IMG/VR virus record: IMGVR_UViG_3300037067_010289
Span: 1 to 64,000 of that record
Strand: one strand, 5' to 3'
Length of the DNA stretch: 64,000 nt
Origin: a virus
Lineage: Duplodnaviria; Caudoviricetes
Part shown: positions 1-64,000 of the stretch, piece by piece
How the letters are laid out: the number at the start of each line of letters is the position of its first letter
How positions within the stretch are numbered: the stretch's first letter is position 1
Notes under the pieces: generated by a model
Told to the model about the DNA's origin: nothing
Database searches by the model: none
What the model saw: only the letters and a program-made list of their open reading frames with translations
Translations under genes and position numbers: made by a program

Positions 1-130
1 GGTTGGGTTTGGCACTTATGGTTTCCGAAAGTCTGGCAGCGACTGATGCTGTCAAGGCTAATTCGATCTCTCAAGCTACTTTTGACCTTCTGATTGGCAT
101 CTTTAAACTTGTCCTGCGTAAGAAAACCTA

Positions 131-490
131 ATGTTTGGTTCGCTTGTTTCTCTCGTTACTAGCTATCTTCAGACTCGGATGCTTAAGTCTGTCGTGGCAG
201 AGGCAGGTGCATATCTGGATGGCTATTTTAGACTGCTAGCCTCCATCATAGTTTCCTCATACGTAACTTTTCTTTTCACTTGGGGTAGCGTAGCCCTTCT
301 CTCTTGGAAATTTACTGGAATTTGGATTGGGTTGGGTGTCGGCTTTGCGACTGCACTGGTTGCTACGGGTTTGATAATCTACAACCTCTGGACTCGGAGT
401 CCCCTAACCAAGGGAATACCTTTGGCGGTTCCTGCTGAAATATCTCAGGAAGCTGCCAAGCAGAATATAAATATTGTCGAACGAAAATAA
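131..490 (+). CDS. membrane protein, putative holin
   Basis: 119 aa with two or three hydrophobic segments, next to a second holin-like ORF. Confidence 0.4.
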   Translation: MFGSLVSLVTSYLQTRMLKSVVAEAGAYLDGYFRLLASIIVSSYVTFLFTWGSVALLSWKFTGIWIGLGVGFATALVATGLIIYNLWTRSPLTKGIPLAVPAEISQEAAKQNINIVERK

Positions 491-499
491 GGAGATCAC

Positions 500-844
500 A
501 TGGGTTTGATTAATGTTTTGAAAAGTATCGGGCACGGAATTAAAGTGGCGGCGATTAAAGTCGCTCACGGGTTTGCGGCTATCTTTGGCCATGATGCAGC
601 GGTGGCTTTCGGCCATGCAGCGTTGGATTTGCTGAAGTCTGCCCTCGGTAAGATTGTCGTTGAAGAGGTTCAGGCGTTGTCGACTGTTGATAGTTTGAGT
701 GGTGTGGAAAAGTTTGCCAAGGCCCAAGCAGCAATTTTAGAAAAAGCTAAGGCAGCTGGGATTAGCGTGTCCACCAGTATTGTAAACCTTTTGATAGAAG
801 TCGCGGTGGCTTTCGTCAAAGGTAACCTCGAAGCGATTCAGTAA
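500..844 (+). CDS. putative holin (LL-H-like)
   Basis: AAGGAG RBS; C-terminal SGVEKFAKA...VNLLIEVAVA resembles LL-H family holins. Confidence 0.45.
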   Translation: MGLINVLKSIGHGIKVAAIKVAHGFAAIFGHDAAVAFGHAALDLLKSALGKIVVEEVQALSTVDSLSGVEKFAKAQAAILEKAKAAGISVSTSIVNLLIEVAVAFVKGNLEAIQ

Positions 845-849
845 TTTGT

Positions 850-923
850 TCCGAGATCGACTAACGGTAGGTCAACGGGCTTTGAACCCGTTAGCGAAGG
901 TTCGAGTCCTTCCCTCGGAACCA
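850..923 (+). tRNA. tRNA-Gln(UUG)
   Basis: Cloverleaf; anticodon arm ACGGG-CTTTGAA-CCCGT, T arm GAAGG-TTCGAGT-CCTTC, encoded CCA. Confidence 0.9.
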
Positions 924-926
924 TCT

Positions 927-998
927 TGGCATGTAGCACAATGGTAGTGCGCTCGGCTGTTAACCGAATGGTTCCAGGTTCGAGTCCTGGCATGCCAG
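927..998 (+). tRNA. tRNA-Asn(GUU)
   Basis: Acceptor TGGCATG/CATGCCA, anticodon loop CTGTTAA, TTCGA T loop; CCA not encoded. Confidence 0.9.
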
Positions 999-1000
999 TT

Positions 1001-1036
1001 TGATATGTAGCACAACGGTGGTGTGCTTGGCTGTTA
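1001..1036 (+). pseudogene. degenerate 5' half of a second tRNA-Asn
   Basis: 30/36 identical to 927-962; breaks off in the anticodon loop just before the HNH ORF. Confidence 0.7.
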
Positions 1037-1039
1037 GTT

Positions 1040-1438
1040 ATGAATTCAAACAATAGAAAAAAGAGTCAGCAGTTAGGAATTAATTTTAGCACAGCCACGC
1101 ATAGGTTAAAAAAGCTTGTTATGTTTGACCTTGTTCAAAAAACATTTCAAGATACTTGTTTTAGGTGCGGGCAGAAGATTAAATTTCCTGATGAACTTTC
1201 GGTCGAGCATAAAGAAGCTTGGCTGGATAGCCCCAATCCTGTTGATTTGTTTTTTAACCTAAACAATCTGGCTTTTAGCCACTTAACTTGCAACACGGCT
1301 TCAGCAAGAAGAACAAATAAGAAATACCATACTTTAGCCGAGCGTCATGCAGCCAACTTAAAACATGGACGCGAAAGTATGAAAAAGTGGTATACGACTG
1401 AAAAACGAAGACAAAAGAAATTAAGAACTGGCTATTAA
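1040..1438 (+). CDS. HNH endonuclease (free-standing, putative homing)
   Basis: CFRCG...SVEHK...NNLAFSHLTCN motif and basic C-terminus; sits inside the tRNA cluster. Confidence 0.8.
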   Translation: MNSNNRKKSQQLGINFSTATHRLKKLVMFDLVQKTFQDTCFRCGQKIKFPDELSVEHKEAWLDSPNPVDLFFNLNNLAFSHLTCNTASARRTNKKYHTLAERHAANLKHGRESMKKWYTTEKRRQKKLRTGY

Positions 1439-1455
1439 ACCTGCTGTTTTACTGT

Positions 1456-1543
1456 GGGCGTGTAGGTAAGAGGCTAAAGCCAGCAGCCTGTAAAGCTGTA
1501 CCCGCTTGCGGGTTCGAAGGTTCAAATCCTTCTGCGCCCACCA
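1456..1543 (+). tRNA. tRNA-Tyr(GUA)
   Basis: Anticodon loop CTGTAAA, long variable arm, CCA end. Confidence 0.9.
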
Positions 1544-1550
1544 ATTTGCT

Positions 1551-1625
1551 GTGGCCGTGGGATAAAGTGGTTAGTCCGGCTCCCTGTGAAGGAGAAGGTT
1601 CCGTTCGACTCGGACGGTCACCCCA
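1551..1625 (+). tRNA. tRNA-His(GUG)
   Basis: Acceptor GTGGCCG/CGGTCAC, anticodon loop CTGTGAA, C discriminator, CCA; the -1 base is T, not G. Confidence 0.8.
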
Positions 1626-1633
1626 AGTTTTAC

Positions 1634-1710
1634 GGTCTATTAGAGAAGTGGCTGTTCTCGCGGCCCTGTCACGGCTGAGACCACGGGTTCGAATCCCGTA
1701 TAGACCGCCA
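1634..1710 (+). tRNA. tRNA-Asp(GUC)
   Basis: Acceptor GGTCTAT/ATAGACC, anticodon loop CTGTCAC, GGTTCGAATCC, CCA. Confidence 0.9.
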
Positions 1711-1711
1711 A

Positions 1712-1785
1712 GCGGGTTTGGCCGAGTGGGTAGGCTCTGGTCTTCCAAACCAGTTAGACGAGTTCGATTCTCGTAGCCCGCTCCA
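1712..1785 (+). tRNA. tRNA-Gly(UCC)
   Basis: Acceptor GCGGGTT/AGCCCGC, anticodon loop CTTCCAA, CCA. Confidence 0.9.
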
Positions 1786-1789
1786 GTTT

Positions 1790-1865
1790 GCCCTTGTAGC
1801 TCAAATGGTAGAGCGTCTGCCTTGTAAGCAGAATGTTGGGAGTCCAATTCTCTCCAGGGGCTCCA
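1790..1865 (+). tRNA. tRNA-Thr(UGU)
   Basis: Anticodon loop CTTGTAA, canonical D arm, CCA; atypical T loop (TCCAATT). Confidence 0.8.
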
Positions 1866-1877
1866 TTTAGGTGTCTT

Positions 1878-2630
1878 ATGGCTTCTGAAGAAGAAAAAGC
1901 ACGCTTAGCAAAACAACGAGGCGTCCTTGCTGCTGGCATTAAAGACCCGGAAAAGAGACGGGCATTTATTGCTAAGCAAGGCAAGGCGGAAGCGTCTGGC
2001 GAAGATACCGAAGACCTTCAGAAAGAAACGGATTTATTCGCCGCTGGCGCGCTGTGGCGCGGTAGTTTTAAAAAAGGCGGCAAGGTAAAAAAGACAGGCT
2101 TGTATACACTTCACAAAGGTGAAGAGGTTACTCCAGCCAAACGTGCTGCGGCCCACCTTGGCAAAGAAGAAGATTCCGAAATCGGTGAAGTCTCCGGATC
2201 AAGTATTATCTGCAAGCTTCGCAGTGAAGAGTTGATTGCTATTGGCTCGTACAAAATTGCAGCCTGTGCCTTTAGAGATGCAGGAGACACAGATACCGCC
2301 GAATTGCTTGAGCATATTCAGAGTGAAGAAGAGCATCACGCCAAGGAACTTAAAGAGCGTGAGGATAGTTCGGTCCAAGTTGAAGACGTACTAGATTCGA
2401 GTACCAAGTGGGATGGAACGTCCGGAACCGGATTCGTGACACTGGAAGAGAGTGGGTTGCCTCGGCAGTGTTCTCGTTGTCGCTTTTATGAAGACGATAA
2501 CTGTCATAATCCTAATGTCATGGCCGACGAAGAAATTCCGGATCGAGAAGATCGGCTTAACGAAGATGGCACAATTCATGTGAATGATACTGATTGCTGC
2601 AACTTTTTCTCTACGCGGGAGAAAGAATGA
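1878..2630 (+). CDS. hypothetical protein with ferritin-like helix and C-terminal Cys cluster
   Basis: ATG at 1878 after the tRNAs; LLEHIQSEEEHHAKEL and CSRCRFY...C...CCNFF motifs. Confidence 0.55.
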   Translation: MASEEEKARLAKQRGVLAAGIKDPEKRRAFIAKQGKAEASGEDTEDLQKETDLFAAGALWRGSFKKGGKVKKTGLYTLHKGEEVTPAKRAAAHLGKEEDSEIGEVSGSSIICKLRSEELIAIGSYKIAACAFRDAGDTDTAELLEHIQSEEEHHAKELKEREDSSVQVEDVLDSSTKWDGTSGTGFVTLEESGLPRQCSRCRFYEDDNCHNPNVMADEEIPDREDRLNEDGTIHVNDTDCCNFFSTREKE

Positions 2631-2758
2631 AAGCACGTTTAGCTGTCTATGCCCTATTGGTAACATCAATTTTTCTAACTGGTATTGTTGTTTGGCAAGC
2701 TAATTTAATTGAGCTTCAGCGAGTCAACATTGCTTGGCTCTTGACGCAACTTCATTAA
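2627..2758 (+). CDS. small membrane peptide (43 aa)
   Basis: ATGA overlap with upstream stop; MKARLAVYALLVTSIFLTGIVVW hydrophobic stretch. Confidence 0.45.
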   Translation: MKARLAVYALLVTSIFLTGIVVWQANLIELQRVNIAWLLTQLH

Positions 2759-2840
2759 CTTATTTTTAGCGCTGGTCTAGGCTACCTTATACCCCTGGCA
2801 GCGATGAACCTAGAAAGATTCTGAAACAAGCGAGATAACT

Positions 2841-5800
2841 ATGGCTGCTGCAACTGGATTTACGCTGACCGGCTCTGGCGCTGGACTACTTACAGCGGGA
2901 GTCTACGATAGTCTTACCCTCACAGCGGTTGACGACACTGGTGCAACGGATGCAACGTATACTGGTGATAAGAGTATAACTTTTAGTGGTGCGGCTGCTT
3001 CTCCTGGCCCTGCTACGACTCCTACGGTTACTGACAAGACAGGCGCGGCTACAAACTTTGGGGTCGCTACTACCCTAACTTTTGCGGCTGGCGTGGCAAC
3101 AGTATCTGGTGCCAACAACGGTAGAATGATCCTCTACAAGGCAGAGGGTCCGCTAGGTATTCACGCTACCGATGGAACAATCTCTACATCCACAGGAGCG
3201 GCATCTTCTGAGTACGCCGTGCTCGTATCACCAAGCGCAGCAACAAGACTTGCGCTTACAGGAGGTGGCGCGGAGACGGCTGGCGTAGCCGATCCCGCTA
3301 TAGCTTTTTCAGCCCTCGACGCCTATGGTAATACGGATACTACGTATGTGGGCGATAAGTCCATTACGTTTTCTGGAGCAGCTGATTCTCCTGATCCTGT
3401 AACGCATCCGACAGTGGTTGATAAGAACACGGTTGCGCAAAATTTTGGAACAGCAACAACTTTAACATTCGTAGCTGGTGCACTCACTATAACCATGACT
3501 TTAGTTAAGGCTGAAGTCACTAACGTGGCGGCTACTGATGGTTCGATTAGTGCAGCAGGTACAGACAGATACGCTGTAACAACAACAGCAGGCGTTGCAA
3601 CGCGGTTGCAGGTTACCGGTACTGGCGCTAAGGTCGCGGGGTCTGCCCAAAATCTTACTCTTAATGCTGTCGATGATTTTGGTAACCTTGACTTAACGTA
3701 TACAGGCGATCAGTCTATTACCTTTAGTGGAGCCAACGCTTCTCCGTCGCCCACAACACAGCCAACAGCTACCGATAAAACCGGTGCGGCTGTTGATTTT
3801 GGAAGCGCCACAACCATTACTTTCGCTAATGGTACAGTTACTGCTGCTGGTGGAAACAATGGCGTAATGACGTTGTACGCCGCAGAGACTGCCTATGTTG
3901 CAATTACTGACGGTGCCCTTGGTCCATCTGCTGGTACAGATCGACTCATGTGCATTGTCAGTAGTGACGCCGCAGCGTCGTTAACAATTTTAGGCGCTGC
4001 TACTGAAGATGCTGGTGTTTCGCAGAATCTTACTATCGATGCCGTTGACGTTTACGGAAACATAGACCCAACCTACGTAGGAGACAAGTCCCTCACCTTT
4101 TCCGGTGCCAACTCTTCCACGAATCCGGTCACAGCTCCCACAGTTACAAACAAGACTGGCGTAGCCACTAATTTTGGTTCGGCTACAACAATTACGTTTA
4201 CTCTGGGTGAAGCTACTGTCTCTGGCAGTAACAACGGTAAGATGACGTTGTACAAAGCCGAGGTTGCTGCGGTTGCGGTAACAGACGGTGCTTTATCCGA
4301 GACAGCGGCTTTGACCGTTACTGTGTCTGCTCTTGCGGCATCACGTTTGGTGGTAACAGGTACAGGCGCAGAACCAGTCAATACTGCTGACGCGTTGACT
4401 ATCACTGCCACAGACACGTATGGCAACACCGATACAACTTACACAGGCGATAAGAGTCTGGTTTATTCCGGCGCTAACTCTTCAACCAACCCTGTAACTG
4501 CGCCTACCGTAACCAACAAACTTGCGGCGGCTATCGCGTTCGGCTCGGCAACGGTAACTACTTTTGCTTTGGGCGTTAATACCGTTGGTGGTAGCGCTCT
4601 GTTCTATAAAGCAGAGACCGCGCTTGTCGCAGTTACTGACGGAACGATTGCGGCTTCTACTGGTTCGGATCGGTTGACTGTCGTTGTTACAGCAGCTACA
4701 GTTGCTAAGTTTAAAACAGCTGGTTCTGCTACGCAAGTTGCGGGTGCTGCTCAAGCTATTACTCTGACAGCGCAAGATGCTTATGGCAACACCGACTTGA
4801 CATATAGCGGCGATAAAGTTATCACCTTCGCTGGCGCAAATCCTTCTACCAATCCTGCTACCAACCCCACCGTTACTGACAAAACTCCTTCCGCTATAGA
4901 TTTCGGAACCAACACCACGATTACGTTTACGTCTGGTGTTAATTCTGCTGGCGGCAGCATGGTGTTGTATAAGGCCGAATCGGCTGTTATTATTCCTACT
5001 GCTTCAGTAGGCGGCTGGACTTCGGCTGGCTCGGATCGGTTGAGCGTCACTGTTACAGCCGCGACTATCGCTAAGTTTAAAACTACAGGTACAGCAGCTC
5101 CAGTCGCAGGCTCGTCGCACGCGCTTACTATCACGGCTCAGGATGCCTATGGTAACACTGATCTGACGTATTCGGGCGATAAGGCAATTGTGTTTACTGG
5201 AGCCAATCCGTCCACTGATCCTATTACGGCTCCTACGGTTACAAACAAAACAGCTTCGGCTATTGCATTTGGATCGTCCACGGTTATTACCTTTACTTCT
5301 GGTGTGAACTCGGCGGGTGGCGCTCTGGTGCTCTATCTTGTTGAAGTTGCGAATATTGTTCCTACGGCGAGTGTGGGTGGGTGGACTTCCGCAGGCGCTA
5401 ACCGGTTGACAGCAACTGTTACTGCTGGTACAGCAACTCGTCTGAAAGTAACTGGTTCGGGTACCCAAACAGCGGGTGTCTCGCAGAACCTGACGTTAAC
5501 AGCGCTTGACGCCTATGGTAACACCGACCTAACCTACACTGGTGACCAAGCTCTTACGTTCTCTGGAGCCAATGATTCACCATCTCCTGCAACGACGCCA
5601 ACAGCTTCTGATAAGACCGGAGCCGCTACTGACTTTGGCGTGGCCACGACTATTACATTTACGAACGGAACTGTTACAGCGGCGGGTGGAAATAATGGTG
5701 CGATGCTGCTGTACAAAGCCGAATCCGCCAATATCTCTGTAACTGATGGCTCTATCCTTGCGGCGGGTACCGATATTCTTACCGTCGTGGTGAGTGAAGC

Positions 5801-6443
5801 GGCACTCAACAAATACGCTATCGTGCTGGCTTCCGAAGAATATATTGGTGTTACTTTCCTTGGCACCAACACATTGACAGCAGAAGACACTTATGGTAAC
5901 CCTATCACTACGTTCGATGCATCGGCAAACAATATCACAATGACGGCAGGCGCTCCCTTGGTTACCGCCAGTATTTCGGGGTTGGGATCGGGGGGCCTTA
6001 ATGTTTTAGATCAAGCCACTGATTTTGTCTTGGGTGTGTGTAACCTAACAGGGAAGATGATGTACAGTGGTGCGCCTGCTTCAGGCACGTTCACGGCTAC
6101 TGATTCTGGCGCTAAGACCGTAACTTCGAGCGCGGTTGAATTTAGTACGGTTACAGGTAACCCATTATTCTTTATGGGACCGATGCCCACCACCTATCAA
6201 AATTCTGGCCTTGCGCCCAACTCGTTGCCTATTTATCCTCGGGCGATTCATTGGGTTGACCCACAAGCAACGGCAGACAATCTGAAGATCAAGAACGCTG
6301 CTGGAACCGTGGTCTTGTTTGAAGCCGTGGCTGAAGACAAGGATATCTCGCAGTACATTCTACTTCCGACCGGTATTCGGTGGAACGATTTCCAAGTAAC
6401 CGAACTTGACAGCGGCTCGGTCTATATCTACTACTCAACATAA
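2841..6443 (+). CDS. large Ig-like repeat protein, putative virion-displayed adhesin
   Basis: About nine Thr/Ala/Gly-rich repeats of ~120 aa with an A-x-D-x-YGN-x-D-x-TYxGDK motif; no signal peptide. Confidence 0.7.
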   Translation: MAAATGFTLTGSGAGLLTAGVYDSLTLTAVDDTGATDATYTGDKSITFSGAAASPGPATTPTVTDKTGAATNFGVATTLTFAAGVATVSGANNGRMILYKAEGPLGIHATDGTISTSTGAASSEYAVLVSPSAATRLALTGGGAETAGVADPAIAFSALDAYGNTDTTYVGDKSITFSGAADSPDPVTHPTVVDKNTVAQNFGTATTLTFVAGALTITMTLVKAEVTNVAATDGSISAAGTDRYAVTTTAGVATRLQVTGTGAKVAGSAQNLTLNAVDDFGNLDLTYTGDQSITFSGANASPSPTTQPTATDKTGAAVDFGSATTITFANGTVTAAGGNNGVMTLYAAETAYVAITDGALGPSAGTDRLMCIVSSDAAASLTILGAATEDAGVSQNLTIDAVDVYGNIDPTYVGDKSLTFSGANSSTNPVTAPTVTNKTGVATNFGSATTITFTLGEATVSGSNNGKMTLYKAEVAAVAVTDGALSETAALTVTVSALAASRLVVTGTGAEPVNTADALTITATDTYGNTDTTYTGDKSLVYSGANSSTNPVTAPTVTNKLAAAIAFGSATVTTFALGVNTVGGSALFYKAETALVAVTDGTIAASTGSDRLTVVVTAATVAKFKTAGSATQVAGAAQAITLTAQDAYGNTDLTYSGDKVITFAGANPSTNPATNPTVTDKTPSAIDFGTNTTITFTSGVNSAGGSMVLYKAESAVIIPTASVGGWTSAGSDRLSVTVTAATIAKFKTTGTAAPVAGSSHALTITAQDAYGNTDLTYSGDKAIVFTGANPSTDPITAPTVTNKTASAIAFGSSTVITFTSGVNSAGGALVLYLVEVANIVPTASVGGWTSAGANRLTATVTAGTATRLKVTGSGTQTAGVSQNLTLTALDAYGNTDLTYTGDQALTFSGANDSPSPATTPTASDKTGAATDFGVATTITFTNGTVTAAGGNNGAMLLYKAESANISVTDGSILAAGTDILTVVVSEAALNKYAIVLASEEYIGVTFLGTNTLTAEDTYGNPITTFDASANNITMTAGAPLVTASISGLGSGGLNVLDQATDFVLGVCNLTGKMMYSGAPASGTFTATDSGAKTVTSSAVEFSTVTGNPLFFMGPMPTTYQNSGLAPNSLPIYPRAIHWVDPQATADNLKIKNAAGTVVLFEAVAEDKDISQYILLPTGIRWNDFQVTELDSGSVYIYYST

Positions 6444-6452
6444 GGATTGACT

Positions 6453-6782
6453 ATGGCAAAGAAATCTGAACATGCAGCCCATTCGATGGGTAAGGACAGC
6501 AAGAAGAAACCGGAAAAGAAAAGGGTGCACCACATTCACGTTCGCCGGTCGGCAAACAAGGGCTATATCGCGGCCAATCACATGCAGCCTGAAGAGGGCC
6601 AGCCTCCGGTAGAACCAGAAGAGCACACCTATCCCGATCTTGCTGGCTTGCAGCAACATATGGCCGAGCACATGGGGCCAGAGGAAGAGGCGGCTGAACC
6701 GCAAGAGTCTCCGGACGAAGAAAAGAAAGCAGCGCTCATGGCCGCGATGGGCGGCGGTGGCGCACCGGCTGGAGGTGTGTAA
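6453..6782 (+). CDS. hypothetical protein
   Basis: ORF with AAGGA RBS; basic N-terminus, acidic C-terminus. Confidence 0.55.
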   Translation: MAKKSEHAAHSMGKDSKKKPEKKRVHHIHVRRSANKGYIAANHMQPEEGQPPVEPEEHTYPDLAGLQQHMAEHMGPEEEAAEPQESPDEEKKAALMAAMGGGGAPAGGV

Positions 6783-6994
6783 TGGCACGATTGGTTGAAA
6801 CAGCTCGTCGGGGACTTGGCGGCGGTAAGCAAGTGTGGCGTTCTAAACGTGGTAAGGCAAAAGTATCTAAAGTGATGAGGGAGTGGAAGTCAGGGAAGCT
6901 ACACAGCGGTTCTAAAAAAGGACCGAAGGTAACATCAAGAAAACAGGCAATCGCCATTGCGTTGTCTGAGGCAAAAAATGCCACGAAGGAGTAG
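6782..6994 (+). CDS. small basic protein (DUF6496-like)
   Basis: VMREWKSGKLHSGSKKGPKVTSRKQAIAIALSEA motif recognised from memory. Confidence 0.7.
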   Translation: MARLVETARRGLGGGKQVWRSKRGKAKVSKVMREWKSGKLHSGSKKGPKVTSRKQAIAIALSEAKNATKE

Positions 6995-6996
6995 TC

Positions 6997-7167
6997 ATGG
7001 CACGCTGGATTAAGAAAGCGATTAAGCACCCTGGAGCACTTCGTAAAGCTCTCGGTGCAAAGAAGGGTAAACCCATTCCGGCTTCCAAACTCCGCACTGC
7101 GGCCAAAGGTAACAGCAAACTCGCTCAGCGTGCACGTCTGGCGATGACCCTAAAGAGCTTTAAATGA
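6997..7167 (+). CDS. small basic protein (56 aa)
   Basis: AAGGAG RBS; MARWIKKAIKHPGALRKALG...; below the ORF-track length cutoff. Confidence 0.65.
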   Translation: MARWIKKAIKHPGALRKALGAKKGKPIPASKLRTAAKGNSKLAQRARLAMTLKSFK

Positions 7168-7586
7168 AATCATTCCTAAATAGAATTCGCTGGAATGACT
7201 TTGCGGGTCTATACGTTACTTTGCTACTATTGCTTACACTGGAAATTCTTGATGTAACTATATCGTACATCAGTTCCAGTTTTATCCCTACTTGGCAAGA
7301 AGCTAACATCCTTGCCGGATATCCGGATACGCATAAATTTTGGTTGGGTCCGTCTATTGCTATTAAGTTAACGTACTACAACCTCTGTCTTCCGATTTTG
7401 GCTGTGACTTATTTTATTTTGCGAGCCTATCTAAATGCACGGTGGGCGGCATTTTGCATAACACTGTATCTGTTATACATTGCTAGCGTGGTTGCGGGAG
7501 CAGTGGCTGGCAATACTATGTTTCTTGTTTTCTACACGGGTTGGTTAAAAGCATGGTTTTTACAGCACGCATACCTGATCGGTTAA
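7164..7586 (+). CDS. multi-pass membrane protein
   Basis: Three or four hydrophobic segments; ATGA coupling to the upstream ORF. Confidence 0.55.
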   Translation: MKSFLNRIRWNDFAGLYVTLLLLLTLEILDVTISYISSSFIPTWQEANILAGYPDTHKFWLGPSIAIKLTYYNLCLPILAVTYFILRAYLNARWAAFCITLYLLYIASVVAGAVAGNTMFLVFYTGWLKAWFLQHAYLIG

Positions 7587-10447
7587 CCAATCTTGCAACG
7601 TGGATTCCCGAGAAAGAACAAGAGTACGGTTCTATTGACCGGATTCCGGACGATCAGTGGTACTGGTATTGTTCCCACGAAGAGGTTCGGCGGCAGATCG
7701 CCGACCGGGCTAATCTTGGGCTTGAGCGGCTGCTAGCTGCACCTGTGGTTAGTGAAACTCGTCGGCGGGCGCAGCGAGATTTATTCTTTTTGAACCGGTA
7801 CTTTTTGTGGGATACGAATCCCGAAGGTGCTGGAAAGCCGCTGTCGTTTAACAAAATTACGGAAGCCACACACCGGCCACTGTGCGATTTGTTTATTAAA
7901 AAAGACCCGGCTAAAACAATAGCCGAGCAAGACCTTATATGTAAACGTCGCCTTGTTCTATACCCCAGAGGTGCAATGAAGTCTACTTGCGACGTAGGCG
8001 ATGCTGTACAGTGGATTCTATGTTTTCCAGAAATTCGTATTTTGTTTTTAACAGCGACTGTCCCTTTGGCTGTTGGCTTTGTCGATGATTTAAAAGGTCA
8101 CTTTGTTGTTCGAACCCACACGCCAAGCATGATGAATCTATACTTTCCTGAGTACTGTGTTCAGGAAAAAGATTTAGGTGGGGCTGGAGAATTCACCTGT
8201 CCTGTGTGGACAGCTAAACAGATCAAGCGTAAAGAACCAACAGTAATGGCACTTTCTATTGGCTCTACTATGTCTGGCTGGCACTTTGAAGTTTTGAAAT
8301 GTTTAGCCCCTTCGAGTTGGGTGTATACAAAACAAGGTTGTTCCCAAGTGAAGGAATTAAAAATTGGTACCGAGGTGTTGACGCATCTTGGCAGGTATCG
8401 ACGAGTTGTGGGGTTGGCTGAACAACAAGCAGAAAAAGTAAAAGTCCTATTGAGAAAGTCACATGGATTTCCTGTTGAGTGCTCCGTGGATCATCCTTTT
8501 CTTACGGATACTGGTTGGAGATTAGCAAAAGACTTGCAGCCAGGGGATAGGGTTGTGAGGCCGGTTGTTAAAGAAATAGTTGATCCCCCTATTCCTTTAG
8601 ACGAAGACTTGTGGAATGCGGTTGGCTGGTGGCTTGCCGAAGGGTCAGTTAATCACGGAGGACTGATTTTTAGCCACCACATTGATGAACGATCAATAGC
8701 AGAAACTATTGGAAAAACATTTGTTCGTCACGGAGCGCTTAAATATAGAATTACACCTACTCCGCACAAATCAGTTACTCTTTTCGTCCAGCGTCTTCCC
8801 AAAGATTTGCTTAGTGTTTTTAAGAGCATGTATGTTGGCCCTTATCGGAAACAAATTCCATCTTGGGCGCTTACCGCGCCTAGTAATTTCCTTATGGCGC
8901 TATGCCGAGGATTGTGGGACGGAGACGGTGATGTTCGAGGAAGTCTAACAACAGTCTCAAAAGAATTAGCAGCGACAGCACTCCTTGCAAAGCAACAGTT
9001 GGGATTAGGCTTTTCGTGTTCTGTTGTTAAGAACGGTTCGGAAAATAGGATTATGCGTCTTTGGGGATTGTTAACGCACAAGAAATATTTTTCCGAATAC
9101 TCTATAGTCGACTCTGTAAGGCCTATGGGAACGGGAACTGTGGTGGCTATTAAAGTTGAGCAAGATGCGACTATTTGTGTACCCGGTGCGGTAACCCACA
9201 ATTGTGATGACATAGTTTCGACGGATAATTCTGAATCAGTTGAACAGTGTCGAAAGGTTATTAAGCACTTCAACATTAACAAAAAAATGTTGATGCCCTA
9301 TGGATACCTTGATCTTATTGGGACAAGGTATTCAGACGACGAGTTGTACGGCGATTATTTAGAAAAGAATATAGGCGAGTCCATAGTTGTCAATGGACTA
9401 AATAATCTCGATCCTCGTCCGTGGGTCTTAACTACCAATGTTGAGACTGGCGATAAGTTTTTAATCGGCAAAGGCTGGCAACCGAAACCAGAATTCGAAG
9501 CTAAAATTGTAGCTGGTCAACTTACTGAAAATGATCTGAAAAAAGAAGATTGGTACATCTTGTTTCCTGAGAATCTTCCTTATGAGAAACTCAGGTACAT
9601 GCAAAAAGAAGATGAACTTTCTTTCGAAGGTCAGATTAATCAAAACCCGCGACCGCGTAGCACAGTGGTTTTTGATGAAGCTTTGCTAAAGCGGCACACT
9701 GTCCATTTTAAAGAATTACCGGTTAACGGACCAGTAGTCATTACGTGGGATTTTGCGTTTAGCAAGAAAAAGGGTCGTGACTACAGCACTGCGGCTGTAG
9801 GCATGTACAACAGCAAATCCCAACTGTTCATTATTGATCTGATTCGTAATCGCTTTACGCATACGACCTTGGCTAAGGCTGTCGTAGATTTGATCGCTAA
9901 GTGGCATCCTACGATTGCGGCGATAGAAGACACGTCCGGTTCGCGGTTTCTTGAGCCTACGATTCTGCTAGAAGCACAAAAGACAGGTAAGGATTGGGTA
10001 GCAGCAGCCGCTCAGCGCATTGAATGGTTTCCGCCTGACTCGCAAAAAGACGCCAAGAAAACACGTATGGCATCGATGCATCCTTGGCTGGTTGGTGACC
10101 GATTATTTTTCGCGGCGCATCTTCCTCACTTAGATGTGCTGTATTCTGAGTTTGAACGGTGCCTCACCAGTCATCACCACGACGATATTCCTGACGTGAT
10201 TTCGCAGCAGTTACGGTTTGTTCCACGGCTTCAGGTGATGATGGCCAAGAAAGAAATAACTACGTGGTCGCGTGATGACGCCGCTTGGAACCTTGTATTC
10301 GAAGAAAACTGCGATGCGTTTGGACGGCCAGGGATGGGCTGGACCCAGCCCTCTATTATAACGCCGGTGGAAGTGGACGAAGGTATCAAACCTGAATCGC
10401 AATCGACGGATTTAACACCCATGCTCGGCGCAGGACTGTGTGGATGA
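7553..10447 (+). CDS. terL: terminase large subunit (intein-containing)
   Basis: Walker A PRGAMKST; Walker B HFEVLK|CDD split by the intein; nuclease motifs WDFA, DYST, HDDIPD. Confidence 0.9.
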   Translation: MVFTARIPDRLTNLATWIPEKEQEYGSIDRIPDDQWYWYCSHEEVRRQIADRANLGLERLLAAPVVSETRRRAQRDLFFLNRYFLWDTNPEGAGKPLSFNKITEATHRPLCDLFIKKDPAKTIAEQDLICKRRLVLYPRGAMKSTCDVGDAVQWILCFPEIRILFLTATVPLAVGFVDDLKGHFVVRTHTPSMMNLYFPEYCVQEKDLGGAGEFTCPVWTAKQIKRKEPTVMALSIGSTMSGWHFEVLKCLAPSSWVYTKQGCSQVKELKIGTEVLTHLGRYRRVVGLAEQQAEKVKVLLRKSHGFPVECSVDHPFLTDTGWRLAKDLQPGDRVVRPVVKEIVDPPIPLDEDLWNAVGWWLAEGSVNHGGLIFSHHIDERSIAETIGKTFVRHGALKYRITPTPHKSVTLFVQRLPKDLLSVFKSMYVGPYRKQIPSWALTAPSNFLMALCRGLWDGDGDVRGSLTTVSKELAATALLAKQQLGLGFSCSVVKNGSENRIMRLWGLLTHKKYFSEYSIVDSVRPMGTGTVVAIKVEQDATICVPGAVTHNCDDIVSTDNSESVEQCRKVIKHFNINKKMLMPYGYLDLIGTRYSDDELYGDYLEKNIGESIVVNGLNNLDPRPWVLTTNVETGDKFLIGKGWQPKPEFEAKIVAGQLTENDLKKEDWYILFPENLPYEKLRYMQKEDELSFEGQINQNPRPRSTVVFDEALLKRHTVHFKELPVNGPVVITWDFAFSKKKGRDYSTAAVGMYNSKSQLFIIDLIRNRFTHTTLAKAVVDLIAKWHPTIAAIEDTSGSRFLEPTILLEAQKTGKDWVAAAAQRIEWFPPDSQKDAKKTRMASMHPWLVGDRLFFAAHLPHLDVLYSEFERCLTSHHHDDIPDVISQQLRFVPRLQVMMAKKEITTWSRDDAAWNLVFEENCDAFGRPGMGWTQPSIITPVEVDEGIKPESQSTDLTPMLGAGLCG
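8300..9202 (+). mobile_element. intein (301 aa) with LAGLIDADG endonuclease in TerL
   Basis: Starts CLAPSS, block B DHPF, motifs GWWLAEG and GLWDGDG, ends VTHN followed by +1 Cys. Confidence 0.9.
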
Positions 10448-10953
10448 CTAAGGCGTCAAAAGCTACACGTAAATGGCGTTTAGACTGGAAAAAACGCGAT
10501 CCCGATGGCTTCCGGCAATATCGTAAAGATGAGTGTAGGAAGCACTATATTCGCCACAAAAGAAAAATGAATGCCTATAGTATTGCGTGGCACAAAAAGA
10601 ATAGAACTAGGGTGAATCGTACTAGAAAAATTCGTAGGCAAGTAAGAGGCCCTGAATACAGGGCGTCAGAACACCTGAAAGTTAAGTTTGGCATTACGTA
10701 TACTCAAAAAATGCAACTTTTAGCTGAACAGGGTGGTTGTTGTTTAATATGCGGGTGCACTAATCCTGGTCTTGCGCGTGGTGGAAAACTTCCAAATTGG
10801 GTTGTAGACCACGATCACCGATACGAAAAGTTAACTGGTGGTATTAAAATTAGAGGAATTTTGTGCATGACTTGCAATACATTGCTTGGAATGGCAAGGG
10901 ACAGTCAAGCAGTTCTTGCAGCCGCAATAGAGTACTTGCAAAAAAACAAGTAG
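10444..10953 (+). CDS. endonuclease VII-like homing endonuclease
   Basis: CLIC...VDHDH...RGILCMTCN motif; lies between terL and portal. Confidence 0.85.
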   Translation: MTKASKATRKWRLDWKKRDPDGFRQYRKDECRKHYIRHKRKMNAYSIAWHKKNRTRVNRTRKIRRQVRGPEYRASEHLKVKFGITYTQKMQLLAEQGGCCLICGCTNPGLARGGKLPNWVVDHDHRYEKLTGGIKIRGILCMTCNTLLGMARDSQAVLAAAIEYLQKNK

Positions 10954-10960
10954 GGTAATT

Positions 10961-13900
10961 ATGGCGCTTTTACCAGAACCTCCGAGCAATGTGCACATGC
11001 CTGTTGAGCCGAAAGAGGCTAAGCATGTACTGGCTACAGGTACGTGGACTGACGAAGCCGCCCTAAAAATCGTTCTACAAGACACTAATCGTGCTGAGAA
11101 CTTTGAGTCGACTAAGAGCTGGGTCATGGGTTGGGTTCAGGCGTCGACGCTATACCAGAGTCCTTGGACCTCAAGATTTTGGGAAGGCACGCAAAGCGAA
11201 CGCGCCAATGTTCCTCTTTTCACGGTAGCCACCCACGTTAACTCGTTGACGCCTCAAATCATGAAGGGGCTCTTTTATGACGAACCTCCTTTCATGATTC
11301 AGAATCGTCCAGGCACCAAGATATCAGCGGCGCGAGCAGCAGGTGCGATACTTGATTATCAACTTGAAGACGCGGACTTCCGCGAAAATTTACGCTTAGG
11401 CGTGATGAACGCCCTTCTATTTGGTACTACGATTTGGAAGTGGGGCTGGCAGGAGTACACGCGAGAGCGCGTGACGTATCGTCGTAAAACTAGCGGGTTG
11501 AAAATTCCCGATGGCATCACGGGTGAAGAAACTGTCATTGAGAACAATGATGACGACAATATTGAAGAAGAGGTTGTTGAAGAAGAAATTAGCCGCCCAT
11601 TCTTCGATCATATCGTAAACTTGCGGCACGTACTGGTTGATCCAGGGTTAAGTGTTCCGGACATTACCAAAGCTCGCTATGTCGTTCATCGTATGTACAT
11701 GACGTTCGATGAACTGGATAAGCTGCGCGAGCGTCCTGGTATAAAGTTGCCTTCGAAGGAAGAATTATTGATGCTATTCTTTCCTCCTACGGAGGAAGCA
11801 AAACCTGCGATTGCGGAAATCTCGATCCGTAATCCCCTCTGGGATGCACGTGCAGAACCTCGGTATGAAAACACCAGTGATGATCCGTTCGCAAAACCGT
11901 TAGAAGTGCTGGAACGTTGGGATGCTGAACGAGTTATCATGGTGCTCCAGCAAAAGCTGGTTATCCTTAACGAAAAAAACCCTTACGGAAAAATTCCGTT
12001 TTTCTCGGTTGGCTGGTGGGATGTTCCGGAAGCGTTTTGGGGAATGGGCCTTGGGAAGGCACAGCCGCTAGACGCTAAAATTCTTACTCCTTTGGGCTGG
12101 AAACAAATGGGGGATATTAAACCCGATGATTTAGTTATGGGCTCTGATGGAAAACCTCATAAGGTTTTGGAAGTTTTCCCCCAAGGAGAAAAAGAGGTTT
12201 TTAAGGTAACCTTTAGCGATGGGGCGACTACAGAATGCTGTAAAGAACATCTTTGGCAGATTGAAAGCGCATTGAGCAAACGTCCTTTGCGCCGAGGTTG
12301 GAAAACCAAGGTATTTCAACTTCAAGATTTTAAAGATGCATTGAAAACAAAAACAGGGGCTAACAAGTATTTTATTCCTATTACAGAGCCTATTGCGTTT
12401 TCAAAACAAGAACTACCGATCCATCCTTACTTATTGGGAATTCTCATTGGAGATGGAAATCTAACTACCGATACGCCACGATTTTCTAGTGCTGATGCTG
12501 AAATTGTTGAAGCAGTTCAAAAATTACTTCCCAAAGGAATGCAAATTGTAGGTGTTCCTAACCGGCGTTATGATTATAAAATAACATCAGTAGATCATAG
12601 GTGTAATACGGTTTTAAGAATTGTCAAAGAGTTGGGGCTTAACTGCAAAGCAGAGCACAAGTTTATTCCCGATATTTATAAGTTTTCTTCTATCGAACAA
12701 CGTAAAGAAATTTTGGCTGGATTGCTTGATAGCGACGGTACCGCTGGAAAAAATGGAGCCGCAAGCTTTTCTAGTTCGTCGGAACAGTTGTGCGATGACG
12801 TTCAATTTTTAGTTGAATCGTTAGGCGGAATAGCAAAAAAGTTTATTAAGCCTATCCCTGCACGAGGTAATTTTCCAGCTTATAGCCTTTCTATAGGCTT
12901 GGTATTTAATCCATTCAAACTTACTAGAAAAATAGAGCGATACAAACCACGAACAAAGTATATGCCTTCTCGTGGTTTTAGTGCTGTTGAAGCAGTGGGA
13001 ACTAAACCGTGCCAGTGTATTCTGGTTGATACACCGGACCATCTTTATTTAACAGATCACTGCATTGTTACACACAATACCGTAGGTTCTGACCAGCGGT
13101 TACAGCAGGGCGTGACTAATACGTGGCTTGACCAGCTAGCGCTGAATCTTAATGGCGTGTACACGCGAGTGCGCGGTAAGAGCGTTCCTACGCAGAGTAT
13201 CCGCGTATCCCCAGGCAAGATCATCGATGTGGACTCTAAGGATGACTTGAATCCTCTGCAAAGGTCGAATCCGGTTCCGGAAGCGTTACAAGCCTTGGAG
13301 CTTTCTGAGCGTCGAGCAGAGTCGGTATCGGGTGCTAACGAGTTTTCGACCCAAGGTGTTGCAGGAGCCAGCGGCCACTCGAATTTGGCGCGTACTGCGT
13401 CAGGCGCGAATTTACTAGCCGCAGGGTCTGGATCGCGTATCGAAGATTTTGTAGATAAGCTTGCGAATCAAGTTATTCTGCCTTTCTTGTATGAGGCGCA
13501 TGACCTGAACTGCAAGTTGCTCTCGCTGTCGTCGGTGAAGCATATTCTTAGTGATGAGTTGGAGCACGAATTTATCACCGAGAAACAGGGCGACATACTA
13601 GACATTGTTAACAGTCGTGTTAAGTTTTCAATCTTGGCTGGGGCTAAGCTGTCTTCTCGCCGCACCATGACGCAGGGCTTGCCGATGCTGATCCAGTTTT
13701 TGCAGGCTCAGCCTATTGTTTCGGCGCTTGCTATCGAGAAAAAGAAAGTTAGCGTTGAAGAACTGATTCGCATGTTCTTCGAGATTGCGGATTGGAAGAA
13801 TTACAACGACGTGATCGTGGAGATGACGCCGGAAGACGAACAGCGCTGGAAGGCTTCGCAGCCTGGGGCAGCAGTTCAGCAGCAACTCGCCGCTAAGGCG

Positions 13901-14059
13901 CAATTGCAACAGCAATCGTTTGAACAAAAACAGCAGCTGACTGACCAAGAGAATATTGCCCGAGCTGCACGCGAAGTTCTGCGGCAGGGTTTTGAAAAAG
14001 CCTCGGAGCCCTTGATGGTGGGCGGTGAGCCTGGAGGAAAAGCACTTGGGTCTGAATAG
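10961..14059 (+). CDS. portal protein (intein-containing; ~692 aa after splicing)
   Basis: Follows terL; NPYGKIPF, ARTASG and Gln-rich C-terminus typical of podovirus portals. Confidence 0.85.
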   Translation: MALLPEPPSNVHMPVEPKEAKHVLATGTWTDEAALKIVLQDTNRAENFESTKSWVMGWVQASTLYQSPWTSRFWEGTQSERANVPLFTVATHVNSLTPQIMKGLFYDEPPFMIQNRPGTKISAARAAGAILDYQLEDADFRENLRLGVMNALLFGTTIWKWGWQEYTRERVTYRRKTSGLKIPDGITGEETVIENNDDDNIEEEVVEEEISRPFFDHIVNLRHVLVDPGLSVPDITKARYVVHRMYMTFDELDKLRERPGIKLPSKEELLMLFFPPTEEAKPAIAEISIRNPLWDARAEPRYENTSDDPFAKPLEVLERWDAERVIMVLQQKLVILNEKNPYGKIPFFSVGWWDVPEAFWGMGLGKAQPLDAKILTPLGWKQMGDIKPDDLVMGSDGKPHKVLEVFPQGEKEVFKVTFSDGATTECCKEHLWQIESALSKRPLRRGWKTKVFQLQDFKDALKTKTGANKYFIPITEPIAFSKQELPIHPYLLGILIGDGNLTTDTPRFSSADAEIVEAVQKLLPKGMQIVGVPNRRYDYKITSVDHRCNTVLRIVKELGLNCKAEHKFIPDIYKFSSIEQRKEILAGLLDSDGTAGKNGAASFSSSSEQLCDDVQFLVESLGGIAKKFIKPIPARGNFPAYSLSIGLVFNPFKLTRKIERYKPRTKYMPSRGFSAVEAVGTKPCQCILVDTPDHLYLTDHCIVTHNTVGSDQRLQQGVTNTWLDQLALNLNGVYTRVRGKSVPTQSIRVSPGKIIDVDSKDDLNPLQRSNPVPEALQALELSERRAESVSGANEFSTQGVAGASGHSNLARTASGANLLAAGSGSRIEDFVDKLANQVILPFLYEAHDLNCKLLSLSSVKHILSDELEHEFITEKQGDILDIVNSRVKFSILAGAKLSSRRTMTQGLPMLIQFLQAQPIVSALAIEKKKVSVEELIRMFFEIADWKNYNDVIVEMTPEDEQRWKASQPGAAVQQQLAAKAQLQQQSFEQKQQLTDQENIARAAREVLRQGFEKASEPLMVGGEPGGKALGSE
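12059..13078 (+). mobile_element. Ala-start class 3 intein (340 aa) with LAGLIDADG endonuclease in portal
   Basis: GK|AQPLDAKILTP...EHLW...LGILIGDG...LAGLLDSDG...CQCILV...VTHN|T. Confidence 0.85.
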
Positions 14060-14210
14060 TTTTGTATATAGCTGTGCGAAGTGTAAAGGACCGGTTACAA
14101 AGCCACCTGTGCAAGAAGCGCACAGTCTTGGTAAGTGGGGCTGTGCTGCATGTGGCTCCAACGTAAAGGTTGTCAGGAAATTTAGGAAGGACAACGATGG
14201 CACAAAATAA
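14046..14210 (+). CDS. small zinc-ribbon protein
   Basis: GGAGGA RBS, TTG start, CAKC and CAAC pairs. Confidence 0.5.
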   Translation: MGLNSFVYSCAKCKGPVTKPPVQEAHSLGKWGCAACGSNVKVVRKFRKDNDGTK

Positions 14211-14565
14211 ACTAGACGTGGGCAAGTTGGAACGTCTGCTTAATCGGAATCTCACAGAGGAAGAATCTTATGACGTTGCCCTGTGGGAAAAGGGTCGAGC
14301 ACTAGCCCATCAGGTTATACTTCCTGGTTGGGATGTAATCTTGGAGATGCTTCGCTCCTACGCCGAGGATTCCAAGGATAAGCTTTCGCACATCGATCCT
14401 TCTAAAAAAGATGAAATTCTGGCCGAACATTCCGTTTGTTTTGCGGCCCAAAAAATTTATTCGAATTTTGTTGAAGATGTACAACGGGCGGTTAATCAGC
14501 CGCCTCCTTCGGTAATTCGTGAACAACTTCAGGTTGCGACTAACGCGCCGCCTGAAGGACTTTAA
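14197..14565 (+). CDS. hypothetical head-module protein
   Basis: AAGGA RBS; between portal and scaffold. Confidence 0.6.
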   Translation: MAQNKLDVGKLERLLNRNLTEEESYDVALWEKGRALAHQVILPGWDVILEMLRSYAEDSKDKLSHIDPSKKDEILAEHSVCFAAQKIYSNFVEDVQRAVNQPPPSVIREQLQVATNAPPEGL

Positions 14566-14613
14566 ACATAAAATCCCATTGACCATTTGGATTAATGGTA
14601 AGAGGAGAACAGC

Positions 14614-15759
14614 ATGGCACGTATCGAAACAGACCCTTGGTTAGATACAGAATTTGCACCTTTGCAAAATGCAAATCCTGGCGAAGAAATCGCTGACGAG
14701 AAGTTCGTAGAAAGCGCAGCGACACCCGAAGAACTTGAAGCAATTAGGGCAGCAGAAACTGCGAACACTCCAGCAGGTAGTCCGGTTCCGGACGATACAC
14801 CTCCCGAACCACCGGTTGAGCCGACGGTAGAAACTATTGAATATGAAGATGGCTCGTCGGTAACTATTGAGCCCACTGAAACCGGACTTAAGGCAACTTT
14901 GAATCTTGGCGTCGGTGGTGGCAACGAAGTTTTTTACGGTAAAAATGAAAGTGAACTTTTACGCCAAGTGCTCCCCGCCAAGTTGAATGCAACGAAAAAG
15001 ATTAGGGAGCAGACGAAAAAGCTGAAGTTAGGCGTTGCTGCTGCGGAACCCGCGTCACCGCCGCCAGCAACACCGCACGTGCGAACGCTCACAGCGGACG
15101 AAGTTTTTGAGATCAAGAATACACTGACTGCTGATCCTGACAAAGCTTTTGATCTGTGGTTCCAAAAGAAAACCGGACTTTCTGTCGAGCAGCTTGTACG
15201 TTTGGCGCAGGAAGGCAGTGAGCGTGGACGTGAAGCGGTGGAGATGATCTCCATCGACACCGAGATAAGAATTTTTAAAGAGCTTAGGCCAGCATATCTG
15301 CCCATCGATGAGAACTACGCGCTTATGCTCGGCTGGCTTGCTAAACACAAATTGGGCCGTGAACTGAACGCTACGAATGGCGAAGAGATCATGGATCAGT
15401 TGGTTAGCAAGAAAATGTTTAACCGCACATCTTTAGTTGAAGCCTTCGATGATCTGGCATCTGACGGATTGTTGGAACTGGTTCAAGAACCGAAGGCACC
15501 TATCAACCCGGCACCAGTCAAGCCAGTGGCACCGGCTAAACCAGTTGCGCCCGCACCTGTTCAGGGGATTCCTGGGAAGAGGGTGGGAACGAGAGCGGCA
15601 GGCGCGTTTGGAATCAGCAACCGAGAAACTTCGGGCACTCCGGTTTCGAACAACCCAGCGCCCTCAGACGATGAGTTGGAAAGCATGTCTAACGAAGATG
15701 TCGAGAAGCTTATGTCCGGCGTCATCCGACTACGTGCTCAGCAATCCACTCGGCGCTAA
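14614..15759 (+). CDS. putative capsid scaffolding protein
   Basis: Acidic and Pro-rich, immediately upstream of the capsid gene; C-terminal LESMSNEDVEK helix. Confidence 0.65.
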   Translation: MARIETDPWLDTEFAPLQNANPGEEIADEKFVESAATPEELEAIRAAETANTPAGSPVPDDTPPEPPVEPTVETIEYEDGSSVTIEPTETGLKATLNLGVGGGNEVFYGKNESELLRQVLPAKLNATKKIREQTKKLKLGVAAAEPASPPPATPHVRTLTADEVFEIKNTLTADPDKAFDLWFQKKTGLSVEQLVRLAQEGSERGREAVEMISIDTEIRIFKELRPAYLPIDENYALMLGWLAKHKLGRELNATNGEEIMDQLVSKKMFNRTSLVEAFDDLASDGLLELVQEPKAPINPAPVKPVAPAKPVAPAPVQGIPGKRVGTRAAGAFGISNRETSGTPVSNNPAPSDDELESMSNEDVEKLMSGVIRLRAQQSTRR

Positions 15760-15794
15760 TCATCTAACTGTCGTTTAACGACACAAGAGGCTCT

Positions 15795-18011
15795 ATGAGC
15801 TATTCTCCTGCAAGTATTCTTACGTCGGGATCGCTGCCCAACCTCGTGGCTATCTACTATGAGCGGTCGGCAATTCCCAACCTGTAAATTGCCTTTGGGT
15901 TGGCTACATAAACGTTCTGAAAAATAGGAAGGCACAGACCCCGTTTATGTCGATGACTGACTTGTTTGGTCATCGTAAAAATCTGACTATATCCGTTAAT
16001 ATCTTAGGTTTTTTGTGGTATAGTAATAGTAAAAGAAAATCTAAGACAAGACGGAGCGAAGATTCTCATGAAAGACAACGATAAAACAAATTGGGCGTAT
16101 TTAGCTGGGTTGCTCGACGGAGAAGGTTGTTTTACGATAACAGGTACGTGGAAGAATCGTAAAGGTATTTGGCGCACGAAAACAGGGCCAAACACGTACT
16201 TTCACATCAACCTTATTATTAGTTTGTATAACACTGATCTTAAGGTTATGAAATGGTTAGTAGACCATTTCGGTGGTGTGTATTATGTTCATCATCCTTC
16301 TAAAAAACCGAGTCACAAAATAGGGTATTCGTGGCATCCAAAAGGTGCCAAGAATAAAGAGCTTCTTCTTTTGGGAATTTTACCGTATCTGGTAATCAAA
16401 AGAGAACAGGCGAAACTTTCTCTTGAATATATCCGGTTGGACGGGAAGGCTTGTCAAGAAAAACGGTTAGAACTGAGAGAAAAGATTCAAACCCTTAATG
16501 GACACGGCATGGGAAAACGCCTAACGACTAATATGTCAGACGGCCCTTCGGGGTTGAAGATAGAGTCTGGGCTTAGTGGCGACACTAAGAGTGCTCTTGA
16601 GGTGACTCAAGCTGTGGCCAGAACCACAGAGCTTTTGCCGCAAGTTAGTGAAAGCGTAGCCTAAACACAACTGAAACAGAAACCGTTGCCTTTGCGTTCT
16701 GGGAACCAAATTCAATTTTTCACCTACAGTTTGCTTTCCGGCAATACCGCGCAAGCAGCTGAAGGAACCGTGGGTTCGCCCATCGCGGAATCTTCGACCA
16801 AGATTATCGCAACCGTTGGGCAGTACGCGGATTACATTAACAGTTCGGACCTGAGTATGGATGTGGCAATCGACGACCCGTCGTTGCTGCAAAACCTCTC
16901 TACCGAACTCAACTATCGTTTGGCGTTGACGCTGAACTCTCTGGTTCAGATCACGGCAGACGCGGCCCAGGGCGTCGATGGTTCGGTGACGATTACCTTG
17001 GCTGATGGTTCTTATCTGACGGCGAATAACATTCGTTCGGCGTGCCAGCAACTGGCGGGTATCAATGCTCGTCCGTTGACCGGCGACGGCTACTACGGTG
17101 GGATTATCCATCCGTTCGTAGTCCGCGACGTGCTGAATGATACGTCGTTCAACGGCTTGACCGATATCTTGAAGCGGTCGGCTGACGGTCAAGAAAAACT
17201 GCTTGCACCGGTGCCCAACGAGGATACGATCACGTTTGGCGGCGTGAAATTCAAGCAGACAACCACTACTCCGACGACAACCATTTCCGGCAACACTTAC
17301 TACAACACGTATTTGTTTGCTGACGATGCGCTGTTTTCGGTTTTCCTTGGGAAGAACCCTCAAACTGGTGAGAAGAACTACCGTCTTCTTATCCAGGAGG
17401 CACCAGCTCAAGGCAGCGTAGCCGATCCGGCTCGCCAAATCGGTGGATACAGCGACCTGTCCACTGTAGACCTTATGTAGCATGAGGGGTCAGCTACAAC
17501 GTTGTATTTAACGGCGTTGTCTAAAGTTCTCCTGATTGACTCGAACCCTGAGACGGCAACGAGGCGGAACCCGAAAGGGACCGTGAGAGACTGAGCGGAG
17601 AACCCCGAAAGGGATGCAACAGTCCGTCCTTGCGCTAAATGAAGTGCAAGAGGCTGGCAGAAATGACCAGCCCCGCCGCAAGGCGAGTAACACCGAGTAA
17701 ATACACCAACACACTGCGTAATTAATCCGGGGCGCAGTTGAATTGTCATGGTAATCCGCCCGGTTCTACAATGACAATTCGGAGACTTAACAGATTGCGG
17801 GTCTCCTTAAACTCTCTCTGATTGACTTGAACGCTGAAATGCCAACAAGGGGCAAGCCGAAAGGTAGCCTGAACGACTAAGCGAGAGAGCAGCGAAAGCT
17901 GATGCGATAGTCTGCACTGCAAGAAATAGTAACTTGCAGAGGCTGGCAGAAATGACCAGCCCCGCCGTAAGGCGAGTAACAAACGGCCAATCCGAAACGT
18001 CCTCAAGCTAG
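15795..18011 (+). CDS. major capsid protein (N4-gp56-like), 7 exons: join(15795..15883,15928..15958,16674..17448,17487..17502,17698..17719,17759..17787,17987..18011), 328 aa
   Basis: Joined exons total 987 nt with no internal stop: MSYSPAS...AIPNLKAQTPFMSMTKQKPLPLRSGNQIQFF...DPARQIGGWVSYNVKYTNTLRPGSTMTIRRLQSETSSS*; every 5' exon ends in U and every intron ends in G. Confidence 0.85.
15884..15927 (+). other. core-less group I-like mini-intron A (44 nt)
   Basis: P1 CCAACCU/GGGUUGG with U.G; P10 UGCCUUU/GAAGGCA; terminal G; in-frame TAA if retained. Confidence 0.75.
16016..16024 (+). promoter_or_regulatory. possible extended -10 promoter for the intron-encoded endonuclease
   Basis: TG-G-TATAGT about 45 nt upstream of the LAGLIDADG start, in an AT-rich loop of the intron. 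Confidence 0.4.
16068..16664 (+). CDS. single-motif LAGLIDADG homing endonuclease (intron-encoded)
   Basis: WAYLAGLLDGEG and LPYLVIKREQA motifs. Confidence 0.9.
   Translation: MKDNDKTNWAYLAGLLDGEGCFTITGTWKNRKGIWRTKTGPNTYFHINLIISLYNTDLKVMKWLVDHFGGVYYVHHPSKKPSHKIGYSWHPKGAKNKELLLLGILPYLVIKREQAKLSLEYIRLDGKACQEKRLELREKIQTLNGHGMGKRLTTNMSDGPSGLKIESGLSGDTKSALEVTQAVARTTELLPQVSESVA
17449..17486 (+). other. core-less group I-like mini-intron C (38 nt)
   Basis: P1 GGUGGAU/GUCCACU with U.G; P10 GACCU/GGGUC; terminal G; removal creates a Trp codon (U|GG). Confidence 0.75.
17503..17697 (+). ncRNA. compact ORF-less group I intron D (195 nt)
   Basis: P1 ACAACGU/GCGUUGU, P10 UGUAUUUA/UAAAUACA, P3 GUUCUCC/GGAGAAC, P7 GACUG/CAGUC, GNRA hairpins, terminal G. 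Confidence 0.9.
17720..17758 (+). other. core-less group I-like mini-intron E (39 nt)
   Basis: P1 ACUGCGU/GCGCAGU with U.G; P10 CCGGG/CCCGG; terminal G; in-frame TAA if retained. Confidence 0.75.
17788..17986 (+). ncRNA. compact ORF-less group I intron F (199 nt)
   Basis: P1 GGAGACU/GGUCUCC, P10 GAUUG/CAAUC, P3 CUCUCUC/GAGAGAG, P7 GACUA/UAGUC, terminal G. Confidence 0.9.
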
Positions 18012-18027
18012 GATTATCGCAGAAATG

Positions 18028-18036
18028 TGATATAAT
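18028..18036 (+). promoter_or_regulatory. extended -10 promoter upstream of the GIY-YIG gene
   Basis: TG-A-TATAAT perfect consensus. Confidence 0.6.
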
Positions 18037-18109
18037 AGAATGAGGGCAGTCTGGTTTGGGGTGGTGCCTCCACACCGCCCCAAATCAGCAAAACTCATGG
18101 AGGTGGGTT

Positions 18110-18904
18110 TTGTATCGCTTATACTTAATAACAAATAGCGTTAATCAAAAAGTTTATATAGGCCAAACGGTTAGAAGTTTAAAAGCACGATGGAGGTCGC
18201 ATCTAAGTGCTTCCAAAGAGGCTAGAGTAAAAGATGTCTACTTTTATCGCGCTATTAACAAATATGGGCCAGCAGCTTTTACTATGGAAGAACTGGCTCA
18301 AACTGAAAGTAAAGTAGAAATTGATAGGCTAGAAAAATTTTGGATTGGTTTTTGCTTGTCCTTTCAAAAAGACAAAGGCTATAACACGACCTTTGGCGGC
18401 GAAGGTGGGAGACAAACCCCCGAGGTTCGTCGAAAAATTGGAGAAGCATCGAAACGACTTTGGCAAGACCCTGATTTTCGAAAAAGAAGTTGTCAAACAC
18501 GAAAAGGCTTGCTTGTTGGGGCGCGAAACCCCATGTTTGGCAAGAGTTCTTTTAAAGGTAAAAAGCATACGGACCTAACTAAACTTAAGTTAAGTCTTAT
18601 TAAAAAAGAACAGTTTTCTGACCCTAGCTTTAAACTAAAAATGACTTTGGCCAGCACAGGTAAGCACCACACAGCAGCGGGGCGAGCTAATATTTCTCGT
18701 GGGCTGCAAGGAAACCAATATCGTAAAGGCATACCCCACTCGGAAGAAGTAAAAGAACGAATTCGTAATTCAATGAAAGCTGCGTGGGTTCTTAGAAAGA
18801 ATAAAAAGTTTAATTCTGCCCAAGAGTTGTCCGAAACCGGATTGGGGAAAGACAAAAACTTAGCAGAATCTATGGATGCACCGATTACCCTTGCCGGGGT
18901 TTGA
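18110..18904 (+). CDS. GIY-YIG homing endonuclease with NUMOD3-like repeats (free-standing)
   Basis: LYLITNSVNQKVYIGQT, GYN-x-T-x-GG, NPMFGK, KHT and PHSEE repeats; TTG start after GGAGG. Confidence 0.85.
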   Translation: MYRLYLITNSVNQKVYIGQTVRSLKARWRSHLSASKEARVKDVYFYRAINKYGPAAFTMEELAQTESKVEIDRLEKFWIGFCLSFQKDKGYNTTFGGEGGRQTPEVRRKIGEASKRLWQDPDFRKRSCQTRKGLLVGARNPMFGKSSFKGKKHTDLTKLKLSLIKKEQFSDPSFKLKMTLASTGKHHTAAGRANISRGLQGNQYRKGIPHSEEVKERIRNSMKAAWVLRKNKKFNSAQELSETGLGKDKNLAESMDAPITLAGV

Positions 18905-19001
18905 GGTTCGTCCACCTTCGATGCAAGGACCGACGGCACATCGGACACCGACTCGAAGTTGTAGTCCTGGCGGGGTCGTCAGCCAGCGACCCCACCTCTT
19001 T

Positions 19002-19106
19002 ATGTGGATTTTTCGCTGTAGCCAGTGCGGAAGAATTTTACGAAAGCCGCACCTATGGGATGCGCTGAAATGCGCGTGTGGTTTTCTTTGGGGCAAAAAT
19101 GGATAA
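19002..19106 (+). CDS. small zinc-finger protein (34 aa)
   Basis: FRCSQCGRIL...LKCACG. Confidence 0.4.
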   Translation: MWIFRCSQCGRILRKPHLWDALKCACGFLWGKNG

Positions 19107-19434
19107 CGTTTTGACCAACTCGGATTCGTTCTCGGAAGAGATGAAGACATTTCCGGCCCACGTTTTGCTGGCGATGGCGACGAATGAAAGCGCTACAAAA
19201 TATTATCGCAAGGCGGCAGTCCGCCTGTTGTTGGAGCATAAATCTATACTCGCCGACCATCCTTCGCTGCGCGAGTTGCGCATGGAGCTTCGTGAAGAAG
19301 ACGCGGCCAAACAAGAAGTCGAGGCTATCGTTGATAACGCGATGCACGAACCCGAGGTAACTTGTCCGGAACCGGACAAAGGGCCGTTTCAGGCCAGTGT
19401 GACTACCAAATCTTTATTCCAAAACGAGGAATAA
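19099..19434 (+). CDS. hypothetical protein
   Basis: ORF coupled to neighbouring genes. Confidence 0.5.
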   Translation: MDNVLTNSDSFSEEMKTFPAHVLLAMATNESATKYYRKAAVRLLLEHKSILADHPSLRELRMELREEDAAKQEVEAIVDNAMHEPEVTCPEPDKGPFQASVTTKSLFQNEE

Positions 19435-20069
19435 TGCAGGGTCAGCAACATCCACTGCTCTATTGCGCCCGTCACGGCACCACGACGTTGAACTCTTCGA
19501 ACTGCTATCGTGGAGCCATCGATGTTCCTCTGGATTCGGCAGGACGTAAGGATGCCCATCGGCTTGCGTTTTTCTTCGCGGGCATTGAAATCTACCCTGT
19601 CATTTATCTTTCTGACCGAAAACGCACGCGAGAAACAGCTAGTATTATTGGCCAACGTCAAACTGATATTGAGTATCGAGAACTGCCACAGCTTCGAGCA
19701 CTGAATCTGGGTCATCTGAGCGGCCAAAAAAGAACGGCTGAGACGGAGCAAGAGATTCAGGAGCACGTCAAGAATCCGGATATGCTGTTTGAAGACGGCG
19801 AATCGCTGAACGATTTTCGTAGCCGCGTTCGACCGCTAATTGGCGAAGCCATAGAACTAGCGCAAAGTTCTGGATTCCCTGTACTTTTCGTAGTGCATTC
19901 AAGTATTGTTCACGAATTGGGCGAGGTATTTGAAGGGGATCACAATGCCACTCTGGTGCGTCCAGGCGGTGTGGCTTGTGCGTACATTCACGATGGTCGA
20001 GTGCAGGCTGAACCGGTTTTGAAACCTGATCTTGCCCGCGTCAAGTCGCGGCAAGAAGTTATATCCTAA
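19434..20069 (+). CDS. histidine phosphatase family protein
   Basis: ARHG motif, SD-x-x-RT-x-ETA, GES, VVHS. Confidence 0.85.
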   Translation: MQGQQHPLLYCARHGTTTLNSSNCYRGAIDVPLDSAGRKDAHRLAFFFAGIEIYPVIYLSDRKRTRETASIIGQRQTDIEYRELPQLRALNLGHLSGQKRTAETEQEIQEHVKNPDMLFEDGESLNDFRSRVRPLIGEAIELAQSSGFPVLFVVHSSIVHELGEVFEGDHNATLVRPGGVACAYIHDGRVQAEPVLKPDLARVKSRQEVIS

Positions 20070-20123
20070 TTCTCAGATTGAGACAGATCACGACTCAAGA
20101 AGAATAAGTAGTTTGGAGACATT

Positions 20124-20807
20124 ATGAATACGAATTGCGTTGCAGGTTATATCGGTGGAACTGGCCGAAATCAGTTGGCTTCCGTTCTTACAGCGGCCAA
20201 CACTGAAACTTCGATCAAGGTTGGGGCAGACTCAGGAACCAACGCTATCGCGGTACTGACCGTGCCGCAGCCAAGTGCCAAAATTGGTTCGAGCAATCCG
20301 CTTAGCACTGAAGCAAACCCTGCGTTGCTCACAATGGGCGGACGTTTGGGTTTGCGGTATCAGTATGCAGGTCGTCCAGGCTTCACGACCGCCTCTTTTG
20401 ATAAGGGCCGACCGTTCTTGGTTCGGTTGGCGGGTACGATTAAATCGGCAGCGTCGGCAGCGGACATCGCCATAGTTTTCAATCTCTATTCGGGAACCTT
20501 TGGTGGAACCTGTACCGCGATTGGAACTACAGTGGCGAATGCTCTCAATACCGTCACTAACACATATGCTTTCATTTTGGAAGCACAGTTGGTTTACAAC
20601 TCGGCCTACGCCACAAATAACCTTAACGGCCAATTCTGGTATTGGGTCGGCGGTTCAACCGCTTCGTATAACACATGGGCAGCAACAACTACTGCTTCGG
20701 TTGCCACGCTGGCTACCAATCTTTTCACAGCAACCTATGCTTGGGCAGGCGCGGGCGCTACGGGCGGAACGGTAAGCCCGTCTGAGTTTTCAATTAGCCA
20801 GATGTAG
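20124..20807 (+). CDS. putative virion structural protein, paralog 1
   Basis: Beta-rich Ala/Thr/Gly protein; strongly similar to the next ORF. Confidence 0.6.
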   Translation: MNTNCVAGYIGGTGRNQLASVLTAANTETSIKVGADSGTNAIAVLTVPQPSAKIGSSNPLSTEANPALLTMGGRLGLRYQYAGRPGFTTASFDKGRPFLVRLAGTIKSAASAADIAIVFNLYSGTFGGTCTAIGTTVANALNTVTNTYAFILEAQLVYNSAYATNNLNGQFWYWVGGSTASYNTWAATTTASVATLATNLFTATYAWAGAGATGGTVSPSEFSISQM

Positions 20808-20860
20808 ACTGACTCGCTTCGGGAGTCACGAGTAAGAAGAAAATGTAAGAAGGAGTCTAT

Positions 20861-21532
20861 ATGAATACAAATTGTGTCGTCGGGTATCTCAGTGGAAGTG
20901 GTCGTAGCCAGTTGGTCTCTCAGACATTGGCAGGCACCACTGAAACCGAATTCAAGATTGCCACGGATAGTGGCACCAACGCTATTGCAGTCTTGACCGT
21001 GCCACAGCCTACGGCGGTGATTGGTTCTGGCAATCCGCTAAGTACAGAAACCAATCCGGCTCTGTTGGCGATGGGCGGAAGGCTGGGATTGCGCTATATG
21101 TACGCTGGCCGTCCCGGTTTTACAACGGCTTCGTTCGATAAGGGCCGTCCATTTCTCGTTCGTATCTGCGGTGTGGCAACTCCAGCGTCCAACGCTGGTA
21201 ACACGCTGACGGTTACGCTGTATAAAGGTACTAGCAAGGCTGGAACAGCTATCGCTACCACAGGTGCTATCACACAAAACGCGGTCACGAACCCTGTGGC
21301 GTTTATTCTCGAAGCTCAGTTGACCTATAACTCTGCTTACACGACCGGTAACTTGAACGGTCAGTTCTGGTACTTCGGCGATGGCTCGACGCCAAAATAT
21401 AACACTTGGGCCGTGACAACAACCGCCAACGTCGCTACCTTGGCCACACTTCAATTCTGTGCGTCGTGGACCTGGGGGAACGGTGTCGGTGGGGAGATTC
21501 AAGCCTCTGAATTCAGTCTGAGCCAGTTGTAA
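20861..21532 (+). CDS. putative virion structural protein, paralog 2
   Basis: Shares MNTNCV, DSGTNAIAVLTVPQP, GRPGFTTASFDKGRPFLVR, NLNGQFWY with the previous ORF. Confidence 0.6.
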   Translation: MNTNCVVGYLSGSGRSQLVSQTLAGTTETEFKIATDSGTNAIAVLTVPQPTAVIGSGNPLSTETNPALLAMGGRLGLRYMYAGRPGFTTASFDKGRPFLVRICGVATPASNAGNTLTVTLYKGTSKAGTAIATTGAITQNAVTNPVAFILEAQLTYNSAYTTGNLNGQFWYFGDGSTPKYNTWAVTTTANVATLATLQFCASWTWGNGVGGEIQASEFSLSQL

Positions 21533-21560
21533 TCTACAAAAGAATCCACGGAGAGCGTGC

Positions 21561-22262
21561 ATGTCTTTTCATTCAATCGATCAAATCGTTGAGCACGGTG
21601 GTACCCCGGTCAGTACTGCCGTGCTTGACCAAAGTAACCACAGTGTTCATGAAAAGCAGTGTTGCAGTTGCTTAAAGATACTTCCGTATTCGTGTTTTGT
21701 TAGAGACACAAGTTACCGAGAGGGCGTGCGCGATCAATGCCAGACTTGCATGACCGCACCACGACTTAGCACCATAGAGCACACCCATCGGTTGCGAGAA
21801 GAAAATTATAGTAGTGCGGCGGTCAGGGCTCAGCGGTGGCAGCACCAGCTAGACTACATGGATGACGAAGCTCGCTTTATCAACCCCATGCATCACAGCG
21901 GGTTTATCTCTCGTCTTCGTCGTGCAGTCCCCGGCAAACTTTGCTTTGTCGATGGCCGCATTGCTGACGACATCGCGGTCTTTCAGATTTTTGGACGCCC
22001 GCAAGCTGATGGCCGTGATTTTAAGTATCTGTGGTATATTCCGACAGGCTTTATGCCCGAATACAGCCTTTATGAGTTTGATCCTGTTCGGGATATTCCG
22101 GTCAAAGAGCGTATACGCGGTTGGCGAACGCCTTTGATTCGACTTATCAAAAGCGGACTTTTAACTGAGGATCGCTGTAAAAAGTTTTTTGGTGAACCGA
22201 TAGGCCCTGCGTCGATAGTCTGGCGCAGGCAGATGTTTGTTTTAAGAAATCAACACGAGTAA
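21561..22262 (+). CDS. hypothetical protein with N-terminal Cys pairs
   Basis: CCSC...CQTC, then a domain ending in RGWRTPLIRL. Confidence 0.55.
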   Translation: MSFHSIDQIVEHGGTPVSTAVLDQSNHSVHEKQCCSCLKILPYSCFVRDTSYREGVRDQCQTCMTAPRLSTIEHTHRLREENYSSAAVRAQRWQHQLDYMDDEARFINPMHHSGFISRLRRAVPGKLCFVDGRIADDIAVFQIFGRPQADGRDFKYLWYIPTGFMPEYSLYEFDPVRDIPVKERIRGWRTPLIRLIKSGLLTEDRCKKFFGEPIGPASIVWRRQMFVLRNQHE

Positions 22263-22304
22263 AATACCCGTTGGCCGCTCGGATTAACGGCTAAGGAGAC
22301 TGTA

Positions 22305-22841
22305 ATGGCTGATGAAAACGGTACGAAAGCACAAAAGATTTCGATAACCGCCGAGGAACTTCAGAATATTATTAGAACTTCGGTGAGTGCTGCGGTTGAA
22401 ACGGCGCTTGAAAAAAACAATCAGGGCTTTGAATCCATCGCTGCTGCCCTTATTGAAAGTCGTAAGCCTTTTAAAGACCCGGCTATACAAGCGAACGAAG
22501 AAGCTTTTCGCAAGTCTACCCGTGAGCAGCAGGAGCGACTACGTAAAAATCTTATCGCCGATCAGGCTAACTGCCAGCACCTTCAGGGCAGCAATAGCTT
22601 GAGCGACTTTCCAAGTCCACATGGCTTGACCTGCATTATCCATCACTATCTCGATACTGGAGAGTTGATAGGTATTTGCGCAAATTGTAATCACGTGTTT
22701 CGCAACACGCAGGGTAAAGACCCCGCTGCTGACTTGGAGTATAAGACTTGGATGGCAAAGAAGTCAGGGTGCCGCCCGTCCGCTTCCGGACGACGGTTTT
22801 TTGCCAACCCGCTCGAAGCTATTCGAGCTGGCCAAGCCTAA
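22305..22841 (+). CDS. hypothetical protein (coiled coil plus zinc motif)
   Basis: AAGGAG RBS; CQH...CANC. Confidence 0.55.
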   Translation: MADENGTKAQKISITAEELQNIIRTSVSAAVETALEKNNQGFESIAAALIESRKPFKDPAIQANEEAFRKSTREQQERLRKNLIADQANCQHLQGSNSLSDFPSPHGLTCIIHHYLDTGELIGICANCNHVFRNTQGKDPAADLEYKTWMAKKSGCRPSASGRRFFANPLEAIRAGQA

Positions 22842-22889
22842 AAATTCTTCGCGGGATGCTGTGCACTAGTCTGGTTTCGGATTAAACTA

Positions 22890-22930
22890 GGCCGGTGAAA
22901 CGTAGGAGTACTACGATTCATCGGCCTTTT
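22890..22930 (+). terminator. putative intrinsic terminator
   Basis: GGCCGGTGAA...TTCATCGGCC stem followed by TTTT. Confidence 0.5.
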
Positions 22931-22943
22931 GTGTTGAGGCCCT

Positions 22944-23660
22944 ATGTCGATAACGCTTGCTCGTAGCCTTCAATTCGCTCAAACGTATATTTCCATTCGT
23001 CCCTTGCTGGGGGTTGGAACTTATACGGATGAACCCGGTTTGACCATTGGAGATTGGGTGCGTCAGTTTATTCTGGCTCCGCCTTTTTCGTGGCGCTGGA
23101 ACCGAGGCACTACCAGTTTCAATGTTAGTCCGGCAGGTGGTCAAGACTACGTGCGGTCTCTTACCGATTTTGGCTGGTTAGAAAAAGCAAATCTCACCAG
23201 CGCTGGAACCAATCGTGAGCTTGCAGTTCGCCTCAATATTTCCCAAGACACTACCCAAGAACAGCCCATCGCAATCTGCCCTCTACTCGACGACGGCGCT
23301 GGAAATATTACTTTCCGCATGATGCCCACCCCTGACGCTGCCTACACAGTTAAACTTATTTACCAAAAGAAGGCTGTTGCTTTTACAGCGTCTACAGATA
23401 CGTGGACGCCCATCCCGGACTATTTATCATATTTGTACAATCAAGGTGTGCTGGCCAAAGCCTACGAAATGTCGAGCGATGAGCGCTTTGGGTTGGCTAC
23501 GCAGTTATTTTTGCGACAGGTGATTGCGGCCAACGAAGGTCTTACGGAAAGCCAGAAGAACGTCTTTATGATCGATCAGGCCATCACTCAGCGAGAGATC
23601 GTTGAAATTCAAGGCAAGTCTCAGGCGAGTACCGCTGCCCGAGGAATGTTTGGTGGATAG
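22944..23660 (+). CDS. putative head-tail adaptor
   Basis: FSWRWNR and PTPDAAYTVKLIY motifs; position before tail genes. Confidence 0.55.
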   Translation: MSITLARSLQFAQTYISIRPLLGVGTYTDEPGLTIGDWVRQFILAPPFSWRWNRGTTSFNVSPAGGQDYVRSLTDFGWLEKANLTSAGTNRELAVRLNISQDTTQEQPIAICPLLDDGAGNITFRMMPTPDAAYTVKLIYQKKAVAFTASTDTWTPIPDYLSYLYNQGVLAKAYEMSSDERFGLATQLFLRQVIAANEGLTESQKNVFMIDQAITQREIVEIQGKSQASTAARGMFGG

Positions 23661-23678
23661 TCTTTTGCGCAGGTACTT

Positions 23679-26192
23679 ATGAAACAGTTTACAGACGTAG
23701 TTTTCAGCAACACGCAGCCGCCTGTTATTTTGTCAGGAGCCTCGCTGTTTGTTTACACAGACGTAGGATATTCGGTCGACGCTACGATCTATCAAGACGA
23801 CGGGATTACCCCGTATCCAACCAACGAAGTTATTGCCGATAGCAGTGGCCGTGTATCTTTTTATGCCGCCGATGGTCGCTATTACTTCAAGCTCGTGAAG
23901 ACTGGGTACACTACTATCTTTGTGCCTGATATTGAAATAGCTGACGTTACGCAGTCGTCTACGAGTGACGCTGTGTGGCAGGCTAGTTCGATGAAGTTTA
24001 ATGGGTCTACCAGCGGGTCAGCTACGATTCAAGCCCAAGCCACAGGTGCTGACTTGATTTACAAGTTCCCAAGTGCGGCTCCAGCTTTAAATAATGCGCT
24101 TGTAGCTAGTGGTGTTTCTGGCTCTACGACTACACTGGGTTGGCTTCCTTGGTCTGCACCCGATAGCGATACACCAATTCGTTACGTGTCTTACTACGGG
24201 GATGATGCTAACGATGGTCTAACCCTTGCGTCTGCCAAACAGCACATCATGGTAGCATATGATTCATTGCCTGCCGCTGGTGGCGTTATTTATATTGTTA
24301 GTGGCGCTGCTGGAGAAGCGGTTATCGCTGATGTTGATACAGCAACAAATGGAACCGGCATTTGGATCATGGGTAATAGCTTTGCGGGCGGTGATCCAAA
24401 CTATGCCAGTCCACCGACAGGTTGGCGTCACGCAAAAACACACGTATCCTTTATAGGTATTACATCGAACATTGTAAACTCAGGTTCAGTGGATGGAGCA
24501 GCCTTAATTTCAGCCGGTAAACAAGGCGATAACTTACATCCGGCTATTTGGTTGTCAAGCATCGCCGGACAAGTTACATTTCAAAATTTGCAGTACCAGT
24601 ATCCTGATACAGGAATAAAAGTTGGTATTGATTCTACTAATACTAAATCAGAAGCGGGCGGTGTAGCCGGAATAACGTTTCAGAACATTCATGGTGCTAC
24701 TAACTTATCGGCTGGTGCAGGACCGAATGTCGACGTTGGATACGCCTTTTGGATTTATTTCCGAAGTTGCTCCTTTAACGGTACGGCCTCTGCAAATGGC
24801 GTGCTGACCGAAAAAGGTGCAGCAATAAATTTTTCTGGAACAACACCCGCGTCCCACAGCGCCTATTTAATCTTCCTTTACGACCAATTTGTAAATGGTG
24901 GCGGTGTACGTTATATCAGTTGGACAGTAGGCAGTAGTGCCCTATATGTAGAAAATCTATCGTCAGAAAACCAGTTAAACGGAGATGCAGCCGTTTATAT
25001 TGTGGGGTCTGGTACCTTCAACGGTGTAGTTGACGGAGTTTACTGTGATGACTTCACTGGAACGGTTACAGGCGTTCGATATGAAGGAACCGGCCTGTCA
25101 CCAGATAGCTTGTGTGTTAGAAATATTCGAGGTGGAGGTGAAAACTGTGTTGGGCCTGTCTCGTACACCACAAGCCAGTATTCGCCTTATAACCAGCTGA
25201 TAACAACTTTACCAGCGGCACAAGGCGCTACAGGTATTCTTGGTCGACGGCTCTGGGCGCAATGTGATACTGCTCGCCGAAACTTCCACCCCACCGCTAT
25301 ACGCTATCCCAATCTTGCTAACCAACTTGTAGCTAACTGGACAAAAGTTGCCGGAACCGAAACGTTTACAGGCAGCAAATTAAGTCCAGATGGGGTTCTT
25401 GATGCTAACGCAGTCGAAGTTTCGGGACCACCGCTACCGGCTCCTAACGGTGGGCCAATATTCTATACAACAGCAACTACGCCAAATGCCGGAGACACTT
25501 ACATTTGCGGTGTTTGGTCAAGAACTGTAACAGCAACTGGTTATTTTGGTGGATTCCCTGCGTTTTTCCAACTTACTGGCTGCACTAGTGAAAATGCTCC
25601 GTTTGGTTCCGGACAGTCTTACGTTCAAACTGACTTTGCTAGTTATTTGGGCGATGGAGAATGGGTTTGGAGTTACGCAATTTATAAGGTGGCAACTGCG
25701 GGTGCCTCAACTCTGATTTTTAAAGGACTGACTGACGCTACGCACACAATCGAATATTTTGCGCCTATCCTAATAAAGATACCTGTTGCTGATGCATTAA
25801 GTGACAATGAAATTGCAGAATATGCAATGAACTTGGCGACATATCCGGATGGAATCTCTACAACTGGGACAATTGCGGGGTTAAGAGGACGGCCACTTGC
25901 TTTTGGCGGAACTGGGGATAGCTTTATGGCTATCCTCGACCACAGCGTGCTCACAGCGAATAGAACGCTAAGTGTTCCCGATACAACCGGAACAATTCTA
26001 ACCACAAGTGACGCCACCGCTAGAGTCTACTCCGGAGCGCAAACAACCCGTGCCACAGTGCGTGCAGAAGTTGGACTAGCGGGGGCTATAGGCTCGCTGT
26101 ATTTGTCGAGCGCAGGTAAGGTCTACATGAAGGTTGCTAACGCCAATGCGACAACCGACTGGCAGAAAATTACCGCGACAGCGGCGGATTAA
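23679..26192 (+). CDS. tailspike / tail fiber protein
   Basis: N-terminal ADSSGRVSFYAADGRY virion-binding domain; YVS...GDDANDG beta-helix cap. Confidence 0.7.
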   Translation: MKQFTDVVFSNTQPPVILSGASLFVYTDVGYSVDATIYQDDGITPYPTNEVIADSSGRVSFYAADGRYYFKLVKTGYTTIFVPDIEIADVTQSSTSDAVWQASSMKFNGSTSGSATIQAQATGADLIYKFPSAAPALNNALVASGVSGSTTTLGWLPWSAPDSDTPIRYVSYYGDDANDGLTLASAKQHIMVAYDSLPAAGGVIYIVSGAAGEAVIADVDTATNGTGIWIMGNSFAGGDPNYASPPTGWRHAKTHVSFIGITSNIVNSGSVDGAALISAGKQGDNLHPAIWLSSIAGQVTFQNLQYQYPDTGIKVGIDSTNTKSEAGGVAGITFQNIHGATNLSAGAGPNVDVGYAFWIYFRSCSFNGTASANGVLTEKGAAINFSGTTPASHSAYLIFLYDQFVNGGGVRYISWTVGSSALYVENLSSENQLNGDAAVYIVGSGTFNGVVDGVYCDDFTGTVTGVRYEGTGLSPDSLCVRNIRGGGENCVGPVSYTTSQYSPYNQLITTLPAAQGATGILGRRLWAQCDTARRNFHPTAIRYPNLANQLVANWTKVAGTETFTGSKLSPDGVLDANAVEVSGPPLPAPNGGPIFYTTATTPNAGDTYICGVWSRTVTATGYFGGFPAFFQLTGCTSENAPFGSGQSYVQTDFASYLGDGEWVWSYAIYKVATAGASTLIFKGLTDATHTIEYFAPILIKIPVADALSDNEIAEYAMNLATYPDGISTTGTIAGLRGRPLAFGGTGDSFMAILDHSVLTANRTLSVPDTTGTILTTSDATARVYSGAQTTRATVRAEVGLAGAIGSLYLSSAGKVYMKVANANATTDWQKITATAAD

Positions 26193-26205
26193 TTAAAGAG
26201 GATTT

Positions 26206-27261
26206 ATGCCATTTATTCTCGCTCCGGTAACTCCGACGCCTCCGGTTTTAACTGGCTGTCCGTCTAATTCCACGATTACGGTGCAGTCGCTGGTTAAGAG
26301 TGCTTTGGCCTATCCGGAATTTACGCCGGTTTTGGGGCAATCAGGCTACACGCAGCAACCCGCGTTGACTATCGCTAATGATGTCATGCAGCGATTTTTA
26401 GCACAGCCAATGCATTGGAAGTTTAATCGCCAATACGTGTCACCATTTTTAACCGTGGCACTTCAGCAAGATTATATTGGGGTTTCACCGTTCAACAGTG
26501 CTAGCACTTCTGTAATCGATATGGGGTGGCTGGAATACGCTTGGCGGCAAGACATCAATAACACCGCACTGCCCAAACCTGTATTTGGCATGGAAGCGGT
26601 CAGGAATCTTTCGAAAACTTCGGTTATGGCACATCCGTTTAATATTTCGTGGATTCCAATTCCGTTAGCTTTTTATGGTGATTGGCAGGCCAATACCGCG
26701 TATCCATCTGGGTTAGGAGTAGCGCAAACGCCTGTAAGCCCTGTACAGCAGTTCATCGATGTGAACGGCAACTATTTGTTTGTTTCTATCAACGGCGTGT
26801 CCGGAAACGTACAACCAGCGGCGGCTGCGTGCTCGGCCCCTGGCGTCACTGTCGTCGATAACACTGTGACTTGGACAGTGGCTGATCCTCGGGGTGTAGC
26901 GATGCGTGTTGCTCCTCTGCCCGCGTCGTCGGGAATCGTTTGGAGCATCGAGCCCGCCTATCAGATGCGACCTCCACAGTTGACCTCGTTACAGGATACT
27001 ATCGCGCCAATTCCGGATGAATTAGGCTACCTGTTTCGAGAAGGGTTCATGGCGAAGTTGATGAATCATGCCAAACCCGGCTCACGAGCAGCACAGGACG
27101 CTTATGTTAAATGGGAAGAAGCTTTGATGGTTGCTGTTCGTGCAGGGGACCGCGAGCGCGAAGATTGCGTCTTTTACCCCACAGAAGGACTTATGGGCGG
27201 CGTTTACACCTATCTACCTATCGGCCCAGCCAACCCGTATAATTACTTCTATGGCTGGTAA
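26206..27261 (+). CDS. putative adaptor / tail protein, paralogous to 22944-23660
   Basis: Shares P-x-LTI, W-x-x-NR, QDY, D-x-GWLE and PIPD with the earlier adaptor. Confidence 0.55.
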   Translation: MPFILAPVTPTPPVLTGCPSNSTITVQSLVKSALAYPEFTPVLGQSGYTQQPALTIANDVMQRFLAQPMHWKFNRQYVSPFLTVALQQDYIGVSPFNSASTSVIDMGWLEYAWRQDINNTALPKPVFGMEAVRNLSKTSVMAHPFNISWIPIPLAFYGDWQANTAYPSGLGVAQTPVSPVQQFIDVNGNYLFVSINGVSGNVQPAAAACSAPGVTVVDNTVTWTVADPRGVAMRVAPLPASSGIVWSIEPAYQMRPPQLTSLQDTIAPIPDELGYLFREGFMAKLMNHAKPGSRAAQDAYVKWEEALMVAVRAGDREREDCVFYPTEGLMGGVYTYLPIGPANPYNYFYGW

Positions 27262-27394
27262 AGATAAGCCAATTCAAGGTGTAGGCGACGTGGTTGCCAA
27301 AGTTACCGCTGCGGTAGGAATCAAACCCTGCGTAGCGTGTAAGAAACGACAAGCGTGGTTAAATCGAATGTTCCCGTTGAAGGCTAAGAGTTAA
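27251..27394 (+). CDS. small conserved phage protein (47 aa)
   Basis: GVGDVVAKVT...GIKPCVACKKRQAWLN. Confidence 0.55.
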   Translation: MAGKDKPIQGVGDVVAKVTAAVGIKPCVACKKRQAWLNRMFPLKAKS

Positions 27395-27396
27395 CT

Positions 27397-30291
27397 ATGG
27401 ATCAGGGGTTGCTACAACTTTCGGGTGTGCAGGCAACGCGGCCTACGCGGTTTACGCCACTTACAACCCAGACTTTTTTTACCGGTCTGTGGACACAGCG
27501 TACTCCATTTAATGGCCCCGATAACCGCGCCTATACCCGTGCCTTTGGCGGACGACCTGACGCCATTATCGACGGCAACGATATCGAGTTAACAAACTAT
27601 GGCTCGCTGATCCGTCGTCCCGGCTTGCTAGCTTTTTCAACGGAAAAAGTTACGCCACCAATTCTAAGCTTTTACGCCTTTCATCAAATCGCCAATATTC
27701 CGAATCCTATCGATGTAATCGTGGATACGGAAACAACGGTTTATAATGTTACGCCCACCGCTAAAACCACGATTCTTACCAAAGGCGACGGCGCAGGGCA
27801 AGCTTATTTTCAAGGTGTCGGTAATACTCTGTATATCGGCGACGGCGTAGAAGAACAAGCCTGGACTGACCCTGGAACCCCTGGAAACAATCCTCCGTTT
27901 TTACGGAAGTGGGGAATTTCGATAGGCCAATTTGGCGGGGCTTCTGGACCGCACGGTTGCGGCACCGGTTCTGACGTAGCGATCACCGGTAGCGCGTCGG
28001 CATGGTCTTACCCTGCTCGTATTACTGCTGCCGATGCCTCTTATTCATATGCTAGTCTGAATGTTCCTGTTGCCTATAGCCAAGCGAAGACCCCTTTAAG
28101 CCGATTGAACTACAGTGGTGGTTTTTTTCCGTGGTCACCGGGATCACCCAATACCGCAATCTTTACACTTCCCGGTTTTGGCTATACCCGCTCAGATACT
28201 TTAAAAATCAGTAACTGTGTCTGCTCAGTTCCTGTAACTGCCACAATTACTGGCGTCAAGGTCGAAATTACGGCGTCTCAGGTTTCTGGCTCGCCAGTCA
28301 CAACACTCTCGGTTGCTCTAGCCGGTATTGCGGGTGGCTCGTTAAAACTTAGTGGTGCGTTGAGTACGACACCGACGTTGTTTACGTTTGGTTCAAGTTC
28401 TGATCTGTGGAGTGGAACCATCAGTCCTTCGATGGTTAACTCATCGGCTTTTGGTGCTGATGTCTTTGCTTCGTTCACAGCGTCCGGTTCCGGACAAACA
28501 GTTACGGTTTCGACAATCACTATCACAGTTTATTACACGGTAGTTGCAACCGGCCTTACAGATTTGCTCGAAGCCACAAATTTTGGCTTGACCATTCCAG
28601 CTACGAACGCAATTAATGGCATTCAGGTTGAAGTAAAAGGATATCAGTTAACCGCACCCGCAGGTTCATCTTTTAGTGTTCAGCTTCTTAAAGATGGGGC
28701 GCTAGTCGGATCGCCTAAAACAGGACTACAGCTTCCCAACACTAATGGCTACGTGACGCTTGGTAGTGACGGTGATCTATGGGGAACTTCGTGGAACGCT
28801 GGTGACCTAAACAAGGCTAATTTTGGGGTAGCAATCCAAGCAGTAGCCACAGCAGGCGGCGGAAGTATAACGTGGTACATCGACTACGTTCGAATTACTC
28901 TTTATGGTTCCGGTGGGCCGTCAGTAACCGTGAGCGGAGTTGGAGCTTTAACTGCAACTTCCGCATCAGGCTATAGCTACATGGCTGCTTATGGAAACAG
29001 CAACACTGGCCATGTTAGTTCGTGCACATCACCTAGCATTGGTACTGGTCCTTTCAACTTATCAAAGACGCACATAGCCGTCGTAGCGAGCACAGACCCG
29101 CAAGTGAATCAGATTTGGCTGTTTCGAACCAAAGACGGTGGTGGCGTGTATTACGCTTTGCCGCAGCAATACGCAAACTCGACCACAACCATTGACGATG
29201 AGTTTTTGGATGCTGACCTTATTGTCACGCAGCCTGCTCCGTTATCGCCGCTAAATAATCCGCCACCAACCGGATTTACCAAGATGGCCTACCATGTAGG
29301 GCGAATCTGGGGCGTGGTAGGCAACAACGTTTACTATTCCGGAGGGCCGGATACGGTAGTCGGCAATGGCTTCGAGGCTTTTCCTCCAGCCAACGTTTTT
29401 ACGTTTCCGGATGTGGTGAACAAGCTGGTGCCTATTTCAGGTGGCTTGGTGGTTTATACTGCCAGTTCTATTTACATTATTTACGGTACTGGCATCGCCA
29501 CCTTCTACGCCGATATCTTGCTCGAAAACGTTGGTCTCTCGTCGTATAACGCGCTGGATACGCAGGGAACCAATACGTTTTTGTACACAGCTGATCGTCA
29601 GTTTCAGCTTATTAGCGCAGCAGGAATTACGGAAATAGGATTCGGGATCGGCAATCTTCTTGAATCGACTTTTGATCCTACCACAACTTACGTGGCGTCA
29701 ATCGTAAACGGCACCAGTGACAAGGCTGTGTTTATCTCGGATGGTTCGTCGATCTGGTATCGGTGCAACTGGAACCAGCCCCCTGAAGGCGGGCCATCGT
29801 GGAGTCCCAAGGCGGTTATCACTGGCGGGGTGACGGCGATTGGTGGTATTGAAGTATCTCCTGGTGTCACGCAATTGTTGGTTGGACTACCAGATGGAAC
29901 TGTGGCAATAAGAGCGCTGAATACCATGACTGATTTGGGGGCCACCTACATGCCATCCGTAACATTGGGTAGTCTTGTGCTAGCGCATCCTGGCCAGTTA
30001 GCAGAGGTTCAGAGCATCTCCGTAGAACTGCCTAACTTGGGTACCGTACCGACTGTCTCGGTTCGCCTCGACGAAATCGACGGCCCGTTCGAAGATTTGC
30101 CGTTCTCGGTAAATGACCCAGCACCTCTTGCACCCAGCAATTCGGTACTGAGTAAGAGATTCTATCTGACGCAAGGGGGACAGCCTACGGTTTGCCGTCA
30201 CATGCAGATAAAATTAGACTTCGCCGCAGAAGCGTTTCAAAACCAACTTTACACCCTAAGTATTTTCGGAGCACTTCTGGCCAAGGAGTAA
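27397..30291 (+). CDS. tail nozzle / DNA stabilisation-like protein
   Basis: GSLIRRPGL N-terminal motif, beta-propeller-like composition, inserted repeated beta domains. Confidence 0.6.
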   Translation: MDQGLLQLSGVQATRPTRFTPLTTQTFFTGLWTQRTPFNGPDNRAYTRAFGGRPDAIIDGNDIELTNYGSLIRRPGLLAFSTEKVTPPILSFYAFHQIANIPNPIDVIVDTETTVYNVTPTAKTTILTKGDGAGQAYFQGVGNTLYIGDGVEEQAWTDPGTPGNNPPFLRKWGISIGQFGGASGPHGCGTGSDVAITGSASAWSYPARITAADASYSYASLNVPVAYSQAKTPLSRLNYSGGFFPWSPGSPNTAIFTLPGFGYTRSDTLKISNCVCSVPVTATITGVKVEITASQVSGSPVTTLSVALAGIAGGSLKLSGALSTTPTLFTFGSSSDLWSGTISPSMVNSSAFGADVFASFTASGSGQTVTVSTITITVYYTVVATGLTDLLEATNFGLTIPATNAINGIQVEVKGYQLTAPAGSSFSVQLLKDGALVGSPKTGLQLPNTNGYVTLGSDGDLWGTSWNAGDLNKANFGVAIQAVATAGGGSITWYIDYVRITLYGSGGPSVTVSGVGALTATSASGYSYMAAYGNSNTGHVSSCTSPSIGTGPFNLSKTHIAVVASTDPQVNQIWLFRTKDGGGVYYALPQQYANSTTTIDDEFLDADLIVTQPAPLSPLNNPPPTGFTKMAYHVGRIWGVVGNNVYYSGGPDTVVGNGFEAFPPANVFTFPDVVNKLVPISGGLVVYTASSIYIIYGTGIATFYADILLENVGLSSYNALDTQGTNTFLYTADRQFQLISAAGITEIGFGIGNLLESTFDPTTTYVASIVNGTSDKAVFISDGSSIWYRCNWNQPPEGGPSWSPKAVITGGVTAIGGIEVSPGVTQLLVGLPDGTVAIRALNTMTDLGATYMPSVTLGSLVLAHPGQLAEVQSISVELPNLGTVPTVSVRLDEIDGPFEDLPFSVNDPAPLAPSNSVLSKRFYLTQGGQPTVCRHMQIKLDFAAEAFQNQLYTLSIFGALLAKE

Positions 30292-30299
30292 CTGAGTAG

Positions 30300-31001
30300 A
30301 TGCCACTTATTAATTCACGTGTACTCTCGGAGAAACAGAAAGACGAGTTAGCAAGCCTTTCGTCTACGATGCCGTCCTTTGTGGCAGGGGACAGCATGTC
30401 TGCGTCAACGCTTTCAATAGCGGGAAACCCCGCACCAAGTCGTTCCACACTGCCGTCTCCATTTTTATCCAATATTTACGAAGGACATTTCTTTCCGGAC
30501 TCACCATATTTTACTCGTCAGTTCCCTTCATTGGGCGTAAAGAACCAGAACGCGGCAGCTCAGGCTATTACGCAAGTTATCACCACGATCACCTCGCCGC
30601 CTTCTGGTGGTAGTGGTCCTTCTGGCTACACTACTGGCAGCGTTATTTTTGCTGGTCCAGTTGGGACGCTTATTGAGGATAACAGCGTCTTTTTCTGGGA
30701 TGATGCTAATCGAAGATTGGGTATTGGCACCAGCGTACCTGCCTACAATATCGACGTGATAGGCGCAATTCGCGCTTCGACGCAACTAATTTCTGCTGTG
30801 GCTACCGGCACAGCGCCTCTGGTTGTGGCGTCGACGACCAAGGTTACTAACTTAAACGCCGAACTGATAAACGGAACCAAAGTAACGAATACCGCCGCTA
30901 TTGGACAAGTTTGCGTCGGCACCGGTGCAGGCACTGCTTCGTGGCAGGCTTTTACTTCTAGTTCGAACTGGGTTAGACCGTTTTTGACGATGGGGGCGTA
31001 A
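30300..31001 (+). CDS. putative tail fiber-associated protein
   Basis: WDDANRRLGIGT and TAPLVVASTTKVTNLNA fiber motifs. Confidence 0.6.
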   Translation: MPLINSRVLSEKQKDELASLSSTMPSFVAGDSMSASTLSIAGNPAPSRSTLPSPFLSNIYEGHFFPDSPYFTRQFPSLGVKNQNAAAQAITQVITTITSPPSGGSGPSGYTTGSVIFAGPVGTLIEDNSVFFWDDANRRLGIGTSVPAYNIDVIGAIRASTQLISAVATGTAPLVVASTTKVTNLNAELINGTKVTNTAAIGQVCVGTGAGTASWQAFTSSSNWVRPFLTMGA

Positions 31002-31330
31002 TGGCTGAAGCGCTAAAAATATTAGGACAGCTTAATCCGCTGGCAACAACGCCCACCAAGTTGTACACGGTGCCTGCTGCAACTTCAGCTGTGGTTAGTT
31101 CTATCATGGTCACCAATCAGACTGCTGCTGCCGAGAGTTTTCGTGTTAGCGTACGTATTGCGGGCGCGGGAGACACGCCCAAGCAATATTTGTTTTACGA
31201 TTCACCCCTTCCTGGAAATTCTACGCTCGCCGCGACTATTGGGCTAGCGCTTGCCGCAACAGATGAAATTTGGGTGTATGCCTCCAGCGCCACAGTATCG
31301 TTCTGTGCGTTTGGGGATGAGGTAAGTTAA
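31001..31330 (+). CDS. small structural protein
   Basis: [17 protein letters not shown]...FGDEVS, a common phage beta-sandwich pattern. Confidence 0.6.
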
Positions 31331-34194
31331 TGTCGTTAGAGCTTTATCCACCTCCGGGTTTTACTGGGCCTCCTGGGGCCACTGGGTATACTGGATATAC
31401 TGGTTATACCGGTCCTGGCATCACCGGCTACACCGGCTACACTGGTCCGGGTAACTTTACTGGTTACACTGGCTACACAGGCTACACCGGAGCGGGCGAG
31501 ACTGGCTACACCGGTTATACTGGACCCGAAGGGCCAACAGGTTACACGGGTCCAGATGGGCCTGCTGGGCCTACTGGCTATACTGGACCTGAGGGTGTGA
31601 CTGGTTATACGGGCTATACCGGCCCCGCAGGACCGACCGGAGCTACTGGTTTTACTGGCCCCGCCGCGCCGACAGGCTACACAGGGTATACAGGCCCCGA
31701 CGGTCCTATTGGGCCGACCGGCTACACCGGTCCTGCTGCATCTACGGGTTATACCGGTTACACCGGCCCAAGCATCACCGGATACACCGGATATACTGGG
31801 CCTATTGGACCGACTGGATATACAGGGCCTAGTATCACAGGTTACACTGGATACACTGGCTACACTGGAACTACAGGTTACACCGGGGCCGGTAATTTTA
31901 CAGGTTACACCGGTTATACTGGGCCACAAGGTACCACAGGGCCTACTGGTTTTACAGGATTCACAGGGTACACTGGACCTAACATCACCGGCTATACTGG
32001 CTATACTGGCCCAATCGGACCAACCGGCCCTACAGGCTACACCGGTCCCGGTAATTTTACCGGTTACACCGGATACACCGGTTATACAGGAAGAACGGGG
32101 TATACTGGTTTTACAGGATACACTGGCCCAATTGGACCTACAGGTTCTACTGGATATACAGGCCCAGGAAACTTTACAGGATACACAGGCTATACAGGCC
32201 CTGCTGGCCCTACTGGTTCGACTGGCTATACCGGCTACACTGGCCCTGGAAACTTTACTGGGTATACTGGCTACACTGGTGCAGGATCGACAGGCTATAC
32301 GGGCTACACGGGTCCAGCAGGCGCTACTGGTTACACTGGTTATACAGGAGCAGGCTCGACGGGTTATACAGGTTACACAGGGCCTAGCATAACAGGTTAC
32401 ACAGGCTACACCGGAGCAGGATCAACGGGCTACACCGGCTATACTGGCCCAAGTATAACAGGGTATACTGGCTATACGGGGTATACCGGGCCAGGAAACT
32501 TTACTGGGTATACTGGCTACACCGGCCCAATTGGGCCAACCGGCCCCACAGGTTACACAGGTCCAGCAGGTAGTACTGGCTATACAGGTTACACTGGCCC
32601 CGGTAATTTCACAGGATACACCGGTTATACTGGGCCACAAGGTACCACAGGGCCTACTGGTTTTACAGGATTTACAGGGTATACCGGACCCAACATCACA
32701 GGTTATACGGGATACACCGGCCCTATTGGTCCAACTGGCCCTACAGGATATACCGGACCAGGAAACTTTACCGGATACACTGGGTACACCGGTTATACCG
32801 GAAGAACAGGCTATACCGGATTTACAGGATATACAGGCCCAATTGGAACTACTGGCTATACTGGTTATACTGGCCCATTAGGCGCAACAGGGCCGACTGG
32901 CTATTCAGGTCCGGTAGGCGCAACTGGTTACACCGGTTATACAGGAGCAGGATCGACTGGTTATACAGGTTACACAGGGCCTAGCATAACAGGTTACACA
33001 GGCTACACTGGAGCAGGATCAACGGGCTACACTGGCTACACAGGACCGGCTGGCGCGACTGGCTACACGGGTTATACAGGCCCTGGCAATTTTACCGGAT
33101 ACACAGGGTACACCGGCCCCAACGTTACAGGATATACTGGATACACAGGCCCGAGCATTACTGGCTATACGGGTTATACAGGACCGGCTGGACCAACAGG
33201 CGCTACTGGTTATACGGGGCCTAGTATCACAGGTTACACCGGGTATACTGGCCCCGGTGCGTTTACAGGCTATACGGGCTATACGGGGCCTCTTGGGTCA
33301 ACAGGACCGACTGGATATACAGGACCGGGCATTACAGGCTATACCGGATATACCGGTCCAGTTGGAGTAACCGGCTACACTGGTTATACTGGTGCAGGTT
33401 CTACTGGATATACAGGTTATACTGGCGCGGGTAATTTCACAGGTTACACAGGATACACAGGTCCATCTGGACCTGCTGGAGCAACAGGCTATACAGGACC
33501 AGTAGGTAGTACGGGCTTTACTGGCTATACAGGACCAGGCAACTTCACCGGCTTTACTGGCTATACAGGTCCACTGGGCACCACTGGCCCGACTGGTTAC
33601 ACCGGCCCTGGCAATTTTACCGGATACACAGGATATACAGGTTATACAGGAAGAACCGGATATACGGGTTTTACAGGATACACTGGCCCGTTGGGTGCTA
33701 CTGGATACACTGGGCCGGGGAACTTTACCGGATACACCGGCTATACCGGAAGAACAGGATATACTGGGTATACCGGTCCGACGGGCTATACGGGTCCTGG
33801 TGGAGCAACCGGATATACTGGGTATACTGGCCCTAGCACGCGTGCCATCTGTTTTACTATGGGATCTCCTACAAATACCTCTGCGCTAACCACAAGCGAA
33901 ATCCAGTACATTGTTTGTCCATTTGCCTGTACAATTGGTGCATGGAATATTTCTGTTGATGCTGGAACCTGTACCGTAAAGTTTGCTAAAGTAGGAACTG
34001 GAACGGCATTGCCTACTATAGCTAGTAACTCTATTAACACGAGTGGAGTAAGTATCTCGACTGGCACGACTATTCATAGTACGACTCTAACTGACTTTAC
34101 TACAACATCCATTACCGCCAACGATATTATAGGTTGTTTTGTAACGGCTGTCGCTACCGCAAAATTCATAAACGTTGTACTACAGGTCGGATAA
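31330..34194 (+). CDS. collagen-like Gly-X-Thr (mainly Gly-Tyr-Thr) fiber protein
   Basis: About 830 aa of G-X-Y triplets followed by a ~120 aa globular C-terminal domain. Confidence 0.85.
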
Positions 34195-34198
34195 GAAT

Positions 34199-34885
34199 AT
34201 GGCAATAGTGTTACTCGGAAACCACAACGGTGCGAATAGTTCAAGTGATATAGATTCCCTTGCGGTAGCCTATGCTTCGGACAACACAGCTGGAAATTTT
34301 TTAGTGGGCTATGTACAGTGGTATGGTACAGATTTATCTCTTAGTGTACCGACAGACACCGCTGGCAATACGTGGACATTAGCTATTAGCGGCGAAGATA
34401 CCAATGACGGAGTTACGCTCGCCATTTATTATGTATCTAGTTGCCTGTCTGGTAGTAATACTGTAACATTTTACATGTCCCCAGGTACATCACCAGTAAC
34501 GGCTGTACATGTCGCCGAGTTTAGTGGAGGAGTTTCAACTCTTGATAAGACAGGCGCGCTTAATACAGGCAGTTCCTCTCCGGCTACTTCAGCGTCTACC
34601 GGCGCACTTTCACAGGCAGATGAATTAGCGATTGGGGTTGTATGCGAAATTCTGGGTACTAATCGCACTATTTCCTATCTATCTCCTTGGACTACAATGG
34701 GTAATGAACAATACTTTGCCGGATCAATCCATACGGGTTGGGAGTGGCAAGAGACGGCGGCTACCACGGCACTTACTTCCAGCTTTAAGCTATCTGGCTC
34801 GGTGGCCTGGGCTTCTCTAGCTGCAACATTTACTGTACAAGCAGCGGCCTCCACTAGAAATAGTGGTATGGCTCAGATATTTTAA
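34199..34885 (+). CDS. putative structural / receptor-binding beta protein
   Basis: Ser/Thr/Ala-rich; DTAGNTW motif. Confidence 0.5.
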   Translation: MAIVLLGNHNGANSSSDIDSLAVAYASDNTAGNFLVGYVQWYGTDLSLSVPTDTAGNTWTLAISGEDTNDGVTLAIYYVSSCLSGSNTVTFYMSPGTSPVTAVHVAEFSGGVSTLDKTGALNTGSSSPATSASTGALSQADELAIGVVCEILGTNRTISYLSPWTTMGNEQYFAGSIHTGWEWQETAATTALTSSFKLSGSVAWASLAATFTVQAAASTRNSGMAQIF

Positions 34886-34901
34886 TTCGTTGGAGAAAAA
34901 C

Positions 34902-37274
34902 TTGAGTGTGTCCTTTAGTATTTCTTTAATCGCAAGAGACGAAACCAGAACACTTCCAAGACTGATAGAGTCTCTAAAGGAGTTCCAGCAAAGAGGCGGA
35001 GAGGTAGTTCTAGTAGACACTGGTTCCTCTGATGGAACACCAGAGTTAGCTCGTCACTTGGGGTGTAAGGTTGAGGAAGTTGGCGAGCGGTTTATTTTCA
35101 AAATTACAGACGAACAAGCTGCACAAGTCAATCAGAGGTTTCTTGTAGAGAACGAAGAACCTATCATTAAAGTAGGGGATCAACTCTTCGATTACGCTGC
35201 CGCTCGAAATCACTCTGCCAGTCTCGCATCGACTGACTATATATCGGTCGTCGACTGCGATGAGTTTTTCACCACGTTGAATCTCGACGCCATCGAAGCC
35301 GAGATCAAAAACGGTTGGGAGCAGATTGAGCACCATTTTATTTTCAATCGTGCGCCCAACGGCCAGCCTGCTATCCAGTTTACTTGCTGCCGCTTCTACG
35401 ACCGGCGAAAACTTAAGTGGCAGGGCGTGGTGCATGAAACGCTGACTGGCGCAGCAACGCGCACCTACTTGGGATCAGATATCATCGAGTTGGAGCATTG
35501 CCAAGATCAAGCCGCTGCTCCTCGTCGATCACGTTATCTTGCAGGGCTGGCGCTTGACTGCTATCAGCACCAAGACAACGATAGGAATTCACACTATTTT
35601 GGGCGAGAGCTTTTGTGGACTGGGCGTCCGAAGTCTGCAATTAAAGAACTAACCCGGCACGTGGCAATGAACCGTTGGGTTCAGGAAAAAGCTCAGTCGC
35701 TGATTTATATCGGTGATGCCTACGCACAGATGGGCGACGAAGCCAGAGCGCTGGAGCATTACAATCTTTCGTTCGTTACTGATGGCACTCGCCGCGAGCC
35801 TTTGATACGGCTGGCTGAGTATTTTTGGCGAAAGAACGATCCTCAAAAGGTTGCTTGTTATGTTGCGTCGGCGCTGGAAATTCCGCTGAACGATTGTTAC
35901 TGTAACCTCGGCGCTCACTACATGAATTTGCCGCATGAGCTTATGTACTGGGCGTTATGGTACCTGGGCAGACGAGCAGAGGCAAAAGAACATTGGGAGA
36001 AGGCGCTGGCGTATGAGCCGTCGAACCCCAAGTACTTGTCTGACAAGCAGTTCTTTTGTCCGGAACCGGACAAAATCCCCAAGCGGATTTTCACGATCTG
36101 GCTGAACGACGACCCTGTGCTTCCTGAGATCGTAACCCAATGTGTCGAGAGCCAAAAAATTCCTGGGTACGAGCACAAGATTTTGACACTCGCAGATTGC
36201 CCCAAAGGAATTCCCTATTTGGATGCTGCTTTGGCTGCAAAAAAGTGGGTTAAGGCCAGCGATTATCTGAGGCTACATGAACTGTATGAGCGGGGCGGAA
36301 TTTATTGCGATGCGGATACCGAAATTCTCCCCGGCAAAAACTTCGACGACATGCTTAGCTTTACTTTGTTTACCGGTTCCGAAGATAGCAAGTATGTGAT
36401 GAACGGCACACTAGGCGCGATTCCGAAGCATCCGGTTATTAAACAGTGCTTGGATGAACTGACCAGCAAATTTCAAGGCGACGACGAACACGTTTTTGAA
36501 GCTGCCCAACAGTTATTGACACCGCTGGTGTATCACGCTTCGGATTATCCAGACGTGAAGGTTTTTTCGCCTGAGTATTTTTGCCCCTATAACCACGCTA
36601 GGGGCACGATTAACGTCACCGCAAACACGCGAACGTTTCACCATTTTGCGAAGTCGTGGCTTAAAGAAGGCGAGCACTTCGATGTTCTACCCAAGGTAGC
36701 GATTTTATTGCCCACCTTGAATCGACCGGAAGGATTTAAACGCTGTCTAGCGTCAATTCAACAACTGCACTACCCTAAGCATCTGCTGAAAGTCTATTCG
36801 GACGACGGAGCAGAAACTGTTCCAGTGAAAGTCAGCAAGCTTTACCAGCAAGCGAAACTCGATAACTGCACGGATTTTGTCTTTGCTGCTGACGACACCG
36901 AGTTTGAGCCCTACAGCCTTTATCGAGCGGTGCAGGCCGCATTACAGCACGGCCTCGTAGCTTTTAATACAGGGGAATTAACGCCTGATAAGGGGAATAT
37001 CTGCGAGCACTTCCTTATTCGAGACGATGTGGTTTCGAAGATTGGAGGAGAAATTTTTAGTACGAAATTTCATCACTGCGGCTGCGATAACTTACTTTGG
37101 GCTAAGTGCGACAAACTAGGCGAAGCAACTCGCTGTGAGGACGCCGTAGTCAAGCACTACCATTTTAGTCGAGGGGGAAAGATGGACGCTACCTATGAAC
37201 TAGGGTGGTCACAAGTCAAACAAGATCGAGCAATACTGGCTGAAGAGTTACAAAAGCTGAATACCTCGATGTAA
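34902..37274 (+). CDS. multidomain glycosyltransferase (GT2 + TPR + GT32-like + GT2-like)
   Basis: LVDTGSSDGT, AARN, DCDE; TPR helices; IPKRI...SDYLRL...GGIYCDAD; LLPTLNR...ADD. Confidence 0.85.
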   Translation: MSVSFSISLIARDETRTLPRLIESLKEFQQRGGEVVLVDTGSSDGTPELARHLGCKVEEVGERFIFKITDEQAAQVNQRFLVENEEPIIKVGDQLFDYAAARNHSASLASTDYISVVDCDEFFTTLNLDAIEAEIKNGWEQIEHHFIFNRAPNGQPAIQFTCCRFYDRRKLKWQGVVHETLTGAATRTYLGSDIIELEHCQDQAAAPRRSRYLAGLALDCYQHQDNDRNSHYFGRELLWTGRPKSAIKELTRHVAMNRWVQEKAQSLIYIGDAYAQMGDEARALEHYNLSFVTDGTRREPLIRLAEYFWRKNDPQKVACYVASALEIPLNDCYCNLGAHYMNLPHELMYWALWYLGRRAEAKEHWEKALAYEPSNPKYLSDKQFFCPEPDKIPKRIFTIWLNDDPVLPEIVTQCVESQKIPGYEHKILTLADCPKGIPYLDAALAAKKWVKASDYLRLHELYERGGIYCDADTEILPGKNFDDMLSFTLFTGSEDSKYVMNGTLGAIPKHPVIKQCLDELTSKFQGDDEHVFEAAQQLLTPLVYHASDYPDVKVFSPEYFCPYNHARGTINVTANTRTFHHFAKSWLKEGEHFDVLPKVAILLPTLNRPEGFKRCLASIQQLHYPKHLLKVYSDDGAETVPVKVSKLYQQAKLDNCTDFVFAADDTEFEPYSLYRAVQAALQHGLVAFNTGELTPDKGNICEHFLIRDDVVSKIGGEIFSTKFHHCGCDNLLWAKCDKLGEATRCEDAVVKHYHFSRGGKMDATYELGWSQVKQDRAILAEELQKLNTSM

Positions 37275-37302
37275 CCAGTAAATTTTGCAAGACGGAAACC
37301 AC

Positions 37303-37719
37303 ATGGAAAACCTGCAAGCTAAAAACGGTAAGAATTTAAAACGAGAGTTGACTGTTGCTGCTTTTAGCGTTCTTATAACTGCGCTCGTAGCTTTTATTGG
37401 CTGGGGCCTTTTGGACAGGCTGCGTTGGGCCAGTGATTGGGGCGAAGCTAAGAAACAAATGCAAACTACTTCGGAACGGGTAGAAAAACTAGAAACACGC
37501 GATGTAGTGACACGGCAAGAAATGCTAAGCTATGAACATGTGTCAGAGGTTCAGCACCAAGAACTTCTAACCACGATTCGAGATTTAAGCAAGCGGGTTG
37601 ACACGCTTGTGACCGTTGTACAGATTAAGACCAGAGCCCAGATGGAAAAAGGCATAGACGGCGAACGGCTCTACAGTTTGCATCCTTCGCCCAAGGTCAC
37701 TAACACTAAGGAGCAGTAA
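37303..37719 (+). CDS. single-TM coiled-coil protein
   Basis: N-terminal transmembrane helix followed by a coiled coil. Confidence 0.5.
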   Translation: MENLQAKNGKNLKRELTVAAFSVLITALVAFIGWGLLDRLRWASDWGEAKKQMQTTSERVEKLETRDVVTRQEMLSYEHVSEVQHQELLTTIRDLSKRVDTLVTVVQIKTRAQMEKGIDGERLYSLHPSPKVTNTKEQ

Positions 37720-38135
37720 TGTTACCAGTTTTTGTGCGTGCCGCCCGAAAAGAAGATCGAGAAAAGTTCGCAGAATGGGCCGCGAAGACACCGAAAAACG
37801 AACTTGACCTTGACGTGGTGGGTTACAAGTCAACATCGTTTCGGTGTGCCTATAACCGCGATAAAATTATTTGCTTCCTTCCGGTTCAACGGGCACTGCA
37901 CATGGAGTCTCTGGCGCGGAATCCGGACGCTTCGGACACCGAAGTAGCCGCTGCTCTTTTGGCCTTGCTGCAAGACACTATGCGTTCCGCAGAAGAAGAA
38001 GGCGTCGGCGAAATCTACTTCATGGGCACTGAGGAGACCGTGCCAAAACTAGCTGCTCGTCGTGGATTTGAAGAACTGCCTTATCGTATTTTTCGTTTGA
38101 AGTTAAAAAATTCGGAGCCGTTAGATGTCTACTAA
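37719..38135 (+). CDS. GNAT-fold protein
   Basis: VRAARKED start and LAARRGFEEL end; precedes the ejection genes. Confidence 0.5.
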   Translation: MLPVFVRAARKEDREKFAEWAAKTPKNELDLDVVGYKSTSFRCAYNRDKIICFLPVQRALHMESLARNPDASDTEVAAALLALLQDTMRSAEEEGVGEIYFMGTEETVPKLAARRGFEELPYRIFRLKLKNSEPLDVY

Positions 38136-38301
38136 AGATGAACGGCGTGCACAGCACGAGCGTATTAATTCTCTGTCTAACTATACCGTGGCGAAAATTG
38201 TTAAAGCGCATTTTCCAAAATTAAGCGCTTCTCGCGTAAATCAAATGGCCAAGATCGTGGTTGGAGCGGCGCACGAGTTAATCTCGCCTAAAAAGGTCTA
38301 A
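38125..38301 (+). CDS. hypothetical protein (58 aa)
   Basis: GGAG RBS; fills the gap between neighbouring ORFs. Confidence 0.4.
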   Translation: MSTKDERRAQHERINSLSNYTVAKIVKAHFPKLSASRVNQMAKIVVGAAHELISPKKV

Positions 38302-38302
38302 T

Positions 38303-39031
38303 ATGGAAATCATTACGAAACTTGTTATCGATATCGAGTCAGGCGCTGTTTTGGAACGGGAAAGTTATGCATATACCGGCATGGTCTTGTGGTGCAAGGG
38401 GCCTAGCGCTGACCAAAAAGCCTTGGCGAAAGAGCAACTTGCATTCACCAGAAAGTTATCCAGTGCGTGGGACACTCGGTTCGCTGGTCAGGACGAGATT
38501 ATTAAAGGTTTGAGGACATCGCTGGAACCGATTCTTAGTGCAGGCATCGGACAATTCGGATACACGCCAGAAGAAGAAGCAGCGATGCGTACCAAAGCAT
38601 CAGAAACTACGAGCAAAGAATTCACTAGCGCAGCCAAGGGGCTAGGAGAGAAACTTGCGGCACGCGGTAGCGGTAACGTGTTTATTCCCAGTGGTGCAGA
38701 AGATCAACTTTACGCTGGTCTGTTCGGTCAAGCGGCAGAAGTTGAGTCGGGTCGGCAGCAAGATATTACGAAATCGGGATTCGATACAGGACGTTCCAAC
38801 TATTTAACCGCCCTACAAGGGCTTGGCACTGTGGCGCAAATTCAAGACCCGTTGGGTGTCGCGGGCCAATTTACTACATCTGGAACATCGACGAACAAGA
38901 CTTATTCCGATATTGCTGCCGAAGAGCAAGCCGCTTCGCCTTGGGGTGCTATAGGCGGGCTGGTGGGCGGGGCTTTGGGAGCGTTTACAGGTGGGCTTGG
39001 CTCGGGATTAGCTAAAAAGATAACTACATAG
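38303..39031 (+). CDS. putative DNA ejection (pilot) protein
   Basis: Helical, with a Gly-rich hydrophobic C-terminus. Confidence 0.55.
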   Translation: MEIITKLVIDIESGAVLERESYAYTGMVLWCKGPSADQKALAKEQLAFTRKLSSAWDTRFAGQDEIIKGLRTSLEPILSAGIGQFGYTPEEEAAMRTKASETTSKEFTSAAKGLGEKLAARGSGNVFIPSGAEDQLYAGLFGQAAEVESGRQQDITKSGFDTGRSNYLTALQGLGTVAQIQDPLGVAGQFTTSGTSTNKTYSDIAAEEQAASPWGAIGGLVGGALGAFTGGLGSGLAKKITT

Positions 39032-39039
39032 GACACATT

Positions 39040-39429
39040 ATGCCGGTTAAGAAAATAGAGGCGTTGGTGGATGCTTTCGCAAAACTCAACGGAGCGTTTA
39101 ACGATCCGGAATCTGAGGCGTATAATCTTCGAAATCCGTTGATGATAAAAAGTTACGGCCTCCCTGGGAAGCACCAGATAGACGGCCAAGGCCGTCGTGT
39201 GTTTGACTCGATGCTCAGCGGGTATCGTGCTGGTTTGTTCGATTTGGAAATTAAACTCAGCGGCAAAAGCAGAGCCAAGTTGTCTCCTGACGACAAGCTT
39301 GAAAACTTGCTGCGGGTCTATGGCATAACCGAACTTGGCGGTGTTAAGCAAATTGTTAACTTTCTTCGCCGTGCCTTAAAAGATCAGGAAATTCAGGCGG
39401 TAACGCCGCTTAGATACTTTTTGGAGTAG
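39040..39429 (+). CDS. putative virion protein, lysozyme-like fold
   Basis: NLRNPLMI...FDS...GYRA resembles NNPGNI-type virion proteins. Confidence 0.4.
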   Translation: MPVKKIEALVDAFAKLNGAFNDPESEAYNLRNPLMIKSYGLPGKHQIDGQGRRVFDSMLSGYRAGLFDLEIKLSGKSRAKLSPDDKLENLLRVYGITELGGVKQIVNFLRRALKDQEIQAVTPLRYFLE

Positions 39430-39436
39430 ATGACTT

Positions 39437-41239
39437 ATGGCAGAAAATGAAATTCCTACACAGCCCAGCGATGTCCTAACCGCAGCGGCGGCACAGCAAC
39501 CTCTACAGGCTACCATGATGCCTGCGCCCCCTAAACCTGAAGCTGCGGCAGTTCCGCCTGCGGTACAGGGGGCTCCCCCAGCAATGCCTGGAGCTGATGC
39601 CTTGTCACCTACTTTACCCCCTCGTCCCGCGGCTACAATGGGGGATCGGTTCACTGCGTTGGGTAAGGGTATCAAGCACCTGATGGGATCGCTGGCCGGT
39701 GAAACTTACTCCTATAAGGTAAATCCGGAAACCGGACAAACGGAAGAGACGCCTATCCCTGCTACGCCCGGTCAGTTTTTCCGTAACATCCTTTTAGGCG
39801 CACTCGCTGGCGGCGCAGCGGCTTCAGAGGCGCACAGTCGCCAACCGGGTATGGGATTCGGTGCAGGACTCGCTGTGGGTGGTCAGGCAGGGGTGCAGGA
39901 ACGCCAGCAGCAAGATTTGCTGAAACGTCAGCAGGCGCAGGATGAGTTTAAACAGCAGCTGATGGCTGGTAAGGAACAACGAGAAAAAGCTGAAAGCAAG
40001 TCGCAAATTGATTTGAACGCGGCCAGGATTGCTGAAGCCAATGGCACTACGATGTCGATCAATTACGCCCTATCAGGAACCTCAAGAAAAGAGCATAAAG
40101 AACTTGTTGATATGAACAATGTGATTTGGGAGCCTATGAAAACAGCAGGTGTAAAACCGGCTACTATTGATGGGAGGTCAATGGAAGACATCCCTGAAAC
40201 CGAGATACCTAGACTAAAAAGTTTAGACTTTTCTCATAAGTACATGTGGTTAGAGACTGGTGTAAAACTAAGTGATACCGTTGATCCAACAACTAATTTG
40301 CCTAAATACGAATTTACATATACAGCCTATGATCCAACACAAAAAGTTGATGTCAAATTCATGAAGCCTATGGTTGATGCTTTGGTCAAAATGGGAATCT
40401 CTAACGCGCTTCCTGAGATAAGAGAAGCACTCAGTAAAGACCGTCCTCTTCCTCTTAATGAAGCTACACGGTTGTTGCAAACTGGTCGGGCACAGTTGCT
40501 CGAAGGATTAACTCACCAAACAGCGGCACAGAAAGTAGCGAAGGAAGAGGCTGAGACCGCCTACTACGTAGCTCATGCAAAAGCAGTAACCAAAGAAGCA
40601 AATGCCGCTATGATTCGTGCGTGGCGAGAAAACAAAGAATATAAAAAAGCTGACGATGCCGAAAAAGCAGGTAGCCATTTGGACGCGCTAATGCAAGGTG
40701 TGCCCTTCGCAAAAGGAGAAAAACCAGGCCCGCCCCTTTCGATGGAAGAAGCATGGATGAAGTTAAGTTTTAATGAGCGGGAAGCTTTGAGACCAGGGCT
40801 TATCGAGAAAGGTAAGCGATTACTGGACGAATTTAAGATTAAAAGAACCGGACTAAACAAACTTGAAGGTGAGGAATTGGCGCTCGGAAAAACTGCGGCT
40901 CAGGTTAAGTCTCAGTTTAAGGCTGAAGAAGACGAGATCGGAGAAATCAACGATAGCATGGTATCGCTTCGCCGCATGATGCTCGGGATAGAAGCAAAGG
41001 AAAAAACGCTCAAGATCACGGACGCAGCTAAAATTGTCAAAGCAGTTGAGGAATATGTTCCTGTATTACGGACTCTTGAAAACGAAGCCAAGGTTCGAGA
41101 ACTCCTAAAGGGCGGCAGTCCTGAACTTGTCACAACAGCAGTAAATAGATGGAAAGAATTACACACGCCTGCGCCGCCAGCAGGGCCTACTATACAGTCT
41201 AACTCGGCGGAAACGAACATGTATCGGATGGCATACTAG
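39437..41239 (+). CDS. putative DNA ejection protein
   Basis: Gly/Ala membrane-like segment, Gln-rich coiled coil; position in the module. Confidence 0.55.
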   Translation: MAENEIPTQPSDVLTAAAAQQPLQATMMPAPPKPEAAAVPPAVQGAPPAMPGADALSPTLPPRPAATMGDRFTALGKGIKHLMGSLAGETYSYKVNPETGQTEETPIPATPGQFFRNILLGALAGGAAASEAHSRQPGMGFGAGLAVGGQAGVQERQQQDLLKRQQAQDEFKQQLMAGKEQREKAESKSQIDLNAARIAEANGTTMSINYALSGTSRKEHKELVDMNNVIWEPMKTAGVKPATIDGRSMEDIPETEIPRLKSLDFSHKYMWLETGVKLSDTVDPTTNLPKYEFTYTAYDPTQKVDVKFMKPMVDALVKMGISNALPEIREALSKDRPLPLNEATRLLQTGRAQLLEGLTHQTAAQKVAKEEAETAYYVAHAKAVTKEANAAMIRAWRENKEYKKADDAEKAGSHLDALMQGVPFAKGEKPGPPLSMEEAWMKLSFNEREALRPGLIEKGKRLLDEFKIKRTGLNKLEGEELALGKTAAQVKSQFKAEEDEIGEINDSMVSLRRMMLGIEAKEKTLKITDAAKIVKAVEEYVPVLRTLENEAKVRELLKGGSPELVTTAVNRWKELHTPAPPAGPTIQSNSAETNMYRMAY

Positions 41240-41266
41240 CGTTAGCAACCTTCATATGGTACAACT

Positions 41267-44200
41267 ATGGCTATAGATAATCCACTCGCCGGACTACTTG
41301 AAGCGACCTCTGTGACTGGCGAGGAACCCTCTATTCCTGTTTCGTCCGCTACCGGTTTTTCTACCGGTCATGAGGTAAATCCTCTGGCAGGTCTTTTAGC
41401 TGAAGATAGGCGGCTAAATGAGCCGACTCCCGTAGTGGCGGCACCCACTAGCACTTCCAAAAACCCTCTCGCGGGCCTGCTTAGCAGTGTCAAACAAGAC
41501 GAAGAACTACCCATTGCTGCTCCTCCCGAAGAAGAATATGGTATTATTCCTTTCCTCAAGGCTACCGCGCAGAGACTAGACTTAGGCCCGCTTAATCCTA
41601 TTGTCAGCGCAATGACAGGTGGAAAACCTGATTATGTCGAAGCCATCCCCGGAGCCAAGGGTCTGAAGATGGTCTACGACTACGCCACAGGTAAAAAATC
41701 TTGGGGCGAAGTCGACGCGCCTATCCTTCCTTTGCACACGTTGGGTATCACACAATGGATGGAAAAACAAGGAGCCGATGGCGGCACCAAGTTTACGGGT
41801 ACCGAGCTAGGAGCGGTCAGCGGTGTGCTGAATTTTGCAGAAGGATTTACCACACCGTCGAACGTCGCTTTGCTCGTCGGTACTATGAGCACAGGCGTGT
41901 TCAAAAGTGCCGCAGAAAAGGTTCTAACTAAGGCACTAGGTACGGAAGCGCCTACGGTACTCAAGGGTATCGAAACCATGCTGGAAGCTGGGAAGCAGGG
42001 AGCGAGTCCGACCGAAGCCCTTATCGCAGGAAAATTCGATCTAGGGCTAATGAACAAAGGTCTCGACGCCTTGGGTCGTGCTGGTATGGGGATCGGCGAT
42101 GTGCTGGCTCGCAACGGTATTTTGACCGGAGGTATTGGTAAACTTTTAGAAATGGGCGGCGTGTCTACGGTAAGAGCTGCAAAGGCTGCTGGTGCTGTTC
42201 AAGCCGCGATGAACTTAGGCTTCAGCTATCAGATGTTGGACGCTATGCACAGCCTCTCTGCTCAGATGGACAGCGAACTCGCTGACGGCGACACCAAAAG
42301 CGCGGTAGAGCATGGCGTCGAAGCATTCGGTAGCGGCTACTTCGGCATCAAAAGCGGGATCGGCGGGTTGATTGAAGGCTTCGGAGTTTTTAAGCCAGCC
42401 AAGCCTCATGTGGAGAGTCTCTCGCTGCACGAAACAAGATTTGAACTTGGCCGGTTTTTAGAGCAGCGCGAAGTTGACGCAGCTACAGGTAAAAACATTG
42501 CTAATAATCTTGCTAGCGATCTTAAGAAAAAATACAAGCTGTTGTCGGCTGAGCAGCGTGCTTCTGTTTTCAAGCTGATTGAGGCAGAGGATAATGCAGA
42601 GCTGTCTTTCCGGTTAAATCGCTTAGTCGAGTCAGCTGGCCTTCCCAGCGATATGAAAGTTCCGGAACAGGACTTGCTGGCTGGGCTAAAGAAAGAAGTT
42701 AAAACGTCTGTTATCGACCCTAAAGCTTTTATTGGGGATAGAAAAATTGAGGGCGAGGCATTTAAAAAAGAAGTTTCTGGCTACGTCGCTCGTTTGAAGA
42801 AAGGTGAAGCTCTCGACCCCGTAAAATTATTATACAACACCGATGGTCAGATCATCAGCCAAGAAGGTCTGGCTCGGGCACAAGCATATGCGGAGATCGG
42901 CGAGAAATACGCTCCGGTAGAGATTACCAATCTTCAGGAGTCCCGTCCCAGCATCGAGCGTATCCTGCATTTCAGAGAAGTCGCAGATCGACGCCAGTTA
43001 GAGGGTTCGGCGAATTACACGCCCAAAGAGCGAATGGCACTCATCCAGCAGTATCGAACGGCTCTTGATGCTACGCCTGAAATGAAAGCCTTGGCTAAGG
43101 AGGTTAGACAACATCTTGATCTTTGGTTTACGAACGCACACAAGGCAGGATTGATTGAACAAGCGATAGATAACTATATCACGCACATGTGGGAGCACGA
43201 TCCAGAGATGCTTAACATGTATCGTACTGAGTCTATGACCGGTGCGTTTGCCACGAATGTCTCCTTTGCCCGCCATCGTGTGTTTGAAAGTTCGTTCGAT
43301 GGCGAACTTCGTGGTAAAAAGCTATCCGTTACTGATCCGATTGCAATTACGTCTTACTACATTGCACGGGTTAGCGAAACCATTGCTAACCGGAATTTTC
43401 TAAATTCTCTTCGAACCCTTAAAACTTCAGACGGACAGCCAATGGTGGCTATCGCCTCAACCGGCAGTCTGGTCGAGGGTGAGAACGGCACGGTGGGGTT
43501 TGTTAATCCCAACGCTATACACGATGTTCTGATTAAACCCGAGGTTGTAAAAAGTCTGCGCGAAACTGGTGATCTGGAACGAGGACTGAAAAACGGCAGT
43601 ATCCGGCAAATCGGAAAAGATTACACCGTACCGGTGGTCGATCCCAATGAGCCAGCTTTTGTAAAATTGGAAGGGAGAACTAAACAATTTTATGATGCGG
43701 CTTTGGAGACTGGGAACGTAAACCACGCTCAGGCAATCGCGGCGCTATCTTACTATAACGCGCAGGCACAGGCTAGGGGTAAAACGCTTAACAGCGTCTT
43801 GGATCGGGTTGAAGCCGAACTTCGTCTAACCAAAAAACTGCCTGACGAAACTGCTCTTCAACAGCATGTGTCCGGAACCGAACGACGTGGACCACAGCGT
43901 ATTCAAGATTTAGCCCTGAGTCCTGAACAGCGGGATTCTGCCCGTGACTACGCCAAGGAAATGAATGTTCCGATGGAAGAAGCCATCAGGGCGACGATGG
44001 AAAAGGCTCACCCTGACGCTTCTGCAAATCTGTTGGAACAGGCAGCGAAGGCCCAGGCTAAGTTCGAAGCCCTGCCACCCGGAGAACGGGCAGGAAAACT
44101 CATACAGGAGTTGGCTGAAAAACATCTTGAACAGCCTGCCGTAGCCGAAGATATCAAAGGTGCAATAGATTTTTCTGACGCCGGTAAGGCTATTATTTGG

Positions 44201-47200
44201 GCCTATTCAAAATTTGATGTGTCAACACTGGTCCACGAGATGGCCCACCTGTGGCGGCGAACCCTTGATCCTTCTGAGTTATCTCGTATCGAAAAACATT
44301 ATGGTGTTAAGGACGGAGAATGGACGACTGAACTTGAAGAACGTTTTGCAACCGACCACGAGCGCTACGCGATGTCCGGCGAAGCGCCTACCAAGGCGTT
44401 GAGTCCTCTTTTCAAAGCGCTCCAGAATTTCATGTCTGACGTGTACAAGGGCGTCAGCAGTTCCGTGGCTGTTGCCAACGTCATGGATGACAGCACCAGA
44501 GCGCAGTGGGATCAGTTTTTCGCCATCAAGCGTCCTGTCGATGTGGCCGATGCCCCTCGCATCAAAACAATAGTCGAGAAAGCAGCACGGCCTTTTGTGG
44601 GGGCAACTAAACAAGAGTCGGTTTGGAAGGGAATTCAGGAGGGCCACGACACGCAAGAGGCCCAAGCATTGCTGGTCGACCCGGCCAGCGGTGCCGAAGT
44701 GTCAATTCCTCTTTCAGAAGTCACACCGCAGCGTATCCGCGAAGCACTGCTTGAAAAACGAGTCGAAGCTGCCCCTAAACTTGTCGCCGAACTTCACGCT
44801 CAAAACGGAGGGTCAACCGTAAATCTGTACGGCGGCAACAATGTTTCTGGCGAGTACGCGGTGTCGATCTATCCGGAACGTGAACGAATTTTTGACCACA
44901 CTCCTACTCAAGAGGAGTTGGGGGCCGAGATTAAGAAAAATCTCGATCTGCTGCGCGACCCTCGTAATAATATTGGAACGTGGGATGAGACAGACGCACA
45001 GGGCCACAAGACCGGTCGGGTGTTTGTTGACATCTCGACGACAACCCCTGATCCAGCCATTGCGGAACGGTTAGCATTTGCTTACGGGCAACTCGCCATA
45101 ACAAAACTAGACCCAGAAGCTGGTTATCCTAGTTTTCCAATTGAGGGCGTGCAAAGACTTACGCCTGAACAGCTGGTATCTTTACCTCCAGCCACTGAAA
45201 GACTTGAAGCCATTACCGGGCAGAAATCACTCTATCAAACTGTAAAACGAGAGATTCCTGAGACAACTAGACTTATGGAAGAACCGCTGCTTAAGCCTAG
45301 CGACCTTCCCGCACTTGTTGACGTAGGAAAAGCCTTAGAAGAGTTTACAAAACAAAAAGCGGGAGTTGTAAAGGCCACTCCCAAAGCTAAACTTTATCGG
45401 GCCGTGTCTACAGGAATTAAGGAGCTTCGTTATCAGATACAGCAAACATTAAATGGCCTCGGCTGGTACACCAAAGACATCGAAGGCTTCGAAAATAAAA
45501 TGCGTGCGGCTCGTCCGGAACTTCAAGACCCTGACCAAATGCAGTATTTTAAGGCCGTGGTAGCTCTGGCCAGTGCCGGTCAAGACCCTGTGGATAATCT
45601 TGCTTTGGCTGATCGAATGTGGGATGTGGCGTCCGGTTCCGGACGAATGCCCACCAGACAGAGCGACGGCCAGCGTTGGAGCACTCAGCTAAATCCTGTT
45701 CATATTCAAGCGCTAAATAATCTTGTTACTGATAAAGGGTTAACTGAAGGAATGAAGTGGCTCGTTGAAAAGCACCCGTTGGAAGAACTGAAGCCCTACG
45801 CCACTAATTCAAACTACAACTACTTAAAAAGTGCGAAAGAAGACGGCTATTACGGAGCCCTGATATTCGGCCCCAAACGTGGACCGTTCTTCCTGAACAT
45901 GAGCGGCGTTCACGATGTCCTGACAATGGATCGTTGGTTCTCGCGCACCTGGAATCGGTGGATGGGAACCATGACCGAGATGGGTAAAAATCCCACCACT
46001 GGCAAAATGGAAGAAAGATTAGTCGATGTTCCTCGCAGTGCGGCGGAGCGGCGACTGATGACTACCTCGATCAAAACACTTGCCAAAGAATTAGACATGA
46101 ACGTCGATGACGTTCAAGCTGCGTTGTGGTATTATGAAAAAGAATTATATAGGAGACATGGGCATGGCACAGACCAAATCGGATTCTCTCAAGCCGCTGA
46201 CCAATTCGCAACTGGACGATTTGAGTTCCCAGCTCCAGCAAGAGGGGAAACTGCCGACGCTGGAGAAGTTGCTCGGGGCACTGAGCAAGGTACGAAGGCA
46301 GTACGCCCCGCAGATACTCGCCGAGCGCAAGAAGCACCCGCCCGTGGAGTAGAGCAACAGACTTTCTTCCAACGTCGTAGTGAAGGCGAGCAACCGCTTA
46401 CCTATCGGAAGTTTCACCAAGAAACTCCGATTGACGCTTCGGGATTCCTACTGCCTGATGGCACTTTTACAACTGTCCCCGAAGGCCATCCCAAGTGGCT
46501 AAAAGACAATGGTTTCAGTTCCTATGCCGATGCCTTCAAAAAAGGCTTAGTCCGCGTCATGAACACAATGGGTGAACGGAGCGCTTCGTTCGCTGCGATC
46601 CAAGCTGGCGAACTAAAACCAGATACAGTCAACAAAATTGACGAGGCTTTGGCGCGTCTTCGCATCCACCCCAGCAGCAAAATTAATATCGATTGGAGCG
46701 TCGGCACCAAAGAGTACGGCCACTTGATGTACAAGGATCAAGGCACCGCTCTTGAATTTTTCCGCCGCGATGCTGTTCGAAAATTGAATGATCCTGAGTG
46801 GCGTCAACCGGTCAACGAAATGTACCAGCGTGCGCCGAAGTCTTCGTCCGAGCCGGGTGCTGGCCGCAAGGTAACAGACCCTGAGCGCTACGTCTGGAAC
46901 ACACATCACTATAAATCCATCCCCAACATGAGTGGTTGGAAGTTTGCTTTTGCAGACTCGAACGGAAATCCAATCCTGGTCGACGGTGACATTCGGGTAC
47001 ATCCTGAGATGCACCAGTATGTCATGCGGTCGTTGGGGTTGGAGAAGTCGTACCTGTCTCAGCACGAACCGTTCAAATCGTTGCTAAAAGTTGGTGGCGG
47101 ATTAAAGCACACCATCCTGTCGTTCTCGCCGTTCCATATTGCCCAAGAAGGCTTACGGGCGATTATGACCGGTGTGAGCCCAATCGGAATTGAACGATTT

Positions 47201-48559
47201 GATCTGGTAAACGACAACATTTTGCGGTTGGGTGTTCGTAAGGGGCTTACGCTCACCAAAGACTATACGAGTATCAGCGACTATCAATCAGAAGGGTTGT
47301 CGGCGTCGAAGGCGCACTGGCCCGTAAAATATGTACCTGTACTTCGAGATATTCAAGGCTGGCTCAATGACTACCTTTTTGATCGGTATATTCCTGGTCT
47401 TAAGGCCAGAGCATTTCGTCGTAATTTTGAAGCTTACGAAAATAAATACCCAGAGTGGTCGAAGGAGAGAGTAGCGGAAGTTGCGGCGGCAGACACCAAC
47501 GAACGCTTTGGAGGTATCAACTACAAGCGTCTTGGCCGGTCGGTCGCCACACAGGATTTCTTACGGTTAACGACATTGGCCCCTGATTGGCTGGAAAGCG
47601 AAATCCGAGCCACGGCAAGAATGTTTGGACAAGAAGGACGTGTCATGCGCAAGGACATCGTGCGTATGGCGGCAGGACTATGGGTAACTGCACGTGTGCT
47701 GAATTATCTGGTGTCCGGAACCGCACACAACGAAGAACCTTTTGGGGTGGTGTACAAGGATAAGGAAGGCCGTGATAAGGTTGCCACGCTGCGAACACTA
47801 CCAGGGGACATGGTTCACCTTGCTCAAGAACCGGTTAAATTTATGAAGGGCCGCATAAGTCCCTTGGCCCGTACAGGTATCGAAGCATTAACTCAGCGTG
47901 ATTTTGCTGGTCGAAAAATGACTCCGATGCAGACTTGGGTTGACCTCAGTAGGGGCTCGCTGCCGATGCCCGCTCAAGCACTTTTACAAGGAGCGTTCGG
48001 CGAAATGCCGACTGGGATCGGCACTGGCGAGCAGGTCTCAAAATCCTTGGGTATCGGGGTCCGTGTTCAACGGTCAGCCGCAGAGCAGAAGGCTATCGAA
48101 CTGGCGTCTAACCGAACGATGGACGGCCCTGTTGACAAGGATCAACTGCGTCGGCACCAGACTGTGCTCGAACTTGAAGACAGGCTCCGCGCAGGCACCT
48201 TGAAACCTGAAGACTTCGGTATGATGGTCGAGCAGGGCGCGTTAATGCCCGATGAAGCGCGAGAGATCGTTAAGGCTGTAAAGAGAACGCAGGGCCTCGA
48301 TCCGGAACAGGCTCGTCTGGTTACACGCGCTTCGCGGCTCGGCTTGCCAGACTTCCTCCAGATTTGGGAATTAGCTGTGCCGTCAGAAAAAGTTGCTCTG
48401 CAACGCTTGCTACTGGATAAGCGGAACAAGTATATGAAAAAACTGCACAAGACTGTTCCGCCTGACCAGTGGAACAATGACCCCACCTATCAGTGGATCA
48501 AAAAAATGTTTCCGGCGTTTATGCCGTGGGGAGAGGATTTAAACGAGGGTGGGGAGTAG
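41267..48559 (+). CDS. giant ejection / polyvalent protein (2430 aa)
   Basis: N-terminal NPLAGLL repeats, zincin-like VHEMAH, several embedded domains; last gene of the virion module. Confidence 0.7.
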   Translation: MAIDNPLAGLLEATSVTGEEPSIPVSSATGFSTGHEVNPLAGLLAEDRRLNEPTPVVAAPTSTSKNPLAGLLSSVKQDEELPIAAPPEEEYGIIPFLKATAQRLDLGPLNPIVSAMTGGKPDYVEAIPGAKGLKMVYDYATGKKSWGEVDAPILPLHTLGITQWMEKQGADGGTKFTGTELGAVSGVLNFAEGFTTPSNVALLVGTMSTGVFKSAAEKVLTKALGTEAPTVLKGIETMLEAGKQGASPTEALIAGKFDLGLMNKGLDALGRAGMGIGDVLARNGILTGGIGKLLEMGGVSTVRAAKAAGAVQAAMNLGFSYQMLDAMHSLSAQMDSELADGDTKSAVEHGVEAFGSGYFGIKSGIGGLIEGFGVFKPAKPHVESLSLHETRFELGRFLEQREVDAATGKNIANNLASDLKKKYKLLSAEQRASVFKLIEAEDNAELSFRLNRLVESAGLPSDMKVPEQDLLAGLKKEVKTSVIDPKAFIGDRKIEGEAFKKEVSGYVARLKKGEALDPVKLLYNTDGQIISQEGLARAQAYAEIGEKYAPVEITNLQESRPSIERILHFREVADRRQLEGSANYTPKERMALIQQYRTALDATPEMKALAKEVRQHLDLWFTNAHKAGLIEQAIDNYITHMWEHDPEMLNMYRTESMTGAFATNVSFARHRVFESSFDGELRGKKLSVTDPIAITSYYIARVSETIANRNFLNSLRTLKTSDGQPMVAIASTGSLVEGENGTVGFVNPNAIHDVLIKPEVVKSLRETGDLERGLKNGSIRQIGKDYTVPVVDPNEPAFVKLEGRTKQFYDAALETGNVNHAQAIAALSYYNAQAQARGKTLNSVLDRVEAELRLTKKLPDETALQQHVSGTERRGPQRIQDLALSPEQRDSARDYAKEMNVPMEEAIRATMEKAHPDASANLLEQAAKAQAKFEALPPGERAGKLIQELAEKHLEQPAVAEDIKGAIDFSDAGKAIIWAYSKFDVSTLVHEMAHLWRRTLDPSELSRIEKHYGVKDGEWTTELEERFATDHERYAMSGEAPTKALSPLFKALQNFMSDVYKGVSSSVAVANVMDDSTRAQWDQFFAIKRPVDVADAPRIKTIVEKAARPFVGATKQESVWKGIQEGHDTQEAQALLVDPASGAEVSIPLSEVTPQRIREALLEKRVEAAPKLVAELHAQNGGSTVNLYGGNNVSGEYAVSIYPERERIFDHTPTQEELGAEIKKNLDLLRDPRNNIGTWDETDAQGHKTGRVFVDISTTTPDPAIAERLAFAYGQLAITKLDPEAGYPSFPIEGVQRLTPEQLVSLPPATERLEAITGQKSLYQTVKREIPETTRLMEEPLLKPSDLPALVDVGKALEEFTKQKAGVVKATPKAKLYRAVSTGIKELRYQIQQTLNGLGWYTKDIEGFENKMRAARPELQDPDQMQYFKAVVALASAGQDPVDNLALADRMWDVASGSGRMPTRQSDGQRWSTQLNPVHIQALNNLVTDKGLTEGMKWLVEKHPLEELKPYATNSNYNYLKSAKEDGYYGALIFGPKRGPFFLNMSGVHDVLTMDRWFSRTWNRWMGTMTEMGKNPTTGKMEERLVDVPRSAAERRLMTTSIKTLAKELDMNVDDVQAALWYYEKELYRRHGHGTDQIGFSQAADQFATGRFEFPAPARGETADAGEVARGTEQGTKAVRPADTRRAQEAPARGVEQQTFFQRRSEGEQPLTYRKFHQETPIDASGFLLPDGTFTTVPEGHPKWLKDNGFSSYADAFKKGLVRVMNTMGERSASFAAIQAGELKPDTVNKIDEALARLRIHPSSKINIDWSVGTKEYGHLMYKDQGTALEFFRRDAVRKLNDPEWRQPVNEMYQRAPKSSSEPGAGRKVTDPERYVWNTHHYKSIPNMSGWKFAFADSNGNPILVDGDIRVHPEMHQYVMRSLGLEKSYLSQHEPFKSLLKVGGGLKHTILSFSPFHIAQEGLRAIMTGVSPIGIERFDLVNDNILRLGVRKGLTLTKDYTSISDYQSEGLSASKAHWPVKYVPVLRDIQGWLNDYLFDRYIPGLKARAFRRNFEAYENKYPEWSKERVAEVAAADTNERFGGINYKRLGRSVATQDFLRLTTLAPDWLESEIRATARMFGQEGRVMRKDIVRMAAGLWVTARVLNYLVSGTAHNEEPFGVVYKDKEGRDKVATLRTLPGDMVHLAQEPVKFMKGRISPLARTGIEALTQRDFAGRKMTPMQTWVDLSRGSLPMPAQALLQGAFGEMPTGIGTGEQVSKSLGIGVRVQRSAAEQKAIELASNRTMDGPVDKDQLRRHQTVLELEDRLRAGTLKPEDFGMMVEQGALMPDEAREIVKAVKRTQGLDPEQARLVTRASRLGLPDFLQIWELAVPSEKVALQRLLLDKRNKYMKKLHKTVPPDQWNNDPTYQWIKKMFPAFMPWGEDLNEGGE

Positions 48560-48579
48560 CTATTAAAGCATACGGTGTA

Positions 48580-48615
48580 TGAGAGAAATACTACATAGAA
48601 TTTCTCTCACTTTTT
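48580..48615. terminator. hairpin between convergent transcription units
   Basis: TGAGAGAAAT/ATTTCTCTCA inverted repeat followed by a T run. Confidence 0.5.
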
Positions 48616-48983
48616 CAGTCTATCGTCGCCGATGCTTCGTTAGAGTAAGCACTTTCCTGATGATCTGAACTAGTATTTACAGCGGTTACCGTGTAAAAGT
48701 ATGTGGTTCCATTTTCCGCCGACGTGTCCTGCCACACGTTACTCGTAATATCGCCAACCAGTTTGGCGTATGGCCCACCCGAAGCCGTCCCACGATAGAC
48801 ATTGTAGGTGCAGCACTCGCTGCCTTCCGATGTGCTACGAGTCCAGTTCAGGGTAATGTATCCGGAAACTTTGATCTGTAGGGTGACCGTATCGGTTTGC
48901 TGCGCGTAGAGGTAGGAATAGGCCAGTATGGCCAAGCCAGCTAAGGCTGTAATTAAAGCGATTTTTAACGCACGGCTTTCCAT
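48615..48983 (-). CDS. secreted fibronectin type III-like protein
   Basis: N-terminal hydrophobic leader; LNW...YNVYRG...YFYTVTAV...ESAYSNE. Confidence 0.75.
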   Translation of the reverse strand: MESRALKIALITALAGLAILAYSYLYAQQTDTVTLQIKVSGYITLNWTRSTSEGSECCTYNVYRGTASGGPYAKLVGDITSNVWQDTSAENGTTYFYTVTAVNTSSDHQESAYSNEASATID

Positions 48984-49273
48984 GTGGAAGACGCTGTGGA
49001 TACTGCGACTGTAATTGTATAAGTTCCTTGCTGCGTTGGGGTGCCTGAAATCAGTCCAGTTTTACTCAGTGTCAGTCCTGGCGGTAAAGTTCCTGTCATC
49101 GACCACTGATATGGCCCCGGCTCGCCAGCAGCTACCAGTTGAACAGAATACTTAGTTCCAATCTCGGCGTCCGGAAGCGGACTGTTAGTGGCTACGACCA
49201 GACGAGTTGGAACATAGCCCCCGCCCCCACACCCGGCCAGGAACAAAATCGCGAGTAAGAAAATCCTTTTCAT
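48965..49273 (-). CDS. lipoprotein with putative Ig domain
   Basis: LAGC lipobox; GTLPPGLTL...GLISGTPT. Confidence 0.75.
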   Translation of the reverse strand: MKRIFLLAILFLAGCGGGGYVPTRLVVATNSPLPDAEIGTKYSVQLVAAGEPGPYQWSMTGTLPPGLTLSKTGLISGTPTQQGTYTITVAVSTASSTWKAVR

Positions 49274-49644
49274 GCTTTGGGAATAACGGCCTTCAGTTTT
49301 AGGAACGCCACAGTTTGTGAACTATCCGTGACCTTCACTGTGAACGTAAAGGTGCCGGACGTGGTAGGCGTGCCGCTAATAATGCCGGTGCTCGGAGCCA
49401 AGGTCAATCCGGTCGGCAGCGACCCAGTCGAGATTGACCAACTGTAGGGTGCTAAGCCGCCCGCTGCCTGTAGCGTAGCCGAGTACGCATTTCCCACCGT
49501 GGCGTCACTCAGCGTCGTTGTGGAAATTGACAGCGGCCCACGCACCGTAATGGTCAGTGTCTTAGTCGCGGTACTCTGCCCGTACAATAAAGTAGGTACT
49601 GCCAGTACCAAACCAAGTGCGATTGCCAGCCAAAGTTTTCTCAT
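49270..49644 (-). CDS. secreted putative Ig domain protein
   Basis: Signal peptide; GSLPTGLTL...GIISGTPT...FTVKVTDS. Confidence 0.75.
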   Translation of the reverse strand: MRKLWLAIALGLVLAVPTLLYGQSTATKTLTITVRGPLSISTTTLSDATVGNAYSATLQAAGGLAPYSWSISTGSLPTGLTLAPSTGIISGTPTTSGTFTFTVKVTDSSQTVAFLKLKAVIPKA

Positions 49645-49943
49645 CACTTCTCCCATCTACTAAATAGTTCGCTGTAAACGTCTCCGTGTGCTACCCGCTT
49701 GACATCCTCGTAACTTCCCGCCACACGACGGTACAATTCCCTTGACACACAGTCCATTGCGCCCATCGCCGCGTTGATCGAGGCATAACTAAGTTTTTCC
49801 TTTTTTAGCCAGTAGACCAACAGCCTCGTAATTGCAAAATTTAGGTGCCCAACGCCGTTTCCTTTTCCAGCAATGGCACGAGCTAACGCGAGCGCTGCGT
49901 CGTCGATAGCTTCTCGTTCTTCAGATTTTATGTAGGGCATCAA
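49644..49943 (-). CDS. conserved phage hypothetical protein
   Basis: MPYIK...GHLNFAIT...ELYRR...YED...GDVY. Confidence 0.6.
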   Translation of the reverse strand: MMPYIKSEEREAIDDAALALARAIAGKGNGVGHLNFAITRLLVYWLKKEKLSYASINAAMGAMDCVSRELYRRVAGSYEDVKRVAHGDVYSELFSRWEK

Positions 49944-50132
49944 TCACCTGTTGTACTGTAGTGGAACGTGCGTCACGATGGGCTGGTATGTAAATCCGTG
50001 CAGATAATATTTTCCGTCAGTGATCGGTTTTTCAGGATTTGAGGGACGCCACTGCACGGGGTGCATAGGGTCCGCCTGCTGATAAACCTGGACGTTACCA
50101 GTGTCATCCGTGACTGTAATTTCAAGTTTCAT
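49944..50132 (-). CDS. hypothetical protein
   Basis: ORF in the operon. Confidence 0.45.
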   Translation of the reverse strand: MKLEITVTDDTGNVQVYQQADPMHPVQWRPSNPEKPITDGKYYLHGFTYQPIVTHVPLQYNR

Positions 50133-50646
50133 TACTTGCTACCCCAAAATTCGCGTTATTCAGATCGCCAGCGCTCCACGAAGTTCCCCCCAAACTGCTG
50201 AATTCAAGCAGTGACAGCGCTACTCCTGCTTCCTCGAACATCTGCTTCGAAATTTCAAAATCCTCGATCCAACGTGGGTTTTCATTTCTAGGGGCCACAC
50301 AGCGAGTAATGCCAGACTGGATTACCATACCGGCACAAGGAGCGCAAGACATAAAAGGATAGGTGTACAAGGTGCACCCTGCCAAATCACGGTGAGCAAA
50401 AATTATAGCGTTTCGCTCGCAGTGCACGATCATCTTATATTTGACATCACGGTCCGCATAGCGCTCTCGGTTATCGTAGACGCCCTTGGCCAATCCGTTA
50501 TACCCCACAGATACAACTCGACGGTCACTATCTACGATAACCGCACCCGTCTTAGTTGACGGGTCTTTCGACCACGACGCAACTAGTTGTACTAGTTCAA
50601 GAAACCGGTGGTCCCATTTATTCTTTTGTTCTTCACGGCTATTCAT
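50122..50646 (-). CDS. dCMP deaminase
   Basis: SKDPSTKTGA, GYNG, HCERNAI, SCAPCA zinc motifs. Confidence 0.9.
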   Translation of the reverse strand: MNSREEQKNKWDHRFLELVQLVASWSKDPSTKTGAVIVDSDRRVVSVGYNGLAKGVYDNRERYADRDVKYKMIVHCERNAIIFAHRDLAGCTLYTYPFMSCAPCAGMVIQSGITRCVAPRNENPRWIEDFEISKQMFEEAGVALSLLEFSSLGGTSWSAGDLNNANFGVASNET

Positions 50647-51145
50647 TGTTTTCTTTTCGCTGCGTTGGAAAGGCTCCTTCATTATACAGCTCCCTTAATC
50701 TTTGCTTCTCGTTGTCCACTCTTTTCTGCGCGTCAAACACTGGAATAGCCTGTCTTTTCCGTTTCAAAGCTTCTAAAAGAAATCCATTGACATTAAACTT
50801 TAAGGCGCAAAGTGCGTCTTCAATATCTTTGCTGTAAACAGGTTTCAAGCCGCGATAAATTCTCCAGACATCAAGAAAGTGACGCCACATCGACTTCATG
50901 TAGGCAGACGTAGGAATTCCCCTCTGCCAGTTATCCGAATCTCGCAGTGTTCCATCTGCCTGTAACCGATGCTCTTGCATGTACTCGAAGAATCTTGTTT
51001 CTACTTCTGGGGACAGGAAGCCTTCTGGGTCAATCTTATCGGTATCTACATTTCTGGTTGCTCCGCTGTCAAACTTGCGCATTTCTGCGGCATTTTTCAA
51101 GCCCGCTACACCACTCAACTTGAATTCTTTACCATAAAGACTCAT
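50639..51145 (-). CDS. dATP/dGTP diphosphohydrolase-like protein (DUF5664-like)
   Basis: FDSGATR...DNWQRGIP...SMWRH. Confidence 0.6.
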   Translation of the reverse strand: MSLYGKEFKLSGVAGLKNAAEMRKFDSGATRNVDTDKIDPEGFLSPEVETRFFEYMQEHRLQADGTLRDSDNWQRGIPTSAYMKSMWRHFLDVWRIYRGLKPVYSKDIEDALCALKFNVNGFLLEALKRKRQAIPVFDAQKRVDNEKQRLRELYNEGAFPTQRKENNE

Positions 51146-51564
51146 TGCTTTGCCCCCTTGTTCAGCAGTTCTAAAAAGTTAATAAGCTCGCCCACAGACT
51201 CAACATGGAAAATTGTAGGCAGCATGTCAAAAATATTTTGCTTGCCGCCAACCACGACGATGCTAAGACCTTTTTTGTAAGCGTAACCGGTTTCGAACAT
51301 ACGCCCGCCCATCGCCATGTATGACGGTATTGTGGGCTCACTTAAATCGTCCGTAAACCGGACAAGGACATCTGACCGATCAATATCCCTTAGATCGGCT
51401 AGGGCACGCTCCAAAAACATTTCTTTGTTTTCATCGTCGAATAAATCTTCTGGCGGTTGGCCAAGCCATGCTGAAATTATAGTGTGTCCGTTTTGGCCAA
51501 GTTTCTCAGCAATTCGACGCATCTCGGCTTGACGACTAAAGGCAGCGGAAAGATATATTTTCAT
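51142..51564 (-). CDS. nucleoside 2-deoxyribosyltransferase-like protein
   Basis: KIYLSA...DLRDIDRSD...GRMFETGYA. Confidence 0.7.
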   Translation of the reverse strand: MKIYLSAAFSRQAEMRRIAEKLGQNGHTIISAWLGQPPEDLFDDENKEMFLERALADLRDIDRSDVLVRFTDDLSEPTIPSYMAMGGRMFETGYAYKKGLSIVVVGGKQNIFDMLPTIFHVESVGELINFLELLNKGAKQ

Positions 51565-51707
51565 CCCAACTCGCTTATCAAAAAGTGCAGTAGATATTCT
51601 GTTTCTTCGGCGGAAAGAATTATGGTGTCTGGTTCTTCCGGAGTGATTTTGATTTCTTCCATGTCTGAGATTCTCAACTGCTTGTTCTTATCGACACGAA
51701 AGATCAT
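51561..51707 (-). CDS. hypothetical protein (48 aa)
   Basis: ATGA coupling at both ends. Confidence 0.45.
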
Positions 51708-52690
51708 GTGTGAACCGCAGTAGGGGCACTGATTTTTTCCATCACCCCTTTATAAAGTATATCACAAATTTTGGGATTCTCTAACAAAAATATTCTGGCT
51801 TTTTCTCGGCCTTGGCCCAGGCGCTCGTTATTAAGTGACAGCCACGCTCCAGATCGTTCTACGACACCGTACTTGACGCCCAAGTCCAGAAGATCGTTCT
51901 CCCTAGAAAATCCGGTTCCGTACAGCAGGTCGACTTCGGCTTCTTTAAACGGGGCGCAACACTTGTTCTTAGTCACCTTAATTCTGGTACGCGCCCCAAC
52001 AGCGGTCTCACCATCTTTAATGGTGGATATTCGCCGCACGTCAAGCCTAACCGATGCGTAGAACTTTAAGGCGTTGCCACCCGTAGTGGTCTCTGGCGAT
52101 CCGAACATTACGCCAATCTTAGACCGGATTTGATTGATAAAAATAAGAATCGTTTTGGAGCGCGAGACAGCGGCGGTTAACTTCCGCATAGCTTGACTCA
52201 TAAGCCGTGCTTGCAATCCAGGCAAGGAGTCTCCCATGTCTCCTTCGAGTTCTGCGCGAGGTACAAGTGCGGCGACCGAATCTACAATGACAATATCGAT
52301 CTCACCTGATTTTATAAATCCTTCTGCAACCTCTAAAGCCTGCTCACCGCTGTCGGGTTGACTGACGTAGAGGTCATCAGTATTGACGCCAAGGGCCTTT
52401 GCATATTTTACGTCGAGAGCGTGCTCTGCGTCGATGAATCCTGCTTTGCCGCCTGCCTTTTGAACTTCAGCAATAGCCTGAAGGGTTAGGGTTGTCTTCC
52501 CTCCGCTCTCCGTGCCATATATCTCCACAACACGACCCCGAGGATAGCCGCCGATCCCAAGGGCAGCATCAAGGCTAACCACCCCGGTAGAGACCACTTC
52601 GACCGGTACGGGGTCGTTATCCCCAAGACGAAGGACGGTACCTTTTCCATACGTTTTCTCCAATCGTGCTAAGGTATCTTTAAGGCTCAT
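51704..52690 (-). CDS. recA: recombinase RecA
   Basis: GTESGGKTT Walker [24 protein letters not shown]. Confidence 0.95.
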
Positions 52691-52703
52691 ATAGTTGTCT
52701 GGT

Positions 52704-53057
52704 CTACACGTAGTAGGTTCCTGTTACTGAATCGCACTCTACGTTTTCTTCTTGCAAGCTAGGATCAAGTACCCACGAACAGCACGCTCTTCCTCTAAAT
52801 GAGTGTCCACCGCCATCCTTGTAATAAGGTATTAGATGAGTGAAAATCATCGGGCCGCTTGACCAGGGCGAGTCCTGCACGACTTCTTTGTACTTATACG
52901 GTACCAGGGCGCTATCTGGCATGGTGAAAATCCTTCCCGGCATGGACTCACCAAACATCCCCGTAGTCATACCGTCATAAGTCTCGGTCTTAACCGCCGA
53001 GGCAACTAGCCTCGTTGCCCTATCTGTCAGACCGATAAACTGTGTTTCTCTTGACAT
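52704..53057 (-). CDS. hypothetical protein
   Basis: ORF with RBS; [13 protein letters not shown]. Confidence 0.5.
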
Positions 53058-53214
53058 GCTATTTCACCTTCACCAAACTGGATGCTCGCAGTAGGCATCT
53101 CAGCCCAGGTTGCTTTTAGACGCAGCGTAATCTTCAATCCCACTGCGTATCAACAGTGCCCCACCCACTCTGCGTGGCTCTGCGAGCATAAACGTTGTCC
53201 GGTTCCGGACATCC

Positions 53215-54438
53215 CTACCCATTATTTGCATCACCCAACACCGAGTATGTCGAGGTTCCCAATAGCCCCTCTCTCCGGTGCCACACGTAGGCTTCTGCTG
53301 CGCGAATTGCCCCAATATATTGATTCTCTGCTGTCCAGGCGTCAGGAGGACGCAGCGAGGGAAGGATTCTAACCGTAGCGCCCTTGAGTTCAATCAATCG
53401 CCGCTGGTGCTTATCCCCTGTGTGGGCCTCTCGCCACAGTGTCTTGCCCCACATTTCAGGATGCTCCGCTGCCATGATCCGGTCATAGGATTCCAGCTTG
53501 CCCGAGTTTCCGTGTGTGAACATCAGCATGTTAATTCCGAACTGGTAGTATTTTCGGAACGGCGGTCGGTTGTCAACGGTGACGCGCTTGCACTTGTGGA
53601 ACCACGAATGAAGGCTGTCTCCGAGGTGCCAACTAGCGAGGTAATCGTGGTTGCCGGGAACAATAATCACGTCGACAGACTTGTGCGTACTCAACAGGAT
53701 TTCCACAGCCCAGATCGAAGCGTCACGCGAGACGCTGAACACGTTTTGGTAGCGCGTGTCTGTATCCTGCGGAGTTCCCTTCGTCGTGGTGCCAAGTTTG
53801 TTGTCAAAATTCTGCTGGTCGTTACCGAGCACGAGAATGGCCTTGGAAGGACTGTAAGCATACGACCGGCTAACCAGCGTCGTCAATGCTTTCTCATAAA
53901 AATCCTTGGCTATCTTTATGTCCCAATCCGGACCCCCTGTTTCCTTGCCCCAAATCAGAGCACCGTAGTGATGATCCATCGGAGCGTATTCACAAGCCAC
54001 CTCGTCGTCTATAATCTTCGGGATCGGAAATTCTGTATAGGTGGGGGTATACTTCACAGTCTTTTTACGAAGCTCTTCAATTTCATTGACCGCCGCGATA
54101 ACATTCTTCTTCAGGCGCAGCCACGCCTGCACCACAAACTGCTGAGAATAAACCGGGGTGTCAGAATTTCCCTTCGACTTCATACCGGTCTGCCACGCAC
54201 CGCACTTCCAGCGATAAATTTCCCAGACTTTGGTATCGATATTGCACGCTTCAGCGAGTTCTTCCAGGGTGTGAATATTCTTAGAGACTACGCGCTTGAT
54301 AATCCGTTCGTCGCCGTTGTGCTCGTCAAAAGAAACCTCCTGCGGTTTCTTCTTGGCGCAGCCGCACGTCACTTGATCCGAGCGAAAAGATTTTACTTCG
54401 CAGCATCCTGGGCATTGCCGAGTCGTGTTTTTTGCCAT
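53215..54438 (-). CDS. calcineurin-like metallophosphoesterase
   Basis: DHHYG, GND, PGNHD, THG, HTGDKH. Confidence 0.8.
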   Translation of the reverse strand: MAKNTTRQCPGCCEVKSFRSDQVTCGCAKKKPQEVSFDEHNGDERIIKRVVSKNIHTLEELAEACNIDTKVWEIYRWKCGAWQTGMKSKGNSDTPVYSQQFVVQAWLRLKKNVIAAVNEIEELRKKTVKYTPTYTEFPIPKIIDDEVACEYAPMDHHYGALIWGKETGGPDWDIKIAKDFYEKALTTLVSRSYAYSPSKAILVLGNDQQNFDNKLGTTTKGTPQDTDTRYQNVFSVSRDASIWAVEILLSTHKSVDVIIVPGNHDYLASWHLGDSLHSWFHKCKRVTVDNRPPFRKYYQFGINMLMFTHGNSGKLESYDRIMAAEHPEMWGKTLWREAHTGDKHQRRLIELKGATVRILPSLRPPDAWTAENQYIGAIRAAEAYVWHRREGLLGTSTYSVLGDANNG

Positions 54439-54446
54439 AGTCTCCT

Positions 54447-54887
54447 CTAGCCGGAATATTTGGTCCTGAAAGCCGCGAGGTAGTCTGCGGCGGCGCGAAT
54501 TTTATCTTCCTTGTCGTTCCACCATTTTAATCCACGGTTGCACTGCATACAAAGCAGGCCACGAATAGACCGTCTCTTAAGCCACTGAGTTGCCTGAAAG
54601 CGAGCCTCACCTTTTGTGGACCCCAAGAACTGTGCATCGCTAAATCGTGGGTCTTTGATTTCAGCGTACCACAAGCCAAGAGCATCGCGTTTAAAAGTTA
54701 CCTTAACACGAACCATTGTGTGGTCGTGGTCTACCGCGAGTTTACGTCCGAAGGCTTTTCTACCACAAATCGCACAAACATCTTTTTGAATGGTCGACAG
54801 GGTTTCGTAGCCTTCCAGATCGATGCCATACGCCTTCATCAGACGCTGGCTTTCGATCTTTCGCTTCTTTTTCTGTTCGTCGTCCAT
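54447..54887 (-). CDS. endonuclease VII-like protein
   Basis: CAIC...VDHDH...RGLLCMQCN. Confidence 0.8.
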   Translation of the reverse strand: MDDEQKKKRKIESQRLMKAYGIDLEGYETLSTIQKDVCAICGRKAFGRKLAVDHDHTMVRVKVTFKRDALGLWYAEIKDPRFSDAQFLGSTKGEARFQATQWLKRRSIRGLLCMQCNRGLKWWNDKEDKIRAAADYLAAFRTKYSG

Positions 54888-54888
54888 A

Positions 54889-55204
54889 TTAGTTGAGTAT
54901 ACTTTTCGATTGCGTTGCCAGTCCTTTGACAATATTCTGCGACAGGAACATGAGTTGTTCTTCGTTGAGCATCGCCATGACCGGCTTACTTGAAAACGAG
55001 CTGATAACATTTTTTATTGCAGTGTACGCTTCTTCTTTCAAGCGAAGTTCACCTTCTGCGGTCATCGCTTGGGTCATGGCGTCGTTGTACTTTTCGTCGA
55101 GCAAGGCATACTTTGCCTGCTCTTCTCGTATTCGAACTACGAGATACACCAGGGCAAAAACTACGAGCACAAACAGGATAGCTGGAGCCAAGGTAGTTAG
55201 CATC
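54889..55204 (-). CDS. single-TM coiled-coil protein
   Basis: Hydrophobic N-terminus followed by a coiled coil; start uncertain. Confidence 0.45.
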
Positions 55205-55403
55205 ATTATTTTGTCAGCGACCGGCTGAACCCCCATTGAAATTTTGAAGGAATGCTGAATATCTTTGGCGAAGGTTGTCCACACTTAGGGCACGGACGTG
55301 AAGCGTCATTGATGGTTGGGGACAGATAGTCGAATTGATATTTGCACACCGGGCACTTGTACTCGTAAAGCGGCATAGTTCCTCCTCGTCGACTATCTTC
55401 GTA

Positions 55404-55697
55404 CTACCACTCCGTTGACGCAAAAAAGCAGGGAAATTCGTCGCCTGCTGCAACCATTTCGTTTAGGCGTTGGCGAAAGGTCTTTGCTTCTTGGCCGGGC
55501 AGGCAATCCTCGTCTTCCTCCCGAAACCGCAAAGTCGACATTTCCTTGTCAGTCAGTTCTTGCGGATTATCGAAGGCTTCCGCTTCTGAGACGCCAGTCC
55601 ATTCAAGATAGCTAGCCTTCACGCTCTCCAACGTGGCTCCAGCCCACCAATCGTAGTCATTCAGTTGGAAGACTTTAACGGCATCAGAAGTTTTCAT
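55404..55697 (-). CDS. hypothetical protein
   Basis: VFQLNDYDWWA...FFASTEW. Confidence 0.5.
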   Translation of the reverse strand: MKTSDAVKVFQLNDYDWWAGATLESVKASYLEWTGVSEAEAFDNPQELTDKEMSTLRFREEDEDCLPGQEAKTFRQRLNEMVAAGDEFPCFFASTEW

Positions 55698-56003
55698 CGT
55701 CGCATGTCTCCTTTGTCCGGTTGTAGATAACTTTTTGTACATGCTTTGTCGAATTACACACAGGACATTCTTCCATATTATTATCCTACTTGACCGAAGC
55801 TTTAGCCGCTGCCAGTGCATCTTTAAACGTTTTACCATAAATATAAAAACAATTTTTTGCCTTGCCTGGGTGCGAAAATATTACAACTCCATTAGTAAAA
55901 AAGTGTACTGAACAGTGCTGCTGCTGGAGAAAGGCAAAAGACCGATAAAAACTAATGCAGTCTTTTAAATTTCTAGTGAATGCTTTAAGTGATCCAAGCA
56001 TAG

Positions 56004-56408
56004 TTACTTCCTTACCTTGTAGTACGTCGTCGATCCAATCACCGCAGCAGGAACCCACAGGTCTTGCGTGTCCTGACTACCCGTGGGACGGAAATACAGC
56101 GAGCCATCCGTGAGGCTGTCAGGCTGCGTTCCATCAAAGATTCCGTCGATGTACTGTATGAGTTTTATGAAGTTTGGTTCGCGCACATCGGGAAGATCGC
56201 TTTCTCCTTCAATGGTCGGAGAGTCCCAAGTGTGCCGTAGAAGAGAACCAATATTCTGCATCCAATCCCCATTAAACCATCCCTCATTAACCCGATTGCG
56301 TAGTACCAATAACACAGCCAGCATACCGTTAACACCGTTGTGATGCTCGTGTTTCCAAGCCGCTACGAGGGCTAGACTTTTTGTAATTTCTTCACCGGTC
56401 ATTACCAA
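56004..56408 (-). CDS. cell wall hydrolase-like protein (SleB/Hydrolase_2-like, degenerate)
   Basis: GMLAVLLVLRNRV...DSLTDGSLYF...IGSTTYYK. Confidence 0.55.
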   Translation of the reverse strand: MVMTGEEITKSLALVAAWKHEHHNGVNGMLAVLLVLRNRVNEGWFNGDWMQNIGSLLRHTWDSPTIEGESDLPDVREPNFIKLIQYIDGIFDGTQPDSLTDGSLYFRPTGSQDTQDLWVPAAVIGSTTYYKVRK

Positions 56409-56818
56409 CTCCTGTGGATTTCGCTAATAGTCTCATTGCCGTCGTAGTCATCAATTTCCCATTGCACTCCATCTGGAATCTCTATAACACGTAATTTAGC
56501 GACGGTACCTGATGCCTTATCTCCAAGTTTTTCGACTACTTTCACCAGGATTGGATCATCACGAGCAATATCCCGATCACTAAAATACTTTTGACTGTCA
56601 AGTTTTCCTTTTTTAAGAGGGGCTGTGCAGTAGTGGACAACAAACGGTTTGTTCCCTGTTCCGTTATAGGGAATTTTCTTGTTAAAATCCAGTTTACCTT
56701 GCGTGTCTCTGAAGTCTGTAAAAGCGTAAAGCTTCATCTTTTTCAGCTTAGCGTAAAGCATTACAGCTTCATAACTCAACCCGAATCCGCCAAAGCACTT
56801 GTTTACGACGATTTTCAT
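56402..56818 (-). CDS. conserved phage hypothetical protein
   Basis: KIVVNKCFGGFGLS...RDDPILV...IDDYDG. Confidence 0.6.
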   Translation of the reverse strand: MKIVVNKCFGGFGLSYEAVMLYAKLKKMKLYAFTDFRDTQGKLDFNKKIPYNGTGNKPFVVHYCTAPLKKGKLDSQKYFSDRDIARDDPILVKVVEKLGDKASGTVAKLRVIEIPDGVQWEIDDYDGNETISEIHRSW

Positions 56819-57249
56819 TTCGCCCCTCCAAACTGTGGCTTCCGATTTCCGTGTGCCGAGCCATCGCGTAGAATGTGACACGCCGCGCAAATAGCTGCCG
56901 AATTAGTAGTGCTTATTTCGCCTCGGTTCCCTCTAGGGACTATCTCGTGCATATGGAAGTCCCAACCAATTACAGCGCCGCAATCTCGACATCTGCCTCC
57001 AGACTTTTCATAGACCTGACGACGAATCGCGTCAACCGCGTCCTTTCTAGCCATGACGCTGATTGTTCCGTCGAAAGCCATCGCCGCGCCACGACTGCGG
57101 AAGATACGGATTGGCTTGATACCATCGAGTTCGACGTAAGCGATGTGGGCTCCTATTATCTTTGCCCAACCACTTCCGCTTCGTGCCCTGCCAAAAACTC
57201 TTGAACCAGCTTTAAGATGATAACTTTCTTTTGTACGGATTCCGGCCAA
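56815..57249 (-). CDS. HNH endonuclease
   Basis: CRDCG...HMHE...NSAAICAACH; start uncertain. Confidence 0.65.
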   Translation of the reverse strand: MAGIRTKESYHLKAGSRVFGRARSGSGWAKIIGAHIAYVELDGIKPIRIFRSRGAAMAFDGTISVMARKDAVDAIRRQVYEKSGGRCRDCGAVIGWDFHMHEIVPRGNRGEISTTNSAAICAACHILRDGSAHGNRKPQFGGAK

Positions 57250-57842
57250 TTTGGCTGTACCGGAGGATCACTTCGACGAGCGATCTCGAAGCCGCGTTGA
57301 ACCTCTGTCCATTCATCGTCAGTGGCGTAGAACCCTCCGAGGTCGTGATATTTTTCTTTGTCCGCAGCAACCGGCTCCTTACCGGCCAAAACCTCTCCCC
57401 GCAGTTCTTCGATAGTGACATGCGGGTCGGTGGCCGTGGCGATCAGCCTGGGAGTTAACTTACCGGTTTGCTTTACTCGCTGCGCCAGCACGCTCGCTTT
57501 GGTGATGCCCATCAGTTCAATATCATTTTCGGATACTTGGGGCAGCAGGCGCTCGGCGACAGAGATCGTTTGATACAGTTGAGTTCTGCCTTTATCAACT
57601 CGGTTCTGGATTGATTTCAAATACCCGCCAAATGAACTGTGTGGTTCCCCTTCTTCCGATACCCACAGGAGCCAGAACTTCTTGCTGCGTACCTCAAGCA
57701 GATAGGTGCCCAAGCGGGCGATTCCTTGAATATATTCCTTGTGCCCATCTTCAATCAGCGACAGCGTTTTGTCGATGTGCTTCTGAAGTTCACGAGCCCT
57801 TATTTTATCGTCGTCTGTAAAACGCTCTATTTCTACGGTCAT
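57156..57842 (-). CDS. hypothetical protein
   Basis: LGTYLLEVR...SFGGYL. Confidence 0.5.
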   Translation of the reverse strand: MTVEIERFTDDDKIRARELQKHIDKTLSLIEDGHKEYIQGIARLGTYLLEVRSKKFWLLWVSEEGEPHSSFGGYLKSIQNRVDKGRTQLYQTISVAERLLPQVSENDIELMGITKASVLAQRVKQTGKLTPRLIATATDPHVTIEELRGEVLAGKEPVAADKEKYHDLGGFYATDDEWTEVQRGFEIARRSDPPVQPNWPESVQKKVIILKLVQEFLAGHEAEVVGQR

Positions 57843-58948
57843 TTTACCACCGGAGCCATGATTAATTTTGTGGTGCCTGCCTCAAACATTACAGGCTTGC
57901 TAGGTGACTCCACACCTATTATAACATGGCCTTTCATCAATTTGAAAAAGCTGGTCAAATATTTATACTTGAGCTTCAAAGTTACCTGCTGATCCGGTTC
58001 GGACAAAAAGTCGTCTAGAGCATCTGTGCTGTCCGAAATAAGCGGCACAGCATCTTCGGCGTCGTTGGCTAGTGTCGACAACCTGCATTGTCCGGAACCG
58101 AACACAACCGTAATCGTGGCATTCTTTTCATCGATCATGGGGGCTAAACGCGCCAGGGCGTCGTGCATTTTCTCCGCTTCAACGACATAGGTACTGGTGG
58201 GTTTCACGCCCTTGACGTAAGCCGAGCAGTTCGGAAATTTGGCGCTGGTTTTGCTGTCCACAATAGCCACCCCGTCGCTTACAAATAAATTTGTGGTCGG
58301 CGTGCATGAGACACTTATAATCTCGCCGGGAAGATTTAGGATTGCGTCGACCGCTCGCTGCGATATAAGAATATCAAGGGGCCTGGACCTTGCTGGCGTC
58401 TCGGCGACGATAAGCCGGACCCCATCGGTAGCTACGGCGCGAAGAAGTTCGCCGGTTGCTTCTAGCTTTACGACTGTATAGAACACCCCGCCGATAAAAA
58501 CTGTTTTTGCTTGATTCAGAACACTTGATAGCGCCGATGCTTCAAAATTCGCTGTACTTTCTCGACCATCGACTTCTACAGGGGCCGACGCTCTGTCACT
58601 GTAGGGAAGACTATACCGAGTTAATCCTGAGCGAAGGGTTATCCCACCAGCCCCAAACTCAAACTCCGCATCACCGTGCAGCACACCAGCCACACTAGCA
58701 AACTTTGTGGCGCTGAACGATACAGTTGGTTCGTCCAGCTTCATATCTACGATATCAGGACGATAAACAGTGATGCCTAGCCCCATATCTGACAGGTTGA
58801 AGCGTCCGGCTTGAGGCTCAAAGGTAAGAGCATCGCCGCTAAGTGTACTGTAACCGATAACCGGTGAGAAAGCGCGGGCGATTTTTTTCAGTTCCGAAGA
58901 TTCTAGGGTAAGCTTCACCTTGTTTTCGACCCCTTTATCAGCTTCCAA
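57839..58948 (-). CDS. DNA polymerase beta sliding clamp-like protein
   Basis: 369 aa; AVATDGVRL, FPN and LIMAP motifs of DnaN. Confidence 0.75.
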   Translation of the reverse strand: MEADKGVENKVKLTLESSELKKIARAFSPVIGYSTLSGDALTFEPQAGRFNLSDMGLGITVYRPDIVDMKLDEPTVSFSATKFASVAGVLHGDAEFEFGAGGITLRSGLTRYSLPYSDRASAPVEVDGRESTANFEASALSSVLNQAKTVFIGGVFYTVVKLEATGELLRAVATDGVRLIVAETPARSRPLDILISQRAVDAILNLPGEIISVSCTPTTNLFVSDGVAIVDSKTSAKFPNCSAYVKGVKPTSTYVVEAEKMHDALARLAPMIDEKNATITVVFGSGQCRLSTLANDAEDAVPLISDSTDALDDFLSEPDQQVTLKLKYKYLTSFFKLMKGHVIIGVESPSKPVMFEAGTTKLIMAPVVK

Positions 58949-59071
58949 CTTCCGTCGGCTTGAACTTCGTATTTCCGGTCAGAGGCCACATAGATTGTCC
59001 CCGGCAGGGGCATATTCGCTGCCTTCTTAATTCGCCGGTATTCTTTGTAAAGCTTGGCGTCTTTGCTCATG

Positions 59072-59878
59072 TCACCTACTCAGGTTGTAGACAGGTGCTA
59101 CCCCATTTTGAAGAAACGTACAGGTAGCTTTTCCTTTTTCTCCACAAACATCGTTCTGCATTTCAATAGTCTTAAGCTGAATAAATTGCTCTGGGGAAAG
59201 GTGCATAGATTCCCTATAAGCGTTATCTGCATTGGCCCTACTTTGTTCAGCGAGCAGTCTCTGATCCTCGGCAAGTTTTCTTTGCTTTTCAGTGTTAACA
59301 CGCTGCTCTTGCGTGGCCGTTTCTATCCGTTGATGCTTAATTGCATCTGGAGGATTGGCACGGCCTACAGTCATCGTAACAAGTCGAACAGGAAGACGCT
59401 TGGCTTCCAAGAAGCTAATCAAAGTATCTCTTATCTCGGCGTCTATCGCGTCGAGAGCAGTTGTACTGATCGCTGTTTCGTTCATTCCACGCTTTCTTAC
59501 AGCTTGTCGAACCATCGATTTAAATTGTTCCTCTAGGTTATTTTTATACCAGTCAGGTCCAAAAGTTTTAATAAGCGTTGTAGAGTTCGTGACTTGGAGC
59601 ACCATAATGGCGTGAAAAGTGATAGGAACCCCGTCGCTGGTCATCATATCCGGAAGTTCCATGTCGTATTTCTTAGGCTGCATGTAAACATCCACGCCAT
59701 CGGTGGTGAGCGCTGTGAAAGTTAAACCAGTTTTTACTGGCTCGTCAATTACGCCCCCATGTCCAAAAATAAAAGGTTTGGCAACGAGCACAATTTCGTG
59801 CCCCGCGTCCGGAGCTACCCACCCGCAACCAGTGAACAAAGCAGCAAACAAAAAAAGTACCGGAAAAAACTTTTTCAT
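59072..59878 (-). CDS. SPFH/Band 7 lipoprotein
   Basis: FTGC lipobox; TSDGVPI; C-terminal coiled coil. Confidence 0.8.
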   Translation of the reverse strand: MKKFFPVLFLFAALFTGCGWVAPDAGHEIVLVAKPFIFGHGGVIDEPVKTGLTFTALTTDGVDVYMQPKKYDMELPDMMTSDGVPITFHAIMVLQVTNSTTLIKTFGPDWYKNNLEEQFKSMVRQAVRKRGMNETAISTTALDAIDAEIRDTLISFLEAKRLPVRLVTMTVGRANPPDAIKHQRIETATQEQRVNTEKQRKLAEDQRLLAEQSRANADNAYRESMHLSPEQFIQLKTIEMQNDVCGEKGKATCTFLQNGVAPVYNLSR

Positions 59879-60027
59879 TTTAATCTCCTCTTAAGCGGGA
59901 AGGGGCATCGTAGGTGGATTCTTAATCCAACATCGACTGCCCCTGCTAGTACAGCCCCCGCATTTAGCGTCCCATCGGGAATCGCTATACCCATTATACC
60001 ACAGAAAATCCACGATACGAACGAATT

Positions 60028-61896
60028 TTACAAAATTCCTGCCGGTGTTTCGGCATAAGATATTTCCCTGAAAGTGGCGGTTTCGCCTTCGTACATGAGC
60101 TTGGCTAGGGTAGCCCCAGGCCCCTTGGCCCTAGCACCGAGAAGATTGACTTCGGTGATCGGGTCGTAGTCATCGCGGGGTGGGTTATCTGGGTCTTTAG
60201 CTTGAAGCCAATTGCGGTGCAGGGCGAAAATAGCGTCCGCGTCCGAGGTGAACGCTTCCGAGCCCTTCATATCCGTAATGTGAATATTCTTGCCACGGCT
60301 ATCTTGCTTGGCTTTGCGTGGCTGCATGACAACGATAAATTTCACGCCATACTGCTGTGCCATGCGCTTGATGCGCTGTGAGGCGTTGGCCTGAACTTTA
60401 ATTTCGTCCTGCTCGTTTCGGCACAGGAAGTGAACGTGGTCCAGCACAACGACCGTGGCCCCAAAGCGCTTGATAGCTTTTTCGATGAGGTCAAGAACAG
60501 GCATTATTTGGGACAAGGTTTCGTCACGTCCAAAATAATAACTCACGCCTTGCATAAGCTGCTTCGCTTTCTGGTAGCCTTCTGCGGTCAAATAATTCCT
60601 GTCTTGTTTAGTCAGGTAGGACGCCACGATGTTGGCAAATTCTTCGCCCGATAACTCGCACTGATAGTTTACTACGACTTCATGATCTTTACGTGCTGCT
60701 TCTATGGTGGCGTTGATAACCCACACACTCTTGCCCTGCTTGGTGTTGGTGCTACTCACAGCTATGACGCTTCCGGGTAAAAGCACCGCCATCTCGTCGA
60801 CTGACTTCCAAGGGAATCTGAAACGATTGGGATGATTCGCCAAATCAGTGCGCGTAGAGGTGCCAAGGAGTTGAGATAAGTCATAAAAATTTGGTATTGG
60901 CTGCGATTTCGCTGCTTGTGTCAGCTCGTCCACCAGTGTCCGGAACCGTACAGCGTCCTTCTCACAATGTTCTAAAAACGTTTGGTTGGCGTCCTTCATT
61001 CCAGCAGGCCACTTGAGCATAAAAGTCCGTTCGCCCAACTCGGCCCAAAGCTTCCGCATAGCTTCGTCGCCAACCGAGTCAGTGTCTCCAGCGAGGATAA
61101 TTGACTCTGCCTGCTTCAACTCGTCGCGCATTTCTGGGGTCAGAGTTTTGATCGCCGAAGGCAGCGAGACAGCGTGGTAGCCAGCCTGTTCCAAAACGAG
61201 GGCATCCAGCTCCCCCTCTGTCACAAAAATAGGCTCCAAAAAATCGATTGACTCGGTATTAAACAGCGAAGTAGTCATTCCAGGCTGGCGAGAAAATTCT
61301 TTGGCAAGGATGGAACGGTATTTGATGGAAACAACTTGGTCTCCCTTGACACAAGGGAACACCAACCATCCTCCATTTTTACAAACTTCTGAACCACTAC
61401 TGATCCCTTGTTTAAATCCAAGATGACATTTTTTGGCAGTTTCAAAACTGATCCCTCGACTTTCCAAAAATTCTTTGGCCTCTTTTGATCGATCTAGCGC
61501 CAGTTCAAGCTTTGCATACTGATCCAGGCTGTACGACTTTTTGTCCGTTTCTTCATTAACGCTGTGGAAAACCTTGTCCACGTCGGACTTAACTTGACTC
61601 CACGATCCGTCGATGAACGATTTAATTCTCTTGATCGCTGACTTAACATCCGTGTTTTCAATCTTTTTGACGAAATCAATGATCGTGCCGCCTTCGTGAC
61701 AGGCTCCGTGGCAGAACCAAAGCCAGCAACCGTCTTTTAGTTTCAGCTTTAAACTAGGCGTGTCGTCGGCATGAAAAGGACATTTTGTTGCAAAGCCGCC
61801 ATTCTCCTTCCGCAAGGGCACGTAGTTCTGATACAAGCGAATTACGTCCTGGTGGCTCTTTAGCGCGTCGAGATCGTTGGTGTGCCTGTCAGCCAT
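60028..61896 (-). CDS. primase-helicase (CHC2 zinc finger + TOPRIM + DnaB-like helicase)
   Basis: CPFHADDTPS...CHGAC; TEGELDAL, DTD; QGKS, LDHVH, QPRK. Confidence 0.9.
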   Translation of the reverse strand: MADRHTNDLDALKSHQDVIRLYQNYVPLRKENGGFATKCPFHADDTPSLKLKLKDGCWLWFCHGACHEGGTIIDFVKKIENTDVKSAIKRIKSFIDGSWSQVKSDVDKVFHSVNEETDKKSYSLDQYAKLELALDRSKEAKEFLESRGISFETAKKCHLGFKQGISSGSEVCKNGGWLVFPCVKGDQVVSIKYRSILAKEFSRQPGMTTSLFNTESIDFLEPIFVTEGELDALVLEQAGYHAVSLPSAIKTLTPEMRDELKQAESIILAGDTDSVGDEAMRKLWAELGERTFMLKWPAGMKDANQTFLEHCEKDAVRFRTLVDELTQAAKSQPIPNFYDLSQLLGTSTRTDLANHPNRFRFPWKSVDEMAVLLPGSVIAVSSTNTKQGKSVWVINATIEAARKDHEVVVNYQCELSGEEFANIVASYLTKQDRNYLTAEGYQKAKQLMQGVSYYFGRDETLSQIMPVLDLIEKAIKRFGATVVVLDHVHFLCRNEQDEIKVQANASQRIKRMAQQYGVKFIVVMQPRKAKQDSRGKNIHITDMKGSEAFTSDADAIFALHRNWLQAKDPDNPPRDDYDPITEVNLLGARAKGPGATLAKLMYEGETATFREISYAETPAGIL

Positions 61897-61948
61897 TAGT
61901 CTCCTATCAAACGTTGCAGCACGGCCCGCCGCTCAACAGGGCGGTGTA

Positions 61949-62968
61949 TTACAGTTCTTCCTCGAACTGTTCCTCAACACGATTTGCGAGTTCCTGGTCA
62001 ACTTCCGCCTGCTGGCGAGTCCGTTCTTTTTCGTTGAAGTCGGCGATAGCTTTGTCGCGTTCCCGATTCCGGACGATTCCTCGGCAGTACGTGTCAGCCT
62101 GTTCAAGAAAATTGCGAACAGCGAACTTCCGACTGTAATCGTCGGTCACTTTGTCCGAATAAAATTGGCGCACTGCCAGTCGAACAACTGGCTCTGTAAA
62201 TTCTTCAACTAGTTTTTTCACAACTGCTTTTTGCGTTGGATTAAAAATCATTTCGTTTTGTGTGAGACCCGCCACCCAATCGCACAACGAAGTGAGCACA
62301 GGGTCTGGCTTGAGAACTACTTCGCAGCGCAAAATTTCAGGTGCGTACTTGATGAAAACGCTGATCGGATAATTGGGCGGATAGACAGCGACAGACTCAG
62401 CCCAGCTACGAAAGGCGTCGATTACGGATTCCTTGCCGTAAGCATTAGCGAGCATTTTAAGAGATTCTTTTGTATCGTCGAATAGCCTGTCGTGGATGCC
62501 CAAAAGTTTTATACACTCTGCTTGAATTGTTTTTGCAAGGGGTGGCATTTCACTCTCCTCTTCCTCCGGAGTCCGGAGTCTCTCTACTCTACTCTCCTCT
62601 ACTCTACTCTCCTCTACTCTAGGAAGGACTTCTTCCGGAGCCGTTCCGGAATTTTCGTACCCAACTTGTTGATTTGTTGGGATTAAGAAACCCTTCTTAA
62701 TCAGGTCTCGGATAGCTCTAGCAAAGTTCTGGGCCTCTTCTAGTCGGGTTCCAGTAAGGTTCCAGAGCAGGGTCTGGTCATTGTCTAGGTTGTGTCCAAG
62801 GTGGGTTCTGAGCATTATCAGGCTCATCCACACGCCTCTTCGGAAATTACCCCAAGACCTAAACTCTCGGTCAAAGAGAAGGGCGGGGTAAAGTTTACAC
62901 CAAGGAGCTGACCGCTTGTGCTGGAGGCACTGAAATTTGTTCCAATTTTTTATTGCTAGATACTTCAA
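61949..62968 (-). CDS. putative replication initiator
   Basis: IKNWNKFQ...WCKLY N-terminus; VEESR repeat linker; upstream of primase-helicase. Confidence 0.55.
   Translation of the reverse strand: MKYLAIKNWNKFQCLQHKRSAPWCKLYPALLFDREFRSWGNFRRGVWMSLIMLRTHLGHNLDNDQTLLWNLTGTRLEEAQNFARAIRDLIKKGFLIPTNQQVGYENSGTAPEEVLPRVEESRVEESRVERLRTPEEEESEMPPLAKTIQAECIKLLGIHDRLFDDTKESLKMLANAYGKESVIDAFRSWAESVAVYPPNYPISVFIKYAPEILRCEVVLKPDPVLTSLCDWVAGLTQNEMIFNPTQKAVVKKLVEEFTEPVVRLAVRQFYSDKVTDDYSRKFAVRNFLEQADTYCRGIVRNRERDKAIADFNEKERTRQQAEVDQELANRVEEQFEEEL
62582..62620. repeat. 15-bp tandem repeat (~2.6 copies) in the initiator linker
   Basis: CTCTACTCTACTCTC repeated; encodes RVEESRVEESRVE. Confidence 0.7.
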
Positions 62969-64000
62969 CTAGTCCTCCACAAGTTCTTCCAACCAGTCTT
63001 TCTCGTTGGCCTTGTCCGGTTCCGGACGAAGCTGAACCAGAGTCTCTTCGATTTGCTTTTTGTTGTCAAGGCAAATTGGTAGCATGTCACACATAGCACA
63101 TTTGGTGTCGGGAAATCTTACGCCTGGTTGTTTGGGCCAGTAGTTTTTTTCGTTGTGGCTGTAAATCTCTGCGACTTGACGGCCAACTTCTTCCCCTGTT
63201 TCTCGACGATCTTCTTCACTGATCGTGGATTGGAGAAATTGCAGGCGCTGTTTGGTAATCCACGAGTAGTCTAGGCTGACAGCTTCAAATTTTTCTTGTA
63301 CTGAGTTCTTTATAGCATCCAGAGCCTTGCCTTTGACACCTTTGGTTGCTGCGTCAAATTCGGTGTAGTTGTCGGGCGTAAGTGCCCATACCAAATTTTT
63401 TTCTGTATCATTAATTGCAACAACTAGCTCGTCGCCACTTCCCCCATCGTGAATTAGAGTTACCGCGTCTCCTTTTTTATACGGCGACAGAGTAACTTTT
63501 ACAAACGTCATAAATGCGACGTTAGGTACCCCGCTAAGCCACGAGTACATACGCAACTGAGGGTCCAGTGCCATAATTCCCGGTGTAGTGTCGAAGGAAG
63601 CTCCGGTGGTCTTGATGTCGATGAGCAGGGCTGGCTCTGGAACTAGCATGTCTACGTAGGCTGTAACTTCAAGTCCGTCGAGGTACGTTCCTGGATACAG
63701 GGGCTTGCGGTAGTTGAGCTGGAATTTCGGGTTTCGGATCGGTAAGTTCGGCAGCTTTACTTCGTAGAGCTTAGCCATCTCCGTGCCCATCTGTAGCATC
63801 GCTTCCCACGAGCCTTCTTTGTCTGTGTAGACTAGATTGGGGATTTCCCTGACCTTCGTCCAAAGTCGGATAAATTCCTCGGCGGTTGCACCAGGGCGAA
63901 GTTCGTTTGAGTGAAAATATTGGATGGCTGATTCCAGGGCGGTACCAAAGCGCATCGAGGCTTTATCTTCTTTCGTTCGCCAGCCCTTGATACGTTTTAA
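62969..64000 (-). CDS. PD-(D/E)xK exonuclease (RecB/Cas4-like), 5' end beyond the window
   Basis: FGTALE, VDML...IDIKT, QLRMY, CAMCDMLPIC. Confidence 0.75.
   Translation of the reverse strand, partial: LKRIKGWRTKEDKASMRFGTALESAIQYFHSNELRPGATAEEFIRLWTKVREIPNLVYTDKEGSWEAMLQMGTEMAKLYEVKLPNLPIRNPKFQLNYRKPLYPGTYLDGLEVTAYVDMLVPEPALLIDIKTTGASFDTTPGIMALDPQLRMYSWLSGVPNVAFMTFVKVTLSPYKKGDAVTLIHDGGSGDELVVAINDTEKNLVWALTPDNYTEFDAATKGVKGKALDAIKNSVQEKFEAVSLDYSWITKQRLQFLQSTISEEDRRETGEEVGRQVAEIYSHNEKNYWPKQPGVRFPDTKCAMCDMLPICLDNKKQIEETLVQLRPEPDKANEKDWLEELVED

What the first reader, a model, noticed from the sequence alone, without database searches (positions are those of the whole stretch)
15795..18011. Capsid gene with three core-less mini-introns, each paired with a full group I intron: candidate 'one ribozyme, two introns' system
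Seen: the capsid ORF is intact (328 aa) only if six segments are removed. Segments B, D and F are full group I introns. Segments A (44 nt), C (38 nt) and E (39 nt) each follow a U and end in G. Each forms a 7-bp P1 closed by U.G at the required junction and a P10 with the next exon. Each lies 31, 16 or 29 nt upstream of a full intron. Established: group I splicing needs the P3-P7 core with its G-binding site, which cannot fit in about 40 nt. No micro-exon length is a multiple of 3, so skipping one shifts the frame, and retaining any mini-intron gives a stop. The three share architecture but not sequence. Inference: each adjacent core splices both its own intron and the upstream satellite. I know of no description of this arrangement but could not search the literature.
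Basis: partly seen in the sequence, partly recalled or inferred. Interest (0 to 1): 0.97.

Follow-up and report, generated by a model that had tools for sequence, protein, structure and literature searches.

The report
Core-less mini-introns in phage capsid gene
The only capsid gene of a complete 94-kb soil phage is split by three ordinary self-splicing (group I) introns and three 38-44-base mini-introns. The mini-introns keep a group I intron's splice-site helices but have no catalytic part, so they most likely borrow the ribozyme of the next intron downstream, an arrangement I found no published description of.

Summary
Removing six segments (A 15884-15927, B 15959-16673, C 17449-17486, D 17503-17697, E 17720-17758, F 17788-17986) gives a 328-aa N4-gp56-type capsid protein. 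It is 281/328 identical to intron-less homologues, which contain every micro-exon residue and no mini-intron residue.

B, D and F are true group I introns. D and F have a covariation-supported P3/P7 pseudoknot core.

A, C and E follow U and end in G. Each has a P1 with a U.G pair, a directly abutting P10, and a third helix between its tail and the next exon.

The same design recurs in relatives: 26 distinct minis of 31-51 nt at 12 sites, with helices that covary. No locus has a mini without a full intron. All 21 minis with downstream coverage have a full intron downstream. In 14 of 16 close pairs the tail helix abuts that intron's P1 strand.

The shortest minis have no room for a guanosine site, yet the terminal G is invariant. 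The best reading is helper-dependent group I mini-introns.

No RNA evidence could be obtained. This scan noted similar mini-introns before, in relatives and in other phages. The closest published analogue is the 56-81-nt degenerate group I introns of fungal rDNA.

The parts
15795..15883 (+). Capsid exon 1 (89 nt; M..PNL, ends in phase 2)
   Evidence: tblastn against P0002 and the spliced profile alignment
15884..15927 (+). Mini-intron A (44 nt). P1 is 15877-15883 with 15897-15903, with U15883.G15897. P10 is 15890-15896 with 15928-15934. The tail helix is 15906-15914 with 15942-15950.
   Evidence: It is absent from intron-less homologues. Read-through gives CTG TAA.
15928..15958 (+). Micro-exon 2 (31 nt, KAQTPFMSMT)
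   Evidence: The residues are present in all intron-less homologues
15959..16673 (+). Group I intron B (715 nt) carrying the LAGLIDADG ORF 16068-16664. P1 is 15952-15958 with 15968-15974. P10 is 15962-15967 with 16674-16679. The 3' core (P7, P3', P8, J8/7, P9) lies at 16516-16619.
   Evidence: Rfam Intron_gpI 22.5 bits. Pfam LAGLIDADG_1. A nhmmer profile of Rfam-positive relatives gives E 5e-13.
16674..17448 (+). Capsid exon 3 (775 nt)
   Evidence: PHROG 1357 major head protein. 80-84% identity to N4-gp56-type capsids.
17449..17486 (+). Mini-intron C (38 nt); it splits a Trp codon as T|GG. P1 is 17442-17448 with 17459-17465. P10 is 17454-17458 with 17487-17491. The tail helix is 17476-17481 with 17493-17498, which overlaps D's P1 strand by 3 nt.
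17487..17502 (+). Micro-exon 4 (16 nt, (W)VSYNV)
17503..17697 (+). Group I intron D (195 nt, no P2, no ORF). P1 is 17496-17502 with 17514-17520. P10 is 17504-17510 with 17698-17704. P3 is 17526-17532 with 17597-17603. P7 is 17587 and 17589-17593 with 17620-17625, with A17588 bulged. P8 is 17604-17613.
   Evidence: Alignment A1 and the covariation counts: 97.4% of cells paired and 0/500 shuffles as good
17698..17719 (+). Exon 5 (22 nt, KYTNTLR)
17720..17758 (+). Mini-intron E (39 nt, in phase, stop at its 2nd codon). P1 is 17713-17719 with 17732-17738. P10 is 17727-17731 with 17759-17763. The tail helix is 17739-17749 with 17771-17781 and abuts F's P1 strand.
17759..17787 (+). Micro-exon 6 (29 nt, PGSTMTIRRL)
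17788..17986 (+). Group I intron F (199 nt, related to D). P1 is 17781-17787 with 17800-17806. P10 is 17793-17797 with 17988-17992.
17987..18011 (+). Exon 7 (QSETSSS plus the TAG stop)
18056..18904 (+). Free-standing GIY-YIG/NUMOD3 homing endonuclease gene just after the capsid stop (context only, not part of the gene)
   Evidence: Pfam and PHROG hits

Best explanation
A, C and E are non-autonomous group I mini-introns. Each keeps only the substrate half of a group I intron. That half is an internal guide that pairs with the end of the 5' exon (P1, U.G at the splice site) and, without a gap, with the start of the 3' exon (P10). It also includes a terminal G and a tail that pairs with the following exon. 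In close pairs the tail pairs right next to the P1 strand of the next full intron. None has a P3-P9 core or a guanosine pocket. The proposed mechanism is this. The core of a full group I intron in the same pre-mRNA, usually the next one downstream (B for A, D for C, F for E), docks the mini's P1. It lets exogenous G cleave after the U, then binds the mini's terminal G and ligates the exons held on the guide. The core also removes its own intron. Shown here: the anatomy, its conservation and covariation at 12 sites, the strict co-occurrence with full introns, the position upstream of them, and the tether geometry. Inferred: that the minis are removed from RNA at all, that the chemistry is group I, and which core does it. 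The minis probably arose from full introns by loss of the core. Sites 89, 119 and 933 hold a full intron in some relatives and a mini in others.
For: (1) The capsid gene must be functional. The genome is complete (94,289 bp, direct terminal repeats, CheckV 100%) and has a single capsid locus. The spliced product is 328 aa and 86% identical to homologues.
(2) All 26 distinct minis at 12 sites follow U and end in G. All have a P1 of 6-10 bp with U.G and a P10 of 3-9 bp at offset 0. Swapped-exon controls give 7/570. The helices covary with synonymous exon changes.
(3) The shortest minis are 31-33 nt and every nucleotide is used in exon pairing, so there is no room for P7. The terminal G is nevertheless invariant, which implies a guanosine site supplied from elsewhere.
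(4) Among full-coverage loci, 40 have no inserts, 9 have full introns only, 24 have minis plus full introns, and 0 have minis only. All 21 minis with coverage have a full intron downstream, at 16-45 nt in 16 of them. The nearest full intron is the downstream one in 20/21.
(5) In 14/16 close pairs a tail/exon helix of at least 6 bp ends within -3 to +2 nt of the partner's P1 strand. Shuffles predict 2.9, with no simulated set out of 200,000 reaching 14.
(6) The two bases before the terminal G are identical in mini and partner in 7/21 pairs; 37/10,000 shuffles do as well. In C/D they fit D's J7/9.
(7) The partners are real ribozymes.
(8) The predicted fold of each mini with its flanks is two hairpins, P1 and the tail helix, whose loops carry the two P10 strands.
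Against: There are no RNA data. The co-occurrence and proximity could instead reflect origin by deletion of full introns in intron-rich lineages, or hitch-hiking in co-conversion tracts of mobile neighbours. In five distinct minis the nearest full intron is 116-222 nt away, and their tail helix lies next to the mini's own 3' splice site rather than next to a partner. The P9.0-type match fails for E/F and for three 'AAG' minis. The loci are related, so the shuffle statistics overstate independence; 12 sites is the safer count. A 67-nt fungal degenerate intron has been reported to splice in vitro without a recognisable core (PMC3160393).
Confidence: 0.6

Rival explanations
1. The minis are autonomous minimal ribozymes. 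Together with their exon context they fold into something that catalyses its own group-I-like splicing, as claimed for the 67-nt PaSSU intron of Phialophora.
For: PMC3160393 reports in vitro splicing of a 67-nt intron that has P1, P10 and an intron/3'-exon pairing (PM) when about 300 nt of 3' exon is present. The phage minis have the same three helices.
Against: The minis are 31-51 nt and fully used by P1, P10 and the tail helix, with no P7-like helix. They sit at 12 different exon contexts, and those contexts are conserved in intron-less homologues, so the exons cannot have been shaped as ribozyme parts. No mini occurs without a full intron in the gene.
Confidence: 0.1
2. The minis are removed by a protein machine, a host or phage endonuclease plus an RNA ligase, that recognises the two-hairpin fold. 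The group-I-like features would be leftovers of their origin.
For: The guide lines the two exons up as a continuous helix, a geometry that nick-sealing ligases like. I have no direct evidence for this.
Against: An invariant U.G at the 5' site and an invariant terminal G (26/26) are specific needs of group I chemistry, not of cut-and-ligate pathways. The link to downstream ribozymes would go unexplained. I did not search for a candidate enzyme.
Confidence: 0.07
3. The minis stay in the mRNA and are skipped by the ribosome (programmed translational bypassing, as in T4 gene 60 or the byps of Magnusiomyces mitochondria).
For: The size (31-51 nt) is in the bypass range. A has a stop codon right after the take-off codon (CTG TAA). 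Hairpins lie inside the gap.
Against: None of the 17 phase-0 minis has a landing codon matching the take-off codon where the homologous protein requires it. Nine of 26 split a codon; C splits Trp as T|GG. The U/G boundary rule and the P1/P10 covariation have no role in bypassing.
Confidence: 0.02
4. The capsid gene is dead, as in a decaying or defective phage, and the minis are meaningless insertions.
For: None beyond the broken reading frame.
Against: The genome is complete with terminal repeats and has a single capsid locus. All exons are clean and 86% identical to homologues. The same architecture is present in many independent samples and contigs of 60-109 kb. The helices covary.
Confidence: 0.02

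Closest known systems
Small 'degenerate' group I introns of fungal nuclear SSU rDNA (Phialophora PaSSU 67 nt, Arthonia lapidicola, Porpidia crustulata; 56-81 nt; PMC3160393)
   Same: Tiny inserts at group I intron sites that keep P1, P10 and a pairing between the intron and the 3' exon ('PM'). They lack P3-P6, P8 and P9, and are thought to derive from full introns by deletion.
   Different: The phage minis are half the size (31-51 nt) and have no P7-like helix. They use a canonical terminal G, whereas PaSSU uses U. They interrupt a protein-coding phage gene and occur at 12 sites rather than one or two. They are always accompanied by a full group I intron downstream in the same transcript, often tethered to its P1 strand. 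The fungal introns are described as splicing on their own with help from exon context.
Tandem group I introns separated by short exons in phage genes (Staphylococcus phage Twort orf142, three introns with exon skipping; Landthaler and Shub 1999, from my own knowledge)
   Same: Several group I introns in one phage structural gene, tiny exons between them, and ribozymes able to act on a neighbour's splice site.
   Different: In Twort every intron has its own core. Here three of the six inserts have none.
Euglena plastid group III introns and twintrons (from my own knowledge)
   Same: Drastically abbreviated relatives of a self-splicing intron class (about 100 nt, most domains lost). They are presumed to depend on catalytic parts supplied in trans and are found in intron-rich genes.
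   Different: They are group II-derived, use branch-point chemistry and live in an organelle. No fixed upstream-neighbour arrangement is known.
Naturally split, trans-splicing group I introns (Isoetes and placozoan mitochondrial cox1; PMC2731911, PMC5436844)
   Same: Natural group I catalysis in which the substrate helices and the core are not one contiguous intron.
   Different: There the two halves belong to one intron and reassemble a single core. Here one complete intron would serve a second, separate pair of splice sites.
T4 gene 60 translational bypass and its mobile cassette (from my own knowledge)
   Same: A gap of about 50 nt in an essential phage gene, next to homing-endonuclease-associated DNA.
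   Different: The defining matched take-off and landing codons are absent. The boundaries obey group I rules instead.

Membership tests
Group I self-splicing introns (Rfam RF00028): segments B, D, F | P1 helix with a U.G pair at the 5' splice site, a terminal G, and P10 with the 3' exon | tested here: met
   B: GAUGACU/GGUCAUC, ends in G, P10 6 bp. D: ACAACGU/GCGUUGU, ends in G, P10 7 bp. F: GGAGACU/GGUCUCC, ends in G, P10 5 bp.
Group I self-splicing introns (Rfam RF00028): segments B, D, F | Conserved core: P3/P7 pseudoknot enclosing P4-P6, then P8, with the bulge plus G:C pair in P7 that forms the guanosine site | tested here: met
   D and F: 39 pairs in 7 helices, 97.4% of cells paired, 30 pairs with changes on both sides, 0/500 shuffles as good. 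P7 has a bulge next to an invariant G:C. B: its 3' core matches a profile of Rfam-positive relatives at E 5e-13.
Group I self-splicing introns (Rfam RF00028): segments B, D, F | Score at or above Rfam's gathering threshold (50 bits) | tested here: not met
   B scores 22.5 bits; D and F give no hit even at E<10. Relatives of the same two intron families score 48.6-60.6 bits, and D-type introns score 20-22 bits. The model is weak on this subtype and on ORF-bearing introns.
Group I self-splicing introns (Rfam RF00028): segments B, D, F | Self-splicing with guanosine and Mg2+ | not testable with these tools
   Needs in vitro transcription and splicing.
Group I introns: mini-introns A, C, E | P1 with U.G, a terminal G, and P10 | tested here: met
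   3/3 in the window and 26/26 including relatives; swapped-exon controls give 7/570.
Group I introns: mini-introns A, C, E | Own catalytic core (P3-P9) with a guanosine-binding P7 | tested here: not met
   At 38-44 nt (31-51 in relatives) they are fully taken up by the P10 strand, the P1 strand and the tail helix, with no further helix. They are therefore not ribozymes of this family, only substrates of its chemistry.
Fungal small degenerate group I introns (PaSSU type, PMC3160393) | P1, P10 and PM (intron/3'-exon pairing) kept while P2-P6, P8 and P9 are lost | tested here: met
   The tail helix averages 7.65 bp against 5.28 bp with foreign exons, 0/5000 permutations as good.
Fungal small degenerate group I introns (PaSSU type, PMC3160393) | A putative P7 within the intron; size 56-81 nt; location in nuclear SSU rDNA; common descent with the Phialophora/Arthonia clade | tested here: not met
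   No P7-like helix, 31-51 nt, a phage protein-coding gene, and no sequence relation.
Programmed translational bypassing (T4 gene 60 type) | Matched take-off and landing codons flanking the gap | tested here: not met
   0/17 phase-0 minis have them; 9/26 split a codon.
N4-gp56-family major capsid protein (the host gene) | Full-length similarity to the family | tested here: met
   PHROG 1357 at E 3e-11. 260 homologues, many named N4-gp56 family major capsid protein by JGI. 281/328 identity after conceptual splicing.

The most novel reading that the evidence does not exclude
A new kind of selfish or dependent RNA element: non-autonomous group I introns. They have shed the whole ribozyme and survive in an essential phage gene by presenting a pre-aligned P1/P10/terminal-G substrate to the catalytic core of a neighbouring intron, to which they are often tethered by an extra helix. 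One ribozyme would then process two separate introns. The tether, which overlaps or abuts the helper's own P1 strand, could enforce 'mini first, helper second'.
Probability: 0.55. Interest if true: 0.93.

Novelty: new variant of a known kind. Interest (0 to 1): 0.88.

Why it matters
If the minis are spliced by a neighbour's core, a natural group I ribozyme would be acting on a second, separate pair of splice sites. It would show a route by which self-splicing introns decay into helper-dependent ones. That is the step long postulated between autonomous ribozyme introns and introns served by a shared catalytic machine; so far it is illustrated mainly by group II and group III introns.

It also matters for annotation. 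Gene callers truncate these capsid genes: one search lists products of 236-290 aa instead of 328. Rfam misses both the small D-type introns and the minis. As a result, the intron load of soil phage structural genes is underestimated. In this family I counted more than 20 insertion sites in a 984-nt gene.

The system is small. A 600-nt transcript holds two helpers and two minis, so it is directly testable in vitro.

Tried and rejected
**RNA evidence.** I looked for spliced transcripts among 105 related contigs by comparing conceptually spliced CDS with intron-less contigs. None was closer than about 84% over the full length; the only matches of 99-100% were short fragments that cover no mini.

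**Rfam.** On the window alone Rfam gave only a weak hit in B and nothing for D or F. This was resolved with relatives and covariation.

**Translational bypass.** Rejected.

**Pseudogene.** Rejected.

**Tool-made alignment of the site-895 minis.** MAFFT alignment A2 put two of six rows out of register, so I did not use it for pair counts. I relied on scripted helix searches with swapped-exon and shuffle controls instead.

**P9.0-type test.** I asked whether the two bases before the terminal G fit the partner's J7/9. The result is only partly supportive: C/D, L060, L049, L050 and L069 fit, while E/F and three 'AAG' minis do not.

**Other copies in the window.** nhmmer with the D/F family profile found no further copies in the 64-kb window. 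BLAST of D against the whole 94-kb genome found only D and F.

**Origin by core deletion.** The idea that minis are core-deleted copies of full introns at the same site rests only on shared sites (89, 119, 933) and loosely similar termini. I did not test it formally.

**Literature.** Seven full-text searches found no description of core-less group I mini-introns in phages.
Full report
**What is there.** The window is the first 64 kb of a complete 94,289-bp virus record with direct terminal repeats. Positions 15795-18011 (+) hold its only major capsid gene.
- The largest open piece (16686-17480) matches PHROG 1357 'major head protein'.
- It is 39.6% identical to the major head protein of Tunturiibacter phage Tunturi_3.
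- It is 80-84% identical to some hundred metagenomic proteins of 327-328 aa, several named 'N4-gp56 family major capsid protein'. Those homologues are uninterrupted.
- tblastn and a spliced alignment against a nucleotide profile of 20 intron-less CDS show that the window encodes the whole protein in seven pieces.
- The pieces are 15795-15883, 15928-15958, 16674-17448, 17487-17502, 17698-17719, 17759-17787 and 17987-18011.
- Joined, they give 987 nt, that is 328 aa plus a stop, with 281/328 residues identical to P0002.
- The micro-exons encode KAQTPFMSMT, (W)VSYNV and PGSTMTIRRL, which are present in the homologues. The residues of the small inserts are not.

**The three large inserts are group I introns.**
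- B (15959-16673) carries a LAGLIDADG ORF and gives a weak Rfam Intron_gpI hit (22.5 bits).
- B's 3' core (16516-16619) matches, at E 5e-13, a profile built from ORF-less relatives that score 48.6-60.6 bits with Rfam in related capsid genes.
- D (195 nt) and F (199 nt) get no Rfam hit. They belong to a family of about 200-nt introns found at many sites of this gene in relatives.
- An alignment of 14 members (A1) supports P3, P4-P6, P9, P9.1 and the P7 pseudoknot, which has a bulged base next to an invariant G:C pair.
- The counts are 97.4% of cells paired, 30 of 39 pairs with compensatory changes and 0/500 shuffles as good.
- Each intron has a 7-bp P1 with U.G, a terminal G and a P10. There is no P2.

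**The three small inserts.** Each of A, C and E follows a U and ends in G. Read 5' to 3', each contains:
- a few bases;
- a strand complementary to the first 5-7 nt of the next exon (P10);
- directly abutting it, a strand complementary to the last 7 nt of the previous exon, whose 5' G pairs with the splice-site U (P1);
- a spacer;
- a tail complementary to the interior of the next exon (A 9 bp, C 6 bp, E 11 bp);
- a few bases and the final G.

RNAfold of each mini with its flanks gives exactly two hairpins, P1 and the tail helix. The two P10 strands face each other in the two loops. Nothing is left over for a core.

**The design is general.** I fetched 105 related loci and mapped all of them with the same aligner.
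- There are 26 distinct mini-inserts of 31-51 nt at 12 sites of the gene (reference nt 89, 95, 119, 267, 275, 558, 807, 830, 893, 895, 899, 933).
- After allowing a 1-nt slide at a wobble base, all 26 follow U and end in G.
- All 26 have a P1 of at least 6 bp and a P10 of at least 3 bp with no gap between the two guide strands. When a mini is paired with the exon flanks of another site, this happens in 7/570 cases.
- The helices covary with synonymous exon changes. At site 895 the P1 strand GUCCAC faces GGUGGAU, and GGCCUC faces GAGGCU.
- At site 895 the P10 strand GACCU faces GGGUC, GCACU faces GGUGC, and AACCC faces GGGUU.
- At site 558 the tails ACAACA, ACAACGA and AACGACG follow the exon.
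- The tail helix averages 7.65 bp against 5.28 bp with foreign exons, and 0/5000 permutations do as well, also with one mini per site.
- Of 26 minis, 25 give a stop when read through. Nine split a codon. None of the 17 in phase 0 has the matched take-off and landing codons that ribosomal bypassing needs.

**Link to full introns.**
- Among loci that cover the whole gene, 40 have no insert, 9 have full introns only, 24 have minis plus full introns, and none has a mini alone.
- All 21 distinct minis with downstream coverage have a full intron downstream.
- The distances are 16-45 nt in 16 minis and 116-222 nt in five. The nearest full intron is the downstream one in 20 of 21.
- In 14 of the 16 close pairs a tail/exon helix of at least 6 bp ends within -3 to +2 nt of the partner's P1 strand. 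Shuffles predict 2.9, with no simulated set out of 200,000 reaching 14.
- With long micro-exons (38-44 nt) this helix moves distally and stays next to the partner. In the window it abuts B's P1, overlaps D's P1 by 3 nt and overlaps F's P1 by 1 nt.
- The two bases before the terminal G are identical in mini and partner in 7/21 pairs (37/10,000 shuffles). In the D family those bases pair with J7/9 (P9.0), with covariation. C fits D in this respect. E does not fit F.
- One mini site can be served by different partners. Site 558 has a 204-nt D-type intron or a 635-nt B-type intron at site 576. Site 895 has partners at 911 or at 933. The requirement therefore seems to be 'a group I core nearby', not one particular ribozyme.
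- As a curiosity, Rfam's covariance model, run on a relative, takes the mini's P1 as the P1 of the downstream intron. It treats the micro-exon and the intron's own P1 as an insertion at the P2 position.

**Most likely mechanism.** From established knowledge of group I introns, the core recognises P1 largely through its backbone and the U.G wobble, and it binds exogenous G and then the terminal G in one pocket in P7. The general scheme is in PMC3984707.
- An invariant U.G and an invariant terminal G in elements too small to hold that pocket argue that the pocket comes from elsewhere.
- The genomic data point to the next full intron downstream.
- I therefore read A, C and E as helper-dependent group I mini-introns. 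They probably arose from full introns by loss of the core, since sites 89, 119 and 933 hold a full intron in some relatives.
- The tether probably brings the mini's pre-aligned P1/P10 next to the helper. Because it competes with the helper's own P1, it may favour removal of the mini first.
- These steps are inferred. No RNA data could be obtained.
- My confidence in helper dependence is about 0.6. Confidence that the minis are removed from RNA by group-I-type chemistry of some kind is higher, about 0.8.
- The association could also arise from origin by deletion in intron-rich lineages, or from co-conversion with mobile neighbours. The five distant pairs show that adjacency is not obligatory.

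**Comparison with what is known.**
- The nearest published analogue I found is the set of 56-81-nt 'degenerate' group I introns of fungal SSU rDNA. They keep P1, P10, a putative P7 and a pairing between the intron and the 3' exon (PM). One of them was reported to splice in vitro only with about 300 nt of 3' exon (PMC3160393).
- The phage minis share P1, P10 and PM. They differ in several ways: they are half the size, lack any P7, use a canonical terminal G, sit in a protein-coding phage gene at many sites, and always accompany a full intron.
- Tandem phage introns with tiny exons (Twort orf142) and the abbreviated group III introns of Euglena are looser analogues, recalled from my own knowledge.
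- Seven full-text searches found no description of core-less group I mini-introns in phages.
- This scan has noted the same kind of element before, as unchecked AI notes: a 46-nt mini in relatives of this capsid family, and minis in other phages including a crAss-like one.

**Verdict.** I class the finding as a new variant of a known kind (degenerate group I introns), with a substantial chance that it is a mechanistically new, helper-dependent class.

Noticed in passing
Related loci L002-L105 (capsid genes): The 984-nt capsid gene of this phage family is an intron hot-spot. Full group I introns of two related families (195-232 nt without an ORF, 600-1050 nt with one) occur at more than 20 sites. 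One gene can carry up to seven inserts (L038: sites 64, 163, 827/831, 893, 911, 933).
   Followed up: partly
window 17503-17697 and 17788-17986: D (195 nt) and F (199 nt) are complete group I introns without P2 that Rfam's RF00028 model does not detect at all. As far as I recall, they are at or below the size of the smallest well-known self-splicing introns (Azoarcus, about 205 nt).
   Followed up: partly
window 18056-18904: A free-standing GIY-YIG/NUMOD3 homing endonuclease gene starts 45 nt after the capsid stop codon. A long hairpin lies at about 18051-18088, just before its start.
   Followed up: no
window 16068-16664: The LAGLIDADG ORF of intron B runs into the ribozyme's 3' core (16516-16619), so coding sequence and catalytic RNA overlap by about 100 nt.
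   Followed up: no
window 10961-14059: The 1032-aa portal ORF (SU10_portal) has a weak LAGLIDADG_3 hit in its middle, according to the precomputed Pfam list for the identical gene on a sister contig. This suggests an intein.
   Followed up: no
window 850-1862: A cluster of seven tRNA genes lies at the left end of the genome (Rfam).
   Followed up: no
L033 5130-5373: A related phage contig carries a permuted tmRNA about 800 nt downstream of its capsid gene (Rfam RF04321, 77.4 bits, E 2.9e-13).
   Followed up: no
L049 1992-2213; L050 3417-3631: Rfam's group I model, when it weakly hits D-type introns that have an upstream mini, begins its alignment at the mini's P1 rather than at the intron's own P1.
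   Followed up: partly
L090 (whole locus): One short metagenomic contig shows many irregular inserts (31-643 nt) around reference nt 243-308 and 697. My aligner could not resolve them cleanly, and I left it out of all counts.
   Followed up: no

What the first reader, a model, noticed from the sequence alone, without database searches (positions are those of the whole stretch)
15884..15958. Mini-intron A with a 9-bp antisense tether to its micro-exon
Seen: besides P1 and P10, ACATAAACG (15906-15914) is the exact complement of CGTTTATGT (15942-15950) in exon 2. This helix ends immediately 5' of the P1 strand of intron B (15951-15958). Inference: the helix places the satellite P1 and terminal G next to the core of intron B.
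Basis: partly seen in the sequence, partly recalled or inferred. Interest (0 to 1): 0.85.

Follow-up and report, generated by a model that had tools for sequence, protein, structure and literature searches.

The report
Antisense helix of a core-less mini-intron
A 44-base interruption in a soil phage's only capsid gene looks like a group I intron that has lost its catalytic core, and the 9-bp helix that ties it to the next 31-base exon recurs in related phages, where it tends to sit directly against the first helix of a complete intron downstream; no RNA data show that it is spliced.

Summary
ACATAAACG (15906-15914) is the exact complement of CGTTTATGT (15942-15950). The helix ends one base before P1 of intron B (15951-15958 / 15968-75). 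Free-energy folding gives P1(A), this helix ("T") and P1(B) as three successive helices.

The 44 nt at 15884-15927 follow a U, end in G, and have a 7-bp P1 with U.G and a 6-7 bp P10, but no room for a core. Removing them restores ..AIPNL|KAQTPFMSMT|KQKPL.. of intact homologues. The genome is a complete 94-kb phage with one capsid gene.

I curated 27 such mini-introns (32-59 nt, seven site groups), and two more turned up later. T is specific to them: 23 of 27 have at least 6 bp, against 4 of 65 full introns. T co-varies with its own exon. It abuts P1 of the next full intron more often than chance (6 of 12, expected 1.3).

T also exists where the next full intron lies 116-270 nt away, so it is not only a tether. 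The two bases before the terminal G match those of the next full intron in 10 of 25 pairs (P about 1e-5), but not in A/B.

Closest known are the small fungal rDNA group I introns with a "PM" pairing. Splicing by intron B's core is inferred, not shown. One contig (L250) keeps a mini-intron while lacking the full intron.

The parts
15795..15883 (+). Capsid exon 1 (MSYSPASILT..AIPN + CT of Leu30)
   Evidence: Spliced protein-to-DNA alignment against the intact homologue P0020; ORF list
15877..15883 (+). P1(A) 5' strand, CCAACCU; U15883 is the 5' splice-site U
   Evidence: Pairs with GGGUUGG 15897-15903 with U15883.G15897; the pair at the Pro codon's third base varies C-G / U-A / G-C among homologues
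15884..15927 (+). Mini-intron A, 44 nt, ends in G15927; in-frame UAA at 15885-87
   Evidence: removal restores the homologous protein at no cost in alignment score under the U|...G| rule
15890..15896 (+). P10(A) guide strand, UGCCUUU, directly 5' of the P1 guide strand
   Evidence: Pairs with GAAGGCA 15928-15934; the outermost pair shows U-A, A-U and C-G among homologues
15897..15903 (+). P1(A) 3' strand (internal guide), GGGUUGG
15906..15914 (+). Helix T, 5' strand, ACAUAAACG (the finding)
15928..15958 (+). Micro-exon 2, 31 nt: G of Leu30 + KAQTPFMSMT
   Evidence: exact match to the conserved residues 31-40 of intact homologues
15942..15950 (+). Helix T, 3' strand, CGUUUAUGU, inside micro-exon 2
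15951..15958 (+). P1(B) 5' strand, CGAUGACU, which abuts helix T with no gap
   Evidence: Pairs with GGUCAUCG 15968-15975, U15958.G15968
15959..16673 (+). Intron B, 715 nt, full group I intron that holds a LAGLIDADG ORF (16068-16664)
   Evidence: Boundaries. Rfam RF00028 22.5 bits, E 0.015 in the region and 6e-5 in the genome, below the gathering score. The ORF has a weak hit to PF00961. P10(B) UUGUUU 15962-67 x AAACAG 16674-79 was read
16674..17448 (+). Capsid exon 3
17449..17486 (+). Second mini-intron (38 nt); its helix is 17476-81 x 17493-98 and overlaps P1 of the next full intron by 3 nt
17503..17697 (+). Full intron, 195 nt
17720..17758 (+). Third mini-intron (39 nt); its 10-bp helix is 17740-49 x 17771-80 and abuts P1 (17781-87) of the next full intron
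17788..17986 (+). Full intron, 199 nt; the last exon is 17987-18011

Best explanation
The 9-bp helix (T) is a selected RNA pairing. It belongs to a family of core-less, group I-type mini-introns in the capsid genes of these phages.

Shown: mini-intron A keeps only the substrate parts of a group I intron. These are a P1 hairpin with U.G at the 5' splice site, a P10 guide directly 5' of it, and a terminal G. Helix T pairs the 3' half of the mini-intron with the micro-exon. It thereby closes a 27-nt loop that holds the terminal G, the 3' splice site and the exon strand of P10. P10 is therefore a loop-loop contact between the P1(A) hairpin and the T hairpin. T ends where P1 of intron B begins, so P1(A), T and P1(B) meet at one three-helix junction.

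Inferred: intron B's core, which starts right after P1(B), docks P1(A) in place of P1(B). From that viewpoint T and P1(B) look like a P2/P2.1 extension. Free guanosine cuts after U15883. G15927 then enters the G site, and exon 1 is joined to G15928. The excised mini-intron takes the 5' strand of T with it. P1(B) then docks and B splices itself.

T has an intrinsic role in pre-organising the 3' splice site, because it persists without an adjacent intron. It has a second role, cis proximity, in adjacent pairs such as A/B.
For: Precise removal is required. The genome is a complete 94,289-bp virus with one capsid gene. The micro-exons keep the conserved residues. All 27 curated mini-introns carry an in-frame stop.

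Group I signatures are present. U|...G| is met at no alignment cost by all six interruptions of the window. All 27 curated mini-introns could be placed under that rule with a small bonus; where the scores with and without the bonus were compared (L029, L031, L035, L040) it cost nothing. P1 has 7-10 pairs, in six mini-introns with one internal mismatch. P10 has 3-9 bp directly 5' of the P1 guide strand where it was scored; a few values come from a mis-set P1. Compensatory changes are seen in both helices.

T is real and specific. Folding recovers it with z = -2.6, -3.4 and -2.8 for the three pairs of the window. At least 6 bp are found in 23 of 27 mini-introns against 4 of 65 full introns, Mann-Whitney P = 7e-10. 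Each mini-intron pairs best with its own exon: for the site-30 family the diagonal mean is 7.8 bp and the off-diagonal mean 4.95 bp. Between the window and L117 two base pairs changed on both sides.

There are links to the downstream intron. T abuts its P1 with gap 0 in 6 of 12 cases where the position was free (P = 5e-4), and L256 adds one more case. All 25 curated mini-introns with complete data have a full intron downstream in the same gene. The two bases before the terminal G equal those of that intron in 10 of 25 pairs, against a permutation mean of 2.6, P about 1e-5. Partner introns of this family pass Rfam's group I threshold, including L046 719-889, which follows directly after a mini-intron.
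Against: No RNA data show that A is spliced at all.

T is also present where the next full intron lies 116-270 nt away (L031, L040, L043, L064, L103). Adjacency is therefore not needed.

In the A/B pair the bases before the terminal G differ (AUAG against ACUG).

Contig L250 is 100% identical to L031 but lacks the 663-nt full intron while keeping the 42-nt mini-intron. It is either a partly spliced RNA or a DNA variant without any full intron in the capsid gene.

The statistics rest on related sequences that are not fully independent.

Intron B reaches only 22.5 bits on RF00028.
Confidence: 0.5

Rival explanations
1. The mini-introns are group I-type substrates spliced in trans by any group I ribozyme of the phage, for example released linear introns. 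T only pre-organises the 3' splice site. Its position against P1 of a neighbour is a by-product of short exons or of coaxial stacking, not a tether.
For: T persists in five mini-introns whose next full intron lies 116-270 nt away. Combinations of the mini-intron at site 30 and the full intron at site 39/40 occur independently: both, either one alone, or neither. L250 may be a gene with a mini-intron but no full intron. Engineered ribozymes excise internal segments in trans (abstract of PMC2532722).
Against: Every curated mini-intron lies upstream of a full intron in the same gene, which a purely trans mechanism does not predict. Gap-0 abutment is enriched (P = 5e-4), including cases where T lies 20-28 nt from its own 3' splice site but directly against the next P1 (L067, L103 site 89, L124). 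The dinucleotide match is with the next intron specifically.
Confidence: 0.25
2. The mini-intron is an autonomous minimal ribozyme helped by flanking exon structure, as claimed for the 67-nt PaSSU intron of Phialophora. T would be the equivalent of its PM pairing.
For: The architecture is the same in part: P1, P10 and a pairing of the middle of the intron with the 3' exon (PMC3160393).
Against: The sequences are 32-59 nt long and have no second hairpin that could serve as P7 or a G-binding site. The association with downstream full introns and the shared 3' dinucleotide would be left unexplained.
Confidence: 0.07
3. Removal is carried out by a protein or by an unknown mechanism, for example an endonuclease plus an RNA ligase that seals exons aligned on the P1/P10 splint. 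T would serve as a recognition or stability element.
For: P1 and P10 align the two exon ends on one guide strand like a nicked duplex. No catalytic RNA is demonstrated.
Against: The invariant U.G wobble and terminal G are group I requirements and are not needed by protein enzymes. No candidate enzymes were sought.
Confidence: 0.1
4. The interruption is crossed by ribosome hopping over a coding gap, as in T4 gene 60. T would be part of the compact mRNA fold that promotes the hop.
For: In A the codon before the in-frame UAA (CUG, 15882-84) recurs at 15917-19 in frame with exon 2. That hop would add Lys-Asn-Arg. The third mini-intron has an analogous AAU...AAU pair.
Against: Only 5 of 27 mini-introns have an in-frame matched codon, and 14 have no matched codon at all. 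The frames of the matched codons are 6 in frame against 10 out of frame, as chance predicts. Several junctions split codons; for example Trp299 is rebuilt from U|GG. The products would carry insertions that are absent from every homologue.
Confidence: 0.02
5. The gene is decaying or the sequence is an artefact, and the helix is a footprint of snap-back DNA repair rather than a functional RNA pairing.
For: About half of the mini-intron is antisense to flanking exon sequence.
Against: The genome is complete and has a single capsid gene. Identical sequence is found in three assemblies. The micro-exons are conserved. Compensatory changes keep P1, P10 and T paired in diverged relatives.
Confidence: 0.03

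Closest known systems
Small 'degenerate' group I introns of fungal nuclear rDNA (PaSSU of Phialophora, Arthonia, Porpidia; 56-81 nt; Harris & Rogers 2011, PMC3160393)
   Same: Far below the size of a group I core. [quoted passage not shown] Their splicing needs sequence context outside the intron.
   Different: The fungal introns are reported to keep a P7 hairpin, to use a terminal U in PaSSU, to sit in rRNA at one or two sites, and to self-splice in vitro with a long exon context. Here there is no P7, the terminal base is always G, and the sizes are 32-59 nt. The introns lie in a phage protein-coding gene at seven or more sites, always upstream of a complete group I intron, and T tends to abut that intron's P1.
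Engineered trans-excision-splicing by group I ribozymes (Pneumocystis, Tetrahymena, Candida; PMC2532722)
   Same: A group I core excises an internal segment from a separate substrate and ligates the flanks.
   Different: In that system the guide sequences sit in the ribozyme, and it is an artificial reaction. Here the guide (P1 and P10 strands) sits in the excised segment, and the system is natural.
T4 gene 60 translational bypass of a 50-nt coding gap (own knowledge)
   Same: A gap of about 50 nt in a phage gene, a stop codon right after the take-off position in A, and a compact mRNA structure.
   Different: It requires matched take-off and landing codons. These are absent or out of frame in 22 of 27 mini-introns.
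Group III and other degenerate group II introns of Euglena plastids (own knowledge)
   Same: Streamlined introns that have lost most catalytic domains and are thought to depend on helpers.
   Different: A different intron class with different chemistry, found in organelles; no defined neighbouring helper.
Twintrons and twin-ribozyme group I introns such as Didymium DiSSU1 (own knowledge)
   Same: Two intron-related RNA units in close physical association.
   Different: Those are nested and each unit has its own catalytic core. Here the two units lie in series, are separated by a coding micro-exon, and only one has a core.

Membership tests
Group I self-splicing intron | P1 helix formed by the 5' exon end and an internal guide, with U.G at the 5' splice site | tested here: met
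   CCAACCU 15877-83 pairs with GGGUUGG 15897-903, U15883.G15897. The same holds in all 27 curated mini-introns, with compensatory changes.
Group I self-splicing intron | [quoted passage not shown] | tested here: met
   G15927. The U|...G| rule is met at no alignment cost by all six interruptions of the window, and all 27 curated mini-introns could be placed under it.
Group I self-splicing intron | P10 between the guide and the start of the 3' exon | tested here: met
   UGCCUU(U) 15890-96 pairs with (G)AAGGCA 15928-34. The outermost pair shows three pair types among homologues.
Group I self-splicing intron | Catalytic core P3-P9 with a G-binding site in P7 | tested here: not met
   Only 24 nt lie between the guide strand and the terminal G, and 9 of them form T. 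No Rfam match was found in 15884-15958 even at E up to 10.
Group I self-splicing intron | Excision by two transesterifications started by free guanosine | not testable with these tools
   No RNA run was listed.
Small degenerate group I introns (PaSSU type, PMC3160393) | P1, P10 and a PM pairing (middle of the intron with the 3' exon) | tested here: met
   T is a PM-like pairing (definition).
Small degenerate group I introns (PaSSU type, PMC3160393) | A retained P7-like hairpin; location in nuclear rDNA; common descent with the fungal clade | tested here: not met
   There is no further hairpin in the fold. The host is a phage capsid mRNA. No sequence relation was examined.
Programmed translational bypass (T4 gene 60 type) | Matched take-off and landing codons in frame, with a stop after take-off | tested here: inconclusive
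   A alone has CUG-UAA...CUG in frame, which would add 3 residues. The family as a whole fails: 5 of 27.
Full group I intron (intron B, the proposed helper) | Match to the group I covariance model | tested here: inconclusive
   22.5 bits against a gathering score of 50, E 0.015 and 6e-5 in the genome. B holds a LAGLIDADG ORF and has P1 with U.G and a P10. Related introns in the same gene family pass the threshold with 50-61 bits.

The most novel reading that the evidence does not exclude
This would be a natural 'one ribozyme, two introns' system. Core-less mini-introns of 32-59 nt would be parasites of a neighbouring group I intron. They would be spliced in cis by its core, which swaps between two P1 hairpins held at one three-helix junction by the antisense helix T. 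The helper's own splicing would end the time window for excision, which would explain why mini-introns always lie upstream of a full intron.
Probability: 0.4. Interest if true: 0.9.

Novelty: new variant of a known kind. Interest (0 to 1): 0.8.

Why it matters
If true, these would be the smallest group I-type introns known. They would also be the first in a phage protein-coding gene, and a natural case of a group I ribozyme working on a substrate other than its own splice sites, which so far has been an engineered reaction. It would show how introns that lose their core can survive as satellites of a neighbour.

It also explains why capsid genes of this abundant soil phage group are annotated as fragments: 38-44 nt interruptions are invisible to gene callers and to Rfam.

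The system is small enough (about 110 nt for P1(A)-T-P1(B) plus a 200-nt ribozyme in the third pair) for direct biochemical and structural tests.

Tried and rejected
RNA evidence: no RNA holder was listed for 15700-18100, so no reads could be laid.

Ribosome hopping was tested across 27 mini-introns and rejected as a general mechanism.

A degenerate DNA pattern for site-30 mini-introns, scanned in viral contigs, was too unspecific. It gave 117 chance hits and none was real.

I looked for a database protein identical to the conceptual fully spliced product of any mini-bearing locus among 189 fetched proteins, as a hint of spliced RNA contigs. None was found.

I tried to learn whether JGI sample 3300022713 (L250) is a metatranscriptome. 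It is not named in the papers or supplements searched. My recollection that this number range holds metatranscriptomes was not borne out; 3300022727 and 3300022728 are listed there as metagenomes.

The Cluster J mycobacteriophage paper has ordinary introns of 265 and 819 bp and is not relevant. The Bastillevirinae intron paper mentions no small introns.

Formal column-wise covariation of T was not possible, because the helix slides along the exon between homologues. A cross-pairing matrix was used instead. With five sequences the formal count for P1 and P10 is weak: 44 of 500 shuffles reach it.

Full report
**What is there**

The window is part of a complete 94,289-bp virus record with direct terminal repeats. 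It carries a single N4-gp56-type major capsid gene. Intact homologues of 327-329 aa begin MAYSPASILT..AIPNLKAQTPFMSMTKQKPLPLRSGNQ.

A spliced protein-to-DNA alignment of one of them (P0020) to the window needs six interruptions:
- 15884-15927 (44 nt)
- 15959-16673 (715 nt)
- 17449-17486 (38 nt)
- 17503-17697 (195 nt)
- 17720-17758 (39 nt)
- 17788-17986 (199 nt)

All six can be placed after a U and ending in G at no cost in alignment score. The 31-nt micro-exon 15928-15958 encodes exactly KAQTPFMSMT. The 715-nt intron holds a LAGLIDADG ORF. It gives a sub-threshold match to Rfam's group I model (22.5 bits). The whole gene is 100% identical in two further independent assemblies.

**The observation**

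The 9-bp inverted repeat is at the stated coordinates, together with P1(A), P10(A) and P1(B). It is unique in the window and absent from shuffles. It has P = 0.004 in a local shuffle test. It is part of the minimum-free-energy fold, which shows P1(A), 2 nt, T, 0 nt, P1(B) (z = -2.57). The two other mini-intron/full-intron pairs of the gene fold in the same way (z = -3.42 and -2.76).

**Relatives**

Scans of IMG/VR and JGI metagenome contigs with the capsid protein gave 127 loci, and look-ups of short capsid fragments added more. Forty-four loci were scored as uninterrupted. Many others carry full introns of 190-1050 nt at some twenty sites, and several of these introns pass Rfam's group I gathering score.

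I curated 27 distinct short interruptions of 32-59 nt at residues 30/32, 40, 89/92, 186, 277, 298/299 and 311. Two more (L253, L256) turned up later. For the 27 curated ones:
- All follow U, end in G and contain an in-frame stop.
- P1 has 7-10 pairs closed by U.G. Six have one internal mismatch, for example a conserved A x C in three of the site-30 mini-introns.
- P10 has 3-9 bp directly 5' of the P1 guide strand where it was scored; a few scored values come from a mis-set P1.

P1 and P10 co-vary with synonymous exon changes. In the site-30 family the third base of the Pro codon pairs as C-G, U-A, U-A, G-C and C-G. The third base of the Ala codon pairs as A-U, A-U, G-C and U-A. Mini-introns at sites 40 and 311 share their 5' module with full introns at the same sites, as if they arose by loss of the core.

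**Helix T in the family**

- A Watson-Crick helix of at least 6 bp between the 3' half of the mini-intron and the next exon is found in 23 of 27 mini-introns. It is found in only 4 of 65 full introns of the same genes (means 6.8 against 4.3 bp; P = 7e-10).
- Each mini-intron pairs best with its own exon. For the site-30 family the diagonal mean is 7.8 bp and the off-diagonal mean 4.95 bp.
- In the five exon positions shared by T of the window and T of L117, two base pairs changed on both sides: G-C to C-G and U-A to C-G.
- Where a full intron follows within 16-44 nt, T tends to end exactly where that intron's P1 begins. The gap is 0 in 6 of 12 cases where the position was free, against 1.27 expected (P = 5e-4). 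L256 adds another case with an 11-bp bulged helix.
- In L067, L103 (site 89) and L124, T lies 20-28 nt from its own 3' splice site but directly against the next P1.
- Site-299 mini-introns with a 38-nt exon often carry two antisense segments, one proximal and one against the next P1.

**Limits of the tether reading**

In L031, L040, L043, L064 and L103 the next full intron is 116-270 nt downstream, yet T is still there with 7-9 bp. In L080 (80 nt) no T of 6 bp or more was found; an extended P10 seems to take its place. T therefore has a role of its own. It closes the loop that holds the terminal G, the 3' splice site and the exon strand of P10, so that P10 becomes a contact between two hairpin loops. 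This is the "PM" pairing described for the 63-75-nt degenerate group I introns of Phialophora rDNA (PMC3160393).

**Who supplies the catalysis**

The mini-introns have no room for a core. Three observations point to the next full intron:
- All 25 curated mini-introns with complete data lie upstream of one in the same gene.
- T abuts its P1.
- The two bases before the terminal G, which in group I introns contact the core (P9.0, own knowledge), are identical in a mini-intron and the next full intron in 10 of 25 pairs. Seven different dinucleotides are involved, the permutation mean is 2.6 and P is about 1e-5.

The A/B pair does not share them. A position upstream of the helper is what a co-transcriptional cis mechanism predicts: an upstream ribozyme would already have left.

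**An unexplained contig**

L250 (1,604 nt) is 100% identical to L031 but lacks the 663-nt full intron exactly at its splice junction. It keeps the 42-nt mini-intron. If it derives from RNA, it shows the helper spliced and the mini-intron retained, as a dead end or a slow step. If it is DNA, it is a capsid gene with a mini-intron and no full intron, which argues against an obligate helper in cis. The sample type could not be established.

**Rivals**

- Hopping of the gene 60 type fails: only 5 of 27 mini-introns have an in-frame matched codon, and several junctions split codons.
- Decay or artefact is excluded by the complete genome, the single gene, the three identical assemblies and the conserved micro-exons.
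- Trans action, autonomy and a protein mechanism remain possible.

**Literature**

Searches found no natural phage counterpart. The closest items are the fungal small introns and the engineered trans-excision-splicing reaction (PMC2532722).

**Verdict**

T is a conserved element of core-less group I-type mini-introns. In adjacent pairs such as A/B it stacks on the helper's P1. Its role is not limited to tethering, and catalysis by intron B remains an inference.

Noticed in passing
window 15869-15875 and 15887-15893: A 7-bp exact inverted repeat (GGCAATT / AATTGCC) joins exon 1 upstream of P1(A) to the P1(A) loop. It overlaps the P10 guide strand, so it may be an alternative pairing that competes with P10.
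   Followed up: no
L250:647-688, compared with L031:3143-3184 and L031:3336-3998: This contig is 100% identical to a 95-kb phage contig but lacks the 663-nt full intron precisely, while it retains the 42-nt mini-intron. It is either a partly spliced RNA or an intron-less DNA variant.
   Followed up: partly
25 mini-intron / next-full-intron pairs, e.g. window 17484-17486 and 17695-17697 (GAG in both): The two bases before the terminal G of a mini-intron equal those of the next full intron in 10 of 25 pairs (permutation P about 1e-5). This suggests that the same core recognises both 3' ends.
   Followed up: yes
L067:1028-1112, L088:714-799, L124:2288-2377: Site-299 mini-introns with a 38-nt micro-exon carry two antisense segments. 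Together with P10 and the next P1, nearly the whole micro-exon is base-paired.
   Followed up: partly
window 17503-17697 and 17788-17986: The two small full introns (195 and 199 nt) are about 78% identical to each other over about 170 nt. Rfam RF00028 does not detect them even at E up to 10, although related capsid-gene introns in other contigs pass the threshold.
   Followed up: partly
window 18056-18904: A free-standing GIY-YIG/NUMOD3 endonuclease gene lies directly downstream of the capsid gene, outside any intron.
   Followed up: no
   Followed up: no
window 850-1862: A cluster of seven tRNA genes (Rfam, 43-70 bits).
   Followed up: no
L029:6142-6385 and L113:6962-7037: Related phage contigs carry a permuted tmRNA (RF04321, 77 bits) and a CyVA-1 RNA (RF02965, 55 bits) near the capsid gene.
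   Followed up: no
L031:3143-3184, L040:3115-3165 compared with window 15959-15990: Mini-introns at residue 40 share the 5' module (..UUGGUCAU..) with the full intron at the same site. Mini-introns therefore seem to arise from full introns by loss of the core.
   Followed up: partly

What the first reader, a model, noticed from the sequence alone, without database searches (positions are those of the whole stretch)
17449..17502. Mini-intron C (38 nt) plus a 16-nt micro-exon rebuilds a Trp codon
Seen: removing 17449-17486 turns DPARQIGG-YSDLSTVDLM* into DPARQIGG-WVSYNV. TGTAGC (17476-17481) pairs with GCTACA (17493-17498), overlapping the P1 strand of intron D by 3 nt. Inference: the two helices compete, which could impose an order of splicing (C before D).
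Basis: partly seen in the sequence, partly recalled or inferred. Interest (0 to 1): 0.85.

Follow-up and report, generated by a model that had tools for sequence, protein, structure and literature searches.

The report
Core-less mini-intron in phage capsid gene
[quoted passage not shown] It recurs with compensating mutations in a dozen related phages, always just upstream of a full intron, so it most likely borrows that neighbour's ribozyme, and I found no published description of such an intron.

Summary
Window 15795-18011 is an N4-gp56-type major capsid gene. It reads as a full 328-aa protein only if six segments are removed. One of them is exactly 17449-17486 (38 nt), whose removal rebuilds the Trp codon that all 98 homologues reading through this point have after IGG.

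Segment C follows a U and ends in G. It carries a textbook group I internal guide: a P1 helix with a U.G pair at the splice site, and directly beside it a P10 helix with the 16-nt micro-exon. It has no room for a catalytic core. Twelve distinct relatives (38-64 nt) keep P1 and P10 through compensatory changes opposite synonymous codon changes.

In an unbiased set of capsid loci, the mini at this site occurs only where a full group I intron lies 16-62 nt downstream (7/7 against 0/41). Every mini in a complete gene has a full intron downstream. I therefore read C as a core-deleted, helper-dependent group I intron, probably spliced by the core of intron D.

The TGTAGC/GCTACA helix is real and is part of a general pairing between the mini's tail and the micro-exon. 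That it forces C to splice before D is untested. No RNA data were available. This scan has noted the same kind of element on other DNA, and I found no publication describing it.

The parts
15795..18011 (+). Major capsid gene (N4-gp56 family). It has 7 exons, 3 full group I introns (B, D, F) and 3 core-less minis (A, C, E).
   Evidence: Spliced alignment to P0002 gives 328/328 aa with six inserts, all with T before and G at the end. PHROG major head protein. Homologues.
17442..17448 (+). 5'-exon strand of P1 of mini-intron C. It ends in U17448, the 5' splice site.
   Evidence: Pairs with 17459-17465. U.G is kept in 12/12 relatives and P1 is 100% paired, with compensatory changes at two pairs.
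17449..17486 (+). Mini-intron C, 38 nt. It consists of a P1 loop, a P10 guide, a P1 guide, a tail and a terminal G.
   Evidence: No Rfam match and no room for P3-P9.
17454..17458 (+). P10 guide of C. It pairs with the first 5 nt of the micro-exon.
   Evidence: P10 is 93% paired across 12 relatives. Pair 35-92 of alignment A1 is GC in 7 and UA in 4.
17459..17465 (+). P1 guide (internal guide sequence) of C.
17476..17481 (+). Tail strand of the tail-to-micro-exon helix (TGTAGC).
   Evidence: Present in the minimum-energy fold. A G-C to A-U change occurs in L152. It corresponds to the conserved 3'-terminal AGTAAC motif of the full intron family.
17486..17486 (+). Terminal G of C (candidate omega-G), the 3' splice site.
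   Evidence: G in all 12 relatives. Nearly all inserts in the family end in G.
17487..17502 (+). 16-nt micro-exon coding (W)VSYNV. 17487-17491 is the P10 strand, 17493-17498 the tail-helix strand, and 17496-17502 the 5' strand of D's P1.
   Evidence: Synonymous variation in relatives.
17503..17697 (+). Intron D, 195 nt. A full small group I intron with no P2 and the proposed catalytic helper. P10 guide 17503-17510, P1 guide 17514-17520.
   Evidence: A family alignment of 63 introns shows covarying P3, P9 and P9.1. P7 also varies in step: most have GACTA/TAGTC, D has GACTG/CAGTC. Rfam's group I model does not reach E<=1.
15884..15927 (+). Mini-intron A (44 nt), 31 nt upstream of intron B (15959-16673, with a LAGLIDADG ORF).
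   Evidence: The P1+P10 guide arose in 3 of 300,000 shuffles. Three-hairpin fold.
17720..17758 (+). Mini-intron E (39 nt), 29 nt upstream of intron F (17788-17986).
   Evidence: The guide arose in 7 of 300,000 shuffles. A 12-bp tail-to-exon helix was reached by 0 of 200 shuffles.

Best explanation
Segment 17449-17486 is a non-autonomous group I intron. It is what remains of a full intron of the D/F family, once inserted at the IGG|W site, after its catalytic core was deleted.

It keeps only the substrate parts. These are a P1 hairpin that presents the 5' splice site as a U.G pair, an adjacent P10 guide that aligns the 16-nt micro-exon, a short tail that pairs with that micro-exon so that the 3' splice site sits in a small loop, and a terminal G.

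It is removed from the capsid mRNA by the normal two-step guanosine-initiated group I reaction. The active site, including the G-binding P7 and the P3-P9 core, is lent by a full group I intron on the same transcript. The most likely lender is intron D, which starts 16 nt downstream.

Shown here:
- the boundaries of C
- the restoration of the conserved Trp
- the P1 and P10 helices and their covariation
- the lack of a core
- the strict association with a downstream full intron, and its polarity

Inferred: that removal happens at the RNA level, that it uses group I chemistry, and that D is the catalyst. The order of the two splicing events is open.
For: 1. Exact boundaries and a 328/328-aa product. 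W is universal in 98 homologues.

2. A U before the insert, a G at its end, and P1 with U.G directly beside P10. This arose in 54 of 300,000 shuffles for C, 3 of 300,000 for A and 7 of 300,000 for E.

3. Twelve distinct relatives of C, 38-64 nt long. P1 is paired in 100% of cells and the U.G in 12/12. Pair 9-41 occurs as AU, CG, GC and UG, tracking the synonymous third base of a Gly codon. P10 pair 35-92 is GC in 7 and UA in 4. The covariation score was reached by 0 of 500 shuffles, and slid controls pair only 30-45%.

4. Dependence on a full intron. Among 60 unique IMG/VR capsid loci that cover the region, the mini at residue 299 is present in 7 of 19 loci with a full intron at residues 300-322, and in 0 of 41 without one (Fisher p = 1.3e-4). 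All 18 minis in complete genes have a full intron 16-182 nt downstream, and 9 of them have no upstream intron at all. Full introns without minis are common.

5. Across 105 unique D/F-type introns in many genes, the mini signature occurs at 2.3 per kb in the 150 nt upstream. In far-upstream and downstream controls it occurs at 0.33-0.36 per kb.

6. Origin. L095 and L122 carry a full D/F-type intron at exactly GGTGGAT| with the same guide. Mini tails begin with the family's P1-to-P3 linker plus the start of P3, and end with the family's 3'-terminal motif.

7. All three units in the window fold as mini P1 hairpin, tail/micro-exon hairpin and helper P1 hairpin, with z-scores of -2.1 to -3.0.

8. 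In L001 and L002 the tail is complementary to D's own guide.
Against: There is no RNA evidence. No RNA run holds this sequence, and only metagenome DNA contigs could be laid on it.

No natural case of one group I core splicing a second, separate intron is known to me, so the central step is inference.

D's own P1 is joined to its core by only a few nucleotides and should dock first. How C gets access to the core is unexplained.

Some minis lie 151-182 nt from the next full intron (L220, L236, L238). This strains a simple model in which the mini is tethered to a close neighbour.

D/F-type introns are not recognised by Rfam's group I model. Their identity as group I ribozymes rests on my structural reading and on covariation.
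Confidence: 0.6

Rival explanations
1. C is helper-dependent, but the helper is not specifically D. C would be spliced in trans by any free or still-bound D/F-type intron RNA in the infected cell. Examples are excised D or F, or D held on the ligated exons by its P1/P10 pairing after its own splicing.
For: The capsid transcript carries two near-identical cores, D and F. Some minis lie 151-182 nt from the nearest full intron and have no significant tail helix next to it. From my own knowledge, group I cores accept P1 duplexes supplied in trans (work on sunY and Tetrahymena).
Against: The polarity is strict: minis are always upstream of a full intron and never only downstream of one, and 9 of 18 have no upstream intron. 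Tail helices abut the helper's P1 in most short-exon cases. Pure trans action predicts no such polarity or proximity.
Confidence: 0.15
2. C is a minimal autonomous ribozyme. Together with exon sequence it would splice itself, as was reported for the 63-75 nt degenerate group I introns of Phialophora SSU rRNA.
For: Harris and Rogers 2011 (PMC3160393) describe 56-81 nt introns with P1, P7, P10 and a pairing between the intron middle and the 3' exon. They state that the 67-nt PaSSU intron splices in vitro. C shares P1, P10 and the intron-to-3'-exon pairing.
Against: C is 38 nt. P1, P10 and the tail helix use almost all of it, and no P7-like G-binding element is visible. An autonomous element would not need a full intron downstream, yet the association is 7/7 against 0/41.
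Confidence: 0.07
3. C is removed by proteins. An endonuclease would cut at both junctions and an RNA ligase would reseal the exons. The internal guide would serve only as a splint holding the two exon ends together.
For: The continuous P10+P1 guide bridges both exon ends like a splint. Phages commonly encode RNA ligases (my own knowledge; I did not look for one in this window).
Against: The invariant U.G at the 5' junction and G at the 3' end are specific to group I chemistry and are not needed for a splint. The strict link to a downstream full intron is unexplained. No such pathway is known for bacterial mRNAs.
Confidence: 0.08
4. C stays in the mRNA and is skipped by the ribosome. This would be translational bypassing of the T4 gene 60 type, taking off at GGA 17445-17447 and landing at GGG 17486-17488.
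For: The size (38 nt), an in-frame stop inside the gap and Gly codons at both ends in the window resemble a bypass gap.
Against: The product would lack the Trp that all 98 homologues have. The codon after take-off is Tyr, not a stop. In L115 and L174 the take-off codon is GGT or GGC while the landing codon is GGG. Minis A and E have no matched codons. Bypassing does not predict guide-to-exon covariation.
Confidence: 0.02
5. The gene is a decaying pseudogene, or the insert is an assembly artefact, and nothing removes it.
For: Only metagenome data exist. No single contig from the independent runs spans the whole mini.
Against: Runs from four studies hold the stretch. Independent contigs match both junctions of C without differences. 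Twelve diverged relatives keep the insert with compensatory changes, while the exons stay under protein-level constraint.
Confidence: 0.03

Closest known systems
Canonical phage group I introns (T4 td/nrdB/sunY; Staphylococcus phage Twort orf142 with three introns; mycobacteriophage Cluster J capsid and tail introns, PMC3706429)
   Same: The 5' exon ends in U, paired to G in P1. The internal guide forms P1 and P10. The intron ends in G. It sits in an essential, highly expressed phage gene alongside other introns and homing endonucleases.
   Different: These are all self-sufficient ribozymes of about 200-1000 nt with a P3-P9 core. C is 38 nt and has none.
Degenerate small group I introns of fungal SSU rDNA (Phialophora PaSSU 63-75 nt, Porpidia, Arthonia; Harris and Rogers 2011, PMC3160393)
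   Same: Tiny introns that keep P1, P10 and a helix between the intron and the 3' exon. They are thought to derive from full introns by deletion.
   Different: These lie in nuclear rRNA, are 56-81 nt, have a proposed P7, and are reported to self-splice. No neighbouring helper intron is described. C is shorter, lies in a phage protein-coding gene, lacks P7, and is strictly linked to a downstream full intron.
Fragmented (trans-spliced) group I introns of organelle cox1 genes, and engineered trans-acting or multi-subunit group I ribozymes (recalled from my own knowledge)
   Same: The catalytic core and the splice-site helices are not one continuous intron. The core recognises a P1 duplex supplied from elsewhere.
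   Different: In those cases the pieces are halves of one intron, or laboratory constructs. Here a complete, independently splicing intron would serve a second, separate intron.
Translational bypass gaps (T4 gene 60, 50 nt; Magnusiomyces mitochondrial byps, 27-55 nt; recalled from my own knowledge)
   Same: Short stop-containing inserts in an otherwise intact ORF.
   Different: There is no consistent matching of take-off and landing codons. A codon is rebuilt across the junction. The helices between the insert and both exons covary.
P(-1) hairpin of Tetrahymena pre-rRNA, which competes with P1
   Same: An alternative helix that involves the 5'-exon strand of P1 and can delay splicing.
   Different: Here the competitor is the tail of another intron, the overlap is only 3 nt, and its effect is untested.

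Membership tests
Group I intron (self-splicing ribozyme) | The 5' splice site follows a U that forms a U.G wobble pair within P1, made with an internal guide sequence | tested here: met
   U17448.G17459. P1 is 17442-17448 with 17459-17465. U.G in 12/12 relatives and P1 100% paired, with two covarying pairs.
Group I intron (self-splicing ribozyme) | P10 forms between the 3' exon and the guide bases directly 5' of the P1 strand | tested here: met
   17487-17491 with 17454-17458. 93% paired, with GC/UA covariation.
Group I intron (self-splicing ribozyme) | The intron ends in G (omega-G) | tested here: met
   G17486. G in all 12 relatives and in nearly all inserts of the family.
Group I intron (self-splicing ribozyme) | Catalytic core P3-P9 with the guanosine-binding site in P7 | tested here: not met
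   Only 38 nt, all taken up by the P1 loop, the guides, a 21-nt tail and the terminal G. No Rfam match at E<=1. No P3 or P7 equivalents appear in the alignment to the D/F family.
Group I intron (self-splicing ribozyme) | Guanosine-initiated self-splicing of the RNA | not testable with these tools
   No RNA runs were listed. This needs in vitro transcription and splicing.
Degenerate small fungal group I introns (PaSSU type) | P1, P10 and a helix between the intron middle and the 3' exon | tested here: met
   Description of the fungal introns in PMC3160393.
Degenerate small fungal group I introns (PaSSU type) | A retained P7 and autonomous splicing without a neighbouring intron | tested here: not met
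   No P7 is visible. The mini is found only with a downstream full intron: 7/7 against 0/41.
Programmed translational bypass (T4 gene 60 type) | Matched take-off and landing codons, with a stop directly after take-off | tested here: not met
   The codon after GGA is TAC. Relatives have GGT or GGC take-off against GGG landing. A and E have no matched codons.
Programmed translational bypass (T4 gene 60 type) | The product equals the homologues without any codon being rebuilt across the gap | tested here: not met
   A hop would delete the Trp present in 98/98 homologues.
Archaeal-type bulge-helix-bulge intron | Two 3-nt bulges separated by a 4-bp helix at the junctions | not tested
   I did not search for this formally. 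The folds show no such motif.

The most novel reading that the evidence does not exclude
Mini-intron C belongs to a widespread, undescribed class of 'satellite' group I introns in phage structural genes. These would be core-deleted introns of 30-65 nt that survive in essential genes by using the ribozyme of the full intron downstream. Their tails co-evolve with the micro-exon, and in some lineages with the helper's own guide. That pairing would hold them next to the helper and make the helper wait until the satellite is out.
Probability: 0.5. Interest if true: 0.9.

Novelty: new variant of a known kind. Interest (0 to 1): 0.8.

Why it matters
If a group I core routinely splices a second, core-less intron, three things follow.

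1. Introns can be non-autonomous parasites of other introns. That would be a natural step from self-splicing elements towards a shared, trans-acting splicing catalyst, an idea usually discussed only for group II introns and the spliceosome.

2. The lower size limit for a functional group I-type intron falls to about 30-40 nt.

3. Phage gene callers will systematically truncate capsid, portal and other genes at such inserts. Here the database protein for this gene is a 236-aa fragment. Short stop-containing gaps may also be misread as frameshifts, bypass sites or pseudogenes.

The system is small, about 270 nt for C, the micro-exon and D together, so it can be tested directly in vitro.

Tried and rejected
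- RNA evidence: the look-up of sequencing runs listed no RNA holder, only landfill and groundwater DNA runs.
- Laying contigs of four DNA runs gave short pieces that match both junctions of C. None bridges the whole mini, and there is no joint that skips it.
- Rfam at E<=1 found only a weak group I hit in intron B and nothing for C, D or F.
- A DNA pattern for mini-C's P1 plus the start of the micro-exon gave only chance matches in IMG/VR. Relatives were found instead through D's P1 pattern and through truncated proteins.
- Pfam found nothing for the capsid exon.
- Four literature searches found no description of helper-dependent or core-less phage introns. The library is incomplete.
- The Cluster J mycobacteriophage paper and the Bastillevirinae intron paper describe only full introns.
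- Translational bypass, pseudogene, and protein-only splicing were considered and ranked low, for the reasons given under the rival explanations.
- The 6-bp tail helix of C is not significant on its own.
Full report
WHAT IS THERE. Window 15795-18011 (+) encodes a major capsid protein of the N4-gp56 family (PHROG major head protein; homologues named so by their sources). Intron-less homologues are 327-328 aa and end ...DPARQIGGWVSYNVKYTNTLRPGS.M.IRRLQSETSSS.

In the window the long ORF 16686-17480 stops 11 codons after QIGG. I wrote a protein-to-DNA aligner that allows introns in any phase. With P0002 it aligns all 328 residues if six segments are skipped:
- A: 15884-15927 (44 nt)
- B: 15959-16673 (715 nt, with a LAGLIDADG ORF)
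- C: 17449-17486 (38 nt, phase 1, inside the Trp codon)
- D: 17503-17697 (195 nt)
- E: 17720-17758 (39 nt)
- F: 17788-17986 (199 nt)

Every segment follows a T and ends in G. The GIY-YIG gene at 18056-18904 lies after the capsid stop codon.

Only T17448 joined to G17487-88 can rebuild TGG, and the 16 nt at 17487-17502 then code VSYNV up to intron D.

CHECK OF THE REFUTATION TEST. Of the homologues that read through this point, 98 have W. The exceptions are five proteins whose ORF runs into an insert at this same position and two artefacts of my regular expression.

ANATOMY OF C.
- Exon 17442-17448 pairs with 17459-17465, with U17448 opposite G17459. This is a group I P1.
- The five bases directly 5' of that guide (17454-17458) pair with the first five bases of the micro-exon (17487-17491). 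This is a P10.
- The insert ends in G17486.
- About 21 nt remain, and they contain TGTAGC (17476-17481), complementary to GCTACA (17493-17498) in the micro-exon.
- There is no room for P3-P9, and Rfam finds nothing.

A P1 with U.G directly beside a 5-bp P10 arose in 54 of 300,000 shuffles of C's own letters, 3 of 300,000 for A and 7 of 300,000 for E.

Each of the three units folds as three adjacent hairpins: the mini's P1, the tail with the micro-exon (3' splice site in the loop), and the P1 of the full intron. The z-scores are -2.1 to -3.0.

RELATIVES AND COVARIATION. I fetched the contigs behind proteins truncated at QIGG|Y. I also ran a DNA pattern for D's P1. Together these gave 12 distinct versions of mini-C, 38-64 nt long.
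- Eight have the 16-nt micro-exon followed by D.
- In L174, L175, L176 and L213 the next full intron sits 38 nt downstream, at the site that mini-E occupies in the window.
- In L177 it is 62 nt downstream.

On alignment A1, P1 is paired in 100% of cells and the U.G is invariant.
- The pair opposite the third base of the second Gly codon occurs as AU (9), CG, GC and UG.
- Another P1 pair is UA (11) or CG (1).
- P10 is 93% paired, with GC (7) against UA (4) opposite the third base of the Val codon.
- The covariation score was reached by 0 of 500 shuffles, and slid controls pair only 30-45%.

So the guide tracks silent changes in the exons, which is the signature of a functional RNA helix.

The tail helix also tracks the exon. 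L152 has GTAAC opposite GTTAC. L174 and L177 have 8-10 bp helices with their longer micro-exons.

DEPENDENCE ON A FULL INTRON. D occurs without C in many contigs, for example L041, L151 and L160-L164. I then took an unbiased protein-based sample of 80 IMG/VR capsid loci and aligned all of them. This gene family is crowded with inserts, up to seven per gene, and almost all follow T and end in G.

Among the unique loci covering the region, the mini at residue 299 is present in 7 of 19 loci that have a full intron at residues 300-322, and in 0 of 41 that do not (Fisher p = 1.3e-4).

Over all sites (residues 30, 33, 41, 93, 187, 270, 299, 310, 312), all 18 minis in complete genes have a full intron 16-182 nt downstream. 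Nine of them have no upstream intron at all. The two minis without a downstream intron sit at truncated contig ends.

The core motif of D/F occurs in more than 117 IMG/VR contigs and in many genes. Around 105 unique copies, the mini signature (U.G P1 beside P10, then a G) is about seven times denser in the 150 nt upstream than in control regions. Clear examples with their own compensatory changes occur in other genes, such as L081/L054 and L049/L088/L146.

ORIGIN. L095 and L122, from a different capsid family with the motif ...DPTGTIGG|W, carry a full D/F-type intron at exactly this site with the same guide. Mini-C tails begin with the family's P1-to-P3 linker plus the first bases of P3. They end with a variant of the family's nearly invariant 3' motif before the last G. 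Mini-C therefore looks like such an intron with its core deleted.

IS D A RIBOZYME? An alignment of 63 full introns from this gene family shows strongly covarying P3, P9 and P9.1. P7 also changes in step: most have GACTA/TAGTC and D has GACTG/CAGTC. Together with D's P1 (U.G), its 8-bp P10 and its terminal G, I accept D as a small group I intron without P2, although Rfam's model does not score it.

MECHANISM. The most economical reading is that C is a group I substrate without an enzyme, and that a full intron on the same transcript supplies the enzyme. D is the most likely supplier.

What I cannot decide is the order of splicing.
- Minis A and E show no overlap with their helpers' P1.
- On the other hand, in L001 and L002 the tail contains 6-7 nt that are complementary to D's own guide. 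This could hold D's P1 open until C has left.
- It is also possible that D splices first and stays bound to the ligated exons through P1 and P10 while acting on C.

ALTERNATIVES. A ribosomal hop would delete the universal Trp, lacks consistent codon matching and does not predict covariation. An autonomous mini-ribozyme, as claimed for the fungal 67-nt intron (PMC3160393), does not explain the strict need for a downstream full intron. Protein-mediated cutting and ligation does not explain the U.G and terminal G rules. A pseudogene or an assembly artefact is excluded by the recurrence and by independent runs.

NOVELTY. Four full-text searches found no description of core-less, helper-dependent introns in phages. 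The nearest published thing is the fungal degenerate introns.

These are unverified leads and not independent support. One note (e1-3409714) states that its mini is spliced out of the RNA, which I could not check.

LIMITS. All evidence is comparative and structural. No RNA was available.

Noticed in passing
L227 (= L150), at residue 295 of the capsid gene, 27 nt upstream of its D-type intron: A 10-nt insert (TTATAATTTG) between ...DPAR and QIGGW. It follows a T and ends in G, and it breaks the frame with a stop. It is far too short to hold its own guide, so it may be an ultra-short relic, a frameshifted allele or an error. L255 has a similar 14-nt insert at residue 267.
   Followed up: no
L178-L257 (IMG/VR capsid loci); window 15795-18011: This one capsid family carries inserts at 20 or more different sites and up to seven per gene. 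Almost all follow a T and end in G. About half of the unique loci have none. This is an unusually intron-saturated phage gene.
   Followed up: partly
L001 3284-3340 and L002 1175-1216: The tails of these mini-C versions contain a 6-7 nt copy of the 5'-exon strand of intron D. It is complementary to D's internal guide and could act as a decoy for the helper's P1.
   Followed up: partly
L095 and L122 (IMG/VR): A full D/F-type intron sits at exactly the IGG|W position of a different capsid family, with the same P1 guide as mini-C. This is the likely ancestral state of the mini.
   Followed up: partly
L081, L054, L137, L140; L042, L069, L147; L033, L049, L088, L046, L146; L039, L091; L045; L060; L110, L118, L123; L113; L131: The same architecture of a mini, a micro-exon and a full intron occurs in other phage genes. 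These have their own compensatory changes in P1, P10 and the tail helix.
   Followed up: partly
window 10961-14059: The portal gene (SU10-type) contains an intein with LAGLIDADG and Hint domains. The head module is dense with selfish elements.
   Followed up: no
window 17649-17692 and 17938-17981: D and F share a near-identical 3' domain. Contigs of run X3 jump between the two copies there, which is either an assembly ambiguity or recombinant variants.
   Followed up: no
L220, L221, L236, L237 (residue 41) and L238 (residue 30): These minis lie at the sites of the window's B and A, but 151-182 nt upstream of the next full intron, which is 660-680 nt long. They are the longest mini-to-helper distances seen.
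   Followed up: no

What the first reader, a model, noticed from the sequence alone, without database searches (positions are those of the whole stretch)
17720..17787. Mini-intron E with a 10-bp antisense tether, between two full introns
Seen: GAATTGTCAT (17740-17749) is the exact complement of ATGACAATTC (17771-17780), which abuts the P1 strand of intron F. E lies 22 nt after intron D and 29 nt before intron F. Inference: the tether points to F as the catalytic partner, which gives a clean test of directionality.
Basis: partly seen in the sequence, partly recalled or inferred. Interest (0 to 1): 0.82.

Follow-up and report, generated by a model that had tools for sequence, protein, structure and literature searches.

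The report
Mini-intron helix clamping its downstream micro-exon
A 39-base remnant of a self-splicing intron in a phage capsid gene has kept its splice-site guides and a conserved 10-base helix onto the next 29-base exon, but has no catalytic part, so it probably borrows the ribozyme of a neighbouring full intron.

Summary
17740-17749 is the exact complement of 17771-17780. E is 17720-17758 (39 nt), 22 nt after intron D and 29 nt before intron F. The helix ends where F's P1 strand (17781-17787) begins.

E lies in the major capsid gene. It follows a U, ends in G, and has a 7-bp P1 closed by U.G and a 5-bp P10. It has no P3-P9 core.

The helix is selected. The only ortholog of E (L046) keeps it through two double compensatory changes. 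The same kind of helix occurs in about 20 of 21 mini-introns found in 16 related capsid gene variants.

Six mini-introns have this helix with no full intron within 80 nt. Published fungal 63-75-nt group I introns have an equivalent pairing called "PM". The helix is therefore part of the mini-intron's own fold, holding the 3' splice site in a hairpin loop. It is not specifically a pointer to F.

A downstream partner is supported by position instead: 14 of 20 mini-introns have a full intron 16-52 nt downstream, and 2 have one within 60 nt upstream.

No RNA data could be obtained. The scan has noted core-less mini-introns before in other phage capsid genes. I found no publication describing them.

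The parts
17503..17697 (+). Full group I intron D (195 nt), upstream neighbour of E
   Evidence: Removing it restores the conserved capsid residues N-V-K-Y. It has U at -1 and G at its last base (sequence). It belongs to a ~200-nt intron family whose P3, P9 and P9.1 covary, and P7 changes compensatorily from GACUA/UAGUC to GACUG/CAGUC. nhmmer E = 4.5e-42.
17698..17719 (+). 22-nt micro-exon (residues (V)KYTNTLR). Its last 7 nt, 17713-17719, are the exon strand of P1(E).
   Evidence: P1 pairing.
17720..17758 (+). Mini-intron E, 39 nt, with no catalytic core. An in-frame TAA follows one codon into it.
   Evidence: Removing it restores ...TLR|PGSTM... exactly as in intron-less relatives. U at 17719, G at 17758. 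There is no room for P3-P9.
17727..17738 (+). Internal guide sequence of E. 17732-17738 pairs with 17713-17719 (P1, 7 bp, U17719.G17732 at the splice site). 17727-17731 pairs with 17759-17763 (P10, 5 bp).
   Evidence: P1 is in the minimum-energy fold.
17740..17753 (+). Intron arm of the 'tether' (T) helix. The core is 17740-17749, with an extension to 17753.
   Evidence: It is kept in L046 with compensatory changes.
17759..17787 (+). 29-nt micro-exon (residues PGSTMTIRR + 2 nt). It holds the P10 strand (17759-17763), the exon arm of T (17767-17780, core 17771-17780) and the P1(F) strand (17781-17787).
17788..17986 (+). Full group I intron F (199 nt), downstream neighbour and most likely helper. 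Its guide 17800-17806 pairs with 17781-17787.
   Evidence: Removing it restores R-L-Q-S-E-T-S-S-S-stop. U at 17787, G at 17986 (sequence). Same intron family as D. nhmmer E = 3.4e-41.
17987..18011 (+). Last capsid exon, including the stop codon

Best explanation
E is a group I intron that has lost its whole catalytic core and kept only what a group I ribozyme needs in a substrate.

T pairs E's 3' half with exon positions 13-22 (9-22 with its extension). This puts the 3' splice site in a 13-nt hairpin loop. That loop pairs with the loop of the P1 hairpin; this loop-loop pairing is P10. T is thus part of the mini-intron's own fold and is equivalent to the 'PM' pairing of the small fungal group I introns. 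It holds the correct 3' splice site beside the 5' one.

The chemistry must come from a full intron's core on the same capsid mRNA. F is the most likely source. P1(E), T and P1(F) are three consecutive helices. E's P1 is therefore joined to F's P3 in the way that P1 is joined to P3 through P2 and P2.1 in larger group I introns.

Shown: the anatomy, conservation, compensatory change and positional bias. Inferred: RNA-level removal, dependence on a helper, and F as that helper.
For: 1. The exon map and exact restoration of the conserved capsid C-terminus.
2. A U(-1)/G(last) placement is possible in 21 of 21 distinct mini-introns. Every other dinucleotide fits 3 or fewer.
3. P1 is 6-10 bp with U.G in 21 of 22 listed, and P10 is 3-9 bp.
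4. T helix: p = 0.002 for E. Twelve of 20 mini-introns have p < 0.05, and the Fisher combined p is 3e-12.
5. WIN versus L046 in register: exon position 19 goes U-A to C-G, position 20 A-U to G-C, position 18 U-A to U.G, and position 12 from mismatch to C-G.
6. Full introns sit at exactly the E site in L030, L070, L087 and L153. Their 5' ends (guide region) resemble E's, which fits origin by core deletion.
7. Every mini-bearing capsid gene that can be assessed also has at least one full intron.
8. Fourteen of 20 mini-introns have a full intron 16-52 nt downstream. Only 2 have one within 60 nt upstream.
9. Intron B's core lies about 540 nt after its own P1, so this family tolerates a long P1-to-core link.
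10. Literature: upstream P1 plus downstream core can act as one large ribozyme in engineered tandem introns (PMC10136302). A guide sequence supplied in trans works with an Azoarcus core (PMC2709566).
Against: T helices exist in six mini-introns with no adjacent full intron, so T does not need a neighbouring P1. Abutment is not significantly above what short micro-exons force. Only two E orthologs exist, and both have full introns on both sides. F's own P1 competes for F's core. A 67-nt fungal mini-intron is reported to self-splice (PMC3160393), so helper dependence is not logically required.
Confidence: 0.5

Rival explanations
1. E depends on a helper but has no fixed partner. Any family core (D, F or B, including excised intron RNAs with an empty substrate site) docks E's preformed P1 in trans. 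T only shapes the mini-intron, and closeness to F gives at most a kinetic advantage.
For: Six mini-introns have a T helix while the nearest full intron is 80-180 nt away (L032, L041, L044 twice, L062, L112). D and F are close paralogs. Abutment is not significant in the positional control.
Against: There is a strong excess of full introns 16-52 nt downstream over upstream (14 versus 2). Helices ending within 3 nt of the next P1 occur in 11 of 14 adjacent pairs.
Confidence: 0.27
2. E splices without any full intron's core, as is claimed for the 67-nt Phialophora intron. Flanking exon RNA supplies the structure, or a host or phage protein does.
For: PMC3160393 reports small introns with P1, P10 and a mid-intron-to-3'-exon pairing that splice in vitro when about 300 nt of flank is present.
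Against: Those fungal introns keep a P7-like hairpin with a G-binding site. E, and the 33-nt L046 ortholog, have no sequence left for one. No mini-bearing gene lacks a full intron.
Confidence: 0.1
3. D, the upstream intron 22 nt away, is the catalytic partner of E.
For: D is closer than F. Both E orthologs have an upstream full intron 22-30 nt away.
Against: Twelve of 14 mini-introns with an adjacent full intron have none within 60 nt upstream. No helix links E to D. D can fold and splice out before E is transcribed.
Confidence: 0.06
4. E is not removed from RNA. Ribosomes hop over it (translational bypass as in T4 gene 60), or the helix is a chance or DNA-level palindrome in a dead gene.
For: A stop codon lies one codon into E, and hairpins flank it.
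Against: The take-off codon CGT and the landing triplet CCG do not match. Mini-intron C splits a Trp codon and A's triplets also mismatch (sequence). The U/G boundary rule holds in 21 of 21. U.G wobbles cannot arise from templated DNA synthesis. Compensatory changes are seen. The genome is a complete 94-kb record with terminal repeats.
Confidence: 0.03

Closest known systems
Small ('degenerate') group I introns of fungal SSU rDNA: Phialophora PaSSU, Arthonia and Porpidia, 56-81 nt (PMC3160393)
   Same: They are tiny introns that keep P1 with G.U at the 5' splice site and P10. [quoted passage not shown] They appear to derive from full introns by internal deletion.
   Different: The fungal ones keep a P7-like hairpin with a G site, end in U, sit in rRNA, have one origin and one or two sites, and are reported to self-splice. 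The phage ones are 31-57 nt, have no P7, end in G, and sit in a protein-coding gene at 8 or more sites. They usually lie 16-52 nt upstream of a full intron.
Tandem group I introns flanking a short exon (engineered Tetrahymena pairs, PMC10136302; natural phage examples such as Twort orf142, cited from my own knowledge)
   Same: Two introns are separated by a micro-exon. There is experimental evidence that an upstream P1 can be used with a downstream core, acting as a 'single large ribozyme'.
   Different: In those cases both introns have full cores and the cooperative reaction skips the exon. Here the upstream intron has no core but has its own P10 and terminal G, so the micro-exon would be kept. 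A relative, L153, has the full-plus-full state 24 nt apart.
Group I ribozymes acting on substrates or guides supplied in trans (Azoarcus core lacking its guide, PMC2709566)
   Same: A core can cleave and ligate at a P1 that it does not carry covalently.
   Different: Those are laboratory constructs. No natural intron is known to rely on this.
Euglena plastid group III introns and other core-reduced group II introns (from my own knowledge)
   Same: They are streamlined introns that have lost catalytic domains and are thought to need help in trans.
   Different: They belong to a different intron class with different chemistry, and are about 100 nt rather than 31-57 nt.
T4 gene 60 translational bypass (from my own knowledge)
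   Same: A short untranslated gap inside a phage gene, with a stop codon at its start and a hairpin.
   Different: Bypass needs matching take-off and landing codons, which are absent here. It has no U.G/P10/terminal-G signature.

Membership tests
Group I intron (substrate elements) | 5' exon ends in U, paired to G of an internal guide in P1 | tested here: met
   U17719.G17732 closes a 7-bp P1. The same holds in 21 of 21 mini-introns.
Group I intron (substrate elements) | P10 between the guide and the start of the 3' exon, with G as the last intron base | tested here: met
   17727-17731 x 17759-17763, and G17758.
Group I intron (self-splicing ribozyme) | Catalytic core P3-P9 with a G-binding site in P7 | tested here: not met
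   E is 39 nt. About 19 nt are P1 loop and guide, 10-14 nt are the T arm and 5-9 nt are tail. There is no Rfam hit. E is not in the nhmmer family hits.
Group I intron (self-splicing ribozyme) | Removal from RNA by two transesterifications | not testable with these tools
No host or culture is known.
Fungal small group I introns (PaSSU type, PMC3160393) | PM: pairing of the mid-intron with the 3' exon | tested here: met
   T helix 17740-17749 x 17771-17780. It is present in about 20 of 21 mini-introns.
Fungal small group I introns (PaSSU type, PMC3160393) | P7-like hairpin with an unpaired base next to a G-C pair | tested here: not met
   No such hairpin appears in E or in the 33-nt L046 ortholog.
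Translational bypass element (T4 gene 60 type) | Matching take-off and landing codons flanking the gap, with exon ends on codon boundaries | tested here: not met
   CGT versus CCG for E. C splits a Trp codon.
Full group I intron (D and F as helpers) | Covarying P3, P7 and P9 core helices | tested here: met
   16-member alignment: all 6 P3 pairs show compensatory changes, P9 and P9.1 covary, and P7 goes from GACUA/UAGUC to GACUG/CAGUC. Rfam's Intron_gpI model itself does not detect D or F.

The most novel reading that the evidence does not exclude
One ribozyme, two introns. E plus the 29-nt micro-exon plus F fold as a single composite group I ribozyme. In it, P1(E) is an alternative substrate helix, the T helix plays the part of P2, and P1(F) plays the part of P2.1. 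F's core first removes the core-less E and then removes itself. Phage capsid genes would then carry a population of non-autonomous 'satellite' introns that parasitise autonomous ones, a group I counterpart of non-autonomous mobile elements and of the split that led from group II introns to the spliceosome.
Probability: 0.35. Interest if true: 0.9.

Novelty: new variant of a known kind. Interest (0 to 1): 0.74.

Why it matters
Group I introns are defined by catalysing their own removal. An essential gene that needs 31-57-nt introns with no catalytic core removed means that natural introns depend on another intron's ribozyme, or on something unknown.

That would be the first natural case of group I catalysis shared between introns. 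It would also be a simple model for how self-splicing introns can decay into substrates of a trans-acting machine.

The T helix matters because, besides P1, P10 and the terminal G, it is the only structured element these mini-introns keep. It is conserved through compensatory change. It has an independent counterpart in fungal mini-introns. It is therefore probably the minimal device that keeps the right 3' splice site next to the 5' one.

The system is small (about 600 nt for C-D-E-F) and directly testable in vitro.

Tried and rejected
- Rfam: there was no hit to D, E or F, even at E <= 10. Only intron B scored, at 22.5 bits.
- Phage GenBank: there was no nucleotide match. The nearest named capsid protein is Tunturiibacter phage Tunturi_3, at 39% identity.
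- More E orthologs: a specific pattern found only the L046 contig. A looser P1-hairpin pattern returned 118 mostly unrelated hairpins. After filtering, this gave three further candidate full introns starting at an identical exon sequence (L153, L165, L212). Only L153 could be confirmed as the capsid E site; the capsid map of the other two failed. The metagenome scan added 80 capsid loci but no E-site mini-intron.
- Translational bypass was rejected on codon mismatch.
- A DNA-level snap-back or templated-insertion origin was rejected because the 5' splice-site pair is always U.G and pairing is maintained after divergence.
- 'Abutment to the next P1 is a rule' was tested. The shuffle test is positive, but it confounds existence of the helix with its position. 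The positional control found abutment in 5 of 10 longer micro-exons, against my hand estimate of about 3 expected. I treat this as suggestive only.
- I looked for complementarity between E's unpaired segments and loops of D or F and saw none by eye. This was not tested formally.

Full report
CONTEXT. The window is the first 64 kb of a complete 94,289-bp virus record with terminal repeats. The finding lies in the major capsid gene, which starts at 15795. The nearest named relative is the major head protein of Tunturiibacter phage Tunturi_3, at 39% identity. A protein-guided scan of viral contigs gave 47 related loci. A metagenome scan gave 80 more. Many of these encode an uninterrupted 328-aa capsid protein whose C-terminus reads ...QIGGWVSYNVKYTNTLRPGSTM(T/V)IRRLQSETSSS.

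EXON MAP. I chained the window's three reading frames against an intron-less relative. I then searched for boundaries that restore the protein. This gives:
- exon to 15883
- A 15884-15927 (44 nt)
- exon 15928-15958
- B 15959-16673 (715 nt, with a LAGLIDADG ORF)
- exon 16674-17448
- C 17449-17486 (38 nt)
- exon 17487-17502
- D 17503-17697
- exon 17698-17719
- E 17720-17758 (39 nt)
- exon 17759-17787
- F 17788-17986
- exon 17987-18011

D and F belong to a ~200-nt intron family. In a 16-member alignment, all six P3 pairs and the P9 and P9.1 helices show compensatory changes, and P7 covaries. nhmmer finds only three family cores in the window: B (16497-16640), D and F. Rfam's group I model misses D and F entirely.

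THE OBSERVATION. 17740-17749 and 17771-17780 are exact complements. This is the only inverted repeat of 9 nt or more in 17400-18100, and it extends to 13 of 14 positions (17740-17753 x 17767-17780). Shuffles of E's post-guide segment reach it in 0.2% of trials. The fold of 17706-17812 consists of three back-to-back hairpins:
- P1(E): 17713-17719 x 17732-17738, with U17719.G17732 closing the loop.
- The T helix, whose 13-nt loop contains the 3' splice site (17758|17759).
- P1(F).

The z-score is -3.3, and no shuffle folds as well. P10 (17727-17731 x 17759-17763) is then a loop-loop contact between the first two hairpins.

E IS A GROUP I-TYPE INTRON WITHOUT A CORE. I imposed no boundary rule and took the best protein-restoring placements. 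All 21 distinct mini-introns (31-57 nt) in the window and its relatives allow U before the intron and G as its last base. No other base combination fits more than 3 of the 21. P1 is 6-10 bp with U.G at the junction in 21 of 22 listed, and P10 is 3-9 bp. E has no sequence left for P3-P9. Translational bypass is excluded, because CGT and CCG do not match and C splits a Trp codon. A DNA-level palindrome origin does not explain obligatory U.G pairs.

Full introns sit at exactly the E site in L030, L070, L087 and L153. Their 5' ends (guide region) resemble E's. L153 has two full introns 24 nt apart in this region, a plausible ancestral state.

THE HELIX IS SELECTED. The only ortholog of E is L046 2002-2034, 33 nt, followed by a 29-nt micro-exon and an F ortholog. 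It keeps a 9-bp helix in the same register. Relative to the window:
- exon position 19 changes U-A to C-G
- position 20 changes A-U to G-C
- position 18 changes U-A to U.G
- position 12 changes from a mismatch to C-G

The exon changes here alter the protein (Ile to Ala), and the intron followed them. Across mini-introns, a helix between the post-guide half and the 3' exon is the rule. It is 6-11 bp, 12 of 20 have a shuffle p < 0.05, and the combined p is 3e-12. In L070 and L030 it is a two-part helix covering most of a 38-nt micro-exon.

DOES IT POINT TO F? The evidence is mixed.

For:
- In 11 of 14 mini-introns with an adjacent downstream intron, a helix of score 6 or more ends within 3 nt of that intron's P1 strand (shuffle p < 4e-4).
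- For E the junction is exact.

Against:
- Six mini-introns (L032, L041, L044 twice, L062, L112) have the helix although the next full intron is 80-180 nt away.
- The helix starts at a fairly constant distance from the mini-intron's own 3' splice site.
- Among micro-exons of 24 nt or more, the best helix abuts the next P1 in 5 of 10 cases, against my hand estimate of about 3 expected from available space (counts).
- Published fungal 63-75-nt group I introns have the same kind of pairing, named PM, with no neighbouring intron (PMC3160393).

I conclude that T is an intrinsic part of the mini-intron fold. It may additionally stack on P1(F).

WHO CATALYSES? This part is inferred. Every assessable capsid gene with a mini-intron also has a full intron. 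Fourteen of 20 mini-introns have a full intron's 5' splice site 16-52 nt downstream, in at least eight different site combinations. Only E and its ortholog have one within 60 nt upstream, and both of those also have one downstream.

The dependence appears to run downstream in a chain. In L030, L070 and L087, the E-site intron is full and sits downstream of a C-site mini-intron. In the window, the E-site intron is the mini and F sits downstream of it.

Topology gives a reason. After E's guide comes T, then the P1(F) hairpin, then a short A-rich linker, then P3 of F. This is the order P1, P2, P2.1, P3 found in larger group I introns. Intron B shows that the family tolerates about 540 nt between P1 and core. 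Engineered tandem Tetrahymena introns can form one large ribozyme from an upstream P1 and a downstream core (PMC10136302). An Azoarcus core works with a guide supplied in trans (PMC2709566). In such tandem arrangements the known risk is exon skipping. T and P10 would counter this by fixing E's own 3' splice site next to P1(E).

LIMITS. No RNA data were available. Only two E orthologs exist, and both have full introns on both sides. The positional counts include orthologous sites, so they are not fully independent. The P2-like reading of T is a topological argument, not a structure.

NOVELTY. I found no paper describing core-less group I mini-introns in phages, or introns that borrow a neighbour's core. 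The fungal small introns are the closest published kind. This scan has already noted core-less mini-introns in other phage capsid genes. The phenomenon is therefore not unique to this genome. What this finding adds is evidence that the exon-pairing helix is a conserved, compensated element of their architecture.

Noticed in passing
window 18056-18904: The GIY-YIG endonuclease ORF lies after the capsid stop codon (18009-18011). It is free-standing and not inside intron F.
   Followed up: partly
window 17503-17986 and 15959-16673: Rfam's Intron_gpI model does not detect D or F even at E <= 10, and scores B at only 22.5 bits. This ~200-nt P2-less intron family is very common in these soil phage capsid genes and is invisible to the standard model.
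   Followed up: partly
L105:1622-5110: One relative's capsid gene carries nine insertions, eight full introns and one mini-intron, in a 328-codon gene.
   Followed up: no
L070:1171-1255: A 47-nt mini-intron has two nested 10-bp helices that pair with positions 8-30 of its 38-nt micro-exon, so it is antisense to almost the whole exon.
   Followed up: partly
L153 (reverse strand) 596-870: Two full family introns lie 24 nt apart, at the E site and at residue 319. This is a likely ancestral state of the E-plus-F arrangement.
   Followed up: partly
window and loci, last 14 nt of the introns: Full family introns end in a conserved GTAACA + 3-5 nt + G tail. Several mini-introns keep a similar tail (L047, L121, L087, L105, and E's GGTAATCCG). 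This suggests shared 3' splice-site recognition.
   Followed up: partly
L032:3143-3184 and L041:3115-3165: Mini-introns sit at residue 40, exactly the site of the window's 715-nt intron B. Their P10 is compensated: exon AAACAG becomes AAGCAG and the guide changes accordingly.
   Followed up: partly
window 10931-14059: The portal ORF (1042 aa) contains an intein with a LAGLIDADG-type endonuclease region.
   Followed up: no
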